Source of the DNA: Ophelia neglecta
Taxonomy: Eukaryota
Assembly (NCBI GenBank): GCA_965285935.1
Contig: OZ260665.1
Span: forward strand, 20,646,001 to 20,710,000
Reading direction: 5' to 3'
Length of the DNA stretch: 64,000 nt
Made by a program: the position numbers and the translations under genes. Numbering within the stretch: position 1 is the stretch's first letter; every line of letters starts with the position of its first letter. Below the pieces are notes generated by a model. That model was given only the letters and a program-made list of their open reading frames with translations. It did not search any database and had not been told where the DNA came from. Positions 1 through 64,000 of this stretch are shown one piece after another.

Positions 1-1368
1 TGCCATTGTAGAATCGTCAGGTCAAAGGTCAAAAAGAGGCGTCGTCGTTCTAATGATTGTTAGGGAATCATAAATGAAAACTATAAATTTTAGCAATAGA
101 TGTTTTACACCTTTCGACCACAGAGAATGAACTGTCTGGCTGGGATCCTCGGCATACATGTGATGTGTGTAGCAACTGGGGTGATAAATTCCAGCATTGT
201 AAACTAAATTTAAGATTTTATGATTTACTCGCTTACACACATAAATTAATCATACAATCAGAAAAATGTCAACTTATCAAATGTGAGTTATTCTTTCATA
301 TAAAGGCTTGGATGTGAATAATACGATGTCCTTCTATTCATTTAGAGGAGTTACACACTAAATCTTCTAGAATTGTTTACTCTAAACAATGGTAGCTCTC
401 TTAATTTTTGAACTGCTTACAATGTTTTTGTTACAAGCAACAACCACTGAAGTCCATCATTGTACCGCATCATATATCATAATGCGTTTCTTTGTGGAAT
501 ATACCTTGAATGGAAGAATTTGCCCTTTCCTATTATCAATGTAAAGTATAGGTAATAATTTCTGTATGCTTACTAAATCTATATAATCTTTCTTTTTCAC
601 CTATAGGGTCTTGCCAGTAGTGTCTAAAGTAATCAATATTGATTTTAAAATGCTAGCTGGCACATTTTACCAAGGTGTCATATTTTTGTGTTCTTGTTAT
701 GGTGTCAGTTAGGTGATATAACTTTCGACACCACAGTTTCTAGACGGCTAATTACGAACGTATGATAGGTTTAAACACAACAAGAACAGGCAGTGATTAC
801 AATATCATATCATATTGTCATTGTCTAGTCAAGCGCCTTTTAATAGCCTTCGTATGGAAAGGTTTATCATTTGTCGGTGTGGTAGAATGCATTAGGTTTC
901 TAACAATATAGAAACTGAGTGTAGAAGCCCCAAAGACCAATCAGTCATCTTTTAGATGAGATTAATGATCAGGAACAATGCTTAATTCCTTAAAAACAAT
1001 AATAAGCTTGTCACTCTGCTAATAAGATGTAACAAAAAGCTTTGGTTTTAACACATGCTCGGTCTTGGCAATAATTCGCACCAAACTAAAAGCTTCAAAT
1101 GCTCACTAGTTGGTCAAATTGAACCCATAAAAAACGGGACTGAATACCTCCAGACAAAGCAATATCAAGTCCACTAAATCAGTCCGAAATAACCAGGAAC
1201 CAGCAACTAAGTTCGCATTGGCACCGATAATTAATGCAAATCAATTGGACATCGTTGCGGTACATGTAGGCACAAAAAATAACATAATTTTTATGTGAAA
1301 GAGAATCTGGTAGTTTTGTATAGGCGTTGCTATTTAACGACAAAACACGTATGTTATCAATATTTCAG

Positions 1369-3719
1369 TTGCCCACAGCGAGGTGTATGGCTATGGGTTC
1401 AGACCGTACGAGTATCTGCCGGCTCCGGAAAGTAATAGCACACACATTCCCGACCTTCAGAGGGCGGCACTTGGAATGTACGGCTTGAGGAGTTTCCTGC
1501 TGCCCCGGATGTTCATGGTCCTATTCTACGTCAAAGAGCAGCTAGGTCTTCAAACCAACCCTTTTCTGGTAGGTTAGAGAAATATAATGAAGGTCATTAG
1601 CGACAAAGAATATATATCAAATAGAAGAGCGCTTCAGCTACCAAACTTCTTAACCCCCTGCCAATCCTTATGTTTGAGTCGTTTCATGTTGGAAAGTAAT
1701 CGTATGTTTGCTTTGCAGCTAGCGAGAATATTCCATGCCATGATTGCAGCCAATTTGCCTTTTGCTGTCTTTTATTTTTTGCGACACACAGTCAAGTCAC
1801 GTGACACACGATTCTTGGCGTCCATTTTGGTGGCCACATCAGAACATCTGACTGTACTAGGCACACACACACTGGTAAACAGTTTCCTGGCTCCTTTTGT
1901 ATTCTTCTTTTTGGGCTGGTTCTTAGAATTGACCTCTTCAAACCAGAACCCAATCAGGGAGGAAGAAGATGCCATTTTAAACGTCACTTATTCATCGACC
2001 GGTGCTTTACTAAAACCTTATAATTGCTTGAATGTCAACGAGAAGCAGAACTCTTTCACTAAACATGCCAACATTGACCCGAAAGTGATCCGAAATGGGG
2101 CAGCAAAAGGAAAAGGGTGTACAAGCAACAACAACAACAACAAAAATAACAAGATGTGCTACATCACAAATTGTCAGGAAAATGCTACTGTGGCCGTATT
2201 TTGGAATTTTAGTAAATATTCTAAGCAAATCGCTTCGTGCTTGATCGGATTTAACGTAGAAATAATAATACACACATTCAAGTCAATGTCAGATATGGTG
2301 CCCATTTCCATTAGAATAGTAGTTGGAATATCATTAGGTATTCTGGTTTATATCAGAGTTGATTTAATACTTTTAGTTGGTTCGGTGATTGTTGTTTTTT
2401 ATGTATTTAATAATTTGTCAAATATGGAATATTTAGCCCCCAACTTGCCCCAGTTTGCTTTAGGGGGATGTATTGGTATAGTCCTGGGAGGCTGGGATGA
2501 CTACACGTGCTATGGTGTTTGGTTTATATCCCCTTATCAATGGTTTAGATTTAATGTTTACCGCGACTTATCTACCACCATCTTTGGTAAAGGAGAATCA
2601 TCTTACTATGTCCAAGAGTTATTTATACGAGATGGATATTCAATCATCCTGTGTCTAGGTGTCCTAATTGCAATTATAACATCTACCGCTATGGTTAGGT
2701 TTGGCTCCCATTCCTCAGTGACAAATACACCATTATTTCGTTTTACGCTGGTTTTTGTTTGCTTGTTAGCTTTCTATTCGGCTAAAGGACACAAGGAGCT
2801 TCGGTTTGTACACAACGTGATTGTGATATACCTTGTAATCAGCGCATTATCTTTTGACCTTCTGATTGATCTCTTATGCAACTTGCTTAATAGGACGACT
2901 GTTAGAAAACTTGCATATGCGTTGACTGTTTTTTCGGCTTTCTGGCATCTCTTTCTCCGATGTGGAACACTAAAGGATAAGAATGTTGCTAGATGGTCGT
3001 ATCAAGGCACAACAGATAGTGGTCACGTGAACAGCTGCTTGGATTTCATTGGCCAGCAGGATGACGTCACCGGTATTTTCCTGGATAAAACCATCCACAT
3101 GACTGGAGGATACAGCGTGTTACACAAGGACGTTCCCATATTGGCTTTAATTCATTATGAATATTACGAATTTGGAAAAAGCGCCAGACAATCCACTTAT
3201 TCCAAATTTGGAAATCAGGATGGAAAAGAAATACATGTCTCAGTTCTATCGCATATATCCGACTTTTTCTCGGTAGATAACAGCCTGTTACTGGTTAAAC
3301 ATATTATCGATAATAAAGTATACAACTATGTTGTGATTGAAGCTGACAGACCCATTCTTGATAATGGATTCCGAAAAGTGTTTTCAACCGGACGTCTACA
3401 AGTTATGAGAAGACACGGGGATGGCCAGTCAGAAATTAGTCTTAAAACTCCTTCAGACCAAATTCCAATCGGTTCAAACTCTACCGTTTTGGAATTCGAA
3501 GGCAGTTGGTTATTAACTTTTGGATTGTACCATAAAGCATTATCGAGACTACATGAGGCTTTGAGACTGGACCGAGATCGAGTAAAGTTGTACCAGCTTC
3601 TCTCTACGACATATGGTGCTCTGGGAGACATGAAAGCTGCCAAAAAACAATTCTCACAATGTAAACAGTTACATGGACAGAAATGTTCTCAGCCTCAACC
3701 TAAAATTGTGCTGCACTGA
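1369..3719 (+). CDS. PIG-B/Alg9-like (Glyco_transf_22, GT-C fold) mannosyltransferase with C-terminal TPR; 5'-partial; exons 1369-1568 and 1719-3719
   Basis: Acceptor tttcag|1369 gives (V)AHSEVYGYGFRPYEY..GLRSFLLP (cf. PIG-B EVAH..VFGYG..TWEW..LRS). Donor ctg|gtaggt at 1569 and acceptor ttgcag|1719 join in phase 0 into LARIFHA. Further GT22-like motifs: THTLVNS, YIRVD, DDYTCYGVWFISPYQWFRFNV, YSAKGHKELRF. Many TM segments. TPR-like helices at ~3480-3670. The upstream exon with the DExxQ motif was not found in the window. Confidence 0.85.
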
Positions 3720-5660
3720 TATGTTATAAGGATATCAAAACAGAAGTGACAATGAAACAAAACAGGTTTTGTCAAATCTGTCACTTACATGACACTATCC
3801 TTAACTACATAAAATCGTCATAACAGTCCATTTGAGAAAAGGGAAAAATACGAATAGTCCATGTTATTACTATCGCATGCCATGTAAAACCAATCTCTAT
3901 GTTATTTGTGACATCTCACCACTAACATTGTAAATCATTATATTATTGTTCTCGCTTTGACATATATTTACACGTGGAAAACAATTATTACATCATATAC
4001 TTGTATAGAAAAACTTTCTGCAAGCCGTTTTCCGATTAAATTAGCCTCTTACCGCTTATCAGATATCTGTTAATCGCCGTTTCTGTTGACCAAGATTTTG
4101 TTAAAGAACAAATTAGCGAAATTTACGTCGACATCAAGCTTCCAGAAACCCCGATTAGCAAGTAAAGACCGATTAAGCACTTTAATTCTGATTTTACCTG
4201 GAAGGCTAACCACTGAAACCTATACATTTACTCTGAATCAACTGTCCATGTGATCGGCTCATGTTCTTCATTTTACGTTAGAAATGGCAGGTTGATATAT
4301 GATTCTGCATTCATCAGAGCAAGGGTCAGACAGTCCCCCGACATGAATGATATGCTGTCATAGGCCAGACTTTATTGAAGGCCTAAATGATGATATGATA
4401 AATGTCTGATCGCATTTTGTGACCTGGGTTGCACTCGTCACTATTTACAATAGGTGGATGTCATGTATGATTAATATATTTGCGAACATTGCTACATCCA
4501 ATGTGGTAAACTATTTTATAAAAATAAAATGAAACATGAGGACTGTAACCAGATTTGACACCTACTGGCAGAAACCAATGTTCATCTTTCCAGGCCATTA
4601 CAATAGTGCAACAACCATACTACCATTTACAATGCAGAAATGATAATGAATTTACTACCTTCGGTATATTCATGCCGAACGGAATGCATTAAACTGTTTT
4701 GCAGCTAATTTAGAAACATTTACCAAATCCTGCCATTTTAATCAGGCTGATGTGCACACATGGGAAATAAATATATCAAATGCGAAAGTTAATTTACATA
4801 TAAGCTAGTACTGCAGAATGACAGAGAAAGGTAAATTCAGCGCCATAGCAACTAGGAAATTGTTGGGGACTAAACTGGTGATTTGGCAACGGTCATACAA
4901 AGACTATCCAAAATGTTGTCAACATTCAGTGAAATTACACGATGAGAAATAATCACGGGAATGGGAAACTCTGGTAGCAGTGTGCGTTATATCTAAAATA
5001 TGATCAGTTATCTGCTTACATTTACTTATTACATTTACCGTCTCTTCGAATCAGCATCAGCTGTTTATCATCCCAAAATACGTGCGGCAATCGCACCATC
5101 ATCAAGTTGCTATATACATGAAAGGTACATGGTTTTCCGTTCAAAGAATATGTGAAAGAATTCCAGATATAATATTTATAACTGCTTGTCAAATCACTAA
5201 AAAGCGACTGGAGATTGCCATCATAATAATCGGAATACTAATGACAGTGACAAATGAGTGGTAGCCGCAAAAAGAAATCAGTATAAATAATTCGTTTCAT
5301 CATGCTAGTATTTTAGCGTTTAAAAGTTTATTCAGTATATTAGCTACGATTATGTATGTAATTCATTCAAGTGTAGCAAACAGGGCTTATGGGAAAGACA
5401 TGTCTCACATAGTTAACCTCCTGATGTAAACTACCACTGGCCTCAGTATTTTCGGACTTTAATACAACGTCGTTTTGGCATTCTTTTATGAATTGCATTC
5501 CAATTATATATTTGGAATTATTAAGCAACATATATAATTGTCACGCAAACATATTACAATCGGTCTGTCTTGTAATCAGTATATAATTGTCATTAAGAAC
5601 TTAACGGTCAGAATTTAAATCAAAGACTGTTGCTTGTTGGAACGTAACAGAACTAGGGCG

Positions 5661-5857
5661 CAGTGGCGGATTTGGGGGGGGGGGGGGGCAGAGGACGCGC
5701 CCCCCTTTTGCCAAAAAGTGGGCCCCGACCAGGGCCTATTTCCGAACCCACGCAAGGTGGATTCAGAGTGTTGGTACCGGGGACAATCCAGACATTGGCC
5801 TTGTCAACCTTGGAAAATTTGCACCCCCCCCTTTCTGAAAGCCTGGATCCGTCACTG
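5661..5857. mobile_element. Non-autonomous DNA transposon (MITE), hAT-like CAG..CTG termini, 6-bp TSD
   Basis: Left end cagtggcggat; right end atccgtcactg (reverse complement cagtgacggat). Flanked by direct repeat agggcg (5655-5660 and 5858-5863). GC-rich with poly-G/poly-C tracts in an AT-rich background. Confidence 0.85.
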
Positions 5858-8800
5858 AGGGCGTATGCGGTATTTGATCTAAACTGGGATATTTTATTTA
5901 GGATGGCTGAAATCTGTATTTTGTCTTCTGTAAATATATAAGGGTGTGCTTAAATAAGTATACTCTTGTTTCTTATACTCAATATGTACTTCGTCTTATT
6001 CATTCATGGGAATCAATCATATACAAATCAGAAAGCATTGAACGTCTTCCAGTTCAACACAATATGCTTACATAGAAAGAATAAGTACACTCAGTTCTGA
6101 CAGTCAATCTCATTGCTACTTTGAACAATGCTCGGTAATGGTTATCCGAATTTCAATTATATAAAACGACAGTATTTTCTTATGGAGGCATTCCAATGAA
6201 GCCAGATACCATAATTTGATTAATGACCTAAGGAATAAACGTTCGCAGAGATGGTGAGCTAACTTTTGCATTTACTATAGAAATTCTCGTAATGAATGGA
6301 ACATTTTAGACAAAGGTCAATTGAATAATAATGAAGTGACTTCCAACTCGAAGGTTAAGAGGAATAATCACATACAACATTATATGATATCTATAAATCA
6401 TTGCCACAGACAACTGTCAAACTAGAAGTAGAAATAGTCCCTCAATTAATCAATGCTAAGGTTATGTCAAAAGAGTCGTGTAGATGGCCTAAATGCTTTC
6501 AAGTGTAATAATCATAGTATATATCATAAACTATCAGTTGTGCTTATTCTTTTTTTACAAACATTTAGTTCATTCTGTGTGCATTTGACATTGTGATATT
6601 TTCATAAAATGTGGTTAATGCGACAAACCAAAAGCGTTGAATACCAATAAAACTCCCATGTCAGTCCATTCGTGTCAATTGTACATTTCCTGCTTTGTGT
6701 ATAGTTTATTAAATTTTGTTGAAAGGCGTTATTAGAAGCACTGTTCAAAAAAAGTGAATTGCTACGAATACACCTACAGAATACATATTGTATATTGCAA
6801 GTTTTTGTTTGTAAAGTAACGATTGTGTTCGATTGTAGGACTGCTTTTCTCCGTAAGACTCAATCAGCTAAAACACCGGATGAGGTTCAGACAATGAAAA
6901 ATAAACCATGAGCCAATAAACTTTTCTGAAAATCTATCAAAGGACATTCCTAAACTATTAAACATTTAGTAAACAAAAACTAAATACAATGGTTGAGAGT
7001 AGCCTATAGTTGGTGCTAAACATATATGCCCAAATCGAATGACTACAATATTTCGGAGTTCGTCGCACCGCACTTATTTGATTGTATGCGACGTTTTGTT
7101 CTAACCTGCGATGCGATTCATGGCAGTGTAATTTGAAAGCGCTGGAACTCTTAACTTAACCTGATAATAACAGACAAGACCAGAGTCATTACCAACATTA
7201 CATTTTAAATTCGGTTATTGCAATAAACTCTTCCCATGCAATTAACAAATCATTGGATCAATAGCGTGCATATATACACAATTTCAACTTATCAAACCAA
7301 TCGTTCATTTCTTTATGGAGAAAAGTATACTTGTCTAAGGCTTTTGGCGAATGAGTCCAACCCCTTTAAATATAGTGCATGGATGATGAATGGCTCTTGT
7401 ACGAGATAGCAATCATTTTCAAAGAAACACTTTACTCTTAATTATGTACTACCTCAATCACATATAAAGTACATATTTGCCTCGAAGAATTCAGACATAT
7501 TAATGTTATAAAGGACAATTGCCTTTTTCCTTTTTATTGCATTTAACTTTTATGTTTCATTTGAATATTTTTCCAGACTCTTACACCACAGACAAACTTA
7601 GAGAATGAATACAATGGCAGTATATTATCAAATGTTTAATAACTAATAGTTGCAAGCATTGCAGAGCACCTTGCATCTTTTGGGAGACACAAAGACTAAA
7701 TAATTGCATATTTGTTAACGGTAAAAAAACGTGGTTAGTTAAACCCTCCTCCTCCTACTAAAAGAAAAGGCCTGACATAAGTTGTATGTCCGTGTTTTAG
7801 ATGGCTAAGAAAACCCAGCCCACACCATTAGCTAAACGTCGAGGCAGGCTTGCATTAAGCTGAAAACTAGTGGGGCACTTACTTTATTTGTTGCTAATTT
7901 CATTAAGCACATTTATATGAGCTGTAGAACAATCCGTTGCAATTTCTAGTCATAAAGCTCTATAGCCAGGTTAGTTTGCTTTGAATGTTGAAATATCATG
8001 TCAGTATTGATATCAATATTAATAGATAGAGCAATCGAAATCAGCGATGTTTGCTTTCTGGCTATACATATTTATTCTTAGTATTTAGCTCTTCAAAGGG
8101 ACAAGTTATTAAAGGGACACTTTACACTCAGGCATCAATTTGGCCGAGACTTTATTCAACTTGTGCGTAAATATATCACTTTATTCACAAGTAGGTCCTA
8201 CGTTGTATTACTTATATGTGTTTTGGCGACGAATAAGACTGAACCTAATTTGTGGGGCCGAAGTATTCTTTTGTCAGTTGTATCGGACACTTTTGTCCCG
8301 TGTCAATTATACCTTATCTCGTATGACTTGGCATTAAACTTATCTGCTTTTCAATGATTTGTAAATGGAAACAGACAAAGTCGAAAAAAGGGGGGTTTGC
8401 CTTAATCAATCAACATACCAGCAAAGTGTGGTACATGACAGAATTCTATTCATGCTGATGAACAGTGCTGGACCTTTAATCATATGTCGGTCACCAGGTT
8501 GGTTAAGTTTAACGTCTAAGGCCGTGCTCGATATATGATATATAAAGCAAATACACATTTCAAATTTGGAGACGGTGATTCATTCAAAAAACATAATTCC
8601 ATGGGAAACTTAAGTGATTAATTTCACAAAACTTAGTGTCAATATTCAACTTATGTGGTATATTTCTTTCCGATTTTTCTTAATGAAGCGCGTTGACATA
8701 TTTTCATGTAAACAGTTTTTTTTAACAAACAAATCAATCCTTACCCATAGGTAATTTATTTGAGTCTATAGCGCCATTCATGATATAGTTTTTTTTTATC

Positions 8801-11800
8801 TATTTACTGACCTGGAATTTGAAGTTGTGAACCCAGTGGAGCATCTAATTGCTTAAAAAAGCCCCAGAATAACAGCTTAGATTTTCAATATGTTAAAGGG
8901 GCATTTTCAAGAGCAGTCAGTATTCGCGGATGTAGTTACTTTCCCAAATTTTCTAAACATGACCTTCTCTCATAGTATTTTCGGCTAATTTAATGTTAAT
9001 AGGAAAATGTTGGCGCACATTTATCTTCCCCGCTATGGAAATAAATCAATGGTAACATTGATGTAATTCATCAAGACAATGGCTACTGAACGCAAATCTA
9101 CTGTGTAAATAATTATACCAAATTTAAACATGAAAAAGGTGTTTTATATCAAACTTTTAAGTGCATGTATTTAAAACGGGCCTCATATCACATATCAAAA
9201 TACGTTTAAGACATTTAATGGTTATATCACGATTTTAAAAATCCTTATTCTCACTGATGGCCAGACTATAATCATTGCCATTTTAGCTGACTGTTGTTTA
9301 CGAAAATATACCGACCTAAGTCCCCCTCGGTTAATATAGAAGGAGTTACACTTTTTTCAAATGGTAACTTACATATTTTGATGCATTTGAAATGTATCAG
9401 AAGTAGTAATTTCTGTCCAACGAAGCAGAAAACGAGAATTTCCACTACAAACAGGATCTTTATTTTGAAATGTGAATTGAACTTCATTCAGACTAGCATT
9501 CCCGGGATCCCGCTTTAATAGTGTCAGATGCTTTCTTTATTATGTATTCAAAGTAGTCAATTTCTAGCAGATCTATTTCAGAGAGAGGATGTTCTTGGTT
9601 ATTTGTGTGCGCAAACAGTTAGCTATACATGTATTGAAATAATTCAATAAGGGGTAAACCTTAGTTTCATACACATGTTTTCTGTTAAAAAAAAGGTGCA
9701 TCGAACTTGAATCCTAATTTAATAGCTTTAATAAATTAGTAGGAAGTGGAGGTTTAAAATATGCCTCTTGATGTTCGCCCGAAGCCCGTTAACAAAATGC
9801 TGGCCACCCATATAAACCTGAGCCTATATTGGCCCAAACAGTATCATTCTTTATCCCGTAATCGAAAATGCCAATTGGTATGTGAAATGTTTATAATAGG
9901 GAAATAAAATCCATTACCATCGGATTTATTTCACTTTTCAACATAAAGCAACAGCCATTCCAGAAGTTGTAAGTGTTTAAAACGAGATGACTTAGAATTG
10001 TTCTTTATTGTTTATGAAAGACCTGGCTGGTGTCTGATAGGCCACAATCGGCCCAGTAACAAGGCCCGGGTCCCAGGGCCTATCCCCATCATCTTATTAT
10101 GGGTCGAGCTTTATAAATGGCTGGGCCCCACACAAGGGCGAGCTGAATCTAGGTATTCGTTACATCCTGGGCCGAGCTGTTTACTGGATTGACCTTATTC
10201 CCGGCAGCGCTGAGAACCGGCCTCAGATTATAAGTGCAGCAACAGAAGTTGTTTTTTTTAGAAGTAGATGTGTAAGTGTTGTGTCGTTTCCTTCGGGAGC
10301 CATACATCGTATTAAAACGTTGTCGATACAAAATAAATATATTAGTTTTCATATGATGAAGGATGGTAACAAAAATCACAATAACCATGCACTAAGCTTA
10401 ACTCGTTCAACACTACAAACGTCAAAAGAGGGCATATACTCCTTTAGTAACATATTGTGAAGGTTGAGCTTGGGAAGTGGCCGACTAACCAACCGTGGCC
10501 ACATCCGGATTATTAAATATCTAATGCGTCTCGTTTCACCAGGAACAAATTGCGGAATATTATGTCAAATTAAGTTTTGAATTATCAATTTCGTTACAAG
10601 ACTATTATTGCCTATTATAAGAAGGTTTTGTTCTAAATATTTCTACATGCTTTCATAACGCAAACGTACATTTACTTTTGTTGAAGTGTGTGACATTGTG
10701 CTATTTAATATAATATAGGTTCAAAAAGGTTCAGTTATTGCAAGGCTTCCTAGGTCTTGACACCATCAAATATCGTGGGTTGGAATAAATTTATACGTCC
10801 GGTCTGACAGGGGCCCACTCTGGCTGTGGCCACTTTTCCCTCAGATCCCGCTGAAGCAACTTGTGTACAGAAAAACAGTATGGGGGGGGGGGGGGGCGTT
10901 CTCTCAAACCTGTCCAGTGTTTATCGAGGCACCTGCTTAAACGTGTTTGGCATAATCGGGTCACGTCTACTTAGGGACAAATATTCCATCTCGTTGCATA
11001 TTGCTCTGAAGGTTGTTTATTGATGCCATTCAAACTGATAAGTCGGCGAAATGACGCTTAAGATTCGGCGGTAGATAGGTCAAAGATCTCATCTACGGGA
11101 AACATTATGTCACTTGGTAATTGCTGAGGAATCAAAAATGAAAACAATAAATCTCTTCAATTAATATTTTCCGTGCTTTGACCATAGATAAAGGACTTAT
11201 AAGCAGGGTTTGCAACGCCTATACTTGGCATTGGTTGGAATGGCGTTGATTTATTTCAGCTATGTATATTAAAGTATAAATTGAATTATTTGTATCCTTA
11301 CAGTTATAAATCTATCATAAGAATAGGCCAAGTGTATCAAATGCCTAGTTACTCCTGTTGTAAATTCATATTGTATTTCACTAATTTCTGTTAATTAAAT
11401 ATCAGTTTAATATGGTTTTAACTATATATAAAATAATTATTTTAGCGCTTTCACCACCAAGGTTCAATAAACTTGACTCTGATCGACGGTTTAAACGATT
11501 TTTGTCGGATCGGGGTACTTCCCCTCCCTGAAAAAGGCCTGGCTGCTGTGGCAAACTCTGGCATTGGAATTTTCATGTTTTTTTTTGGTATGAAGTACAT
11601 CATAATAAAAAAAAGGAAACACTCTTAGGTCATTTGAACAGCCATAATCATTTATGAGATTTCATTGAATACCTTTTGATTCTTTACTTCAATAAGGTAA
11701 GAATGATTAATGTTATGATAATGCTTGTTGCAAACATTTAAATTATTCAAAAGGTTGACATCTGCATCTCACAGTAAGTGAAGGCTGCCGTTGTTCCGTG

Positions 11801-12726
11801 GTTCTAAGATCCGTTAAGGACTGATCCTTATTTTTGATATTTGATAACCCAATATGAACAAAGGAGACAATGAACTGTTATCAGTTGACACAAATTCCAC
11901 CGGTAAATGTTTCTAACTAGCTAAATTAATAAACATTTCCATCAGATTTAATTGAGCAAACCATAGTAATTTTAGGCTATGCAAAACCTTTAACATAATG
12001 TTCCTGTAGCGGCCATTAATTAACTATTTTTAATGCTGCTTCTTAACTTGCTCACATACAAAAAGAATTAATTTGAGCATATATTCATACTAATGGCACA
12101 AACACATAACGAGATGAAATGGGTTGACTACTGACCCATATAACCAAACGTCTAGGAATATGTGTTTACGTTTACATTTCAAGGGTGAATTGTGACAATG
12201 AACAAATCACCGTTATATTTCAAAACCGAAGTGTTACGCCAAGCACAAAACTCAAGAATGTTTTACTTAGAAATAAGGGTTTAGAAAATATAAATTAGGG
12301 CCGCATGTTTCCATAAATCATGTCTGAACTAGACCGTCTAGTCAATGGCTGAATCGGCCTACATTCATCAATGTGTCACGCGTAATGCTCCAAGGTGTCG
12401 CAAGTTTGGCAAAACCGAGTAGATGTTACCTGCATTTTTTTCTTTTAGTATGTAGAGTGGGAACTGCATTTTAAAATGATTATTTTTGACATACGTACTT
12501 TGAACAAGTTACTGCATTTCAAAAGGCGGAGCGGACTGTTGCGGACTTCTGGTTGGCATTCGGTTGGATCAGTTTTCTTTAATTTGTTTATAATGTGGAG
12601 ATAAACCAATATAGTCAGCGGGTAATGTAACAAACAAACATCACTCCCAGTTCTTACACAGTACACAAGCATCTCTATTATATACACATAGCTATATGGC
12701 ATAGACTTTCGGATTTAGCCTTAATG

Positions 12727-12909
12727 CAGTTAATCATATGAATTAAGACCACCCAGGTACTGGTACTGGAAACTACTGGTATGATTATGGAGGTGGTCTG
12801 TTTAGACAGGTTATTTAACATTGAAAGAATGCAGAAGGGTCTTCAAATGAGTGGTCTTAATTTCCAGGTGGTCTGAATATAATGGTGGTCTTTAAGGAAG
12901 GTTTCACTG
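12727..12909. mobile_element. Tc1/mariner(pogo)-type MITE, copy 1
   Basis: Runs cagttaatcatatgaattaagaccac...gtggtctttaaggaaggtttcactg. Colinear with the copy at 58030-58205 (shared ttatggaggtggtctgtttag.caggttattt.acattga). CAGT..ACTG termini. Confidence 0.75.
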
Positions 12910-15055
12910 AATATCTAGTCGTTTGTAGTAGGCCCTCTTTCGTCGTGAAGCAATGCTCGATTTATATCTAATAAATAACATTGTGTATGGCTATATTTAA
13001 GAGTTCAAATACCATTAGACCATATACAAATTTTCAAATATGGTAATATTCAAGGAGGGTTGGTTCGGACGTTCCTCTTTTGTGTAACGAGCATGTTAAG
13101 GTAGAAGCTCACTCATAAATTTAAACAGCTATATTCTATTTGTACTTTCCCTTGTTAGCCTATTGTATAAAAGAAAACAATAGGGGGAAAAATAAGGTTC
13201 TCCAGCCTTTCTAAAGAGATTAATTTTTAATGTGCATATAGTATGAAATATGCACACTCTGGCACTTGACTTATACATGCAAAAGATATGGATTAAATCA
13301 AATATTCACTTTTCTTGAATTATAATACGGTCCTCTTTCTACAAAATAAAACAATTATATACAAAACCAACCACACTCTCTGTTCGTCCTGTTTTACTTC
13401 GCAGTCATGGTGGCCATATTTACCAAATCACCATGTGTCATTAACTTTTACCACACAGAACAGTAAAAAAGGCCTCTGGGACAATCTATTTGCTGTGTGA
13501 CACGATAAGCATGGGATCTAAAATGAAATGTGAGATAACTGTCAAAGCATTAGGCCTGAAGATTGTTCTTTATGTCTTCATATAATCAGATAACGACTCA
13601 TTTTAGCTTTATTGATGCCAACTCGCACTGTGTTTATATGCATAGTTCACATACAATTTACCATATCGTCAATGAATACATATTCAAGGATATAGTAAAA
13701 ATCGTGTAAAGGGAAGAGGCATTATACCAAATTACAGGCGTAAACAAACTGATCCTACCGATACTACAGCTAACTTTAATGGTACAACTGATAGTAGATA
13801 CAAATATGCTATAAAAGCAGAAAAACAATTTTACTGATGGGCTAAAGAATGTGCAACAATACAATAGTCTACAGTAAAAACAAATTCCTTTAAATCTAGG
13901 GGCGATAACATAAGGTGTCTTTCCGCTTAATGTCGGTTTTTAAGGCTTAATATATCTAGTCATTGTGCACCATTGGCTGGCAACCACGTGCTGATTTTCA
14001 TTAACCAGTGTATTGCTTGCACGTTTCTCCTTAATTAACCAGGACAAAAAATCTAGCATCTCGATCAATAATAACTAGTTTGTATTGTTTATCCGCAATT
14101 ATTTATATGGTCTTGTCTTTATTGGTAAGATGTGTCATATATTTGGTCAGCAACTTCTTTCTGGCAATGAGCATTTACCGATAATTAAGTACTACAAGTG
14201 CAGTCATTGATCGCGATGTAAGCATAATTAAGCCAAATCACATCCAACGAGAGAAAGTGCCATGACTTGACGTACGTAATAAAAGTTTTAAACACTAAAT
14301 AAAGCTTCATTAAAAACAATGAGAAAAATGAATCATAAATCCCCGAATTTCATTTATTATCTTTCTGCTAAGTGAAGCGCGGAGTTTCTTATTAAAATAA
14401 GTAATGCTCCGCTGTTTGTAAACTATCCGTAATTACTTAGAATAAGCTTCTCTCATAGCAAAGAGTCGCCTCATTCTGATATAACCCTAGTAGTATATAG
14501 CTTGCCAAAACGGCTCTGGATATAATAGGTTATCCCATCCTCTGTCTCTTATTTTTCGGTATTTATTGATCTAAGGTATTGATTTCGGGTGATATTTTTT
14601 ATCGAAATGACTTAATATTGCTATACACGAGGGGAACCAGCTATCAATGCAAGCCAGAATACCTAAGAAACTGAGATTGGGTAAATCTAGGACTTGATGG
14701 CTTATCTTTACTTTACGTTAAGTTGTTACTTTAAGTTATGGAGCTGACGATTGGTATTTGCAGCTAACGGGTCCTGGTGAAATCAGACCGATTTCACGGT
14801 TAACTGCTACCATTGCTAATTCAATTGTCTGTCGTGGTAGCTTTTATTCCGTCCGTTGTTTAAACAATACTAAAACAAAGACATTTCCTAGGAAGTTAGG
14901 CTCACTTCACACTTCGAATTATATTTTTTCATGATTTGTGGCCCATGAACACGTTAGACACTGTCCTTTTTATCAAAGAATTCATTTCTTCTGTGTTACA
15001 AAAGGAGTTAGGAATATGAAATACCAATATTACCCTGTTTAAAATACCGTTTGGT

Positions 15056-15184
15056 GGTGATCAATCATTTATATCATACAGTCCAATACTCTGAAATTCC
15101 TTAACAGCCCTTGTAAGATTTGTTGAATCAGTAACTTTCTTCAAACCGAAACTTAAGACCCAGTTGTTTGAGCTGGCCTATGGA
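15056..15184 (+). mobile_element. Decayed 3' end of a CR1/L2-group LINE ORF2
   Basis: Translates as GDQSFISYSPIL*NSLTALVRFVESVTFFKPKLKTQLFELAYG. This matches the GDRxF..AP.LWNSLP..FK..LKT.LF..AY terminus typical of CR1/L2 ORF2, with W replaced by a stop. Confidence 0.7.
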
Positions 15185-15545
15185 GGACGACATTGGTTAT
15201 ATTTATGTGCTTTATAATATGCGATAATTGTAAATCTATCGCAAACGTTTTTTGGAACTAATTAGGGCCTTTCTTTCAATTTGTAATTTAACATAAAATA
15301 GTAATTATTTTATTTATATCCAAAATTGTTCTTATGGTCAAGCAACTTTCACCTTAACAAACGTAGGATACTGAGCTGCTTTTTTAAAATTATTTTATCA
15401 TAATATTCAGATAACGTATATCATCACAGAGAGTGAAACGCAAATAAACCTGAGACTTTAAACAACACTATTTATTTGCGTCATTTTACTTACATCCAGT
15501 ACATTAGAAGTTAATTTTACACGTATATAGATGTGTCATACGTCG

Positions 15546-15597
15546 ATATATAAATATATATATATATGTGTGTGTTTGTGTGTTGTGTGTTTGTGTG
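15546..15597. repeat. Compound (AT)n(GT)n microsatellite
   Basis: atatataaatatatatatatatgtgtgtgtttgtgtgttgtgtgtttgtgtg. Confidence 0.8.
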
Positions 15598-15795
15598 CAA
15601 ATCGGAACACTATTAGTGTGTCGTGATGTAAAATACCATAATAATTGTAAATGTGATACAAACATTGATATTTCACATGACTAATTAAAATATATTCTAT
15701 AGATATATTTCTTTATATAAGTCAACTATAGACGAAGTTATTTTAATAGTCAAAGAACCCAAAATATGCAATAAGTGAAATACATACACTTCAGT

Positions 15796-18700
15796 CTAGA
15801 ACGTTTGACCGAGAAGTACGCGGGCGCGGTCAATAAATGACGTAATTTTCTTTATAAAGCCAGACGATGAGATTGTTGTTGTTAAAGGGTTAACAAAGGC
15901 ATTCAAACTAAACATGATTACCATTGACAGCGTTATGTACTGAGTATTGAACAAGGGGTCTACGTATAATATTATCGTTATCACTATCGGGATGGTAGCG
16001 CCTAAACAATTAGCAATACTATAACATATTGATCGCCGAATGCCGGACAACATGCGGCGCTTTCTGCCAACATCTGTAACCTTTATCAAATTCAGTGAAC
16101 ATATTAGGCATTTTATATATCTTAATTGCAAACCGAGATTGATTAGTGTGAGGATAATATTGTATCCCAAAAATATGCTTATGAACAAAACCTTATCATC
16201 AAGTTGTATGCGATTAACGGGTAGGCAAAAAGGATTCGAAGCCGTCTCAAATTCCCCGAGTCGTATTACAGTAAAAGTTAGAAATATGCACAGGCATGTG
16301 TTGGCGAACAAGGACAAACATGTAATTTTCATCATTTTACCAGTGCGTAACTTTATATCATTCGAAGCAATCATCAGTTGTTGAATAGCAAGTGTCAAAG
16401 ATAAGTGAAGGGATGACTCATAACAGAGGAATACTAATGCACCAATCACAGTACAAGTTACTGAACCAACTAGTGTATATAAATTTGTGGTATGTACATG
16501 ATGTGTAATAATTAGATAACATAGGTATATACCGATTAACAAATCACATACCTGCTGCACCTGAACAGTAACTTTTCTTGAAAGAGCCAAATTACTTTGT
16601 TGCCACCAAACCTCAGAGGTCAAATTAAAGATGAGAATGAATACAGCCAAGAACGAAACAAGTATCAGCATCAGTGGTCCAGGAAACAATCCCTTACACA
16701 ATGGAAATAAATACCTACTACCTTCCAATACACAGTGCGTCATTTTGCGATGTAAGCAACACCACCACCAATCAGTATTCGTCCTAAAGACTAACACGTC
16801 GGTCGAATCTCCAAAGATAAGCAAAGCTGGGTCAAAGAAAGGTGCAAACTCGACATTTAGTTTTTCCAAGGACACCAAATCAACAAATAAATGCGAAGAT
16901 GCGTGGGTCAGCTGTGTGTTACGTAAATTCAGAAAGTGTAGACATTGCATCCCGCTAAAAGCGCTTTTTTCTATAAAAAACAATGGGTTGCTGGATAAAT
17001 CAAGTTCAATCAATGAATTGAGACCTACGAACATTGTATGGGTTAGTTGCCGTAAATCATTGTGATGCAAAAGAACATATAACAAGTTTTTGCAAGTTCG
17101 AAAGAAGAAGTTCGGTAATACAGCAATATCAGTATGTGTAAGTACAAATTTTCTCAGTTTTTTCTTTCCATCAAGCAGCGCCAGTGAAACACTTTTCAAA
17201 CGATAGTCTGATTGATTTTCATATATTAAATATTTTTCATCTGTATTATAGCCTATCAGGGTGAGTCCAAGAGGGATAACTGTCGTGTCTCCGTGACAAA
17301 CATATCCATCCGGACATGGCTTTTCCCAAGGTTTGGATTCATCATCGCAAGAGAATGGACATTCACATATGCCGTTCATTATCTGATCGGGATGGACACA
17401 GCGTTTTCCACGGAAACACATAAAGAGTCCAGGACATGCAAGACGTTCACAGTTTATCTCGTCCTTACCATCGGGACAATCCCGTATGCCATCACAAACC
17501 ATTTCGTAGGGAACACAATAGGTGTGGGGGCATTTAAACGATTTGAGACACAGTATTTCTTCACAATATTTCAGACTACTTGCAGCATAGCCACTCAGTT
17601 TGCATTCACCATTTGTGTGTTTTTTATCACCCTGAATTCTGTAAAATAGGCACGCCGCAGAAACTATTTCTCTGTTGCATGAATCATCGACAGGAGAATT
17701 ATTCCCAAAATATTCGAGGTCTGTGGGTTGATTATTCAGTATAGGCAGGCTTGTGGGACACTCTGTGTCAGAGTTCCTGGCTTTGAAACAATGTAGTTCG
17801 TCAGAATGATCAGCACAGTCCGATTTCCGATCACACAGGAACGACCCGGGAATACAGCCCCCATCATCACACTGGAAATAGACCTTTGAACAAACGCATC
17901 CGGGTTGTTTACATGATGTGTAGCAATATTCGGGGGATACCGGGATTTCCGTTGAATGGCATATATTATCACACTGTATTTCGTCACTCTCGTCTGGACA
18001 GTTTGATAAGCCGTCACATCTGTATTTATCCCAAATACATGTTCCATCCGAGCATGTGAACATCCCTAATACACATGTCTTGTCAACGTGGACTGGCGCA
18101 GATTCGCAAGCGACATGTGTCGGGAATTGAAGTCCTTTTACGTCGCAGACGCATTTTTCGCTGATAACAGCGATATCTTCACCACAGCTGCAGTCTTGAA
18201 TATAAACACTACCATTATCCATATAAATACGGTCCGTCTCCCTGGACAAAAGATGTAAAAATGCGTTGAAAGTAGAGGTCCCCCTGGCATGGTTATTCGC
18301 AACTTCAGCTTTGCCCAGACATGACCTCTGCCATGGATGAACACTGAAACATATTTCGTTTATCATAACTGATCTATTAAAGCAGTCTATATTGTTTTTC
18401 TGTAGATATTTAGATACTTGCATACCGGTGGAATTATTATTTACGTATTTAAAACGTTCACAAATGTATCCAATTGACATAGGGTCGTTTTCGACCTGAC
18501 AACTGACTTTGAACCACGGGTTCCACTTAAAATGTCCCATTAGGACTGCAGTGCAATTGTGGTCGTTTCCGGACTCATATCCTTCTGCCAGATGATGTGG
18601 GTAACGTATATGACGTATTCTAGTTCTCCCCGTCGTGTAATTGCAGGGCATCAGCAAGGACGAGTAACTCGTGCAGATACTCTTGTTATGTTTCAGGATT

Positions 18701-21700
18701 TCTGATTTTGTCGGATGAGACGAATGCCAGTTGGAGTACTGGTATGGCGAGTTGTCCGTCCACCCGTGTTTGCCATCCTGTAGTTTAAAAACAACACACT
18801 TAGATTGACCTATATCATTAAGTTGTTAAACTTATACGTTTGCATCACCCAATCCATGCCATGCTCTTTCCAGCTTGTACAGCAATTTCATCAAAATTAT
18901 CTGTTCATATGTCAAAACGGGGGTAGCTTTTTCCATATACTCGATAACAAGTAACGATTGTTTCAAGAAATGATATAAATGCAAATAAAACTATAAAATT
19001 AAACTAATACAAACACAAGCAATATGCGGACGTTTCATCGCTATCAGATATAGGATAAATTGACCTTAATAGGCATGTGAGTTAACACAGGCATTTATGG
19101 AGATCAGACCATTATTTATTGACCTTAGTTGGCAGGCGACCTTATTACACAGGTGACCACAAACACAGGTTTTACTGTATATCATTTGCTGTAGTTGCCC
19201 GTGTTCAGTCACTATAAAAGAGTAACTGGTTCACTTAAGCTAAGCACTGTTATAAAGTACAATCCTAGAGATTTTATTCTATTTTTCTCTTTACGACTCA
19301 AACATTCCTCTTTGCTCTTTTGTTTATTGGGATTCTTTCGTTCCTATAGTCTTTAAATATTAGCAGGAAGCTAACACCATCATAGCCTCTCTTGGGACAT
19401 CATCTCTGTCCTACTTTAACCCCTGACAATTTTGTTTTCGTGATCTGATCGCATTATGGATAACTGTTGACTACTCCTTATTACAAGTAAAAACTTTTAT
19501 TATGGAATGCTTTGTGTTGTAACATGCTTAGTTATTGTTTGGGAGCTGGATAAATTTATATAATAAAAAAATAATAAATTAATTTCACTGCTTGCCACTA
19601 ACATTAATACCGAACAAAAACCACCCTTCCCAAAGAAAATGAATTCTCAACATACCGAATTCAGATCATGAAGGCCGATCCACAACATGCCGACAGTGAA
19701 AAAGTTTTCAACCACCTGCAGAAAGGGGTCCCGAACGTTAAACGTCCATTTATTCAACACGTATGCATGTGAACTGTGGGGTGCGTCGTGAAACATTTCC
19801 ATCATTCTATACCTCCATGTCAGTATCACCCTCCATTCCCAGTCCGAGTTTATACTTAGCAGATGACCTCCCTCCTGCTTACAGTTATTCTCTGCCTGCT
19901 GCCAGGATGGCGATTCGCCATCAGACATATATACAGAATAAACCTTGTCACCATGGCACATAGTATTTATCTTGTTTTTACATAGGATTTCTAGCCCGTG
20001 CATATCGGGTTTTTCCTCCATTTTATGGGACAATATCAACTCGTGTTCATTATCTCCTGAATCTTGCCCTATTATTGTGACCACCGCTGGCGTGTAAATG
20101 TCCTGAGCGTGCACCGTTATCAACCCAATGTCGGAGGGCACATATTGGTAGGTTAACTCACGCAGGCTTCCTTGAGAAGTGTACAGACGCTCTTCGATCT
20201 GCGCTCTGTTCATCGAGATATACACATCAGCGTCGTTCGCTATTAAGTTATTCGTGTTTGAAATTTTACGTTTCACCATCCAGTTTAGTGGATAAGATAC
20301 TACTACTATTGGAAACATTCCATCGTAAGTGGCGTTTCTGCTTTTAGGTCTAATTCTTATTTCCAGTATCCAGATCATTGATTTGGTTTTGTGGGGCCAT
20401 ATTTGAGAGAAATCATAGGTGGCATGAATGATGCCGGGGAACTTGCTTAATGGAATTATATAAACACCACATGTGTTTTCATTGAGAAGTCGTGCGCACA
20501 AAGGACTCCACCATCCGCGGCAAGTAGACTTTGCCAAATATTCAGTTATTATTGAACCGATGGAGTCACTAGCCAGTAATGGGATAACAGCACCAGTAAG
20601 GAAGATACCCAAACAAGGTGTGGTATTATTAAAGGTAACTAGCCCGGTATATGCATAATACCTTTGGGCAAGGCAAGGCAAAGCTTCACTGGCTTTAGTG
20701 TAGTAAGCTTGCAGAACCACCTGTATCATGTTTAAGGAATGATAATTTTGAAAGAGGAATTTTTGCGGATTAAGCAAAACAAACGGCCATATCTTACTGA
20801 ATAGTATTGGCTGTGATGTGAACACATCAAAACACCTCTCATCAATTGGAGTATGGTGCTTAAAAAACCACGAGCTCGTTATTGTTGCTGGCCATGTCCT
20901 GATAGACAGTTGGGCTTTCAGCTGAGTAGTATCTTGATTTGTCAAGTTGCTGGTCGAGCTAATTTTAAAGAGAATACTCGACCCACTAATCTTTTCACGT
21001 TGCTCTACATTCTGGTGCATGGATGGTCTGTCACTTGGCATACCTTGTAAGAAAATACAATTATCGTTATCAGATATGTTATACTCCGCCTTAATGGCGT
21101 TTCTAGCCGCTACTCCGTACTCCACATTTAACACCCCTCGACAACTGCCCGGACTAATTATACCTGATATTCTTATATTAAAACCACTGGAGTAACGTTG
21201 AATAACTAAACGGGTCAGCTTCCCGTACCGCAGCCTCCCGATGCCTTCCGATATATATGTCTTTAACATATTAAAGCCTCCTGCAGAACAATAGACAGCA
21301 ACAGGTCTAAGACGATCTCCTTCCCGGTGGTTTACGTCATGGACTATCTCATAAAAGGCCTCTTCGTACTCGGCAAACAAGTACAAGGCGCCAGAGTCAC
21401 ACATGTAGGTCATGTCATTTTCTATTGTCATATTCTCTATGTCAAGAATAAGTTCCAAATTATGATTTGATTCCACTGTAAGACTGTAAAAGACTTTTGA
21501 TGGTAATGTTCTAGTATCGATATCGAAATGTACCTTTTCCTCTGGCGAATGAAGATATGTCGAATCGATTTGACAACTTCCGGTATCGTACATTTCGTCT
21601 CGACAATTAATATCTTGCATTTTCAATATTATTTCTACGATAACAGAAGGTTTTTGTCCCTGTCTTGGTTCATTTTGCAACAAAATATTGGATTTGGAAG

Positions 21701-22895
21701 TGTAGAATATTTGCCCGTAGCCAAATTTGGTCCAGCGTGTAGTCAGAACTCCTTCTTGTGTGTAGTTATATATACTTTGCTTCATGTCGCCACAACTATA
21801 TAAAGAAGCCTCATTGCCCCTATGGTTCTTGTGAGGCGTGCTAGTAATTAAATACGTCAGCATTGTATCCGGGAGCTCGTAAACGGTAATAAATGTGTTC
21901 TGATCACACACTCCATCAGTCACAGTATATCCGATCCTATCTGTGACCAATGCCCTGACATGCCACCATATAGTAAACGTATCATCAAACGTCCACTGGT
22001 ACATAACATAACAGAATACAAACCTTAACACCTCGTATCTCATCAAAGGTTGTAATTGTTCAAAAAGACTATGAACAAGTCCTACAGGTAAGTCACTGTA
22101 CATATTTTCTGTGATGGGCAGTATAAGACCCGTGTCGATCACAGAGTAAGACATTTCAAGGGAAAAGTTGTCCATGCGAAACAAGGTGGCCACTGCCGTC
22201 AAACCACCATCGCTGACAAAATGAAGATGTTTAACATTACCACAAATGTTAATTATTCTTTTGGTCTTTATGCGTGTAAGTAGGTTTTCGTTCTTTTCTG
22301 GCTGAAATGCCTCGAAGGAACCTCTAAGACACGGTACACTATAGTATAACGAACGCATTTCGATCAATGTAAAATTAATAGCATGTTGCAATTTATACTC
22401 AATTAAATAGAAAATACGCGTGAATAGTAAATCGGATTCAACAAAATCAGTCAGATCGTGTTGTGTAATTCTAACCGAGTCGCACAACCTTCGTCTTGAA
22501 TATCGCACACTGTAATACCCACGTTCCCATTTGTAACGAGATCGAAAATCATCACAAAGCGAGGGTCGGACGGACTTCCTCAACTTCTGAAGATAATATA
22601 ACATGCTATTGAGATGGCCGGAGGCAGAAATTTTATTCATATCATACCAGCATCTTCTCCGTAGACCACTGAACCACGATTTAGGCCATTCCCCTCCTGC
22701 TGTAACTGGTATAGCTAGAGGTTCGATTGATATTAGCTTTGATAAAGCTTCAGTGGCTTGCTTGTTATACTCTGATTCATTCCTTTTACTTGATACGCTA
22801 CCGAGATTCATCTCATTATGCATGATGATCCCACTCCTACTACAGCTCATTACCCTGAATGCAACCAATAATAGAGTTATCTTAAGCAACGACAT
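15796..22895 (-). CDS. Giant GRL101/LGR-like receptor (~2073 aa): signal peptide, long N-terminal region (degenerate CUB-like), C-type lectin, LDLa repeats, LRRs, divergent 7TM; exons 22895-19656 and 18777-15796
   Basis: Donor TCG|GTATGT at 19655 and acceptor actacag|18777 are both phase 0 and join WIGLHDLNS to DGKHGWTDNSPYQYSNW, rebuilding a C-type lectin (SWQQAENNCKQEGGHLLSINSDWE..WIGL..W.D.S..Y.NW..CTAV..W..VSC..YICE). Three clear LDLa repeats (e.g. FTCSDGTCIWDKYRCDGLSNCPDESDE) plus one degenerate. About 5 LRRs (LIELDLSSNPL), a WWWCCL hinge, and seven hydrophobic helices ending NAFVNPL. Confidence 0.88.
19050..19177. mobile_element. Partial Tc1/mariner-type MITE (right end) in the receptor intron
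   Basis: Repeated cagg(t/c)gacc motifs ending cacaggttttactg|ta, the same terminal pattern as the 12727 and 58030 MITEs. Left end not seen. Confidence 0.5.
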
Positions 22896-22943
22896 TGTAG
22901 TCTATGATGGATATAACATGTAAGACTCACCTAGCCTAGCAGT

Positions 22944-22986
22944 AAAATGAACAAGCTCCTACCCAAGTATCTTTTATATATAAAAG
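22944..22986 (-). promoter_or_regulatory. Candidate TATA + initiator core promoter of the giant receptor gene
   Basis: On the minus strand TATAAAAG starts at 22978 (within the palindrome cttttatatataaaag). An Inr-like TCATTT has its A at 22948, exactly 30 nt downstream. The ATG at 22895 is 53 nt further on. Confidence 0.55.
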
Positions 22987-23921
22987 GCCATTCTTGACGA
23001 CATATGGAAAGTTGGAGATTCGGCAGAATAAAAACCTGATTATGGGCTGACATTACTATTAGATTGCCTCAAGTGTGAGGTTTTTCAAATTTACTGTTAT
23101 TGTTATTGTTTAAAAAATTTTAATCAAGCCCTCAAGTTGCATAATGCTTTTAGTCCCTTACACGTGGTCGGTTATTACTTTATAATATTTCACCAAGAAG
23201 ATTTGTAGCTTTTTAAGACTCTTACCCTACTGTTTTTGAGTAATATACTCGGGTGTGTGTTGAGTGACAAAAATATACACTTTACTTGATTACATTCTTC
23301 TTTCTAAATAACATTTGACAATTCAGTACCACTACGGCTAATAATATCTAATTTCACGCTAGAAGGACAATAATCATAAATCTAAAGCTATAACGAACAA
23401 GACAAATTCATCGCCGAAAAAAGTATGGTTGTTACCCAAATGTTAAACATGATAAAATGTCGTCGTTTTGTCTAACGCTACTCTGGCAATTCATCACTCT
23501 ATATCTTTTTACTTATGAATTAGACTTTTTTAACTAGTTTTTTCAAGGGAAGGAGGTTGCAAATAGCCAGTATTGTCATTTTTATTAGGATGAATAATTT
23601 TCCTTGAATAACAAATACATCCGACAGAAATAACGAGAGTATATGTACTATAATATTTATGTTCTGCGCACACCTTAGAGCAAACAAAAGCCAACTACAA
23701 TATTATATATAACTACAAATAGGCGGTATTATTCGGCAAAATGCTTGTGAATCTTACTGGAGTTGCGCATTGCCGCTGCGGGCAGCGATTCCTGAACATA
23801 CTTGAATGCGATTGGCTACAACCCGTAAAATAATTAAAAGCTTCTTCCAGTTTGTACATTGTTTTCAATGTTATTATGCAACTTTGTAACAAAATGCAAT
23901 ATCCACAGCGTTAACATAAAT

Positions 23922-24860
23922 TCACGTTTTGCGCCGGTCTATTCGCATGATTCGTAGGGAATGTTTCCTGAATTGTTGACAGACAAATGCGTAGCACAGC
24001 GGATATATACTTATAAAGTACAGGGGAAAAGCAGTCTGAACAATGAGTGATTATTTGAATAAGAATGAAAGCTGCGAAAATAACAGATTCTGTTTGAAGG
24101 CTTCATTGACACTTTCCAAACTTTTTCCGCTGAACATACGATCATCGTTACCTGAAGGTGAAGATGTTTCACCTACCAACATATTTTTTTTTTCTAGGAA
24201 GGTTGGTTGATTATTGCTACGGTAGTGTAGGGGCTGGACGACCTGGTTTTCTGGTATCAGCAGAGGACCTTGCGGATTGGTTTGAGTGTTCGTCCCTGTT
24301 GCGGCACGCTGTCCAACCATTGAAAACGGCACTGACATGGGATGCTTTACCAGGTCAGTTCCCTCCTTTCCAATTCCAGGAGCGTTTACAGATAGCGGGG
24401 TATATTACAAACAGGCCAGACCAAATATAAACCAATTCGAATAATGTATTGAACAAAATTGTACGTCACACATTCCTCGGGGTACTGTTCTCATTCCGAC
24501 AAATGTTGCCAGGCGAACATTAAAATGAAGCAAACCACTCCCGGAAGTAGCCACGGAATTTCCACCGTGAAAATGATAATGGTCAATTGTGAGGCAAATG
24601 ACTGTTAAAACAGGGTCAATTCCCTAAGTGAAACCAAATAAGAGGCAAAGATTACATACCACTTCCCCCAGAGGCCAATATATAGCTAGAAAAAGGTACA
24701 CGGCATTCAAGGGCAAGGACATAGGACACCGAACCAACAAAGATGTCGCAGACAACAAACGAGGCAAATATGTAGTTGGCCCTATGTCTTATGCTTTGTC
24801 CACAATGAATGATATAATTAAACCAAACTGCCACATATTGGGAAACAATTTTAGACATGA
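23922..24860 (-). pseudogene. Decayed inverted paralog of the muscarinic-like GPCR at 40216-41445
   Basis: SIRHRANYIFASFVVCDIFVGSVS vs SIRHPDNFMFASFAVCDILVGSVS. ICL3 VPFSMVGQRAATGTNTQTNPQGP..VNEAFK vs VPLSMVGQRVATGTYTQSNTEGP..VNEAFK. C-terminal PLCYAFVCQQFRK. Frameshifts and deletions break the ORF. 3'UTR similarity continues to ~23830. Confidence 0.92.
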
Positions 24861-27212
24861 ATTAAAAGAACTTCACAACAAAGAAGACAAATGTCGAAGA
24901 AAGTTTAATGGCTCATAACAGGAGAGGAAAGTATATTTATATATTTATTTGAGCAATAACATCCGTGTATAAAGGTGCATATTTGAATCAACCTTCTCGA
25001 ATATCCATAACCACAAATCACAGTTGCTCCCCCAACATCTAATGCCATACAGTCCAGTAATGGCTTCATTGTAATTTCAGTGCATCTTGTTCACAATGAC
25101 GAAACCTGCAATAATGACTAATCTAATGCGATTGTTCTCACCACGAATATTCTTTGTATGCAATATATTCTTATATTACTGGCTTTTATCTATAACATAA
25201 ACATGCCTTATTTCGAAAATAATATTGAAACTGATAACACTTAGAACTGGTTGAGCATTACTTAACTAATAGTTGGTGCTGTTAATATGTCCCATGTGTA
25301 ACAATGCCCAAGGGCCCTTACCCATCAATGAATGATATTTATAGCATATATACTCATGGTCCCTTGTTCATACAGGGACAGTTTCCTGAGCCGGCCAGAC
25401 AAAAAGTTTTGGCCTACATTGGTCATAAAACTATTCATCCAGTAAGGTTTATTAACACATGATATGATTCGGCAGCTTTTTGACAATTAAAACGGCACTG
25501 AGAAGCCGCAAAGTTACACCACTACCAACATGTAAAGAAGGAAGTCGATGTGCATTATCGCCCAGTTTTAAAGGCAGATGTTCATGTCCCATGTTGATGT
25601 AATTAGGCTTATATGAAACCCGGCTTAGGTGGAATCTTGTCAATATGAAAGGTCATTGTGAAAACTACTACTGACAATCTTTTAAACTGCGTAATTTGCC
25701 TGGAAACATACATATATAGACACGTTTTCAGCAATGTTACATATTGCTATAAAGGTGTGTAGAAGGCAATAATGATTTACAATGTATTGTGACTAAGTCA
25801 TCTGTAGCTCATCATTAAGTAATATTTCACCACTATTCAGGCTGATGATTGTACATATCCAAGGATAATTAAAACACACTGATATACACACAACTAAATG
25901 GCACATGTTTCATGTACACAGTAGATGTGTTTTGTCAATGATAATAACTCGTAGTCATTTGAAGTAATATTCTTCCTACACAGGTTGGAAACAAGTCGTT
26001 TTCCACGGGGCAACCGATTTCAATATTGCATTGTAGTGGCGAATATTTCACTTCTTTCCTGTGAATATAAATGTTATAACATGTCTACATTGTCACTTCC
26101 TTTGCCAGTGGAATCAAAGCGTCCCGAAAGATGTTTCTTAATTTGTCAAATCGGAAATGCAAATAAGGCAAATATCAAAGTTGTCTTGTCACCTGTCGGT
26201 AAATTTTATAACATAAGTGCATAGCTGCAATCAGGTAGTTTGCTTTAATAAAAAAAACATTATTTGCGATCGCATTTTATGTCGTATAATCAGTGATGCA
26301 TTTGCCAATAGTGCCATGCATTTTAAAGGGGCTGCAACCAATGGAGCATATTTGTATGGTATTGTGCCATTAAAATAGGGCCTAATAAACTTTTCACATA
26401 GAGTGCACAGTATGAAACATTGCCGTTGCCATGGACGTGAGATATGTGACCTTGACAAAGCGGCTTTCAAGGAACATCCACAGTATGTATTTAAGTGACC
26501 TTCACATTAACATGTGCCCGTCAAACAATCACTAACTCGGAATGGCGATATAGCATAATTTGATATTTGACCGTATCGTGGTAGGGTATGAATGTACTTA
26601 TATATGCTGTTATTGCCCCTCTATTGGTGTACACATCTTCTTGTGTTTGATTTCTAACGACTCCCCAATTTGCAGCCTTTAATAACACTTCCTTTAAAAG
26701 AAATTGAGGTAACATACAAACACCCACACAAACCCAATTTTCGACTAAGACTAGTCACCATAAATCTTCGTCGATCATTTAGTAAACCTCTACTTATACA
26801 GCTATTCCGATTGAGAATTGAATTTCAATAAACACTCGCCAACAATTTGTGTTTTTTTTATGTAAACCAATTAGCGACTACTGAAAAAATTCAAGTACAA
26901 TTCCATTGGAAAATATCTGCCAAATAGACGAAAACAAAATGATATCAAGTCTGATGTTCGTATTCATCGTTTTAGGTTATACAGTTTTATATACGTTGCA
27001 GACTTGATGGGAAAGACCACCCTTAGATCAAAGAGAAAAACTGTCTAGGGAACGTGTGAAATAACATAATAATGTCAATCATGTGGGCGATTCTTCATTA
27101 GCTATTTCATTAAAGGCCTTCATTCAACATTTAATACTTTGAATGACATATCGTGTGAGAATATATTGATTCATGTACGAATATTTTGACAAATTCTGCG
27201 ATCAATATGAAT

Positions 27213-27248
27213 GAGAGAGAGAGATAGAGAGAGAAAAAAGAGAGAGAG
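27213..27248. repeat. (GA)n microsatellite
   Basis: gagagagagagatagagagagaaaaaagagagagag. Confidence 0.75.
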
Positions 27249-27839
27249 TTTATCCGTATTCTCAGTATAGGTTTTGTTTCAACTGACGTTTTTTGTGGAT
27301 AATCCTGCACGATTAAAAATATGAAAAAATTAAAAATATGAAAAAGTACACATTATAAATAATTCCAACAAAATGTATTCTCAAGTTAAGAAAAGAGGTT
27401 TCCCGCGCCAGTAAAGTGATAGTTTGTTGTTTGTGGTCCTGCAAGAGCTTCTATATGGCAGTCATTATACCGACAGTCTATAGGAAGGAAACCTGATATT
27501 TGCTTTCATACATTAGGTTGCATGACTTTCATCGTATTTGAGATGGTAGGTGTGATCGGTAAGAAAACAATTTTCATGTTGCGTGGATCAGGGCGCAAGT
27601 TTAACCCAAGAAATATATCGCTGGCATATAACCTTTAGCCGAAGAGGTTAAATGGCAATGCATAATTTTATGTTGAAGTCTATTTCATTACACCTCTCTT
27701 GCTGCCGATTCGGTATCCGATGACACAAAACACTTTCGGGTTCTATGTACTAACTCATTATAAGTGATATAATATATGTCGCTAGATGACAGTAGGCATT
27801 AGACGGTAGTCACTAAGCTGTGGTAACATACATACATAA

Positions 27840-29457
27840 TAAGGAACTGTCATATCACTGTCAGCATGATAAGGTCGCTCTTGCTGGAGGTGTATGAGGG
27901 ACCTGTCATACCAATGACAGTATGTTTAGTTCGCTCTAGCTGGGATGACATACGTGAACGTGTATGAGCGACCTGTCGTACCTCTGACAGTATGTTTAAT
28001 TCACTCTAACTGGGGTGACATACGTGAACGTGTGTAAGGGACCTGTCGTATCACTGACAGTATGTTTAGGTCACTCTTACTGGGGTGACATACGTGAACG
28101 TGTGTAAGGGACCTGTCGTACCACTGACAGTATGTTTAGGTCACTCTTACTGGGGCGACATACGTGAACGTGTGTAAGGGACCTGTCGTACCACTGACAC
28201 TATGTTTAGGTCATTCTTTCTGGGGTGACATACGTGAACGTCTGTAAGGGACCTGTCGTACCACTGACAGTATGTTTAGGTCACTCTTTCTGGGGTGACA
28301 TACGTGAACGTGTGTAAGGCACCTGTCGTACCACTGACACTATGTTTAGGTCATTCTTTCTGGGGTGACATACGTGAACGTGTGTAAGGGACCTGTCGTA
28401 CCACTGACAGTATGTTTAGGTCACTCTTACTGGGGCGACATACGTGAACGTGTGTAAGGGACCTGTCGTACCACTGACACTATGTTTAGGTCATTCTTTC
28501 TGGGGTGACATACGTGAACGTGTGTAAGGGACCTGTCGTACCACTGACAGTATGTTTAGGTCACTCTTACTGGGTAGACCTACGTGAACGTGTGTAAGGC
28601 ACCTGTCGTACCACTGACAGTATGTTTAGGTCATTCTTTCTGGGGTGACATACGTGAACCTGTGTAAGGGACCTGTCGTACCACTGACAGTATGTTTAGG
28701 TCATTCTTTCTGGGGTGACATACGTGAACGTGTGTAAGGGACCTGTCGTACCACTGACACTATGTTTAGGTCATTCTTTCTTGGGTGACATACGTGAACC
28801 TGTGTAAGGGACCTGTCGTACCACTGACAGTATGTTTAGGTCATTCTTTCTGGGGTGACATACGTGAACGTGTGTAAGGGACCTGTCGTACCACTGACAC
28901 TATGTTTAGGTCATTCTTTCTGGGGTGACATACGTGAACGTGTGTAAGGCACCTGTCGTACCACTGACACTATGTTTAGGTCATTCTTTCTGGGGTGACA
29001 TACGTGAACGTGTGTAAGGGACCTGTCGTACCACTGACAGTATGTTTAGGTCACTCTTACTGGGGCGACATACGTGAACGTGTGTAAGGGACCTGTCGTA
29101 CCACTGACAGTATGTTTAGGTCACTCTTACTGGGGCGACATACTTGAACGTGTGTAAGGGACCTGTCGTACCACTGACAGTATGTTTAGGTCACTCTTAC
29201 TGGGTAGACATACGTGAACGTGTGTAAGGGACCTGTCGTACCACTGACACTATGTTTAGGTCATTCTTTCTGGGGTGACATACGTGAACCTGTGTAAGGG
29301 ACCTGTCGTACCACTGACAGTATGTTTAGGTCATTCTTTCTTGGGTGACATACGTGAACCTGTGTAAGGGACCTGTCGTACCTCTGACAGTATGTTAAGT
29401 TCACTCTAGCTGGGGTGACATACAAGGACGTGTGGGAAGGACCTGTCGTACCATTGA
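27840..29457. repeat. 70-bp minisatellite: 21 full units (27951-29420) plus degenerate edge units
   Basis: Unit tacgtgaacgtgtgtaagggacctgtcgtaccactgaca(g/c)tatgtttaggtca(c/t)tctt(a/t)ctggggtgaca recurs every 70 nt (27951, 28021, ... 29351). No unique spacers. Confidence 0.97.
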
Positions 29458-32400
29458 GCAGGGGTATGTTACATTAAAGTCGGATAGGTTCAGGGTATAT
29501 AAAATGGGTGGGGGGGGGGGGGGAGCTCGTTTTATTAATCTGATATCTAAATTTGTTATTAAGCAGTCTATCCTAAGCCAAAGCTAAGTTCTGGCTACGC
29601 TTATTTGAATAATTAGTAATCCTGGCCGTGCACTGGGGCAGGGACAAGGCTGATTGGCGGAGACAGGCTTGCTATTTGTTCAACCCCCCTTACAATTTGT
29701 CCTGGTATATCTGTTACTATTAACTGCCTATCCCCCGGCCCCCGATAAAATTGATTTAGCACCTTTGTTTACTAAGCTGTTCGAGGAGACAGGAGAAAGC
29801 AGACACATCTATTAACTTACAGCACATGTACGACTCTTGATAAAGAAGTTCCGGATGCGGTGTGTGTTTCTCTTTTAATATATTAAAAATATCTTCGAAA
29901 CTCATGTGTATATTAAAAATCACCAGTCATTGGCGTTTTTTTTATTTTTATGTTACAAAGCCTTCACCGCTTTCTAAATCACCTTTTTATTTTTATTTTT
30001 TTTTTCTAGAAATACTTCCTACAGATATGTGCCTTTGGCACTTTTTTTGTAAATATGGTGAGGGCGGGCCGTTAAGAATTTCTCGTTGATGTGTTTTTTT
30101 TAATTTAGCATTTATTGTTATCATTTCCAGCTGTTAATTAAGCGGGCTGAGGCTTTTCTTTTTCTTCGTTACTGTCGGAAAAGCTGCGGCTGACTTTAAA
30201 CTTTTTTCCATTGAAAATATCGAGTGGAATACTTTTTTATAGCAACAGTTTTCTATGCATATTGAAGCTTTCATTTTGAGGTTTGCCCGTTCACTGATTG
30301 AAACAATATGATAGTGATTTGAAACGGTCGCACGTACACAAATGGTCAATGTGTTTTCATTGAGATTGGCAGGATTCCATGTCAAAGCTTGGGCTTCAAT
30401 AAATACTTGTGAATTAAACGTGCCTGTACTGGCGTAAAAGCAAAGTTAAGTCCGCCATTTTACCTCAGGGAGGTTTTACATAGACACTAGCCTAAATCTA
30501 GTTGGCCTCCTTAGGAACATGTTCTGTGTATAAACGAGTCTGGAATTTTTGCATACGTCACAGATTTCAAGTGCCCATTCAGCACTGCTATCTTATGCCA
30601 TTTACAAACAATCACCGACACAATTCCCTGACCAACCATTTCATCAATGTCGTAAAACACATACCGTCAATATTGGGAGCAATTTTTGGAAATCTAGCCA
30701 GGCGGTGAATAATGATAATAATCAAGACACATCCCAATAGAGTTTGTCACACCTAAGGCATTGAATACCAGCCAATAGTAGTGTAGTGCACATTCACCAG
30801 AACAAATTGGTCATCCTCACCCACGACCCCAAATCGCCTCTGACCGGCCCCGCAACAAAGCAAGCGGGAAATCTGATACGTAGTTGCTACAATTTCTCAT
30901 CGGCCGTATATTTATTACCGAAAAATATTGATGATAATTGCTAGTTAAGTTGGGTTTATTATGTATAGTGGTCTTACTAACTAAGGCTATTTACTTATAC
31001 TTAAGTTGTATGTGTTTGTGACCAAAGCAAGTTATTTATGTCAGGAAAGTCAATAAAACGAACGAAATTGGGCTTACATAGTTATTTGAATTGTAAGAAA
31101 ATAACACCTCTTTTGATACGATTTCCAATATACCTGTCAGATGATGTCAGGGCTTTCGTCAAATGTTGGGAAACTCAGCCGACACTAGATAGTACATGAC
31201 AATCCGTATTGGTTGTTGCTTTCAAACACCCAACAGTTGTTGTTAAAAACACATGCCAAATGTAGTGATTCAGAACTGTATGGGAAATTTTATCACATTT
31301 AATTTGTTGCTATTAGTAAGTGTTTATTGGTATTTTTACCAAATGTTCATCCAGTGAAACTTTGTTATACATGGCACTATTCATAATGTGTATTTCAACA
31401 TTTTCAACATGGTATATTTGGCCAGAACGGGTTGGAATTTATGTTTTAATTTTGTTGTAATTGTTTCTCCATCCTCAATTTATATTTAAGAACCAAAGTT
31501 CAAACAAAGCGGCGTAAGCTAGTACCAAAAAGCGATCTTAGATTAACGTTAGTTTCTAACACGCCACAGCAAACATGGTAATGGACCACTTTACATGGGG
31601 ACGGTTATCGTCACCCTTGCTAAGAAAATCGAAGCATGTACTTTTCACGTCTGCTTAACACAAGACACAGGCATAAACCAAAAACAAAACTGATATTTGT
31701 CAGTTGAATGATATGACATTATCACTTTCATAGTGATGGTCATACCAGAAACAACGCAATGCAATACAGCCCCGACCACCGCCGGGGAAACAGGCACCGC
31801 CGAGACCCTGGCGGCCAGTGCAGTTACCACATCCGCATCACCGAGACCCCGGCGGCGACCACGGAGACAACCCATTGAGGCCAGGCCTGCCGACTTTACA
31901 TTCAGCCAAGACAAAGCAAACAATTTATAATAATATGAGCCTAGAAGAAATAAAGAAAAGAAACAAAAAAGGAGAAAAATATTGCCCGATCTCTCAAAAT
32001 AAAGACAAAATCAGATGAAGCAGACAAATTAGGGATTACCACACCAAACAACACATTGATTATGAAAGGCAGTTCGAATCTAGATATGCACAATAAATCA
32101 AATATCGATGGTTGATCTTACTCAATGTAAAATGTTGTAAATTCTGAATATATCAAATAATCACCAATCAAAATCTTCTTAAGATTAATTTCACGGGTGT
32201 TTGGATGGCCTCTGCAAGAGCGATCCTGTCAGAGACCTAACTTTCTACCGTTTATTTTTGATACACTGTTTTTTAAAATTTATTCTTATAGGACCAACTG
32301 CTGACAGGTGTATTTGTCACCAACTTCTAGTATCATGAAGGTGGATATTATTATTGTACGTTATGGCAGTTCTACAGCACTACAATCAGCACTACATCTA

Positions 32401-32519
32401 GCTTATATATCCTCGTAGTATTTAATGCATTCACAAAGATAGAAATAGTCTTAAGTATGTGACATGGCAGAATTCAAAATTCGAATGCAGTTATTTGTAT
32501 TTTTTTCTTTATCTTCTCA

Positions 32520-32990
32520 TTTGTATTAACCTTCCAGTTCAGACCTTGGTCAAACCAAATGCCCATAAACATAAATTATTCAACTCTTTCTATCACCTGA
32601 TTAGCGATGGTTAGAGATTGCATTAAATTTATGTAGACCATGAAGTCATTGGAAAGCATCAAGTTTTGAACTGGAATTGATGAAAGAGAATGAATTTGGC
32701 ATTCATCATTTGCCAAAGCAATATAATTTGTCGGCCTGAAAAATTATATTTGTGTCATTGTCAAACCGAATGAACTGGGGTCAGATCGGATGACATAGGA
32801 AGGTCATTGATGTACAACAAGAATAAGAGCGGACTCGATATAGAGCCTTGGCGAAGTCCACATGATATGTGGGAAAATTCAGAATGATGCCCATTGTATA
32901 AAACACATTAGTTACGTCCACTTTAATAGCTTCTCATTAATTTATTTGTTATACCTCTTACTCAACAAATTTTATAGATCCAATAAAACA
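32520..32990 (-). mobile_element. Decayed CR1/L2-group LINE reverse-transcriptase fragment
   Basis: Minus-strand CGLRQGSISSPLLFLLYINDLP (GVPQGSxLGPLLFLxYINDL motif), then FDNDTN (cf. FADDT), then IERVE*FMFMGIWFDQGLNW. Contains stops and frameshifts. Confidence 0.8.
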
Positions 32991-33667
32991 GTGAATGCCA
33001 GTTTTGCTACTTTGCGATGGATATACATCACTACCCAATAACCCATAGACACTCGTGTAAGGAAAAGAAATTCCATGAAACATATGCTAAAGAAAACCAT
33101 GTAAACTCGTTTTTCCTAGTTTTACCTATGCCGAATTTTTTGTTCAATCACCACTGGCTGTATTAGCAAAGACACATAGGCATGTCTCCTTTACTGGCCT
33201 GTGCGAAAAACCTTTCATTTTCTTGTCATTTAATACGTGTATTTATCCGCCCCGCTGCATGTACAACCATAATTGTCATTCTAATTGATATATGAATGTT
33301 ACACAGCGAGTAGCACAAAAACCACTCCGGTGTGAAACAGTTTAACCAGTCATATATTCTAAAATATTTACATTTAGGATAACGAAAGACTAAATTAAAG
33401 AAGATACTATACAAAATAAGTATGTCTTTTTGGATTTATAAACGGGAAATAAGACGCGTGATGATATTGAATGAAGAGGTATAGCATCCAAGCCTCACAA
33501 TGAAGAGCAACTTTAAAGACTTGAAGTTAGGTAGAATAACTTGTTTTATCACAAAGCCATGCACATAGGTTTTGTGGAGGAGCATATAGGTTTGTATTAT
33601 AATGGCTAGGATTACTCATTCGAATGATTTTTATACGATTATACGACCATAATCTGCGACTTGCTAA

Positions 33668-35190
33668 TTAATTTATTCATTCATTTTACCTCCGCTTTCC
33701 GGAGAGTACAGAGAATAGGAAAAAATAAAATCTATTAATAATAATATAAACTAAATCAAAAATTATAAGCGAACAAGAACAAATATATTAATCATAGAAA
33801 AAAAAAAAGTGCGCCCACTCCCCACTAGTCACATCACTAACACGGTTATCTAGGTTTTTGGTTTTCTCTTATTACGGAGGGAGTAAGTGTGGCCAATGAC
33901 TGACAGGATAAGCTCTGTGCCCCGTTTGCCCGACATGGCCTCAGTGAGAGTCGCCCTAGTCAGCGCGTCGGCTCCAAGGCTTGTGTCATGTCCCTCGTCA
34001 CTGAGGCAACCATGTGTATGTGATGGTTGCTGCGCAGAACCACAACATGTGTGCTAGCGTGTCTGGATGACAACAACACGAGGGACATATATCAAATGCT
34101 GCGCAGTCTGATTGCCTAATGGAGTGTTCATACAGGTTGGACGTTTTGGTGACGAGTTTAATTACCGTTTGCGCGCCACTAAGTTGGGTCATAGACTTTG
34201 CATTCCTCCACATTTCCGACAGTTTATAATCCATGCAAACCTCCCTGTACAGGTCTAGGCTAGAGTAGGTGAGACATTCCTGTTTCCATACGGAGCACTG
34301 TCGCATCCCCACTATCTTAGCGGAGTGACTTTTCCAGGCACATTTACTAGCTGATACGCCTCTGTGGAGCCAGGAGCGAAGGGTTTCCTCTGTGCCATAT
34401 TTCACAAAAGCGTCAACCATCATTGATGTTGGGCTCCCCACAGGAAGGGTCCCAGTTAGGTCCCACTCAGTCAATGTGTGCACGTAGAGCTGTCTATATA
34501 AGGATTTGATTGATAGTGCCATTATGTCCCTCATCAATCTGAGTCGTCTCAAGTCCAGCAGATGTTCTATTGACCACCATCCCAACTGTGCCATGGCAGC
34601 CGGGTTGGCAGTGTGTACGGGGAGACCCTGGATCCTCTTAGCATGTTGTCTGTGTTGAGTTTCCAGGACAGCCATTTGCTTCGGTGAAAGATGCAATGTT
34701 TCTAGGCCGTAAACCATGCTAGGGATAACAATTGACCAATATAATTTAGATAAGACAAGGGTATTATATTTCCCGGCTGCAGATCCGATACCAAGCACGC
34801 TGTTCATTGCTCTCTTCCCACGGCTCAGTCGCGCCTGGACTGCATAAGACAGGTCGCCCGGTAAGGGACAGAGGGGTACTCCAAGGTGCGTGGTGTGTTC
34901 TTTATGCGGAATGTGTTCTGGTCCTAGACTGACATGGAGCTGATCTTCCTTGTTTTCCCCGAAGGTGATAATTTCACATTTGGAGACATTGAATGTCATT
35001 CTCCATGTCTTCCCATAGTCGTCGGCGATCTGACACATTTTCTGGAGTGATTTCTCATGCAGCGCAAGTAAAGTAATGTCGTCTGCATATCCGGGACAGG
35101 CGGAGTTCAAACCATAGGCTACACATCCCAGGCCGCTGTTCTCCAGCGACTGGAAGAGACTGTTATACATGAACGTAAATAGCATAATAG
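33668..35190 (-). mobile_element. 5'-truncated non-LTR retrotransposon (RT C-terminal half, CCHC-like finger, 3' tail); RTE-X-like clade is inference
   Basis: ORF 33998-35185 has CPGYADDITL, WRMTFNVSKC, THLGV, MVYGLE and CPSC..DTLAHMLWFC. A frameshifted continuation runs to ~33850. 3' stem-loop followed by an (AATG)n-like tail at 33668-33710. Confidence 0.9.
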
Positions 35191-38100
35191 AGAGTTGATA
35201 TCAAAGTATTAAGCACACAATTAATGAAACAGTAATCGTATATAGCGACTTCAAGGGAGCAAGCACAAAACGGCTCTCGATCCAATTGCAAAACAACATT
35301 GACATATGAATAAATACTTGAAAGTTACATGTTAATATATTGGCTATGTCCAAGGTCACATCATTAAGGTTCTCACCGTTTCGTGAATTCGTTCTAAATC
35401 TGCTGTACGCAAAGCAACACCCTGTTCTTAAGCAACTTAAATATTTCCAAATTGCACCTAAATTGACTGTGATACTAAAGGGAATAGGTCATGTACACGA
35501 AAGGAGTAAATATATATTTCATTTGAATTTAAATAACCGGTTTGTTTTGAAGCAATATATGTAATTTGTTTGTTGTGAGCAAAAAGTACATGATGCAAGT
35601 GAAAGCGAACCAGTAATGGATTTGTATATGACACAGATTGGGGAGGGAAGTGCATGTATACAAGGCATCCATGTAAATATTTTAAGGGGTTATCTGTGAA
35701 TCATATTGCCAGACTTGAAATTGTAAAAGATTCTCCATACCAAGCAGCTTATATATTTCCGAGTTGTACATAAATGGTCTGTGATGGTGTCCATATTAAA
35801 GAGATTAAATACAGTTTAAAGCGGTAATCTGTGGAACATATTGCTAGACTTGAGTTTGTTAACAGATGCTCCATTGAACTGTAGAGACCAAAATGAAAAT
35901 CGCTATCTTGTTTTAAGGCAGTGATTGCCATGACTAAGTTTAGTTTAGACATATTTTGATGCAGGCAGCCAAAATGAAAGCAAATTGTTCTTCATTATGT
36001 TATAAAATTTGAGCCCATAACTCGTCCCTCGCAAAAGGCGGGTTGTATGGGCCAATGAGTTTCATAGCTCTAGGTCCATTTCTAATGTAATAATGGTTGG
36101 CTATATATTACTCCGGCTATGGAGCTATGGACCGAGCCATCTAGTCGCTGCGGTGAAAGACGAACTTTTTCTACCTACCAAAAAGACGCTATTTTGTCGG
36201 CTCTATAGAGGAGTCAGACGTTTATTTGAACACATAATCAATTCCTTATGGTCGATTCATTGTGATAAAGACATATATGTATGTAAAAAAACGTTTTTCC
36301 ACAGATTATGAAACTTAGCTTATAATGCGAAGCCGCATCCAAACACAGCATGTGATGATGTTAGCGCCGAGCATCGAACTTGGGTTCTGTTCCAGTGATT
36401 GCTTGTTTGGTAATGAGTACAACGGGTGTCAACGGCATTCCCTTAACTCTTATTCTAGCCACCATTATTTAAATTAGCACCTGAACAAGGTTTGAATTTT
36501 GATGAAACTTCTTCCCGGCAGAGGAAACTGTTTAAAATAACCCCTATTGTATATTTCATTATTCTCTCAGCATAAAAGTAGGTTTGTTTTGCAGCCGAAA
36601 AAAAAAACAAAGAACAAAACCCAACTCTTTTATAAAAAATATTATGCTATCAGTTATTATTTCAAACCATCAATTTATGAATTACACGGCTGTTCTGGTT
36701 GGCCTAATTAGACCAATTGATGCATGCTTTATATTCCGAATATAGCCTAATGAGCGCTTACATTAAATCAGAATAATGGGTACATTGAATTCAGGTCTGA
36801 CACTTCATAAGCAATTGAAATATGAAATGCTTTAAACAAGAATCACCGTACAGAAGAGCACTGAAAGTGCTCCCAAATTTTTCTCATGAAAGCAACACTG
36901 TAGCAGACGATAATTACCATTCCTTGAAGTTTGACTTCCATTTGAGTTTGTGCTAGCAACTTAATGACTTAGAAATATTTACCTAATGGTGTGCAGAAGA
37001 TTTGATTCTGTTATTATGAATTGCATGCTGCTCTAGTGGACAAACATCTATGCTGCTTACCATTCCGACAATTCCTTGTTCTCAAGAAAGAAATATCAAC
37101 TGAAATTTTCATTTGTTTAAATGGTTCGATGGATATCTATCTTTTCAAATAATTGCAGGTCTTAAAACAATGCCAGATCAATACTTAAAGATGAGACAAC
37201 ACTAAGATACATCATGTAATTTATATATCGTGACCCACAATAGAGGTTAAAATATAATCATACAATGTAAGGAACCATTTAAAAATAAATTCGGTTACGC
37301 CTATCTTAACATGGTAGTATCCCATGACACAACGTTCTTTATTCATAAAAGTGATTGCTCATTTAAACCTCAGTTTTGTTGTAAAATAACATTTGATATG
37401 TTGGTTTTAATTTTGGGCATGTGGTGTGACTTTATATCATTCAATGCATGTGCTTTGCGACATAGGGGCTGTTAGACTTAGGCCTAAATATTTAGCACAA
37501 ATTAATCAATCATAGATATGAGGCAGCATATTTGACAAAGAGTCGAAATCTAATAGTAAAATGTCCCCATGCAGCCCAGACTTTCCAGGCTTTGACGCGG
37601 CGTATGTTTATAGATCTTTAGGGCGATTCTGTTTTAGGTCAGTAAGGACATACATCACGCCATCCTTATAAAAGGTCATATACTGATGGATGGTATACAG
37701 ATTCATTGTACTATTCTCAGTAATGTTGAATATTGTAATCACTCGTCTAGCCGTCAACCAACACCAAGGCAAAGTCTAGACTGCGATAGGTGCTTTCAAT
37801 TGACACATTACTGATATTCGGGGACGCACTGAACCCATAATAAGAACTGTCCGTTCGAGATATTAAGGTGATAAGCTGGCACACAACCAATAATTTAATA
37901 TACTAATGATTGTGTGTCCAAGAGCACACTAATAATGATGAACGTGCCTAGATTACTTTATCTTTCCAAAGTTACATTTTTACCTCTTAAAGCAGGAGCA
38001 CTACTGTTTTTCGTTTGCCTACTATTCATGCTGCGTGTTCTTTTTCAGATGACTTTTGATTGCATACACACTTCAATTTAAACGTGTGTCATGTAAGTAG

Positions 38101-39683
38101 TAAATCTGTGCCAGAAAAAGAGATGATTTAATAAGTAGTACAATGAAAGACAATTATACATCTTAAAGTAATATATTTTGGATGTAGGTGTGTGGTGGCG
38201 GGCGTTCAAAGGTTTGTGAACCTGGAAAATAGCTTGGTCGAGGTGGTGATGGTTGAGACATTGGGTGGCGAGTAGGTATAAAGGGTTTAATAATAGAAGC
38301 CAGGTATTAAAGAATTGTTCAGACGAAACATTATCACCCTCAAGTGAAATGGCTCTGAGTAGTATGGATGGAATCGGATTGACGCATATATTTTCTGGCA
38401 TGTGTTCTTCGTCCTATTACAAATCCAAGATACTACTACCGGGTTTGATGAGCATGATCCGGGTGCAGGAGAAAATATACTCCACAGTCGGCGTTATTAT
38501 TAATAAGAATCGGCGCAGTGTAGTATTAGCTTCTTCAAGGGGAGTCTATGCTTCTATGCTGCTATGCTAAATAGCTAAATGTGAAGAGCTGACGATGGAA
38601 TATTTCCCTACTTCTGATTTAATTACTTTCATAATGACGAACATTTTCATGTCAGTGTAATATCCAACGTTGTGTTGCAACAGCAAACATTAAAATGGCC
38701 CTAAATGGGAAAAAACTGATTTGTTGTACTTTAAATGCAAAACACTTGTTATTTCTAACAAGATACAAGAGTGTTCAAATGGACGTATTTATTCAATCAA
38801 CACGACTTTCATAAATGCTATGGAAATAGCTCAACTAGATGGATCAACATTGGTATCCGTCTGATCTAACTGGGAATAGATATCTACATATTAACATGGA
38901 AAGTCTGTTAGTAGGAAGACTATAAAAATGCACCACAGACTTGGCCTAGAAGATCCCCCAGCTGCTGTTTGTGTTCTTATACTAACTTGCACTCTGTACC
39001 CTGTGCGCTTTGAATCTGTTCAGCAGTTTTAGCTGACACCGTTAAAAGTCTCTTGAGCCTTTTTTTGCATATCACATGGCACCATCTTCCCAGACGACCT
39101 AAAAGATTCCTTAGACATGCGTTTAGTCTCAAGTGCCAAATTGGTATTCTTGCACTCCAGATTTCTCACGTACGCCCAAAATTCCGACTCGTTTCAAATA
39201 CAGATCCTGCTCCTGAGGAAGCCTAATGGCTAGCTATGCTGCATAGAATAATTTTTCAATAGCATTGGTAAAGTAAGCCATTACATACTGGTTTGCCCCA
39301 CAGGATAACTCATGTACCTAGAAATTGAGAACTCAATTCCTGTGATTTATTTCTTTATGGACTGAAAACATAATAAGGTTTGTTCAGCATTATTCAATTG
39401 CCATATTCTGACTCTCCTCGGCACTGATCGTATTGTGTGTTAATGCTCGGTGTGAATATACATTGACAGCGTCAAAGACGATAAGTATTCAAACAAAGCC
39501 GCTAGGGGTCCTACCATGTGTACTCCTTGTACCTTGATAAACTATGAAGGGAAGCTTTTATCATAATAACTTCGTATATAGTCTAAGAATACACGCCTTG
39601 TTTTGTGCATTGCCGAGATGATCTTCGTTTAGTGTTTGCCTTAACTGACTGACTGAACTAAATGTTTATTTGGCAACGATAAT

Positions 39684-39967
39684 TCATAGGTGTTTGTTGA
39701 CTTGGCTGGGGTTCGAACCCACTACCCTTGCAGTACCAACTTTATGGACATTTATGGGGGTTTGGAAGTAGCACAATGGATTGAGTCGCCGATATGGCTG
39801 GGCTAGGTTGTTGTACTCGAGGGTTGTGGTTTCGAGCCTCAGCCAAGTCAACAATTTTCAATGCAAAATCATTTGGGGTTTGGATTTCCGTTGTAGTTTT
39901 AAATAGGTCTTTGTGGCCAAGCCTACAGTGACACAATATATCCTATCTCGATTTCGAGTAATATATA
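39684..39967. mobile_element. Palindromic tRNA/SINE-derived insertion with ~47-bp inverted arms carrying B-box-like motifs; possible 13-bp TSD
   Basis: The arm from 39694 (ttgttgacttggctggggttcgaacccactaccctt) nearly matches the reverse complement of the arm ending at 39854. The direct repeat tggcaacgataat lies at 39671-39683 and 39968-39980. Confidence 0.65.
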
Positions 39968-40215
39968 TGGCAACGATAATAAACATTATGAAGGCGTCAA
40001 TTGCTTTAAGCGTCATGACTCAAACAAATCTGAAGCTGAGGTGTTGGACCTTGTGATAATACTATGTTAAGTGTGTATTAATGTAGGTTGCAAACCCTTT
40101 ATTATTTTTAAACATGTACTCTTCTTCATTTCCAGTGTTCACTCTACTTTCACACAATACTATCATATGATATCAAAGTTTATTAATTGCAGAATAAGAC
40201 ACAGCGACCGGAACT

Positions 40216-41445
40216 ATGGACTATAACTATTCATTCGAAATGGAGGACCTTAACTTCACCAGCCTGCACACTAGCAACCTGACCATGGATGATCCTTCAG
40301 AGCCAATATATAACCAATTTAACTATTATACAAAGTGGCAAATAATTTGTCTGACAATTCTAGCGGTGCTGGCAATTGTTTTCACAATATGTGGCAATTT
40401 TGTTGTAATTTTGTCATTCATTTTGGATAAAAGCATAAGACATCCGGACAACTTCATGTTTGCCTCGTTTGCTGTCTGCGACATCCTCGTTGGTTCGGTG
40501 TCTATGCCCCTGTACACAGTGTACCTATTGTCAGGTCAATATTGGCCCCTGGGGGAAGTGCTATGTGATCTGTGGCTGTCATTTGAGTATACTGTAGTTA
40601 TGGTCTCTGGTTTAACAGTCCTTTGCCTCACATTTGATCGCCTTTGCATGGTGGAAATCCCAATCAAATATGGAACTTGGCGCACGGGAACTAGAATTGT
40701 GGTTGTTATAGCCTTCACATGGCTCATACCTGTACTGGTTTGCTTCATTTCAATATTCGGCTGGCAACATTTTGTTGGAAAAAGAACAGTTCCCGAAGGA
40801 ACGTGCTATGCTCAATTTATTGAAGACGTTCTGTTCAACACATTTATCCAATCTGTTTATTTCTGGTGTGCCTTGACTTTGTCATTTGTAATGTACGCCG
40901 CTATCTGTAAAGGCGCCTGGGATTGGAAAAATAAAAGGATGGACACAGGCCTGGTCCAGCAAACCAATACAGTTCCGTTGTCGATGGTTGGACAGCGCGT
41001 AGCAACAGGAACATACACTCAAAGCAATACGGAAGGTCCTGTGCCGATTCCAGAAAAGCAGATGGTCCAGCATCTACTCTACCGTAGGAATGAGGGATCC
41101 ACCCCAGTTGAAGAAAATATGTCAGTAGGCGAAACATCTGAACATTCAGGTCATGGTTCCCGTGCCTATACTGGGGAGAGTTGTAATAGAGTTAATGAAG
41201 CCTTTAAGACAGTAACTGTTATATTAGGAGTGTTCATTCTGTGCTTGGTGCCATGGCACATTCTTCTATTGATAAGCACGTTTTGTACAGATTGGGGTGG
41301 CTGCTTTGCTCCTGTACTTTTTGATATTTTTACCTGGCTTTGCTATATCCATAGTACTTTTCATCCACTGTGCTACGCATTTGTCAATCAGCAATTCAGG
41401 AAAACCTTCTTAAGAATCATGCGACTTGACTTTTGCAAAAGGTGA
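40216..41445 (+). CDS. Class A GPCR, muscarinic acetylcholine receptor-like (invertebrate type-B/gar-2-like), divergent; 409 aa, single coding exon
   Basis: N-glycosylation sequons at the N-terminus; TM1 GN; TM2 FAVCDILVG; WPLGEVLCDLWL; TFDRL; GWQHFVGKRTVPEGTCYAQF; FILCLVPWHI; WLCY..HPLCYAFVNQQFRKTF. An upstream acceptor tttccag|40136 suggests a 5'UTR intron. Confidence 0.92.
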   Translation: MDYNYSFEMEDLNFTSLHTSNLTMDDPSEPIYNQFNYYTKWQIICLTILAVLAIVFTICGNFVVILSFILDKSIRHPDNFMFASFAVCDILVGSVSMPLYTVYLLSGQYWPLGEVLCDLWLSFEYTVVMVSGLTVLCLTFDRLCMVEIPIKYGTWRTGTRIVVVIAFTWLIPVLVCFISIFGWQHFVGKRTVPEGTCYAQFIEDVLFNTFIQSVYFWCALTLSFVMYAAICKGAWDWKNKRMDTGLVQQTNTVPLSMVGQRVATGTYTQSNTEGPVPIPEKQMVQHLLYRRNEGSTPVEENMSVGETSEHSGHGSRAYTGESCNRVNEAFKTVTVILGVFILCLVPWHILLLISTFCTDWGGCFAPVLFDIFTWLCYIHSTFHPLCYAFVNQQFRKTFLRIMRLDFCKR

Positions 41446-43292
41446 ATTTATGTTTTTGTCGTAGACAGTGCGTTCTTTCGTTGCAAGGTTGCATTATAAT
41501 CTGGAAAGCAATATACAAAATGTAGACAATGCTAATTATCTCAAAGTTTCCAAGACGGTAATATATATGCCTGTTGAATGGTCATTGATTGTTTTAAATT
41601 TATTTTTTGTTGTGTGTATGTGTAGCTAAATCCATTATGAGAAGGGAATACAGATCAGCTTATTGCTTTTGTCACAATTCATTGAAAATTATTTGGACAG
41701 TATGTTACACAGTTAGGCTAGAAGACTGTTAAACTATGATAATCAATTAAACATCACGCCCAACGAACTGATATATATATATATTCATTCCCAGTGAGTT
41801 GAGTCATCTAGTTAGCCATTCCTACTCTGAATTACTATGTAAATGATTTAGGCAGATAATTATAGCCTGTGCTTAGCTCCAGTATGCTAGGTTTCTAGCC
41901 TCGTTTGTAATCCTTATATATAAAAGTGCTCTTGGGTTAAACATTATTAGGTATATATCATAGAAAACCTTGCCATGTTACCAGTCTAAGGGTATGGTGT
42001 AATTTAATTTATAAAGCATGGTAATCGTACTTAATATACTCTGCAATGGAGTTTAAATATATGCATTGCACCTATGCGCTATTGGAGCAAAACACAGGAA
42101 ATACCGAAATAGTGTGATTAGTGTAATTTTCATTATTTAAGAAACGCTGTTCTTCACAATACACTACGTAAATACCTATTTTGAATTTTAAGGGTTTAAA
42201 ACCTTCCTATGACTGGAATTTGCGATATTCTATTTATTGTGGCTTTATAATGTTGATGATGGTCATATTGTCATTAACGTTTTATGACGATTGTTACGAT
42301 GCTTGAAAGATATGGTTTTGCACTTAAAATTGACCATTAGGTGCACTTTAGTTATTAGTTTGTAAGTTTATGAATCTCATGTAAGACGAAATACTTGTTC
42401 CGTGTAAGAAGTAAGAAGCGTTTTATTTGCCTGACTACAGGCTGTAGTTAATTTCCAGTATATTCACATATCGCGACCATTGTGTATTGCCCTGTTGCAT
42501 GTTTTTTTGCACTTATCTCATAAGTTCGTCAACTATTATTAGTGAGCTTGGATTATACTATGGCATATGTAATTGTGTTATTAAAATAACAACTACATAC
42601 ATTAGCTATAGCTCTCTTGTGCGTCGCTTAGGCGCCCCATGTTCATGTGCGCATTTGATTTCCAGCCACGAGAGCGATATAAGGCACCTCATTTCAAAAA
42701 CGAATTAAATCACTTTTCATGCACACTGACCCCCGACATTAATCTTATTTGCATTTAAAGCAGTTTGTAAAGTTATTTTTTAGTAAATTATTCTAACTCA
42801 ATAGTGACCTTTCCTTTTCACATATTCTGGTGGTCTATGGAGGCGTTTAATTGCGGGGAAAGTTTTACAAATGAAATTGCCAGATGCGGTGAATCTTTTA
42901 GGGAGCGGTTCTGAAACTAGTCAATCTTAGATTACTCAGGTGACAAACATGAAAAAACCAATACCAATCGCCTCTTAAAGATTAATTATATATGACGGAA
43001 ATGTTTAAACTCTAAATAACCATGCGTCCTTTGTTTGCTGATGTGCTATCTACATTTATTTATAACATGAAAAGGCAAGCATGTTTAATGCATATACAAA
43101 TTTCATATTTAATGTTAGAGCATATGACATCATGTCCTTATGGGCGGATTGACATGGGCAAGGTGTAAGCTGTGCCTCTTAACTGTTAAATATTGCTATT
43201 GATTGAAAAATAAGACAACCTATATCGTTATCCCACATGAACTAGGTGATACAAGTACTGCCTTTTTTATGATTATCTATTTTATGACATTA

Positions 43293-43530
43293 GGGCCTGG
43301 TTTCTAGAAGCAGTATTAATTATTATCTAGGATTAGAAACGGACTTATATTGCTTAATCTTCCTTGACTTACTAATCGCGGTTTCTTGAAGCTGGATTTG
43401 GTATTAACCCTAGCCATATTGGTCTAAAAGTAATCATTATCAATAGAAACACCGATTAACTCAGTCTCAGCTCATCGAAGATAGGCTTATCTTCTTTTTA
43501 AACTTAAGACCACTTCTTAGAACCGGACCC
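43293..43530. mobile_element. PIF/Harbinger-like MITE
   Basis: Left end gggcctggtttctagaag vs reverse complement of right end gggtccggttctaagaag. GGGCC-type termini with imperfect 3-bp flanks. Confidence 0.55.
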
Positions 43531-44064
43531 AGATAAACTTAAACAAAAGCCTGAAGATTCAATAAGGCGTGCTGAACTGAGTATCAGGATATTAAGCAGA
43601 TTCAAACTTCAACCCATTCAGCGATGTCCACACCCTCCGAATAAAATACTTATATCCGTACATCCATTTGTCGATATAAAGCATACTTTCCGCATGACGT
43701 GTAAGGTTCAATACGTACGCACAACTTCACCTCAATAGCTTTAACACCGAATGCTTGACACAGCCCGAAGTTGTAACTGGTGATGTAATGATATAACGAC
43801 ATTTATTCTTTAATATTTATCATTCGAGTGACCTAAGGCGGATATAAAGCTTCTCCAACTCGGTAAGCTAAAGACTCTCAAGACATGCAGTAAAAGTTTT
43901 ATCTAAACTCCGCTCTATATTTGTCTATATCTTTTAAAATATATATTGTTTCTTGCCATTAAATTGTATCAAATAGTTTAATAGTAATAGCACTTCGTAT
44001 TAGGTATTGTCTCTGTTTATTGTGGGTTTAAACCATTTACAGGCATATCAGCTTGGCCCAAACT

Positions 44065-45410
44065 ATGGATCCGATTTCAAGCGACCCAAGTGAGATGATA
44101 GAGGCGACTCGTAGCGGTTATGAAACAGGTTCATAATTTCTCAATGTATATTTCATTTAGCTATTCCATTGGGCGAGTGTTTGTTTCGAATATCAGTGAG
44201 ATAACACAGCAGTAGCTTCTTATTAAATAATTTTTCATACGGGATGATATTCATTCATTATAAAATAACTGCCTAGCCTGTTTGAAGGGTTTGTACAAGT
44301 AGTATTTCCAAATTCATGATTCCGAAGCTAGTGTAACAAGTACAAGCGGAGGTGTATGACAATAAAATCACATTTACCACAGCAAGGCCGCTACAAGACC
44401 ACGTAATGGATCAATCTCAGTCATCACTGAGAGACGGGTCGTCCTCATTTACCAACGACCAGCCAGCGCCCTCTAGCGGGCAGCCCATACATGCTTGGAA
44501 CCCAGCGCCACCTGCATACACCACTGACGCTCCTCCCGCATATGGCGTCCCCTCATTTCCATACAAACCCCCCTACTACGGGGCACCGGTCGTCATTCAG
44601 GTACATATTCATGCACTTATTTCATTTGTTCTTAATTAAGCAATCGGATATTTGGCTCGTTAAATCCTCGGAAGACCATCCTACCAGACAGGAAAAAATA
44701 TTGGTGCCATTTCCTGCTGAGTATCTGAGAAAGGTTAGCTTATCCCTGCCGAGTATCTGAGAACAGCTAGCTTATCCCTGCCGAGTATCTGAGAACAGCT
44801 AGCTTATCTGAGAACAGCTAGCTTATCTGAGAACAGCTAGCTTATCCCTGCCGAGTATCTGAGAACAGTAATCGTATATGAGAACAGCTAGCTTATCCCT
44901 GCCGAGTATCTGAGAACAGTAATCTTATCTGAGAACAGCTAGCTTATCCCTGCCGAGTATCTGAGAACAGTAATCTTATCTGAGAACAGGTAGCTTATCC
45001 CTGCCGAGTATCTGAGAACAGTAATCTTATCTGAGAACTGCTAGTTTATCCCTGCCGAGTATCTGGAACAGTTAGCTTATCATGTCAATCTATTTTTAAC
45101 ATTTATTTTCTAGCCTGGAGGAAATTCCCATGGTGACGAGTGCGTCATCCGAGTCCAGGGTGTGACGTTAACCCAAGATCACGTGCCAGTCACCAAACCT
45201 GAGAGCTATATGTGTCTGGCCTTATTCACATGCCTGCTTTGCAACTGGATTTTGGGATCTGTTGCTATCTACTACAGCGCACGATCTAAAAAAGCCCCAA
45301 ACTACCAACTTGCTCAAAGCCGCGCCAGTGTCAGTTTTGTTTTGTCTATGATTGGCATATTCTCTGGGATAATTATCTACATAACCGTGTTGGTTGTAGT
45401 TCTTAATTAG
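44065..45410 (+). CDS. CD225/dispanin (IFITM/PRRT-like) membrane protein 1, ~192 aa; exons 44065-44128, 44383-44600, 45114-45410
   Basis: Exon 3 KPESYMCLALFTCLLCNWILGSVAIYYSARS..AQSRASVSFVLSMIGIFSG fits the CD225 pattern. Exon 2 is Pro-rich (PPAY x2, PPYY). Splice phases 1 and 0 are consistent and identical to paralog 2. Exon 1 is less certain. Confidence 0.85.
44713..45081. repeat. Intronic compound minisatellite of 32-bp and 19-bp units
   Basis: Long unit tgagaacagctagcttatccctgccgagtatc; short unit tgagaacag(cta/taa)(g/t)cttatc. About 14 units. Confidence 0.92.
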
Positions 45411-46569
45411 CAGATTGGTTTGCAATCGCTTGCTTGGCATCGTAGCCATGTATGAAATGTTTTCACGGAATGTATGTAGAATCTTTAACAGCCCCACGCC
45501 TTTTGCTGGACAAATATTAAAAATTGAGTGGACATTTAAAGTGATTTAAATGAAAATATCACGCATAATACTCATTTAATTATACTTTTTAATTTTGGAG
45601 AACAATTGAGAACTTTCTTTCCAAAGAACGGCAAAAGCTTTTTAACTGTGGACTGAGCACTTTTTGAACATGTATATTCCGAGCATTTACAAATGCTCAT
45701 AGTTTACAATGTGTTATTTCCTGCGTTTCGTCTTACTGAACATTTACAATTACCAAAGCAGGCAATGGACTATACGAGCTAATAAGGTGAAGGACGACAT
45801 GAATTGTGGATGTATCGAGGCACTGTATTGATCAAATACATACTTTAATCAAATCAAAATCAGATGAGCCCAGAAGAATAAAAGATTATTTAATAGTGTA
45901 ATCCGGATTAATTCAACTAACATCTCTAAACCTTAGATATAAATGACGTTACTCGGTGCTTTCTGTCGTTTTAACCAAGGAAAAATTTGTGTATAATCTT
46001 GTTGAAACAATCCAAGATGCTAGCGTGAATTCAACACATAAGATGCCTGCTTTAAGTATTAATTGATCCTTTAATTAATCCCTTGCTTTATTATAAATTA
46101 TATAAATAGATTTTCATTATTCTAAGGAATGCACCATTATATATCTCGGTATGAGGGTGGAAGGGCGGGAGAGATGAGAATTGTGTTGAAATAAACGATT
46201 ATTGGCCATGTTTAGAAAAATATACTTTTCCACGGTTTGGAAAGAAAAGAAAAAAGTTTATTTCATCCAAAATTAGTTAAATGTTAGTATTCTCTTCCAA
46301 AACGAAATTATGTTGCGACCATTAACTATCTGGCTTTGAGGTCTGGCTCACACCATGAAAACTTTTGACCAATTCCCATTGCTAGGCAGTGGAATTTGAA
46401 ATTTTGATGGTTATTTCCGTTACATTCAATTTACTATTAGAGATATTTGCAGTTGCTGGCTCTAGGTGAATTTTGCCTGATTTAAAGAACATTTCTTGAT
46501 AAACAATTTGTTCAGTGTTAAATCTGCCGAGTATTTACACCCGTTTTGGGTCATCCTGTTTGATTAATG

Positions 46570-47345
46570 TTGCCATTTTTGGGGACAAGCTGCGACATTA
46601 ATCACAATTCAATATTATGTTTTAAGGTAGATGTCATGTTCAAATGGGTTATAGTCAGTGGTGTATCTCATAAACAGCAGAATGGTATATTTATTTTTAG
46701 TGCGTATATGCCAAGAACAAGTCTGTCTGATGAATTTTATAATGAATGTTTACAAGGGGTGATAAGTGTACATACCTATTAGGAGCAGTAGTACTAGCTG
46801 GTGACTTTAACTGCCAGGGCAAGTGCCAGGTTAGTGTTAAAAGGAATGTGAACACAAGTCGAGTTGATATGTTTGAGTCGCAATTCAGGCAACGTGCTTA
46901 TTTGACTGTTTGTGATTTACCTGGATGTGCAGGTCCACGTTATACATATCATTGTCGGCAGTTAACCCATTGTATTTTAATAGATCTGCGACGAAGGCTG
47001 TTGTATTCATTTGACCTACGGAACAAGTTTTGGGATTGTCTGTGTGGTTGATTGAATATATACAATTATATGACTCTCTTGAATATGGACAATAATAAAT
47101 TTACTTGGAGGTCAGGATGGTATTGAGCTCGAAGAGGATGAGGCTGAAAGTTGATAACACTAGTTGCAACTTCCTTCTGCCTTTACAGTAAGGCAATGTA
47201 TACATACGCGTATGTTACTGAAGAATGAAGTATTAAATTATCTAATGTAGTTATATATAATTATGCTGTACAAATGTTAAGTTAATTATATGTTGCTCTT
47301 GTTAAGTCAAGGAGAATAAACAAATAAATCAATTAATCAATCAAT
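46570..47345 (+). mobile_element. Internally deleted, decayed LINE (APE endonuclease remnant, C-terminus, 3' tail)
   Basis: IFSAYMP, AVVLAGDFN and GPRYTY are APE-like motifs. Ends with a hairpin, aataaa and a (tcaa)n tail like the element at 61053. Confidence 0.7.
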
Positions 47346-48447
47346 GTCAGAAGTGTGTCGTGAATGAATACTCTGATCTTTAAAAATCTATACCTATCCA
47401 ATATATCGAGCTCAGGTATATAAGTGTATGCCAAAAACCAAAGATATAAAACACTGAATTGCTATTCGATTTAGTGAATTGTTGTAGTAGTTTTCATTGC
47501 AATAAATTATCGCAATTCTCCAACTTCCACTTTGCCTGACTTCCATGACATAATAACTATTTCCTATTGAAAATTAACTAACTTGTATATCTTATTTTAT
47601 ATAATCACATAAATTATCAGGTAAATGGAATGTATTAGTAAAAAAGCAACTATCCAAAAATTATTATTACACTACTGATTGATTTCACCCGTATAGTAAA
47701 AAAAACAATTATGACTATACTTCTGAAAGTTAAAAGGCTCTTAAAATCATTTACTTATCTTGAACAGTGATACTTTTTAAGTGATGAACCTCCAATTCTT
47801 CATACTGGGTAAATAAAGAGTAATAGCATGCTGAACAACACACTCATATGAGATGTATAAGCATAAGTGTTATCTCACTTGTTGTAAGGTATAAGCTACC
47901 AGTCAATATGTCTAGCAATGCAAATACTCAGTCCAATGTGCAAAGTTTATAATGACGTGTTATGAATTTCAAACAACAACGTATATATATATAGTTGACA
48001 ACAGAAGCAACGAAGGTGGCTTGTGTTATTATTTTGTCTGGTAAGTTGATATTATTATTAGGTGTGGTATAATGTATACTTCCGTTTTCACTATGATTTA
48101 ATTGAATAAACGGAGTGACACAATGACCTAGAAACTGTATAACCTTTAGCCATTGAACGCTTTAATCCTTTACCGTTCAAAAGGAATCCCGGGGAACCAA
48201 AGCATAGACATTACTTATTAACGATAATGCAAACGGAATGCCCTAGCAGGGGCGTATATTGTTCAAATCCATGACTGTTTAATGCAGACCTCTTTCCACC
48301 CAACTCTTATGGTCGCCTGATGGTTTCCGATTAAGTCAAGAGCACATATTAATGCAATTTTTTATGGATTTTATGTTACATCTAATCCTATGGTATTTCT
48401 ATAATGAGTTTGATTTTTTTCTTATAGACTTTTCCTTGGACTAAATG

Positions 48448-49631
48448 ATGGATCATTATTCAATCAACCCAGGTGACAGCACTGAGGCGGCATATAGCGC
48501 TAACGAATCAGGTTGAAAAGTTGATAAATGTATTTCTAAATATATTTCTTACACGGATTGAGGGAATAATGTTGCCTTGAATTTAATTGCTGCAGATGAT
48601 AAAACGTCATAACGGAGATACACTTGAATATGTAGAAAACTGTCCTACCTTTAGGGGACTTTTTTTTATCTTTGGCTCACAAATAGCAGAACATATTCAA
48701 AATCGGTTGTTGCTCTTATTTGCAGAGTTGCCAATTTGCATAATGTATTATGCTTATACTTAAGCACACAGCTCATTTCTTTGTATCCATTTCATCATTT
48801 AGCAAATGTATAAGAACGAGGGGGTGTCAGTGAATACTTATACTATATTAACCACAGGACAACCTGTTGAAGAACGGGGATCACAATCAGTTCCATCGCA
48901 GACGACTGGAGCATTCTCCGTCACCTCCGAACAGTTACCACCCTTAAGCGAGTTTCCCAAGGCAGCTTGGACCCCTGCCCCACCTCCATATACTACTGAT
49001 GATCCGCCAGGATATGACGTGCCATCTTTTCCGTACAAATCACCGTCATATGGAACGCCTGTTGTCATTCAGGTACCTATATTTGATTCTATTATGTTTG
49101 TCTTTGATTGACTGACAGTATTTCTTTTCTTTAGTATAATCTAAAATAATGGATCATGAATTAATACCCGTGGGGGTGTAGCTGACGGTTCATTATATCC
49201 TCGACCGACTTTAACAATAATTTCTAATGGCAATGTTTGGTACGTCGGCCAAAAATCCGCTTATACCCATTTTAAAATTAATGCATATTCATAGACTGAT
49301 CAGTTATTTTATTTTATTTCAATTTATCTTCGTTGCTTAATTCTAGCCAAGTCTAAATTCCCATAGTGGCGGAACGCGGGGGTCAGAGTTCAACCAATAT
49401 AACGTGCCAGTCACCAAACCGAACAGCAATATGTGCCTTGCCTTATTTACGTGTATGCTGTGCAACTGGATACTGGGATGCATTGCCATTTTCTACAGTG
49501 CACGATCACAAGATGCTCACGACTACGAAGTTGCTGAAAACAATGCCAAAGTCAGCTTTGTTCTGTCCTTGGTTGGCATTGTTTCTGGTGTAATTATCTA
49601 CACAACGGTGTTGGTTATTATTTTAAATTGA
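48448..49631 (+). CDS. CD225/dispanin membrane protein 2, ~187 aa; exons 48448-48511, 48858-49072, 49347-49631
   Basis: Exon 3 KPNSNMCLALFTCMLCNWILGCIAIFYSARSQDA..AENNAKVSFVLSLVG; exon 2 WTPAPPPYTTDDPPGY..PVVIQ|gtac. The 64-nt exon 1 is homologous to that of paralog 1 (alternative ATG at 48445). Confidence 0.85.
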
Positions 49632-50782
49632 AAAATTGACAAAATTTAGATTCCTACTACCTTTTATAAATGACATTTAACCGGATGACACCAGTTATGG
49701 ACAAATTTTAAAAGCGCACCAAAGACAAGAACTTGCCCTGATTTGAAATCTAGAAACCTCTGTACAAATGAAGTAAACTTGAAGTAAAAAATACTCTATG
49801 GAGAATTAGACGCTTTAATATGTATTGTACTTTTAATGATGAAACCTTGATTTTCCCCTGACTCCGAATCACATGTATAAAAGAGTTTTTTCCTTGTCCT
49901 TGTTAATGGTATGTTGCTATTTTGCTAAGGGCGTATAAAATGGTGCATTAATTTCATTGAAAAAGCTATTCAAGCAGATTTGTTTCTAATAGATTCGATG
50001 GAAGACTCAATAAAGCTAGTTTTACTATAAGCATAATTCCACAAAGCCGAATGTCTAAACTAGGTGTTTTATTCAGCAGTTTATAGAAGCTACCTGTTAT
50101 GATGATTTATTACTGGAATTACCAAAATCCCATTTAGTATCTATTGCCATCTATCATAAACAACATAGGTTCCTGTCGATCTGTTGTGTAATAGATTTAT
50201 ATTTTATTTTATTTTCTAACTAATTGATGGTAAGTTTTGAACAAAGTCATACAAGACGAGCACTGGTATCAATTATTTGTTTCACACTTTGCCAAAAAAG
50301 TACTTAACACAGGTAACAGTCTGGAGTCAAAACTGTTGCCTAGGTTGACATTTGATATACCGCATGCGAACTTGATGATAAAAAGCCCAGATATCCTCGA
50401 CATGAAGGATACACGTGTTTGTCACATGTTTTCGAAAGCCGTATGCACTTTAATGGAAGTGCCCATTGGTCCATTTATCAACTTCCGCTAGGCACAATGC
50501 CTCACATGTCGGACGATTATCACGACTTCAGTGCACCCTACACATATAAAAGACAAACATCTTAACAAATGGGCTATTGCCCTTTAAACATGATATACTT
50601 TGTTCGTAACATGAGTGTGTATGGTTAAAAGCAACCAGCATCAGGGTTAAATGAAAAGCACTAGCTCCATACTCGAATTAATGATATATGGACACCTTAT
50701 CGGCTTGAAATACAAAAGCAAGTCATCAAAGTGCATTACTGGTGATGGTTTAAAACCCCAATAGGTGTTTATTACTTAGCAG

Positions 50783-50997
50783 GTGATACGGAGGCACAGA
50801 TCCCAAGTGGCGAAATACATTCATCAGAATAAGTGGTGCCGGGCAGAACTGACCAATGATCCCTACATCGAAACCTGACCGGAACACAAACAGCAATGAA
50901 TTTCCCGTGTATCCACCTCCCTTTTCCACAGATAAACATTTGGCCTTCCAATGCACAACATTCAGTTACTAATATTATAAAACACACCATTGTCTTA
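50783..50997 (+). pseudogene. Possible remnant of exon 2 of a fourth dispanin paralog
   Basis: Acceptor ttagcag|50783. EFPVYPPPFSTD resembles paralog 2 EFPKAAWTPAPPPYTTD. Stops and a frameshift are present; no CD225 exon follows. Confidence 0.3.
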
Positions 50998-52969
50998 ATC
51001 ATTGATTAAAAATGAATCTATACAAACCTTGTTTCTCGAGCATGCAACTTTCACCTAGCACCTCGAAAATATTGCTTCTGTATCTATAGTTTTGTATAAA
51101 AATTATTAACCCGTAACCGCCTTATAATGAGGATAGTTTGAAGCCCAACCAATATCATAACATGCAGTGTAACGAGCTCTGCAGATTAAAATTGTTCATA
51201 TAAAGGGCAGCTATTTACTTCTGTGCGGGACATACCAGTAAGTTATCTATATGCTTTGAAACGATTCATCTTAAAATGCGAAACCTCGTCCAGCTCTGCG
51301 CATGACAAATGGTAAGAGGATAACAATAATACGACAAATATTGCCGCTTGTATACTGTACTGATGAACGGCAATATTTATAAGTGTCTTCTTTCTTCGAG
51401 GATATAGTTATTGCAATAAATCAATATGTGATGTGCACACTATGTACCAACAACTTGTACTGGATAGCAAATACTTAACACGGTCCAAAGTTAACCGCCA
51501 CATCGACATGCATTGTAAGACTATAATCACTCATTCAGCTAACACATACATACCAAGGAGTCGTATAGACAGGACAGATCGGAACTTGCAATTATAAGTT
51601 AAAGGGTCGAAGTGTTCCCATTAGTAGGGTCGGTTGTTTTAAATAGCCACCCGCCATTGCTCCGAAATAGCCCGGTCATGGATTTTTAATTATAACTTCA
51701 GAATCACCGAGAAATTAAGTTGTGACACCCCTTACAAAACTTTGGCAATTATTCCTTTTGACACGACATAATACTAACATCCTTTGAAAGATATTAGCTT
51801 CAAACCTTACAATCATGCCGGAAAATATTTCATACAAGCAATATATTTTTGAAATGAAATTTGGTAATTTTTTAAATTGGACTCCTGATACGGTTTAAAA
51901 ATCTGAATGGGTTTATTTGTTTTGGAATAGTGCACTTACAGACTCAGAGTCAGATTATTTTATTTTGACCAACAAAATATAATATACATAATTTCTATGA
52001 AAAAGTAAATAATTTGTGTACAAATCATAAGTAATCATATAGCTCAATAATAGGACAGGGAGACCATTTTAAGATCAGAATTGATCGCTATTAAATGGCC
52101 ACCCTTAGGAAAAATTAAATCTAAATGAAAAATGAAAGGTCAATTTGCACGAAGGCCTGATTATTCATGGATGTGATGTATTTGAATCTAGAAACTATGT
52201 GCTTCAAAAATCCATGTGCCTTATAAAAGAATGATGCAATGCCTCAATTTCCCCCCTTCATTTCAATGTCTCGTGTAAGCTATGCTTCTCTTCCGCCATC
52301 ATTGTTCTGGAACCCGTCAAGACCAGAAGTGGCTTCGACCGTGTTAAGGTTGTCCGTCAAAACACAAATCCCTGTAAGTCATTGAGACAAAACCACCTAA
52401 AACCAGCTTATATATTGATTATCAAGCTTAATCAAGACTTTAATAAGAGTAAATAATAAAAAAAAAAGTTTTTAATGGAAAAGTCCTTAAGGGACTGTGG
52501 TTCAGTATTAAACACTTTATGTTGAAAATTTAAATCTCACCATAGAAGCTTAACTTTTGTGTATTGCTTTACACTAAGTCAAAAATATCTTACAACATCT
52601 TACTTCAGGCAATTATCCAGCCATAAATAAAGCAGAACTATTAAAGATAGGACAAAATCTACCTTCATAACATCAAACCCCATATCACCAGTATTGAATA
52701 TTACCGAACGTTATTTTTATTTCATTTTACTCTTATGTACAATCTCTTATTATTGTTGTTCAATAATAAAATAAACTGGTTGTATTACAAATGAAGTGCT
52801 GACTACTATTGATTCTATATACGTGTGGTGTCAAATCTGTTGCTGATTGAACGAAGAAGAAAACAGTCGAACAGAATGTATATTTAGGTAAATGATGTGG
52901 TTTTAGAAGGACAACCACCTACCAAAATATACATAAAGAACTCAATCAGCCATTTGTGTTATGTATCTC

Positions 52970-53829
52970 TCAGCTATAACTGAACATGTAAATTAGTACG
53001 GCGATATAGACAAGCGCTCCACAGACCATGGCCACAAGACAAAAGATGAAACTGGTCTGCGCATGCCCTTGGGCAAGTTTATTATCGGGGGTCCGACGCG
53101 CACGCGCACTGAATAAAATGGCAATGCAACCAAATATACAATTACACAGCAGACATGTGAGTATGGCCAAACACATATTGCTGTCTGTTTTGATGACTGG
53201 AACATATTGTTGGTATGGAACCTGGGCTGGGATTGTATACACGCCGCTTTGTTCGACTTCTCCAGACTGGCAAACGAGAGAAGGAAGTATTTAAAATGGG
53301 GATAAGATATAATGGTTATGGGTACTGCATTGATTGCAGCCATACACTTCAAACAAGTGATTGGTGAAAACGAACCGATGTAATGAAATTGAATCTCAAT
53401 TAAAATGTTTTGTTGATCTTTCAGCTTTCGAATTACGTGTTTCGTATGTCATGTGGAATTATTCATATCATATTCTTAGACATTTGTATATTCTACATTA
53501 ACAATGCACTATATTAGCAGCTTATTAGTATGACATACACTGTCAATGTGTTGTCAGAAAAACTCATCTGACTTTCCATTCATTAGGTATACTTGACATT
53601 GATTAACCTTCGCGTACCAGCATACATACTTGCGATCGATATGATGGTGCCGTATATAAATTTGAGTATGTGCCATATCCAGAAGTGGCATCAGCAGTAT
53701 ACGGAGGTGGCGCCGACGTCCATAACTGCTGGTTAACAGCCTCTGTAGGGGGCTCACCATGGCTATCTATGACGGAAAAAGCGTTCACCATCGAAGTCAT
53801 CTGGGACTTTTCATCTATGCTTGGATTGC
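52970..53829 (-). CDS. CD225/dispanin membrane protein 3 (inverted); exons 53829-53618 and 53266-52970; first exon uncertain
   Basis: Last exon KTDSNMCLAILTCLLCNCIFGCIAILFSARA..AQGHAQTSFIFCLVAM; exon 2 WTSAPPPYTAD. Acceptor actatag|53829 is phase 1. Donor ctg|gtacgc is positionally equivalent to the paralogs (alternative caa|gtatgt at 53630). Acceptor tgccag|53266 is phase 0. Candidate exon 1 ATGGTGCCAG|GT at 54575-54566. Confidence 0.82.
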
Positions 53830-56800
53830 CTATAGTAAGATGCTGTATTTACATTTGTATGCCAGTGTTTGGCAATTTGACAATTTCATCTGCTATTGTG
53901 AGATTTAATTTTTCAACATATAAAGCGCCAGAGACAAATAATATAGAGACATTTTCATTAATATAGTGTCCTTAGACTATGACGATAAAATCGATTGATA
54001 CTTTGTTGAAAGAAACAGATGATCTATTAGTAGGACTGAGTTTATTTTACTGTAACACCCTGTCAAATTCATTTGTAAGCCTCAACAAACATTTGAATTT
54101 GCTCTTTTTGTCTCTCCTTGGGACATATGTAAAGGCAATATAATAACTTTCGTTACATCAGCACAGCAACGGCAACACAACAATATGTCCGAACAGGTTC
54201 ATTGTGACATTATGAATTGATGGCCTATTAGCTTATGTTTGAGGGTGGTTTTTGAGATTTTGGACCGATAAACTGACTATTCTTGATTGAATAAGATTGC
54301 TCTGTCTGCAAGATATCCACTCCCTTATTTATCCGTTCGTGCTATACTACTATACCAAAAAAATTATTAACTACTGGGTAACCGGATATGATACTGTACC
54401 GAAACTGTTCGCCAGCAGGGACAATTATTTATATCGATTTTCCCGTATATTTGCTTCATGATACTTAAATTGTAGGAAGTCATTTCTGTATTAAATTAGG
54501 TATATAGAGTATAGAATTTATACTTATCTTAGCGTTAAGGTATATAGAGTACAGCCGAGTAATACCTGGCACCATTCAATAGGTAATTTCGAGCAGTGAG
54601 AAAGCTTATTTGATGCACACTTTAATGAGAACAGTTTCACACACCACTTATCTCTGCGACTTGATTATTCTTTCGGCGACGAAAAAATATGCCTTCATAA
54701 TGGTGTAAACATTTTCCTATCTAGTGATTTATTACTAGCCCCATTAAGCCTGGAATTTCATCAGAAAGTGTTATGTCAGAACTGATTAGGCTTGTGGCTT
54801 GTTCTTGCTGTTTTCAGACTGCTTTATGGAATATTCTGGGTTAATAACTCGGCTTTGTCTACTGCCGCTTTCTAACGGTCATTTGACCAAAACAGATAAC
54901 AGAAGTATATATTTGCAAGTCAAACTATAATGGGCAAAACAATGCCTAAGAATAGAATGTATCTTAAAGTCAAAATGTGTGTGTAGGGTATTCAAATATT
55001 CAAATTGTATTTCAACTACATGTCGAATAATATCTGATATAACGTATTTTTTAGATTTTAAAATCTTACATGACGTGTACTGTAGGTGCATACTGGTTGA
55101 AGGTGCTTCCAGGTTTCCTCTTTAACAACTAGTCCAATGAATAACCCGAGGTGTAAATCTGCAGAAAGGTGAAATGGATTAATGATTACAAAACACAGAG
55201 ACTGCCGGCTTCAGTATAGTGAAATCAAAAGAATTATTTAACCTCAATAAGTTACGATGTTGGTTAACAATTCACACTGAAACAGTCTGGTACAAGTTTT
55301 ATGGGTTTGGAAATTTAACTGAATTTAAACAACGTACCATGAAAAGTCACGATCCTGAACCGTTGTCTTCTTCCTTTAACATGACTGTTGGCTAAAATAT
55401 ATGAACTTTATCGCAGTAACACTAAACTTTGAGCTATATTCTGTAATCATCTACCCGGTTGGTTAATGTTATGTTTTATAAGGACTGTGTTTGCAATAAC
55501 TTCTTGAAACTATACTTGAGACTATACTTGAAACTAACCCGTGTTAATTAGTTTATCTGTACATTACACAAGTACATATATCAGTCATCGCATGGATTCC
55601 CCATCACTGAATAATTACTATACCGACTTCCTCCTGACAGCAAGTGATGCATAAATATATATGCTGAAATGTTTGTAAAGTCACATGTATAATGGCAGGG
55701 TGTACCATTCGAGTGCAATACTGATCATCATCAGCATAATAGCAGTTTGAAGTTTGAAATCAATGACTATTATAATCCCATGCTTACCATGTTTAATCAT
55801 ACTTCAAAACTATATATGTCCAAAATGTTGGTGTATATTGTCCTAATAACCCCTTCCTCAAAGCCACCAAAATAAAAAATTGAGGTAAGAAATAAGCATA
55901 CTAAACAATTTAAAATGCATCGTTCGTAACTTTTTATTTTTAAGGTGTTTAAAATTACCTACATATCCTGATGTTAGCCAGGTTTTGTTCTGAATTGACG
56001 ATACACACGGTTTTACGTCGTTGACTCTTTAAATGCCACAACAAAATTCAATTCAAAATTCTGTTCAGAGGATACGTCGGCTCTAAATAAAGAATAATAA
56101 TATGTCTGGTGTATATTACAACGATTGGACAACATACTATAAACCCGAAAGATTATAGTGGCTCCTATTTGTCTTGAATATCATTAGGGTAAATTTTTAT
56201 CGTGTTAGGAACATTCAACTTATATTTATTAAGGGGCATAAGTGAAGGAATGAAATACGCATTTGCACTCTCCTCAGGCTTTTGTGTATTCCACTTGTCA
56301 CATTTCTGACCAAATATTGTTTCTGCATTTTTGCACTTTACATTTATGGCTTTCCTGATGGTTATTACAATTGAATTTAAAAAAAAAAATTTTACATGCT
56401 CGTCAGCAAAGTACAAAAAATAGCGAAAAATACATACTTCATATCAGTAACTTTAATATTGACAAATAGTTAGAAAGGTCGGTGTTTTCTTTTATCATAT
56501 GTTATATGCCTCCTCTAGTGTAGGAAAGCGAGTCCTGTTTAGATAAATCAATGTTCAAGTAAAATAAGGGCATTTTTATCAATTGCATGGGGAGATAAGT
56601 CAGACATTTCCGTCCATGCACGTTTGTAAAACTTTGCAGCACTAGAGGGAAGGAGGAAAACATTCAGGGCTTTTCACATACATAAAAATGACTTGGAGTA
56701 CTTCTACTTTGGTTACAAGACACTACAAATTACACAACAGAGCTATAAAAAACTTACCCACAAGTCACAAGTCATTTTTTAGACCTTAATGCATTTCATA

Positions 56801-58029
56801 TTATTCATCAAGTATTGTTGAAACATATCCATCATCATCTCGTCAATTGATATATATCAGGTGTTGACAGCCTTCACTTAAAACAACAAATATTAAAAGA
56901 TAAACTAAATAATGTCTGATGATTTAAAAGGCAATTTATCAAAGAAAACCAATTATGCGAATCTCGCAAAAGTGACAGCATATTTCGCCTTAATTCTGAA
57001 GCCATTTTGTGAATAACGTAGTCAGTATATGACCAAGGGTGTCTTGTGGTAGGCTGGAAGCGCCATAATGGCCTAAACAGTAACAAAGGCAAAGTGCAGG
57101 GTACGTTCTGGATAGCTACACATGAAAACATGCAAGGCAAGGGAATATGTCCTCACTAGCTTGCAGTAAATAACGCGGGTCAGACAACGCATTATCTTAT
57201 AACGGCATTAAAATTACTATAGAACTTGGGGTGTCCGAATATTTAAGAAATATCGTTGCTAATGTTGTGATATATTTTCGAAGAAGTAATAACGGCGAAG
57301 CAGGTGCGTGGAGGTATGTGTATCACTGGTTCATTATAGTTCCGGGCGAGGCCAGGCTGACCATGCGAACATTGCTGAGACCTGAGGTTTATCCCAGACC
57401 ACCTATAGTTTAGGAATGAACCATTGTTCCTTAAGTGGATACAAAATTCCCAGCCAAATATTTCACTATATCTGAGAGAGTGGCTGCCTGTGGTATGGCT
57501 TTAAGATTGATTTATTGAACCTATGGCCCGCGCATGTTACAAAGACACTACGCTCTCGCATTTGCTTGAATACATTATAAGCTTTTTTGATTTTAATTGT
57601 CGTCGGGTTATATTTAGAATACGAACTAGAACGTCAAGTGCGTAATAACTGCTTCAATGAAAAGACAGATAGCTAAGTAATGTGACGATCTGATATAACT
57701 AGAGGAGTTTTTGGTAATTATACACGAGATAAATCTGTTTCGAGTAGGTATTAACTGTCCGATAAACTTCCAAATGGGCTTGCCAAGTGAGACTTAAGAA
57801 GAGGATAACATGATAATCTCGCCTGATTTCAAAAAACTTCAAAGAAGGGTCTAGATGACTCACTTCGCTTCGTTAAGGCCGTTATATGACTTTCGGACCT
57901 AAAACTAAACTCAGAAGGACTTTGGAGCTGCAAATCACATGAAACATGGTGATAGATAGCCTTTGGGTGGTTAAGGGCGATACTCCAGAGCAAAAATATT
58001 GACACGTGTTTAATGTTTTTATACATATA

Positions 58030-58205
58030 CAGTGACACCTGTGAATTGAGACCACTAAGAGACTCGAACAAACTGGTCCCCTTATGGAGGTGGTCTGTTT
58101 AGGCAGGTTATTTTACATTGATAGTGTAGAGTATGGTATTCAAATTAGTGGTTCTAGTTGACAGGTGGTCTTTACATAGAGGTGGTCTTTAAGGCAGATT
58201 CTCTG
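58030..58205. mobile_element. Tc1/mariner(pogo)-type MITE, copy 2
   Basis: ta|cagtgacacctgtgaattgagaccac ... gtggtctttaaggcagattctctg|ta, with TA on both sides. Homologous to 12727-12909. Confidence 0.8.
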
Positions 58206-61052
58206 TATATATATCAAGACCTTGTTTATTTTGTGTTGGCAGAAACTTGCCCCGGGCATCCTCTCTCGTAGATACCCGTTTTATTGTTATACCCTGATTT
58301 GCAACAATCCTTCCTTAATAAGGAATGCCGGTCTCTAATGGCACGCAATAATAGAATCTAGTTCGTACGAGCTTTTCACTAAAGACTACTAACTCATATA
58401 CACGATTGGATAGTGCGGGGATAGGGTGTCCCCCAATCCTATCTGTCTTGTGACTCAATAATTTCATAATCACAGTGCATGTTCAAATGATAAAAAATGA
58501 AGTAGACACTATTACACACTTCAAATGTTTGGCCACTACTTTAAGATAGGAACTATCAGTAGCCTTTTACATGTTTCAGTGTGATTCTACAGGGTATCTT
58601 GCCATTCGCAAACTCAGTATGTTAGTTTTACTTTGGAAATGGGCCCGCTGTTCTTATAACTCAATGTGAGGTCATCGCTTGGTTTGTTTCGTGGTAGGAT
58701 AACAGCTCGCTACCGAACTGTTTAACCCGACTATGAATAGAGTGAGCATATGTGGAGTACGCTTATTTATATTAGAACGTATAAAGCAGTATGTCTCGAA
58801 CTATTTATGTATCCATGAGCGGGCTGGGTGTAACACGGTCTATCTAAAAAAAATACACCTATACAACACCATTATAATTTGATTGGGGTTATGGACACAT
58901 TCGTAAAGATTTCGCGCAATGTGATTATTTTACTTTATGTTATATGATTGTAAGAACAGGAGCTAACTAAAAAATTGAACATTGGACTGTAAAATTGGAA
59001 TTTTTTTAGTTCAGGCCATTATTTCATTACAGAGGAATGCTGCTTCTGGAATGGTATACTTCCTTGGTGGCCAAATAATCTCAATCGCCTAGTGTGACAC
59101 TGAAGCAATATTGTAACACACTAAATATTCAACACACTGAATTCATCTAACTTAGTTTTATTAATTCAATCAATCAATTATTGTCCGGTATTGAGTTAGC
59201 CATGCTAAATTCCCAAATTTCGCCCTGTTATATATTACTAGAGCACAGCTTGGTTACTATACCAACTTTGGTGCACAAATAAAAGGTTAAAAAACGCTTA
59301 ACACAAAGAAGTATCAGATCACCGCATGTCAATCCTAACACAGCTCTTACTCGTTATGATGCCAGCGGGCTGACATTTTCTGGTTGTACAATCAGCCCAG
59401 TGGGTTTTGTGAGAAACCAGCGGGGCAGGCTCCATGACATAAAGCTAGTACTCATTTCCGTCTCATTGTGTTTCTATGCCGACTAATTTCCTGTGTGTTC
59501 ATTTTTCTCCAATGGTTATATATATCATTTCCCACTCAAGGCAAGTACTATGGTAATGAATGCCTTCATAGATCCAATAGCATGGTTTACGGCATGTTTT
59601 TAACCAGGCCACCATTGAAAAATAATTTAGTATATCATATTCTAGCCATTTACTCAATGCTTCGAGTGAAACAAAAAGTTGGTGGCTTTAAACATATTGT
59701 TCATTTGACGGGTGTGCCTTTCATTTTTAACCAATTTTACGTTGTTTATTTTCTTAAATATGGGAAATAGCTATCAAATTAAGTAATAGTGATATATAAA
59801 ACTATTTGTATTATAATCGTAAATGTATAAAACCAAGTTCTATGTATCGATAAACAACAAATACATTTTTATTTCAGCGGATGTAATTTTTTCTTAATAC
59901 TCATTGAATTTAGTCGGTTATCCCGTAAACTGATCTGGATGCTTGTAAATTAAGCATCATGTCGGACGAAATATTACTTTATAAAAATAAAAGTAGTTTT
60001 AGGCGCGTCAGTATTTTCACAACTACCGTACGTAGATTGTTGTTGATCAAGACTAGGTTTTTGATGTATCTGCCTTAGCTCTTTGACATATCTGTGAATT
60101 AAGTATTGTTTGGCAATGCTTAGCAAAACAGGTAGGAGGAATACCTTTTATTAGAGCAAATGCGGGAATATATTCATTTGTGTGTGTTAATAACACATCA
60201 CAGGAAAGTTAGTTTTAACTAAAGCGGCTTAATATACGCGTTTAAACAAGATGCTATGTCCATGTCAAGTTTTGTTTTATCGAATATATGTTTCACTAAG
60301 AACAATACCAATTTCCATGAAGAAAAAAGAAGAAGCCACAGGATAAACCCGATATTCCATTAGTTTTATGTTGAACTGGATTCAGTATTTAAATGCGGGC
60401 GGCAGTCCTTGTCGGTAGCGTTTTCGCAAAGTAATTTCCTGGAATTAAATGGTAGCTAAATATCACTGTTCACAGGTGGTTTTCGAAATTCTTCTCCAGT
60501 AATGACCAATCAGATCTGTTTCTCATCCTCATTATTTGGCTAGGACCTTATCTCCCAATAAAGCAATCGAATTGTTTGCTTATGCTAGTGTTATTTCGCT
60601 CCATTGATTAGCAAAAATAACATCATTTTATTGCTTGACTAACAGAGTATGATCGGGCAAGACAACATGGACAGCAGCATGTGATGGATGATTACTGTCA
60701 TTTACGAATATTGTCGACAACCAGCTGCACACAGTGACATTTAAAGAACATTGTTCATACGGAAATTAACTGGTTAATTAAGCAAAGATGAAAAGGTCAC
60801 CTTTAAAAAGGTATGCCTCCCACATTTAAGTAAAGCAAATATATATTGATCAGCAAACAGCATCTGTAGTATAAATGGAATATTATCACGAATTGCAGGC
60901 TTTTTGAATTAATGACGTTTTTTAAGATGCAACTTTAAAGACAAGTTGTTAGAATTTGACATTGAAACGATATTATTTAGATAAACTTGGTTTTAATTTC
61001 GCATTAATTTGTTGGTTTAGGAAGAACAACCGCCTTCTTGATTCTTGTGCTG

Positions 61053-63770
61053 TGATTGATTGATTGATATCTTTATTCCCCCAGTTTCTGGAGAGTACAT
61101 AATGGCGAACATATATACATTACAAACGGAATAAAAAGGGAAGAAATATGAAAATAGTAGTAATGGTAGATGGTAACATGACATTGTCAATGTACTTCTA
61201 CCATGTGGCATTCCAATTGACCTATATATATACCCATAACACAATAGCTGACATGGGGAGTCTAATTGATGAGCCGATCTAACATAATTACCCTACATCT
61301 ATACAAGTAATAAATCGCTCGAGCGATCTCAATGCCATCAGACCTCTCGCCAGCCCCAAGCAACCACGATACCACATCACTGTCTGGCGAATTTGACATG
61401 ATTCGGCACAACCATTGTCTGTCCACATCGAGAGCCTCACATGAGAGCAGAAAGTGTGTAACATCCTCTACTCCATCCCCACAAAGTTTACATGTTCTGC
61501 GACACCTTGGTTTGTTCTCCCGTCGACATTTTGTCATCTCCAAATCCAAGTCTTCGAGAATCAGCTTTACCATCACACGACATGCACAAAGGGCGCCAGG
61601 AAACTTCATAGCAGTTGACCACCATGGAGACATCTGTAAAACACCAGCAACCGCCCTATAGGTCTTCGTACTTGGATAGAACAAACAGCCAACTTTCAGT
61701 TGGCTGTCTGCTGCATGGCGGATAGCATTCTTGATCTGTCTTTTCCAGAGAGCTCTACTGGGAATATTGCCAGTGACAACTGAGTTATGGAGCAGGTGAT
61801 CAAGCCCGTACTTGTAACAAGAACTGATCATAGCGGCAACAGGTCCATTTTCCATCCGTAAAGTGCAGCCTCTCTCAATAATACGGTGCACGGCTATCCT
61901 GCGCAATAGTGACCCCGGCCGAGCCAGCAGCAAGCTGTGTAGCAAGAGCAACCTGTGATAATCCAGTTCACATTCAACTGACCACCAGCCAAGTGTTGCG
62001 TAGCTCAATGGAGAGGCTAATGTCAATGATAGTCGCTGTAGCCTTTTACCATCCTGACATCGGGCCTTCTCCAGCATCAACAACTCATCGGCTCGCAAGT
62101 CCACCAGTTCTAACCCGTACAGGAGGCCAGGGACTACGATACTCGTGTACAGTTTGCTGGCAATGAGTGGCTGAAGTCCGCTGGATGTACCACCAATTCC
62201 AAACATGGGGTTAGTTTTCCTTCTGGCTTTGGATAGTCTTTCTTCGAGAACGTCTTTCATGAATTTCCGCGACTGTGTCAGCGGTATCCCAAGGTGAATA
62301 CAGCCAGCTGAGGCAGGCAGCAAGTACTTTCCCATCTGTAGCGGGCGGGGGTGTCGGCACTTAGATGGAGTTGAAGTGAAATGCATGTACTCCGATTTCC
62401 TAGGATTAAACGAGAACCGCCAGCGTCTACTGTAGTCTAAAGCAGTGTCCACGATCCGCTGAAGGTTCGGTAGGTACAAGGCCATAATGGTTACATCATC
62501 AGCAAAAGCTGGGGCACAGCAGGAAGATTGGTACAAATGGGTCCCAAGTTGAAGGCTCTCCAAGGAGTCCAAGAAGTCGGCACTGAATATCTGAAATAGT
62601 CTCATCGAAAACTTTCCTCCCTGGAATACGCCTTGCAATACTTTAAACCATTCGGAGAGACAGTTTCCCACTCTCACAGCGCACCTGAAATCCTTGTACC
62701 ACATCCTCAAGAGTCTCCAAAGCTTTGCATCAATTCCAAGTTTATACAGTTTATAAAATAGGCCATCTATCCAAACGCGGTCAAATGCTTTCTTAGTGTC
62801 TAAGGCTACAGTGAAAACGTCACTTCCACGCTCGGTGTTGTATGCTATAACCTCACGGGCGATCAGTGATGTTTGCTTACTCGAGCAGCCCGGGAACGCT
62901 GCTCCTTGAAGCCTGCCCAATCGGTCCTCACATAGAAGCCACGGGTCACATCTAGAGAGCAAGGCACTCTCGAAAAATTTACAGAAGATAGTCAGCCTAT
63001 TAACATATCAAAAGGTAGGAGGAATACGTCTATGTTCACGTCTGTACTCCCGTTTAGCGTCCTTGTAGGCCCGATATAATGGATTTTCTGGGTTACGCGT
63101 TCGACCTGCCAGGTCCCAGTCCGATTTCAGTACCAAATTACGCCGCTTTGTTTCTTTCAGCGTGGCATCCCAGTATGGCTTTAAGTATGGTTTATAACTT
63201 CTGTGGGGCAGATTGTCACTGGAAATGGCACACATCAGCGCCGCTAACTCATCAGAGAAGGGATTGACAGAGTGTGGTGGCATGAACAGGTCACCAGCAT
63301 CAGAGTTCTCATCAATGTCGTATTTCTCCAATAAGTCTGATATTTCATGTTGTAGGGGCTCCGTGTACATAGTGTTTACTTGCTGGGACGATAGCTTGTG
63401 CCACTGTCTCTTGGGCTGGCTGGCTGGGAGGGGCCCGTCGACAAAGAGATGCCCCAGGGACAAACATATAGACAGCGGGAGATGGTCTGAGCTATTCTCT
63501 ACGCACTCATCTGTAACACACACTGATTTGACATTAGACACGATACTATGAGAAATCACACAGTGGTCAATGTAAGATAGGCGACCAAGGTTACTGCTGA
63601 ATGTGTATGTGGGGCCAGTGCAAGAATCCAATAGATCAATCATACACAGTGAGAGGCTATTACATATATTTAATAGGTAACCATACAGCTTTACAATCAT
63701 CTCTGTCCTCGCAAATCCTTGGCAGACTTGCTAGAAAGGCCGAGTTGAACATTAATGAACATTAACCCAT
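61053..63770 (-). mobile_element. Non-LTR retrotransposon (APE C-terminal part, RT, CCHC finger), 5'-truncated with an internal deletion; RTE-X-like clade is inference
   Basis: ORF 63008-63700 has SYIDHC and SSDHLP (APE). ORF 61262-62962 has LDTKKAFDRVW, GVFQGG, AFADDV, HLGI and CKLC..EDVTHFLLSC. 3' stem-loop, aataaa and (tcaa)n tail at 61053-61100. Confidence 0.93.
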
Positions 63771-64000
63771 GACCGTTTTAACTAAATATTAAAGCCTAGT
63801 AGGTGCTCCAGGGACAATAGAGAATGCTTGTTTGCTGAGAAATCAATTACACCGTGGCAAATTATTTCAACTTTGTCAATAAATGTTATTTTTATTAGAT
63901 AGAGGTTTACCTTTCCAATGTCACAAGTGTTACAAATGTTGCCAATATGCTTCTGCTTTTTTTCTTGTTTGGGAGCTGGGGATTGATGTTTTCGGGTCGT

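Follow-up and report, generated by a model that had tools for sequence, protein, structure and literature searches.

The window analysed here, a stretch of 64,000 nucleotides of Ophelia neglecta DNA (contig OZ260665.1, positions 20,646,001 to 20,710,000), contains near its beginning a gene for a GT22 mannosyltransferase and thus raises the question of which member of this family it encodes. Humans possess four GT22s, which according to the available part of PMC6801728 are enzymes of lipid-linked N-glycan and GPI assembly. A preliminary description of the locus had claimed a separate GT22 subfamily with a TPR-like C-terminus that might act on protein-bound substrates. As detailed below, the gene is intact and is a member of a GT22 subfamily separate from the four canonical ones, PIGB, PIGZ, ALG9, and ALG12.

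The gene comprises three exons, which are separated by GT-AG introns and together encode 826 residues without interruption; exons 2 and 3 lie in the window, and exon 1 lies upstream of it. Exon 1 (G000:C8:20644974-20645253) was found by tblastn and motif searches with a full-length bivalve relative as query, ends approximately 750 bases before the window start, and provides the start codon, the first membrane helix, and the catalytic D86 in an HPDE motif. On the plus strand of the window, the distal part of intron 1 (1..1368; GTAAGT donor, phase-1 junction) is followed by coding exon 2 (1369..1568; AG acceptor at 1367-1368, GT donor at 1569), which encodes the remainder of luminal loop 1 including R134 (1488-1490), by the phase-0 GT-AG intron 2 (1569..1718), and by coding exon 3 (1719..3719), whose 2,001 bases specify 666 residues plus the stop and cover the remaining membrane helices, the luminal domain, and a TPR cap. 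The extent first assigned to the gene (1369..3719) therefore consists of two real exons, but leaves out exon 1, where the first membrane helix and the HPDE of the active site are encoded. Within exon 3, a variable low-complexity insertion (1986..2255, plus strand; exon 3 residues 90-179) is unalignable among relatives and is predicted to be disordered (pLDDT under 50); it is likely cytosolic. Further along the same strand follow the PF03901 match (2310..2957), which contains N439 and the HKELRF motif (2790-2807) with H518 and R522, a C-terminal alpha/beta luminal domain (2976..3458) with the motif HMTGGYSVLHKDVP (3096-3137), and two TPR motifs of four helices in total, after which a conserved cysteine pair is found (3480..3689). 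Of the 50 aligned rows, 13 are gapped at this point, and the other 37 all contain both cysteines, which likely form a disulphide.

Two further copies are located in tandem within 45 kb on the opposite strand to the window gene (loci L014-L017; G000:C8:20628198-20634853 and 20605691-20610852, minus strand), both of them intact and with the same two introns. All three copies are open, have identical intron positions, including that of intron 2, and are 53-57% identical with dN/dS values of 0.22-0.32, a pattern which indicates that they are under purifying selection and which rules out an artefact or pseudogene. Their dS above 1 and the degree of identity point to old duplications. Three sequencing-read runs at the locus cover the introns and contain no splice joints; they thus look like DNA and are uninformative on expression.

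Exon 3 matches the Pfam profile Glyco_transf_22 (PF03901) with an E-value of 5.9e-14 and 52.5 bits, compared to a curated cut-off of 23.8. A search of the O. neglecta genome with this profile yielded 15 matches, which mark the three tandem copies plus PIGB (C5, with the motif MPCH), PIGZ (C2), ALG9 (C2), and ALG12 (C1). We take the latter four to be the canonical genes because of loop-1 motifs that presumably characterize each family; the PIGZ assignment is backed by named homologues, and those of ALG9 and ALG12 are consistent with PDB alignments. Since PIGB, PIGZ, ALG9, and ALG12 are encoded separately, at four other loci of this genome, the window gene represents a fifth GT22 kind, and the possibility that it is the sole PIGB orthologue is ruled out by the separate PIGB. 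In agreement with the initial proposal, the gene also falls outside the PIGB clade, as well as the PIGZ clade, in the phylogenetic trees. Its protein scores 14 bits on the PIGZ profile vs. 524 for the genome's own PIGZ, gives 0-2 bits when compared with PIGB, ALG9, and ALG12 from the same genome (2 bits for ALG9 and for ALG12), and on shared columns is 17-21% identical to PIGB and 14-17% to PIGZ. The replacement of the PIGB luminal motif that had been noticed earlier is borne out by the alignment: HMTGGYSVLHKDVP and the MPCHSTP stretch of the genome's own PIGB occupy the same alignment columns, with MPCH retained in this PIGB where the window protein has HMTGGY. With both GPI mannosyltransferases 3 and 4 (PIGB and PIGZ) the protein has in common the PDE..Q..E motif of loop 1 and an HKE.RF motif, and its HPDE..Q..E.AH loop is closer to their loops than to those of ALG9 and ALG12; in contrast to both, H210 replaces the usual arginine.

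AlphaFold models were obtained for exon 3 (pLDDT 81.9) and for the full-length mussel relative P0020 (82.4), and for both of them Foldseek placed ALG12/ALG9 structures at ranks one to three. The best match in VIA-align was ALG12 (Z 26.5, rmsd 4.1 Å, 436 residues), with an alignment that spans model residues 47-643 and includes the luminal domain, followed by ALG9 (Z 22.5); Pmt4 also reached Z 22.5 on the membrane part, where its alignment ends by residue 513. A GT-C fold with a C-terminal luminal domain of the ALG9/ALG12 type is thus predicted. A hydropathy scan detected only seven strong windows, so that it is the structural match from which a topology of 11 helices is deduced. Despite the similarity of the overall fold (Z 22-26.5 to PDB 9s6s, 9s6u, and 9s6t), structural identity to ALG9 and ALG12 amounts to 14-15%, the window protein occupies a separate tree branch, and it differs from them by its TPR cap. 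By sequence the latter remains below the Pfam cut-off (TPR_8, E 0.006), but it is modelled as four helices in a block with a pLDDT of 94-98, and residues 660-728 of P0020 overlay the CHIP TPR domain at 1.1-1.3 Å over 68-69 residues with Z 12.7-13.0, values that helical repeats easily reach. A structure search with the window model listed TPR domains at ranks 9-31, each with an E-value above 0.06. The TPR-like C-terminus postulated in the preliminary description is hence supported by the models, which predict two TPR motifs and not a long array.

According to the available text of PMC13503287, D82 of human ALG9 is the catalytic base, R112 and R370 are ligands of the donor phosphate, N288 and H366 select for mannose, and R185 of ALG12 is a further phosphate ligand. 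All of these residues have equivalents in the window protein: D86, which sits as catalytic acid in luminal loop 1, corresponds to D82, R134 to R112, R522 to R370, N439 to N288, H518 to H366, and R373 to R185 of ALG12. D86 and R522 are conserved in all 15 animal rows, and R134, R373, N439, and H518 in 14 of them. Because the catalytic and mannose-donor residues are kept, we infer with fair confidence that the enzyme uses Dol-P-Man as donor and follows an inverting mechanism. The acceptor side is less similar: 8 of the 15 animal rows have a histidine in the column of ALG12 H140, and the column of ALG12 R271 shows no conserved arginine in these rows, so that by this alignment the acceptor-pyrophosphate residues are kept only in part. 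Instead, H210, D375, and H525 mark the subfamily.

Relatives were collected by two word-index searches (5 and 46 relatives, of which 1 and 15 have organism names) and by a search of 1.84 billion representatives with 225 matches at E-values up to 0.001; among the matches listed (the best 150 of 225), 30 were looked up and 9 carry organism names. The named sequences derive from bivalves, gastropods, the nemertean Tubulanus, Priapulus, and Branchiostoma. Vertebrates, arthropods, nematodes, fungi, and plants are absent from the named relatives in these searches, in which most matches lack names, and the loss of the gene in other lineages is thus presumptive. In the Atlas the subfamily corresponds to a mostly molluscan cluster of 51 members with an automatic name of the "uncharacterised"/"Mannosyltransferase" type, and the search with a protist-like member returned generic GT22 clusters only. 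Six TPR-less relatives resemble microbial eukaryotes and probably are protists; one protist-like member, P0172, carries a fused long C-terminal region with ShK-like domains. A TPR-tail profile, which is partly circular as it was made from the subfamily's own sequences, matches 40 of the 43 animal-type proteins having both the HPDE and the HKE motif, and none of the archaeal, bacterial, protist-like, metagenome, and own-genome canonical sequences tested. Judged by this distribution, the TPR pair is a late addition of the animals, with archaeal and protist-like relatives having none. Some gastropod copies are also devoid of it. The sequences P0134, P0135, P0136 (Elysia crispata), P0138, P0142, P0143, and P0147 are 875-1,220 residues long and have a C-terminal part that matches the family profile only weakly and in repeated pieces, which suggests that their luminal and TPR region is rearranged.

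The closest prokaryotic relatives are GT22s of Heimdallarchaeia (profile-profile E 2.8e-55 over the membrane and luminal domains). A motif scan of GTDB genomes retrieved 40 loci, 29 archaeal and 11 bacterial, of which 25 are Asgard-named and 18 titled Heimdallarchaeota. PF03901 was detected in 51 of 400 genomes of the phylum containing one Heimdallarchaeota-titled genome: 46 of these matches, with best E-values of at most 1e-13, belong to the 83 genomes of a single Asgard class, inferred to be the Heimdallarchaeia, and the five matches from the 317 genomes outside this class are weak, with E-values no better than 1.6e-6. As the archaeal genomes are incomplete, blanks do not equal absences. With a profile of eight archaeal-type proteins the window gene reaches 249 bits, compared to 77 for the genome's own PIGB, 30 for ALG9, 24 for ALG12, and 12 for PIGZ. 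The affinity to bacterial GT22s that had been considered for this gene because of its GGY..LH motif holds insofar as the motif is common to bacterial and archaeal GT22s, but the nearest relatives are Heimdallarchaeia and not bacteria. Besides GGY..LH, the window subfamily and the archaeal subgroup have an RxD motif in common, and GxHT is found in P0154 and P0160, the archaeal-type rows nearest to the subfamily. Unlike the window gene, the Heimdallarchaeia GT22s are about 560-580 residues long and possess neither TPRs nor introns. P0154 and P0160 had no close match in the 400 and 83 archaeal genomes; the Asgard sequence that matches P0154 best, L190, turned out to belong to the main archaeal subgroup without any peculiarity, and P0154 and P0160 thus stay unplaced. 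Among 53 neighbouring frames from 10 archaeal loci no glycosylation operon was apparent. In three of these ten loci a DAK2 plus FakA-like (lipid kinase-type/fatty-acid-kinase-like) gene directly adjoins the GT22 (L033:3786-4760, L045:5465-6397, and L050:3834-4772), and in L065 a sulfotransferase gene does so. Several genomes of the same class encode two GT22 paralogues (G004 with L043 and L183, G082-G085, and G089-G091); those of G004 fall into a second subgroup, which clusters with bacterial sequences.

A 71-row FastTree and a 55-row C20 tree, which omits 16 rows (one on a long branch, the others near-duplicates or surplus animal rows), agree with each other. In the C20 tree the animal sequences are united with a support of 100/100, then joined by the protist-like rows (99/97) and by P0154 and P0160 (99/96); next outward are the Heimdallarchaeia-type group (100/98), L030 (100/92), and P0174 (100/94). 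The subfamily plus the Heimdallarchaeia-type rows receive 100/98, and a 100/98 branch sets the canonical four apart. After removal of the unplaced archaeal-type rows, ALG9, ALG12, and seven more rows, the resulting 41-row tree groups the subfamily with seven genome-derived archaea at 99/99, with only 85/84 for a nesting inside as opposed to beside the archaeal group. AU tests in IQ-TREE, whose constrained searches were short and in the site-profile case ended at a time limit, reject the monophyly of all eukaryotic GT22s (p 0.0012 with site profiles taken from the constrained tree, 0.0007 under LG+F+G4) and the union with PIGB (4e-7 and 1e-5, respectively). On these sequences the link to Heimdallarchaeia is well supported in a tree without root. 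It is nevertheless conceivable, if improbable in our view, that the subfamily is separate and its Asgard link artefactual, either because a slow paralogue was left near the prokaryotes while the fast canonical four attracted each other or because the gene was transferred from eukaryotes to archaea. Such a view could draw on the long stems of the canonical families, on an outgroup sampling that is thin and biased, and on PMC12395588, the available part of which argues that genes passed both ways between proto-eukaryotes and Heimdallarchaeia. ALG9 and ALG12 are each represented by a single, approximately spliced, long-branched row; similarity or a motif guided the choice of archaeal and bacterial rows, which do not include widespread bacterial GT22s, for instance from Bacteroidota; and the PIGB rows stem from metagenome loci, since the 49 matches to a mixed PIGB/PIGZ query, where named, are PIGZ or unspecified mannosyltransferases and in no case PIGB. 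Moreover, one unfinished run of a reduced tree was unstable and placed the subfamily, without support values, beside three Myxococcota/delta sequences, a position not recovered by the finished rerun. Against an artefact speak the site-mixture trees, with archaeal rows outside the subfamily at three successive starred nodes, the rejection of eukaryote monophyly even under constrained-tree site profiles, and the common RxD and (P0154/P0160) GxHT motifs. Without an established root, these trees are compatible with vertical inheritance as well as with early transfer in one or the other direction.

Taken together, we lean towards the interpretation that this intact fifth-subfamily GT22, which groups with Heimdallarchaeia, would be an ER-membrane Dol-P-Man mannosyltransferase that likely acts on a lipid-linked glycan, with the TPR pair as a putative luminal docking module. 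In the corresponding mechanism D86 would deprotonate the acceptor hydroxyl, R134, R373, and R522 would hold the donor phosphate, N439 and H518 would favor mannose over glucose, and an alpha-linked mannose would be formed. The acceptor would most likely be a GPI-type glycolipid or another lipid-linked glycan or side branch that is not extended by the canonical four, and might be recognized via H210, D375, and H525; the TPR pair, added in the animal line, could dock a partner protein. The preliminary description had instead pointed to TMTC1-4 (GT105), in which a GT-C membrane module also precedes luminal TPRs, and by this analogy the GT22 might have turned to proteins or protein-bound glycans, with the TPR pair binding the substrate. 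The position of the TPR cap after the luminal domain in 40 of 43 full-length animal relatives, the poorly kept pyrophosphate residues of ALG12, the match of the membrane part to Pmt4, and an Atlas feature search with bacterial proteins that combine GT-C and TPR at ranks 2-10 would fit this idea. TMTCs, however, have about 10 TPRs and a DUF1736 loop (PMC7801869, available text), whereas the window protein has two TPRs on a GT22 core, and exon 3 contains no Pfam match to DUF1736 at E-values up to 1. In addition, its luminal domain aligns with ALG9 and ALG12 up to residue 643, where Pmt alignments have already ended by 513, and the TPR, as an animal-only add-on, is missing from archaeal and protist-like members and some gastropod copies. 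A protein acceptor is consequently unlikely, and a lipid-linked glycan the more likely substrate. Even less probable is that the enzyme adds the third or fourth GPI mannose in place of PIGB or PIGZ, be it redundantly or in particular tissues: the loop-1 motif does resemble theirs, but the identities are only 14-21%, both enzymes are separately present in the genome, the luminal motif differs, and the union with PIGB is rejected. Under the favored interpretation of a lipid-linked glycan acceptor, the origin of the subfamily would lie in the eukaryotes' Asgard host, or in a gene transferred early from this host, and many lineages would since have lost the gene. A bolder version, which we regard as tenable but speculative, holds that a fifth luminal Dol-P-Man mannosyltransferase was inherited directly from a Heimdallarchaeia-like ancestor, independently of ALG9, ALG12, PIGB, and PIGZ, and survives in marine invertebrates, amphioxus, and some protists but has disappeared from vertebrates and from the usual model organisms; the enzyme would catalyze a so far undescribed step of ER glycosylation that has a counterpart in archaea, and animals would have added the TPR module to it.

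The GT22 subfamily is apparently undescribed. Its members are labeled in databases as "uncharacterised" or "Mannosyltransferase" only, and no published description of it or of any Asgard GT22 was found in the literature searched, which mostly excluded subscription papers; the terms "GPI" and "mannosyl" are absent from the main texts of PMC10307638 and PMC12962969. Luminal mannosyltransferases have been described as apparently unique to eukaryotes (PMC4973528, available part) and, in the accessible portion of bioRxiv 10.1101/2024.10.30.621208, were placed at eukaryotic origins. A fifth subfamily in animals, nearer to Heimdallarchaeia proteins than to the canonical four, would provide a traceable archaeal link for luminal mannosylation, and it predicts an unrecognised glycan in molluscs, amphioxus, and their relatives.

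The remainder of the window contains several other frames. On the minus strand, a 1,009-codon open frame with LDL-receptor class A and leucine-rich repeats (15799-18825) and a 1,084-codon open frame with no Pfam match (19650-22901) are possibly parts of one large receptor gene. Reverse-transcriptase frames (PF00078) at 34001-35200 and 61265-63007, also on the minus strand, are likely retrotransposon remnants, and a single-exon rhodopsin-family GPCR frame (PF00001, E 1e-44) is located on the plus strand at 40198-41442.

What the first reader, a model, noticed from the sequence alone, without database searches (positions are those of the whole stretch)
15796..22895. Two large ORFs are one ~2070-aa lectin-LDLa-LRR-7TM receptor with a ~950-aa uncharacterised N-terminus
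Seen: an 878-nt phase-0 GT-AG intron (19655-18778) cuts through a C-type lectin domain, so the 1082-aa and 953-aa ORFs form one polypeptide. Known: snail GRL101 is LDLa+LRR+7TM and relaxin-type LGRs have one LDLa; neither carries a C-type lectin or a kilo-residue N-terminus. Inference: a pattern-recognition or chemosensory-type giant GPCR that stacks several ligand-binding modules. Encoding it in two ~3-kb exons is unusual for LDLa/LRR genes, which are normally exon-rich, and may point to retroposition. This is the best candidate for an undescribed system in the window.
Basis: partly seen in the sequence, partly recalled or inferred. Interest (0 to 1): 0.85.

Follow-up and report, generated by a model that had tools for sequence, protein, structure and literature searches.

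The report
Giant two-exon GRL101-like receptor family
The two long reading frames are one gene for a 2,073-residue surface receptor: a known GRL101-like lectin/LDLa/LRR seven-helix receptor with a new 965-residue front end, and one of about 50 copies in this invertebrate genome.

Summary
The minus-strand frames 22895-19656 and 18777-15799 are joined by an 878-nt, phase-0 GT-AG intron (19655-18778) that splits a C-type lectin-like domain. The same split occurs at the same codon in all 16 paralogues for which I held both exons. It also occurs in two contigs from other organisms.

- **C-terminal half:** it is a GRL101-like (type C) leucine-rich-repeat GPCR. The lectin + LDLa + LRR + 7TM architecture is already published for Biomphalaria (PMC12297450), so it is not undescribed.
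- **What is new:** the ~965-residue N-terminal module. Among 1.84 billion representative proteins it has one full-length relative and one fragment. It folds as CUB-like beta-sandwiches.
- **Atypical helix bundle:** the DRY arginine, the TM6 tryptophan and the NPxxY tyrosine are all missing.
- **Family size:** 66 helix-bundle matches, about 49 of them full length, mostly in tandem arrays on contig C5.
- **Retroposition is not supported.** The window copy lies in a segmental DNA duplicate of at least 19 kb that includes the intron.
- **Selection:** dN/dS is 0.43-0.62, so both exons are under constraint, with patches above 1 in the N-terminal module.

No RNA data could be found. Ligand and signalling are inferred. 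Another first-stage note in this scan (s1-734101) describes a similar gene elsewhere in this genome.

The parts
22893..22895 (-). Start codon ATG. It is the first ATG of the open frame, which opens only a few codons upstream.
   Evidence: open frame 1084 aa for a 1080-aa match. The N-terminus MSLLKITLLLVAFRVMSCS is hydrophobic like a signal peptide, and a hydrophobic N-terminus is kept in all subfamilies. The signal peptide is read by eye, not predicted by a tool.
19656..22895 (-). [quoted passage not shown]
   Evidence: dN/dS is 0.57 (subfamily A) and 0.62 (subfamily B).
22122..22523 (-). CUB-like beta-sandwich 1 (aa 125-258).
   Evidence: VIA-align Z 13.1, rmsd 2.5 A, 115 of 119 residues of the TSG-6 CUB domain (2wno_A). 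More than 20 further CUB domains score Z >= 10. Model pLDDT here is only about 55-75. Pfam CUB gives no hit.
21126..21608 (-). CUB-like beta-sandwich 2 (aa ~430-590), the best-modelled part of exon 1.
   Evidence: Most 10-residue blocks have pLDDT 74-86, with a dip near aa 510-530. Two-domain alignments to neuropilin a1a2, cubilin, MAP-1, MASP-1/3 and enteropeptidase reach aa ~585. The Foldseek top hits are multi-CUB proteins.
20016..20480 (-). Third beta-sandwich (aa ~806-960); fold class uncertain.
   Evidence: only Z ~6-7, to GOLD domains and to complement C3/C5 and CD109 chains. pLDDT is 50-75. Inconclusive.
19656..20000 (-). C-type lectin-like domain, N-half (aa ~966-1080), ending in the WIGL strand.
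18778..19655 (-). Intron: 878 nt, GT...AG, phase 0. It holds a very high-copy short repeat at ~19073-19269.
   Evidence: for the sequence. for the conserved position in paralogues. for other organisms. for the repeat depth.
15799..18777 (-). Exon 2, 993 codons: lectin-like C-half, linker, LDLa modules, LRRs, hinge and 7TM. The stop codon TAG is at 15796-15798.
   Evidence: dN/dS is 0.43 in both subfamilies.
18454..18777 (-). C-type lectin-like domain, C-half (exon-2 aa 1-108), with a long-loop insertion whose length I estimate by eye at about 55 residues. It reads SHP and WNP where sugar-binding CTLDs have EPN/QPD and WND.
   Evidence: Conserved W6, W17, C75-T-A, W88, C93 and C106. Weak but position-correct CTLD hits. 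Motif reading by eye.
17971..18075 (-). LDLa module 1 (exon-2 aa 235-269).
   Evidence: Pfam Ldl_recept_a: 74.8 bits, 3 stretches. Conserved Cys and acidic residues.
17788..17892 (-). LDLa module 2 (exon-2 aa 296-330).
   Evidence: best stretch 296-330.
17296..17550 (-). LDLa module 3 (aa 410-443) plus a degenerate fourth Cys-rich LDLa-like unit (aa 448-494). This is the most constrained segment.
   Evidence: dN/dS is 0.07 (subfamily A) and 0.25 (subfamily B) for aa 406-500.
16768..17220 (-). Short leucine-rich-repeat block (aa ~520-670), followed by the hinge with WWWCC...C...C.
   Evidence: Pfam LRR_8 at 57-65 bits. PDB phmmer hits LGR4/LGR5 LRRs at 1e-18. pLDDT is 64-87.
15802..16677 (-). 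Seven-helix bundle plus helix 8 (aa 701-992). N1.50, P6.50 and NP7.50 are invariant; D2.50 is kept in most members (Asn in one). There is no Arg at the DRY position (QQL), no Trp6.48 and no Tyr7.53 (NPxxT).
   Evidence: AlphaFold helices 701-727, 732-759, 763-804, 812-840, 859-897, 903-939, 945-969 and 972-992 at pLDDT ~70-90. Foldseek hits LGR4 at 1.9e-14 over ~490 columns, and class A receptors at TMt 0.66-0.77. hhalign to the canonical 7tm_1 of P0003 gives probability 87%, E 4e-6 over 283 columns. Pfam 7tm_1 gives no hit. Motifs.

Best explanation
One protein-coding gene of two exons encodes a 2,073-residue type I-oriented surface receptor.

Domain order from the N-terminus:
- signal peptide;
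- a lineage-restricted module of about 965 residues, built at least partly of CUB-like beta-sandwiches;
- a C-type lectin-like domain without the usual sugar and calcium motifs;
- three LDLa modules plus a degenerate fourth;
- a short LRR block and a Cys-rich hinge;
- a divergent LGR-type seven-helix bundle.

It is a GRL101-like (type C) LGR. It is one young, dispersed member of a birth-and-death family of about 50 copies in this lophotrochozoan genome. The best named matches of a neighbouring gene are nemertean.

Most likely mechanism (inferred): the fast-evolving N-terminal CUB-like and lectin-like modules bind varied external ligands, whether microbial, prey or conspecific. The strongly conserved LDLa-LRR-hinge unit then relays binding to the helix bundle, as the LDLa module does in relaxin receptors.

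The DRY arginine, Trp6.48 and Tyr7.53 are absent in every member examined. Output is therefore more likely non-canonical (arrestin-like, co-receptor or endocytic) than classical G-protein activation.

Shown: the gene model, the domains, the family and the selective constraint. Inferred: expression, ligand and signalling.
For: Gene model.

Conserved splice position: all 16 paralogues held with both exons (intron 86-3111 nt) and contigs L021 and L022 from other organisms. The same pair of large ORFs also sits next to P0003.

Domains:
- Pfam.
- CTLD halves.
- LGR fold: (LGR4 1.9e-14, TSHR, FSHR, C. elegans LGR). One search aligns RXFP1 across the LRRs into the 7TM. One search gives hhalign to a canonical 7tm_1 relative. 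In one search the nearest Atlas clusters are 'GRL101-like' and 'relaxin receptor 2'.
- CUB-like modules: with a weak feature lead.

Orphan N-terminus: one search found one full-length relative (P0008) and one fragment (P0009) among 1.84e9 representatives. One search found nothing.

Family.

Constraint: one search gives dN/dS of 0.43-0.62 overall, 0.07-0.25 for LDLa3, and 1.41 and 1.21 for exon-1 aa 201-300 and 801-900.

DNA-level duplication.

Published relatives with CTL-LDL-LRR-7TM: PMC12297450.
Against: - No RNA evidence. No RNA run holds the locus, and the three holder runs are DNA contigs that cover the intron.
- Pfam 7tm_1 does not recognise the helix bundle. A profile of it finds only one weak class A match in the PDB (E 0.003).
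- Both AlphaFold models have low mean confidence (pLDDT 56.9 and 50.8). The CUB assignment rests on model islands at pLDDT 55-86, has no Pfam CUB hit, and shows no internal sequence repeat.
- Among the youngest copies, exon and intron or flank identities are similar (94% against 89-94%). Constraint on this particular copy is therefore not separately shown.
- The dN/dS values are pooled pairwise estimates, not a site test.
Confidence: 0.7

Rival explanations
1. The receptor couples to heterotrimeric G proteins in the classical way, like RXFP1/2 and as assumed for GRL101, despite the altered motifs.
For: The overall LGR fold, with helix 8 and a conserved Phe. N1.50, P6.50 and NP7.50 are invariant and D2.50 is kept in most members. 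The bundle is under purifying selection, with dN/dS 0.42-0.51. The relative P0003 has canonical DRW and NPYLY.
Against: No Arg or Lys at or next to position 3.50 in any of the 9 aligned members (invariant Q). Trp6.48 and Tyr7.53 are also lost. From general knowledge of class A receptors, loss of R3.50 usually abolishes G-protein activation.
Confidence: 0.3
2. The window copy is a young, non-expressed duplicate, a pseudogene in waiting, even though the family as a whole is functional.
For: It is a dispersed copy on contig C8, away from the main C5 array, inside a segmental duplicate. Exon identity to paralogues (94%) is about the same as intron and flank identity (89-94%). Several sister copies carry stop codons. 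No RNA data are available.
Against: Both frames are intact over 2,073 codons with intact GT/AG sites. A TATA-like box lies upstream and AATAAA/ATTAAA signals lie downstream. Subfamily A, which includes this copy, has dN/dS of 0.57 and 0.43.
Confidence: 0.15
3. Two separate genes: a secreted CUB-like protein from the first frame and an N-terminally shorter receptor from the second.
For: Automatic ORF callers list them separately in other organisms. The published Biomphalaria relatives are receptors of about 1,100-1,200 aa, without the extra module.
Against: Each product would carry half of a lectin-like domain. The second frame has no signal peptide and no ATG near its start (one search gives a TTG at 18657). 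The two frames are always adjacent, collinear and joined by GT/AG at the same codon in all 16 paralogues held with both exons and in two other organisms.
Confidence: 0.03

Closest known systems
Biomphalaria 'GRL101-like' GPCRs of the SudRes2 schistosome-resistance region (PMC12297450)
   Same: C-type lectin-like + LDLa + LRR + seven-helix order. Tandem clusters of paralogues with presence/absence and truncation variation. Very few introns. Proposed recognition role.
   Different: Those are 1,059-1,229 aa, listed with gene length equal to 3 x protein length, with no ~965-aa N-terminal module. There are 12 in the cluster against about 50 here. Their InterPro hits include the rhodopsin-type GPCR entries, whereas Pfam 7tm_1 misses this family.
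Lymnaea stagnalis GRL101 and type C2 LGRs
   Same: LDLa modules followed by LRRs and an LGR-type helix bundle. Orphan status. The nearest Atlas clusters are named GRL101-like.
   Different: As described in PMC12297450 and PMC11863921, GRL101 has LDLa and LRR modules but no lectin-like or CUB-like modules. This family has fewer LDLa and LRR units and lacks DRY and the NPxxY tyrosine.
Relaxin receptors RXFP1/RXFP2 (type C1 LGRs)
   Same: LDLa + LRR + 7TM. phmmer aligns RXFP1 (7tmw_R) from the LRRs through the bundle. The LDLa-as-relay idea is borrowed from them (PMC11863921 cites the LDLa requirement).
   Different: One LDLa, a peptide-hormone ligand, canonical motifs, many introns, single-copy genes.
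Multi-CUB recognition and endocytic proteins (neuropilins, cubilin, Neto, and the PLA2R/DEC-205/mannose-receptor CTLD family)
   Same: The predicted CUB-like sandwiches match neuropilin and cubilin CUBs. The lectin-like N-half is closest to the PLA2R, DEC-205 and MRC2 domains. Combinations of CUB and LDLa are typical of such ligand-capture receptors.
   Different: None of those ends in a seven-helix bundle. There is no sequence-level CUB signature here.

Membership tests
LGR, type C (GRL101/relaxin-receptor type) | Leucine-rich-repeat ectodomain directly N-terminal to the helix bundle. | tested here: met
   Pfam LRR_8 at 57-65 bits. LGR4/LGR5 LRRs are among the top PDB hits. Foldseek aligns the LRRs plus bundle to LGR4 over ~490 columns at E 1.9e-14.
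LGR, type C (GRL101/relaxin-receptor type) | One or more LDLa modules N-terminal to the LRRs. | tested here: met
   Pfam Ldl_recept_a at 74.8 bits, 3 stretches. Found in 11 of 11 aligned relatives.
LGR, type C (GRL101/relaxin-receptor type) | Rhodopsin-class seven-helix domain. | tested here: inconclusive
   Fold: seven helices plus helix 8 are predicted, with matches to LGR4, TSHR and class A receptors. hhalign to a canonical 7tm_1 relative gives probability 87%, E 4e-6. Against this, Pfam 7tm_1 gives no hit, and the profile finds only E 0.003 in the PDB.
LGR, type C (GRL101/relaxin-receptor type) | Class A activation motifs E/DRY, CWxP and NPxxY. | tested here: not met
   QQL at the DRY position, no Trp6.48, and NPxxT instead of NPxxY in all 9 aligned members. 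Only N1.50, P6.50 and NP7.50 are invariant; D2.50 is kept in most members.
LGR, type C (GRL101/relaxin-receptor type) | Phylogenetic placement inside the C2 clade. | not tested
Only feature-based neighbours are named GRL101-like.
Biomphalaria CTL-bearing GRL101-like receptors | CTL, then LDL, then LRR, then 7TM. | tested here: met
   compared with PMC12297450.
Biomphalaria CTL-bearing GRL101-like receptors | Protein of about 1,100-1,200 aa from a single open frame, with the lectin domain at the N-terminus. | tested here: not met
   2,073 aa from two exons, with about 965 residues in front of the lectin-like domain.
C-type lectin-like domain | CTLD sequence profile with the WIGL strand and the conserved Cys/Trp framework. 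| tested here: met
   N-half: Pfam at 22.5 bits against a 22.6 cut-off on the sub-piece, found in 12 of 12 members; PDB profile E 4e-13. C-half: framework residues are conserved, with weak but position-correct hits. The whole domain could not be scored because the exons were not joined.
C-type lectin-like domain | Calcium and sugar-binding motifs EPN/QPD and WND. | tested here: not met
   By reading: SHP... and WNP at the corresponding places, plus a long-loop insertion. It is lectin-like, but not shown to be a lectin.
CUB domain | CUB beta-sandwich fold. | tested here: met
   aa 125-258: Z 13.1, rmsd 2.5 A over 115 residues to TSG-6 CUB, with more than 20 CUB domains at Z >= 10. A second unit reaches aa ~585. 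Multi-CUB proteins top Foldseek and the Atlas shape search. Caveat: model pLDDT is 55-86.
CUB domain | CUB sequence signature (Pfam PF00431). | tested here: not met
   No CUB hit at E <= 1 in any of 12 members. There is only a 'faint' CUB on the upstream ORF next to P0003.

The most novel reading that the evidence does not exclude
These about 50 genes form a previously undescribed class of giant, diversified recognition receptors. An orphan CUB-like array and a non-sugar lectin-like domain were grafted onto a GRL101-type LDLa-LRR stalk. The seven-helix bundle has given up the class A activation switches and signals or internalises by another route. The family would serve as an immune or chemosensory repertoire in a poorly sampled lophotrochozoan lineage.
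Probability: 0.3. Interest if true: 0.7.

Novelty: new variant of a known kind. Interest (0 to 1): 0.55.

Why it matters
GRL101-type receptors have been orphans since 1994. They have lately been linked, without any mechanism, to schistosome resistance in snails (PMC12297450) and to tentacle chemosensation (PMC13403566).

This genome offers a natural experiment. The same LDLa-LRR-7TM core carries a much larger ectodomain that evolves faster in patches. It has multiplied to about 50 copies in arrays. The helix bundle has lost the residues needed for classical G-protein activation, yet it remains under constraint.

If the family is expressed, it could show what the conserved LDLa-LRR core actually does. 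It could also show whether such receptors act as recognition repertoires, and how a class A bundle works without DRY and NPxxY.

It also flags a practical annotation problem. ORF-based and automatic annotation split these genes in two.

Tried and rejected
- **RNA support:** the run search found no RNA run. The three holder runs are DNA contigs that cover the intron, so they say nothing about splicing.
- **Profile search with the exon-1 alignment in the 5.8-billion-protein index:** nothing found, not even P0008. The blank is uninformative.
- **Pfam on the N-terminal 965 aa:** no real hits in 12 members. The WCOB hit on the helix bundle (17.9-19.7 bits, below cut-off) is treated as spurious.
- **Internal repeats:** hhalign between six blocks of exon 1 gave no similarity, with probability at most 0.5%. 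CUB-like status therefore rests on predicted fold alone.
- **Retroposition:** rejected.
- **Organism name:** no paper in the library cites GCA_029979725, so the organisms remain unnamed.
- **Joined two-exon protein:** The lectin-like domain was therefore only tested in halves.
Full report
**Observation**

One search lists two minus-strand ORFs. One is 19647..22895 (1082 aa, starting at an ATG) and the other is 15796..18657 (953 aa). The second frame is open further upstream, to at least 18780.

The sequence shows the junction.
- Exon 1 ends ...GMLWIGLHDLNS (TCG at 19658-19656), followed by GTATGT at 19655.
- The polypyrimidine-poor but valid acceptor ...aaactacAG ends at 18778.
- Exon 2 begins GAT at 18777 (DGKHGWTDNSPYQYSNW).

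The intron is 878 nt, GT-AG and phase 0. The product is 1080 + 993 = 2,073 residues. Every test below was done exon by exon.

**Is the junction real?**

No RNA evidence could be obtained. The run search found no RNA run. The three holder runs are DNA contigs that cover the intron. The case therefore rests on comparison, and the comparison is strong.

The window's own genome (G000, 762 Mb; the window is C8:20646001-20710000) holds many copies of both exons. I held both exons for 16 paralogues, whose protein identity to the window copy ranges from about 93% down to about 27-36%. In every one:
- a frame of 1068-1145 codons ends WIGLxxxxx (one codon longer in the C2 genes), followed by GT;
- an AG acceptor is followed by xxxxxW(T/V)DxS(P/A/T)(Y/F)xYSxW;
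- a frame of 984-1005 codons follows;
- the intron is 86 to 3111 nt long.

The same split, also phase 0, is seen in contigs from two other organisms.
- L022...MLWIGLEGLNQ|gttaga...tttcag|DTEPQWTDSSPYSYSNW.
- L021, from GCA_029979725.1...FYIGLGDK|gtaagc...tttttag|KWSDDVF.

A third organism has an 867-aa ORF about 290 nt upstream of a 961-aa LDLa-LRR-7tm_1 ORF.

**The split domain is a C-type lectin-like domain**

- Exon 1 carries the Pfam Lectin_C N-terminal part (22.5 bits against a cut-off of 22.6 on the sub-piece). It is present in 12 of 12 members.
- A profile of the exon-1 ends hits the N-halves of solved CTLDs: PLA2R at 4e-13, then DEC-205 and MRC2.
- The profile of the exon-2 starts gives only weak hits (E 0.004-0.7). 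However, 13 of 15 are CTLDs aligned at chain positions ~69-110 of ~120-143-residue domains, or the matching place in multi-CTLD chains. That is exactly where the domain should resume.
- The framework residues (W, C-T-A, W, C, C-E) are conserved.
- By reading, the EPN/QPD and WND sugar and calcium motifs are replaced (SHP, WNP) and the long loop carries an insertion. It is lectin-like, but not shown to be a lectin.

**The C-terminal half**

Exon 2 has three LDLa modules (74.8 bits) plus a degenerate fourth, and a short LRR block (57-65 bits).

AlphaFold, run with an 11-sequence alignment, gives low overall confidence (pLDDT 56.9). The LRRs and seven helices plus helix 8 are at about 70-90.

Evidence that this is an LGR-type receptor:
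- Foldseek aligns the LRRs plus bundle to LGR4 (E 1.9e-14, ~490 columns), TSHR, FSHR, LHCGR and the C. elegans LGR. It aligns the bundle alone to class A receptors at TMt 0.66-0.77.
- phmmer aligns RXFP1 from the LRRs through the bundle.
- The nearest Atlas clusters are named GRL101-like and relaxin receptor 2.

However, Pfam 7tm_1 does not see the bundle. A profile of the bundle finds only one weak class A match in the PDB. Homology to a canonical relative, P0003 (which has DRW and NPYLY), is supported by hhalign at probability 87%, E 4e-6 over 283 columns.

In all nine aligned members the DRY position reads QQL or similar, with no Arg. TM6 keeps Pro but not Trp. TM7 reads NPxxT.

**The N-terminal ~965 residues**

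An exhaustive phmmer search over 1.84 billion representatives found one full-length relative (P0008, 30% identity, from run ERR14113986) and one fragment. The other nine hits match only the lectin part. Pfam finds nothing in this region.

The AlphaFold model is poor overall (pLDDT 50.8) and is mostly beta. Fold matches:
- VIA-align places aa 125-258 on the TSG-6 CUB domain (Z 13.1, rmsd 2.5 A, 115 of 119 residues), with more than 20 other CUB domains at Z >= 10.
- Two-CUB proteins align as far as aa ~585.
- aa 806-960 reaches only Z ~7.
- Foldseek and the Atlas shape search are both topped by multi-CUB proteins.
- The feature search gave weak CUB leads.

No internal sequence repeats are detectable. 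I therefore call these modules CUB-like by predicted fold. I regard two of them as reasonably supported and a third as uncertain.

**The family**

The 7TM query found 66 matches, with all 73 first-look candidates scored. About 49 matches are full length, and about 39 lie in uninterrupted frames of about 1000 codons (my count).

| Subfamily | Members and location | Identity to the window copy (exon-1 / 7TM search) |
|---|---|---|
| A | The window copy, one at C8:12.23 Mb, and about 12 in a tandem array of ~25-kb period at C5:109.29-110.07 Mb | 90-92% / 92-94% |
| B | 25 or more copies at C5:97-101, 107, 87 and 113.6 Mb and at C8:17.3 Mb | 45-48% |
| More distant | C8:12.37, C5:20.79, C5:7.59 and C2:11.58-11.90 Mb | about 27-31% / 29-38% |

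Several copies carry stop codons or are fragments, which is the pattern expected of birth-and-death evolution.

Pooled Nei-Gojobori estimates:

| Region | Subfamily A | Subfamily B |
|---|---|---|
| Exon 1 overall | 0.57 | 0.62 |
| Exon 2 overall | 0.43 | 0.43 |
| LDLa3 / Cys-rich unit | 0.07 | 0.25 |
| 7TM bundle | 0.51 | 0.42 |
| Exon 1 aa 201-300 | 1.41 | - |
| Exon 1 aa 801-900 | 1.21 | - |

These are rough pooled values, not site tests. They do show that both exons are constrained coding sequence.

**Origin of the window copy**

blastn shows 89-94% identity to paralogues through the exons, the intron and the flanks. Genome searches with the flanks extend the duplicate from window ~12,021 to at least 31,000.

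This is a segmental DNA duplication of an array unit. It is not retroposition. The low intron count is a family trait, because the Biomphalaria relatives are listed with gene length equal to three times protein length.

**Organism**

The neighbouring GT22-type ORF (window 1587-3716) finds its best named matches in the nemerteans Lineus longissimus and Tubulanus polymorphus (34-35%), ahead of molluscs at about 30%. I take the genome to be a poorly sampled lophotrochozoan, possibly a nemertean. This is an inference.

**Comparison with what is known**

PMC12297450 describes 12 tandem 'GRL101-like' genes with CTL + LDL + LRR + 7TM in the SudRes2 resistance region of Biomphalaria sudanica. The proteins are 1,059-1,229 aa with 7 predicted TM helices. 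The authors propose that the lectin domain presents pathogen ligands to the bundle.

PMC11863921 classes GRL101-type receptors as LGR type C2 and stresses the LDLa module as the type C hallmark. PMC13403566 reports tentacle-specific GRL101-like expression and speculates on chemosensation. No paper in the searchable library combines LGR, CUB, C-type lectin and LDLa.

The core architecture is therefore known. What differs here is:
- the orphan CUB-like N-terminal module that doubles the protein;
- the conserved intron inside the lectin-like domain;
- the loss of the DRY, CWxP-Trp and NPxxY-Tyr switches;
- the size of the expansion.

**Mechanism (inferred)**

The variable outer modules capture ligands. 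The highly constrained LDLa-LRR-hinge unit relays binding to the bundle, by analogy with the LDLa-dependent activation of relaxin receptors.

The absence of R3.50 makes classical G-protein activation doubtful. Arrestin-like, co-receptor or endocytic output is at least as likely. The lectin-like half is closest to endocytic receptors (PLA2R, DEC-205, MRC2), which fits that idea but does not prove it.

**Verdict**

The finding is a new variant of a known kind. Interest is moderate to fairly high, limited by the absence of expression data and of any functional test.

Noticed in passing
window 19073-19269 (inside the intron): A very high-copy short repeat. Summed word depth is about 1e5 in DNA contigs of three runs, against about 100-450 for most of the rest of the stretch. 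Many contigs end or rearrange here.
   Followed up: no
window ~12721-12918: A dispersed repeat of about 190 bp, with dozens of copies at 85-88% identity on at least eight contigs, and tandem copies at C8:20631123-20631709. It looks like a SINE or MITE.
   Followed up: no
window ~12021 to at least 31000: The receptor gene sits in a segmental duplicate of at least 19 kb. It copies the ~25-kb unit of the C5:109.29-110.08 Mb tandem array at 85-92% identity. Older partial copies of the flank (64-78%) lie at C8:20.61-20.63 Mb, just outside the window.
   Followed up: partly
window 22976-22987 and 15474-15479 / 15744-15749: A TATA-like TATATATAAAAG lies 80-90 nt upstream of the ATG. AATAAA and ATTAAA lie downstream of the stop. 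These are consensus matches only.
   Followed up: no
window ~15553-15600: A (CA)n/(TA)n microsatellite in the 3' flank of the gene.
   Followed up: no
L021 (GCA_029979725.1), L022/L023 (run ERR14113986), and the contig of P0003 (ERZ25072999): Other organisms carry the same pair of large ORFs. L021 and L022 also show the intron inside the lectin-like domain. ORF callers list the two halves as separate proteins. Of the three exon-2-type relatives P0001-P0003, only P0003 keeps a Pfam-recognisable 7tm_1 with DRW and NPYLY.
   Followed up: partly
window 1587-3716 (+): An intronless 710-aa GT22-type (PF03901) mannosyltransferase-like ORF. Its best named relatives are nemertean proteins at 34-35% identity. 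It was used here only to guess the taxon.
   Followed up: partly
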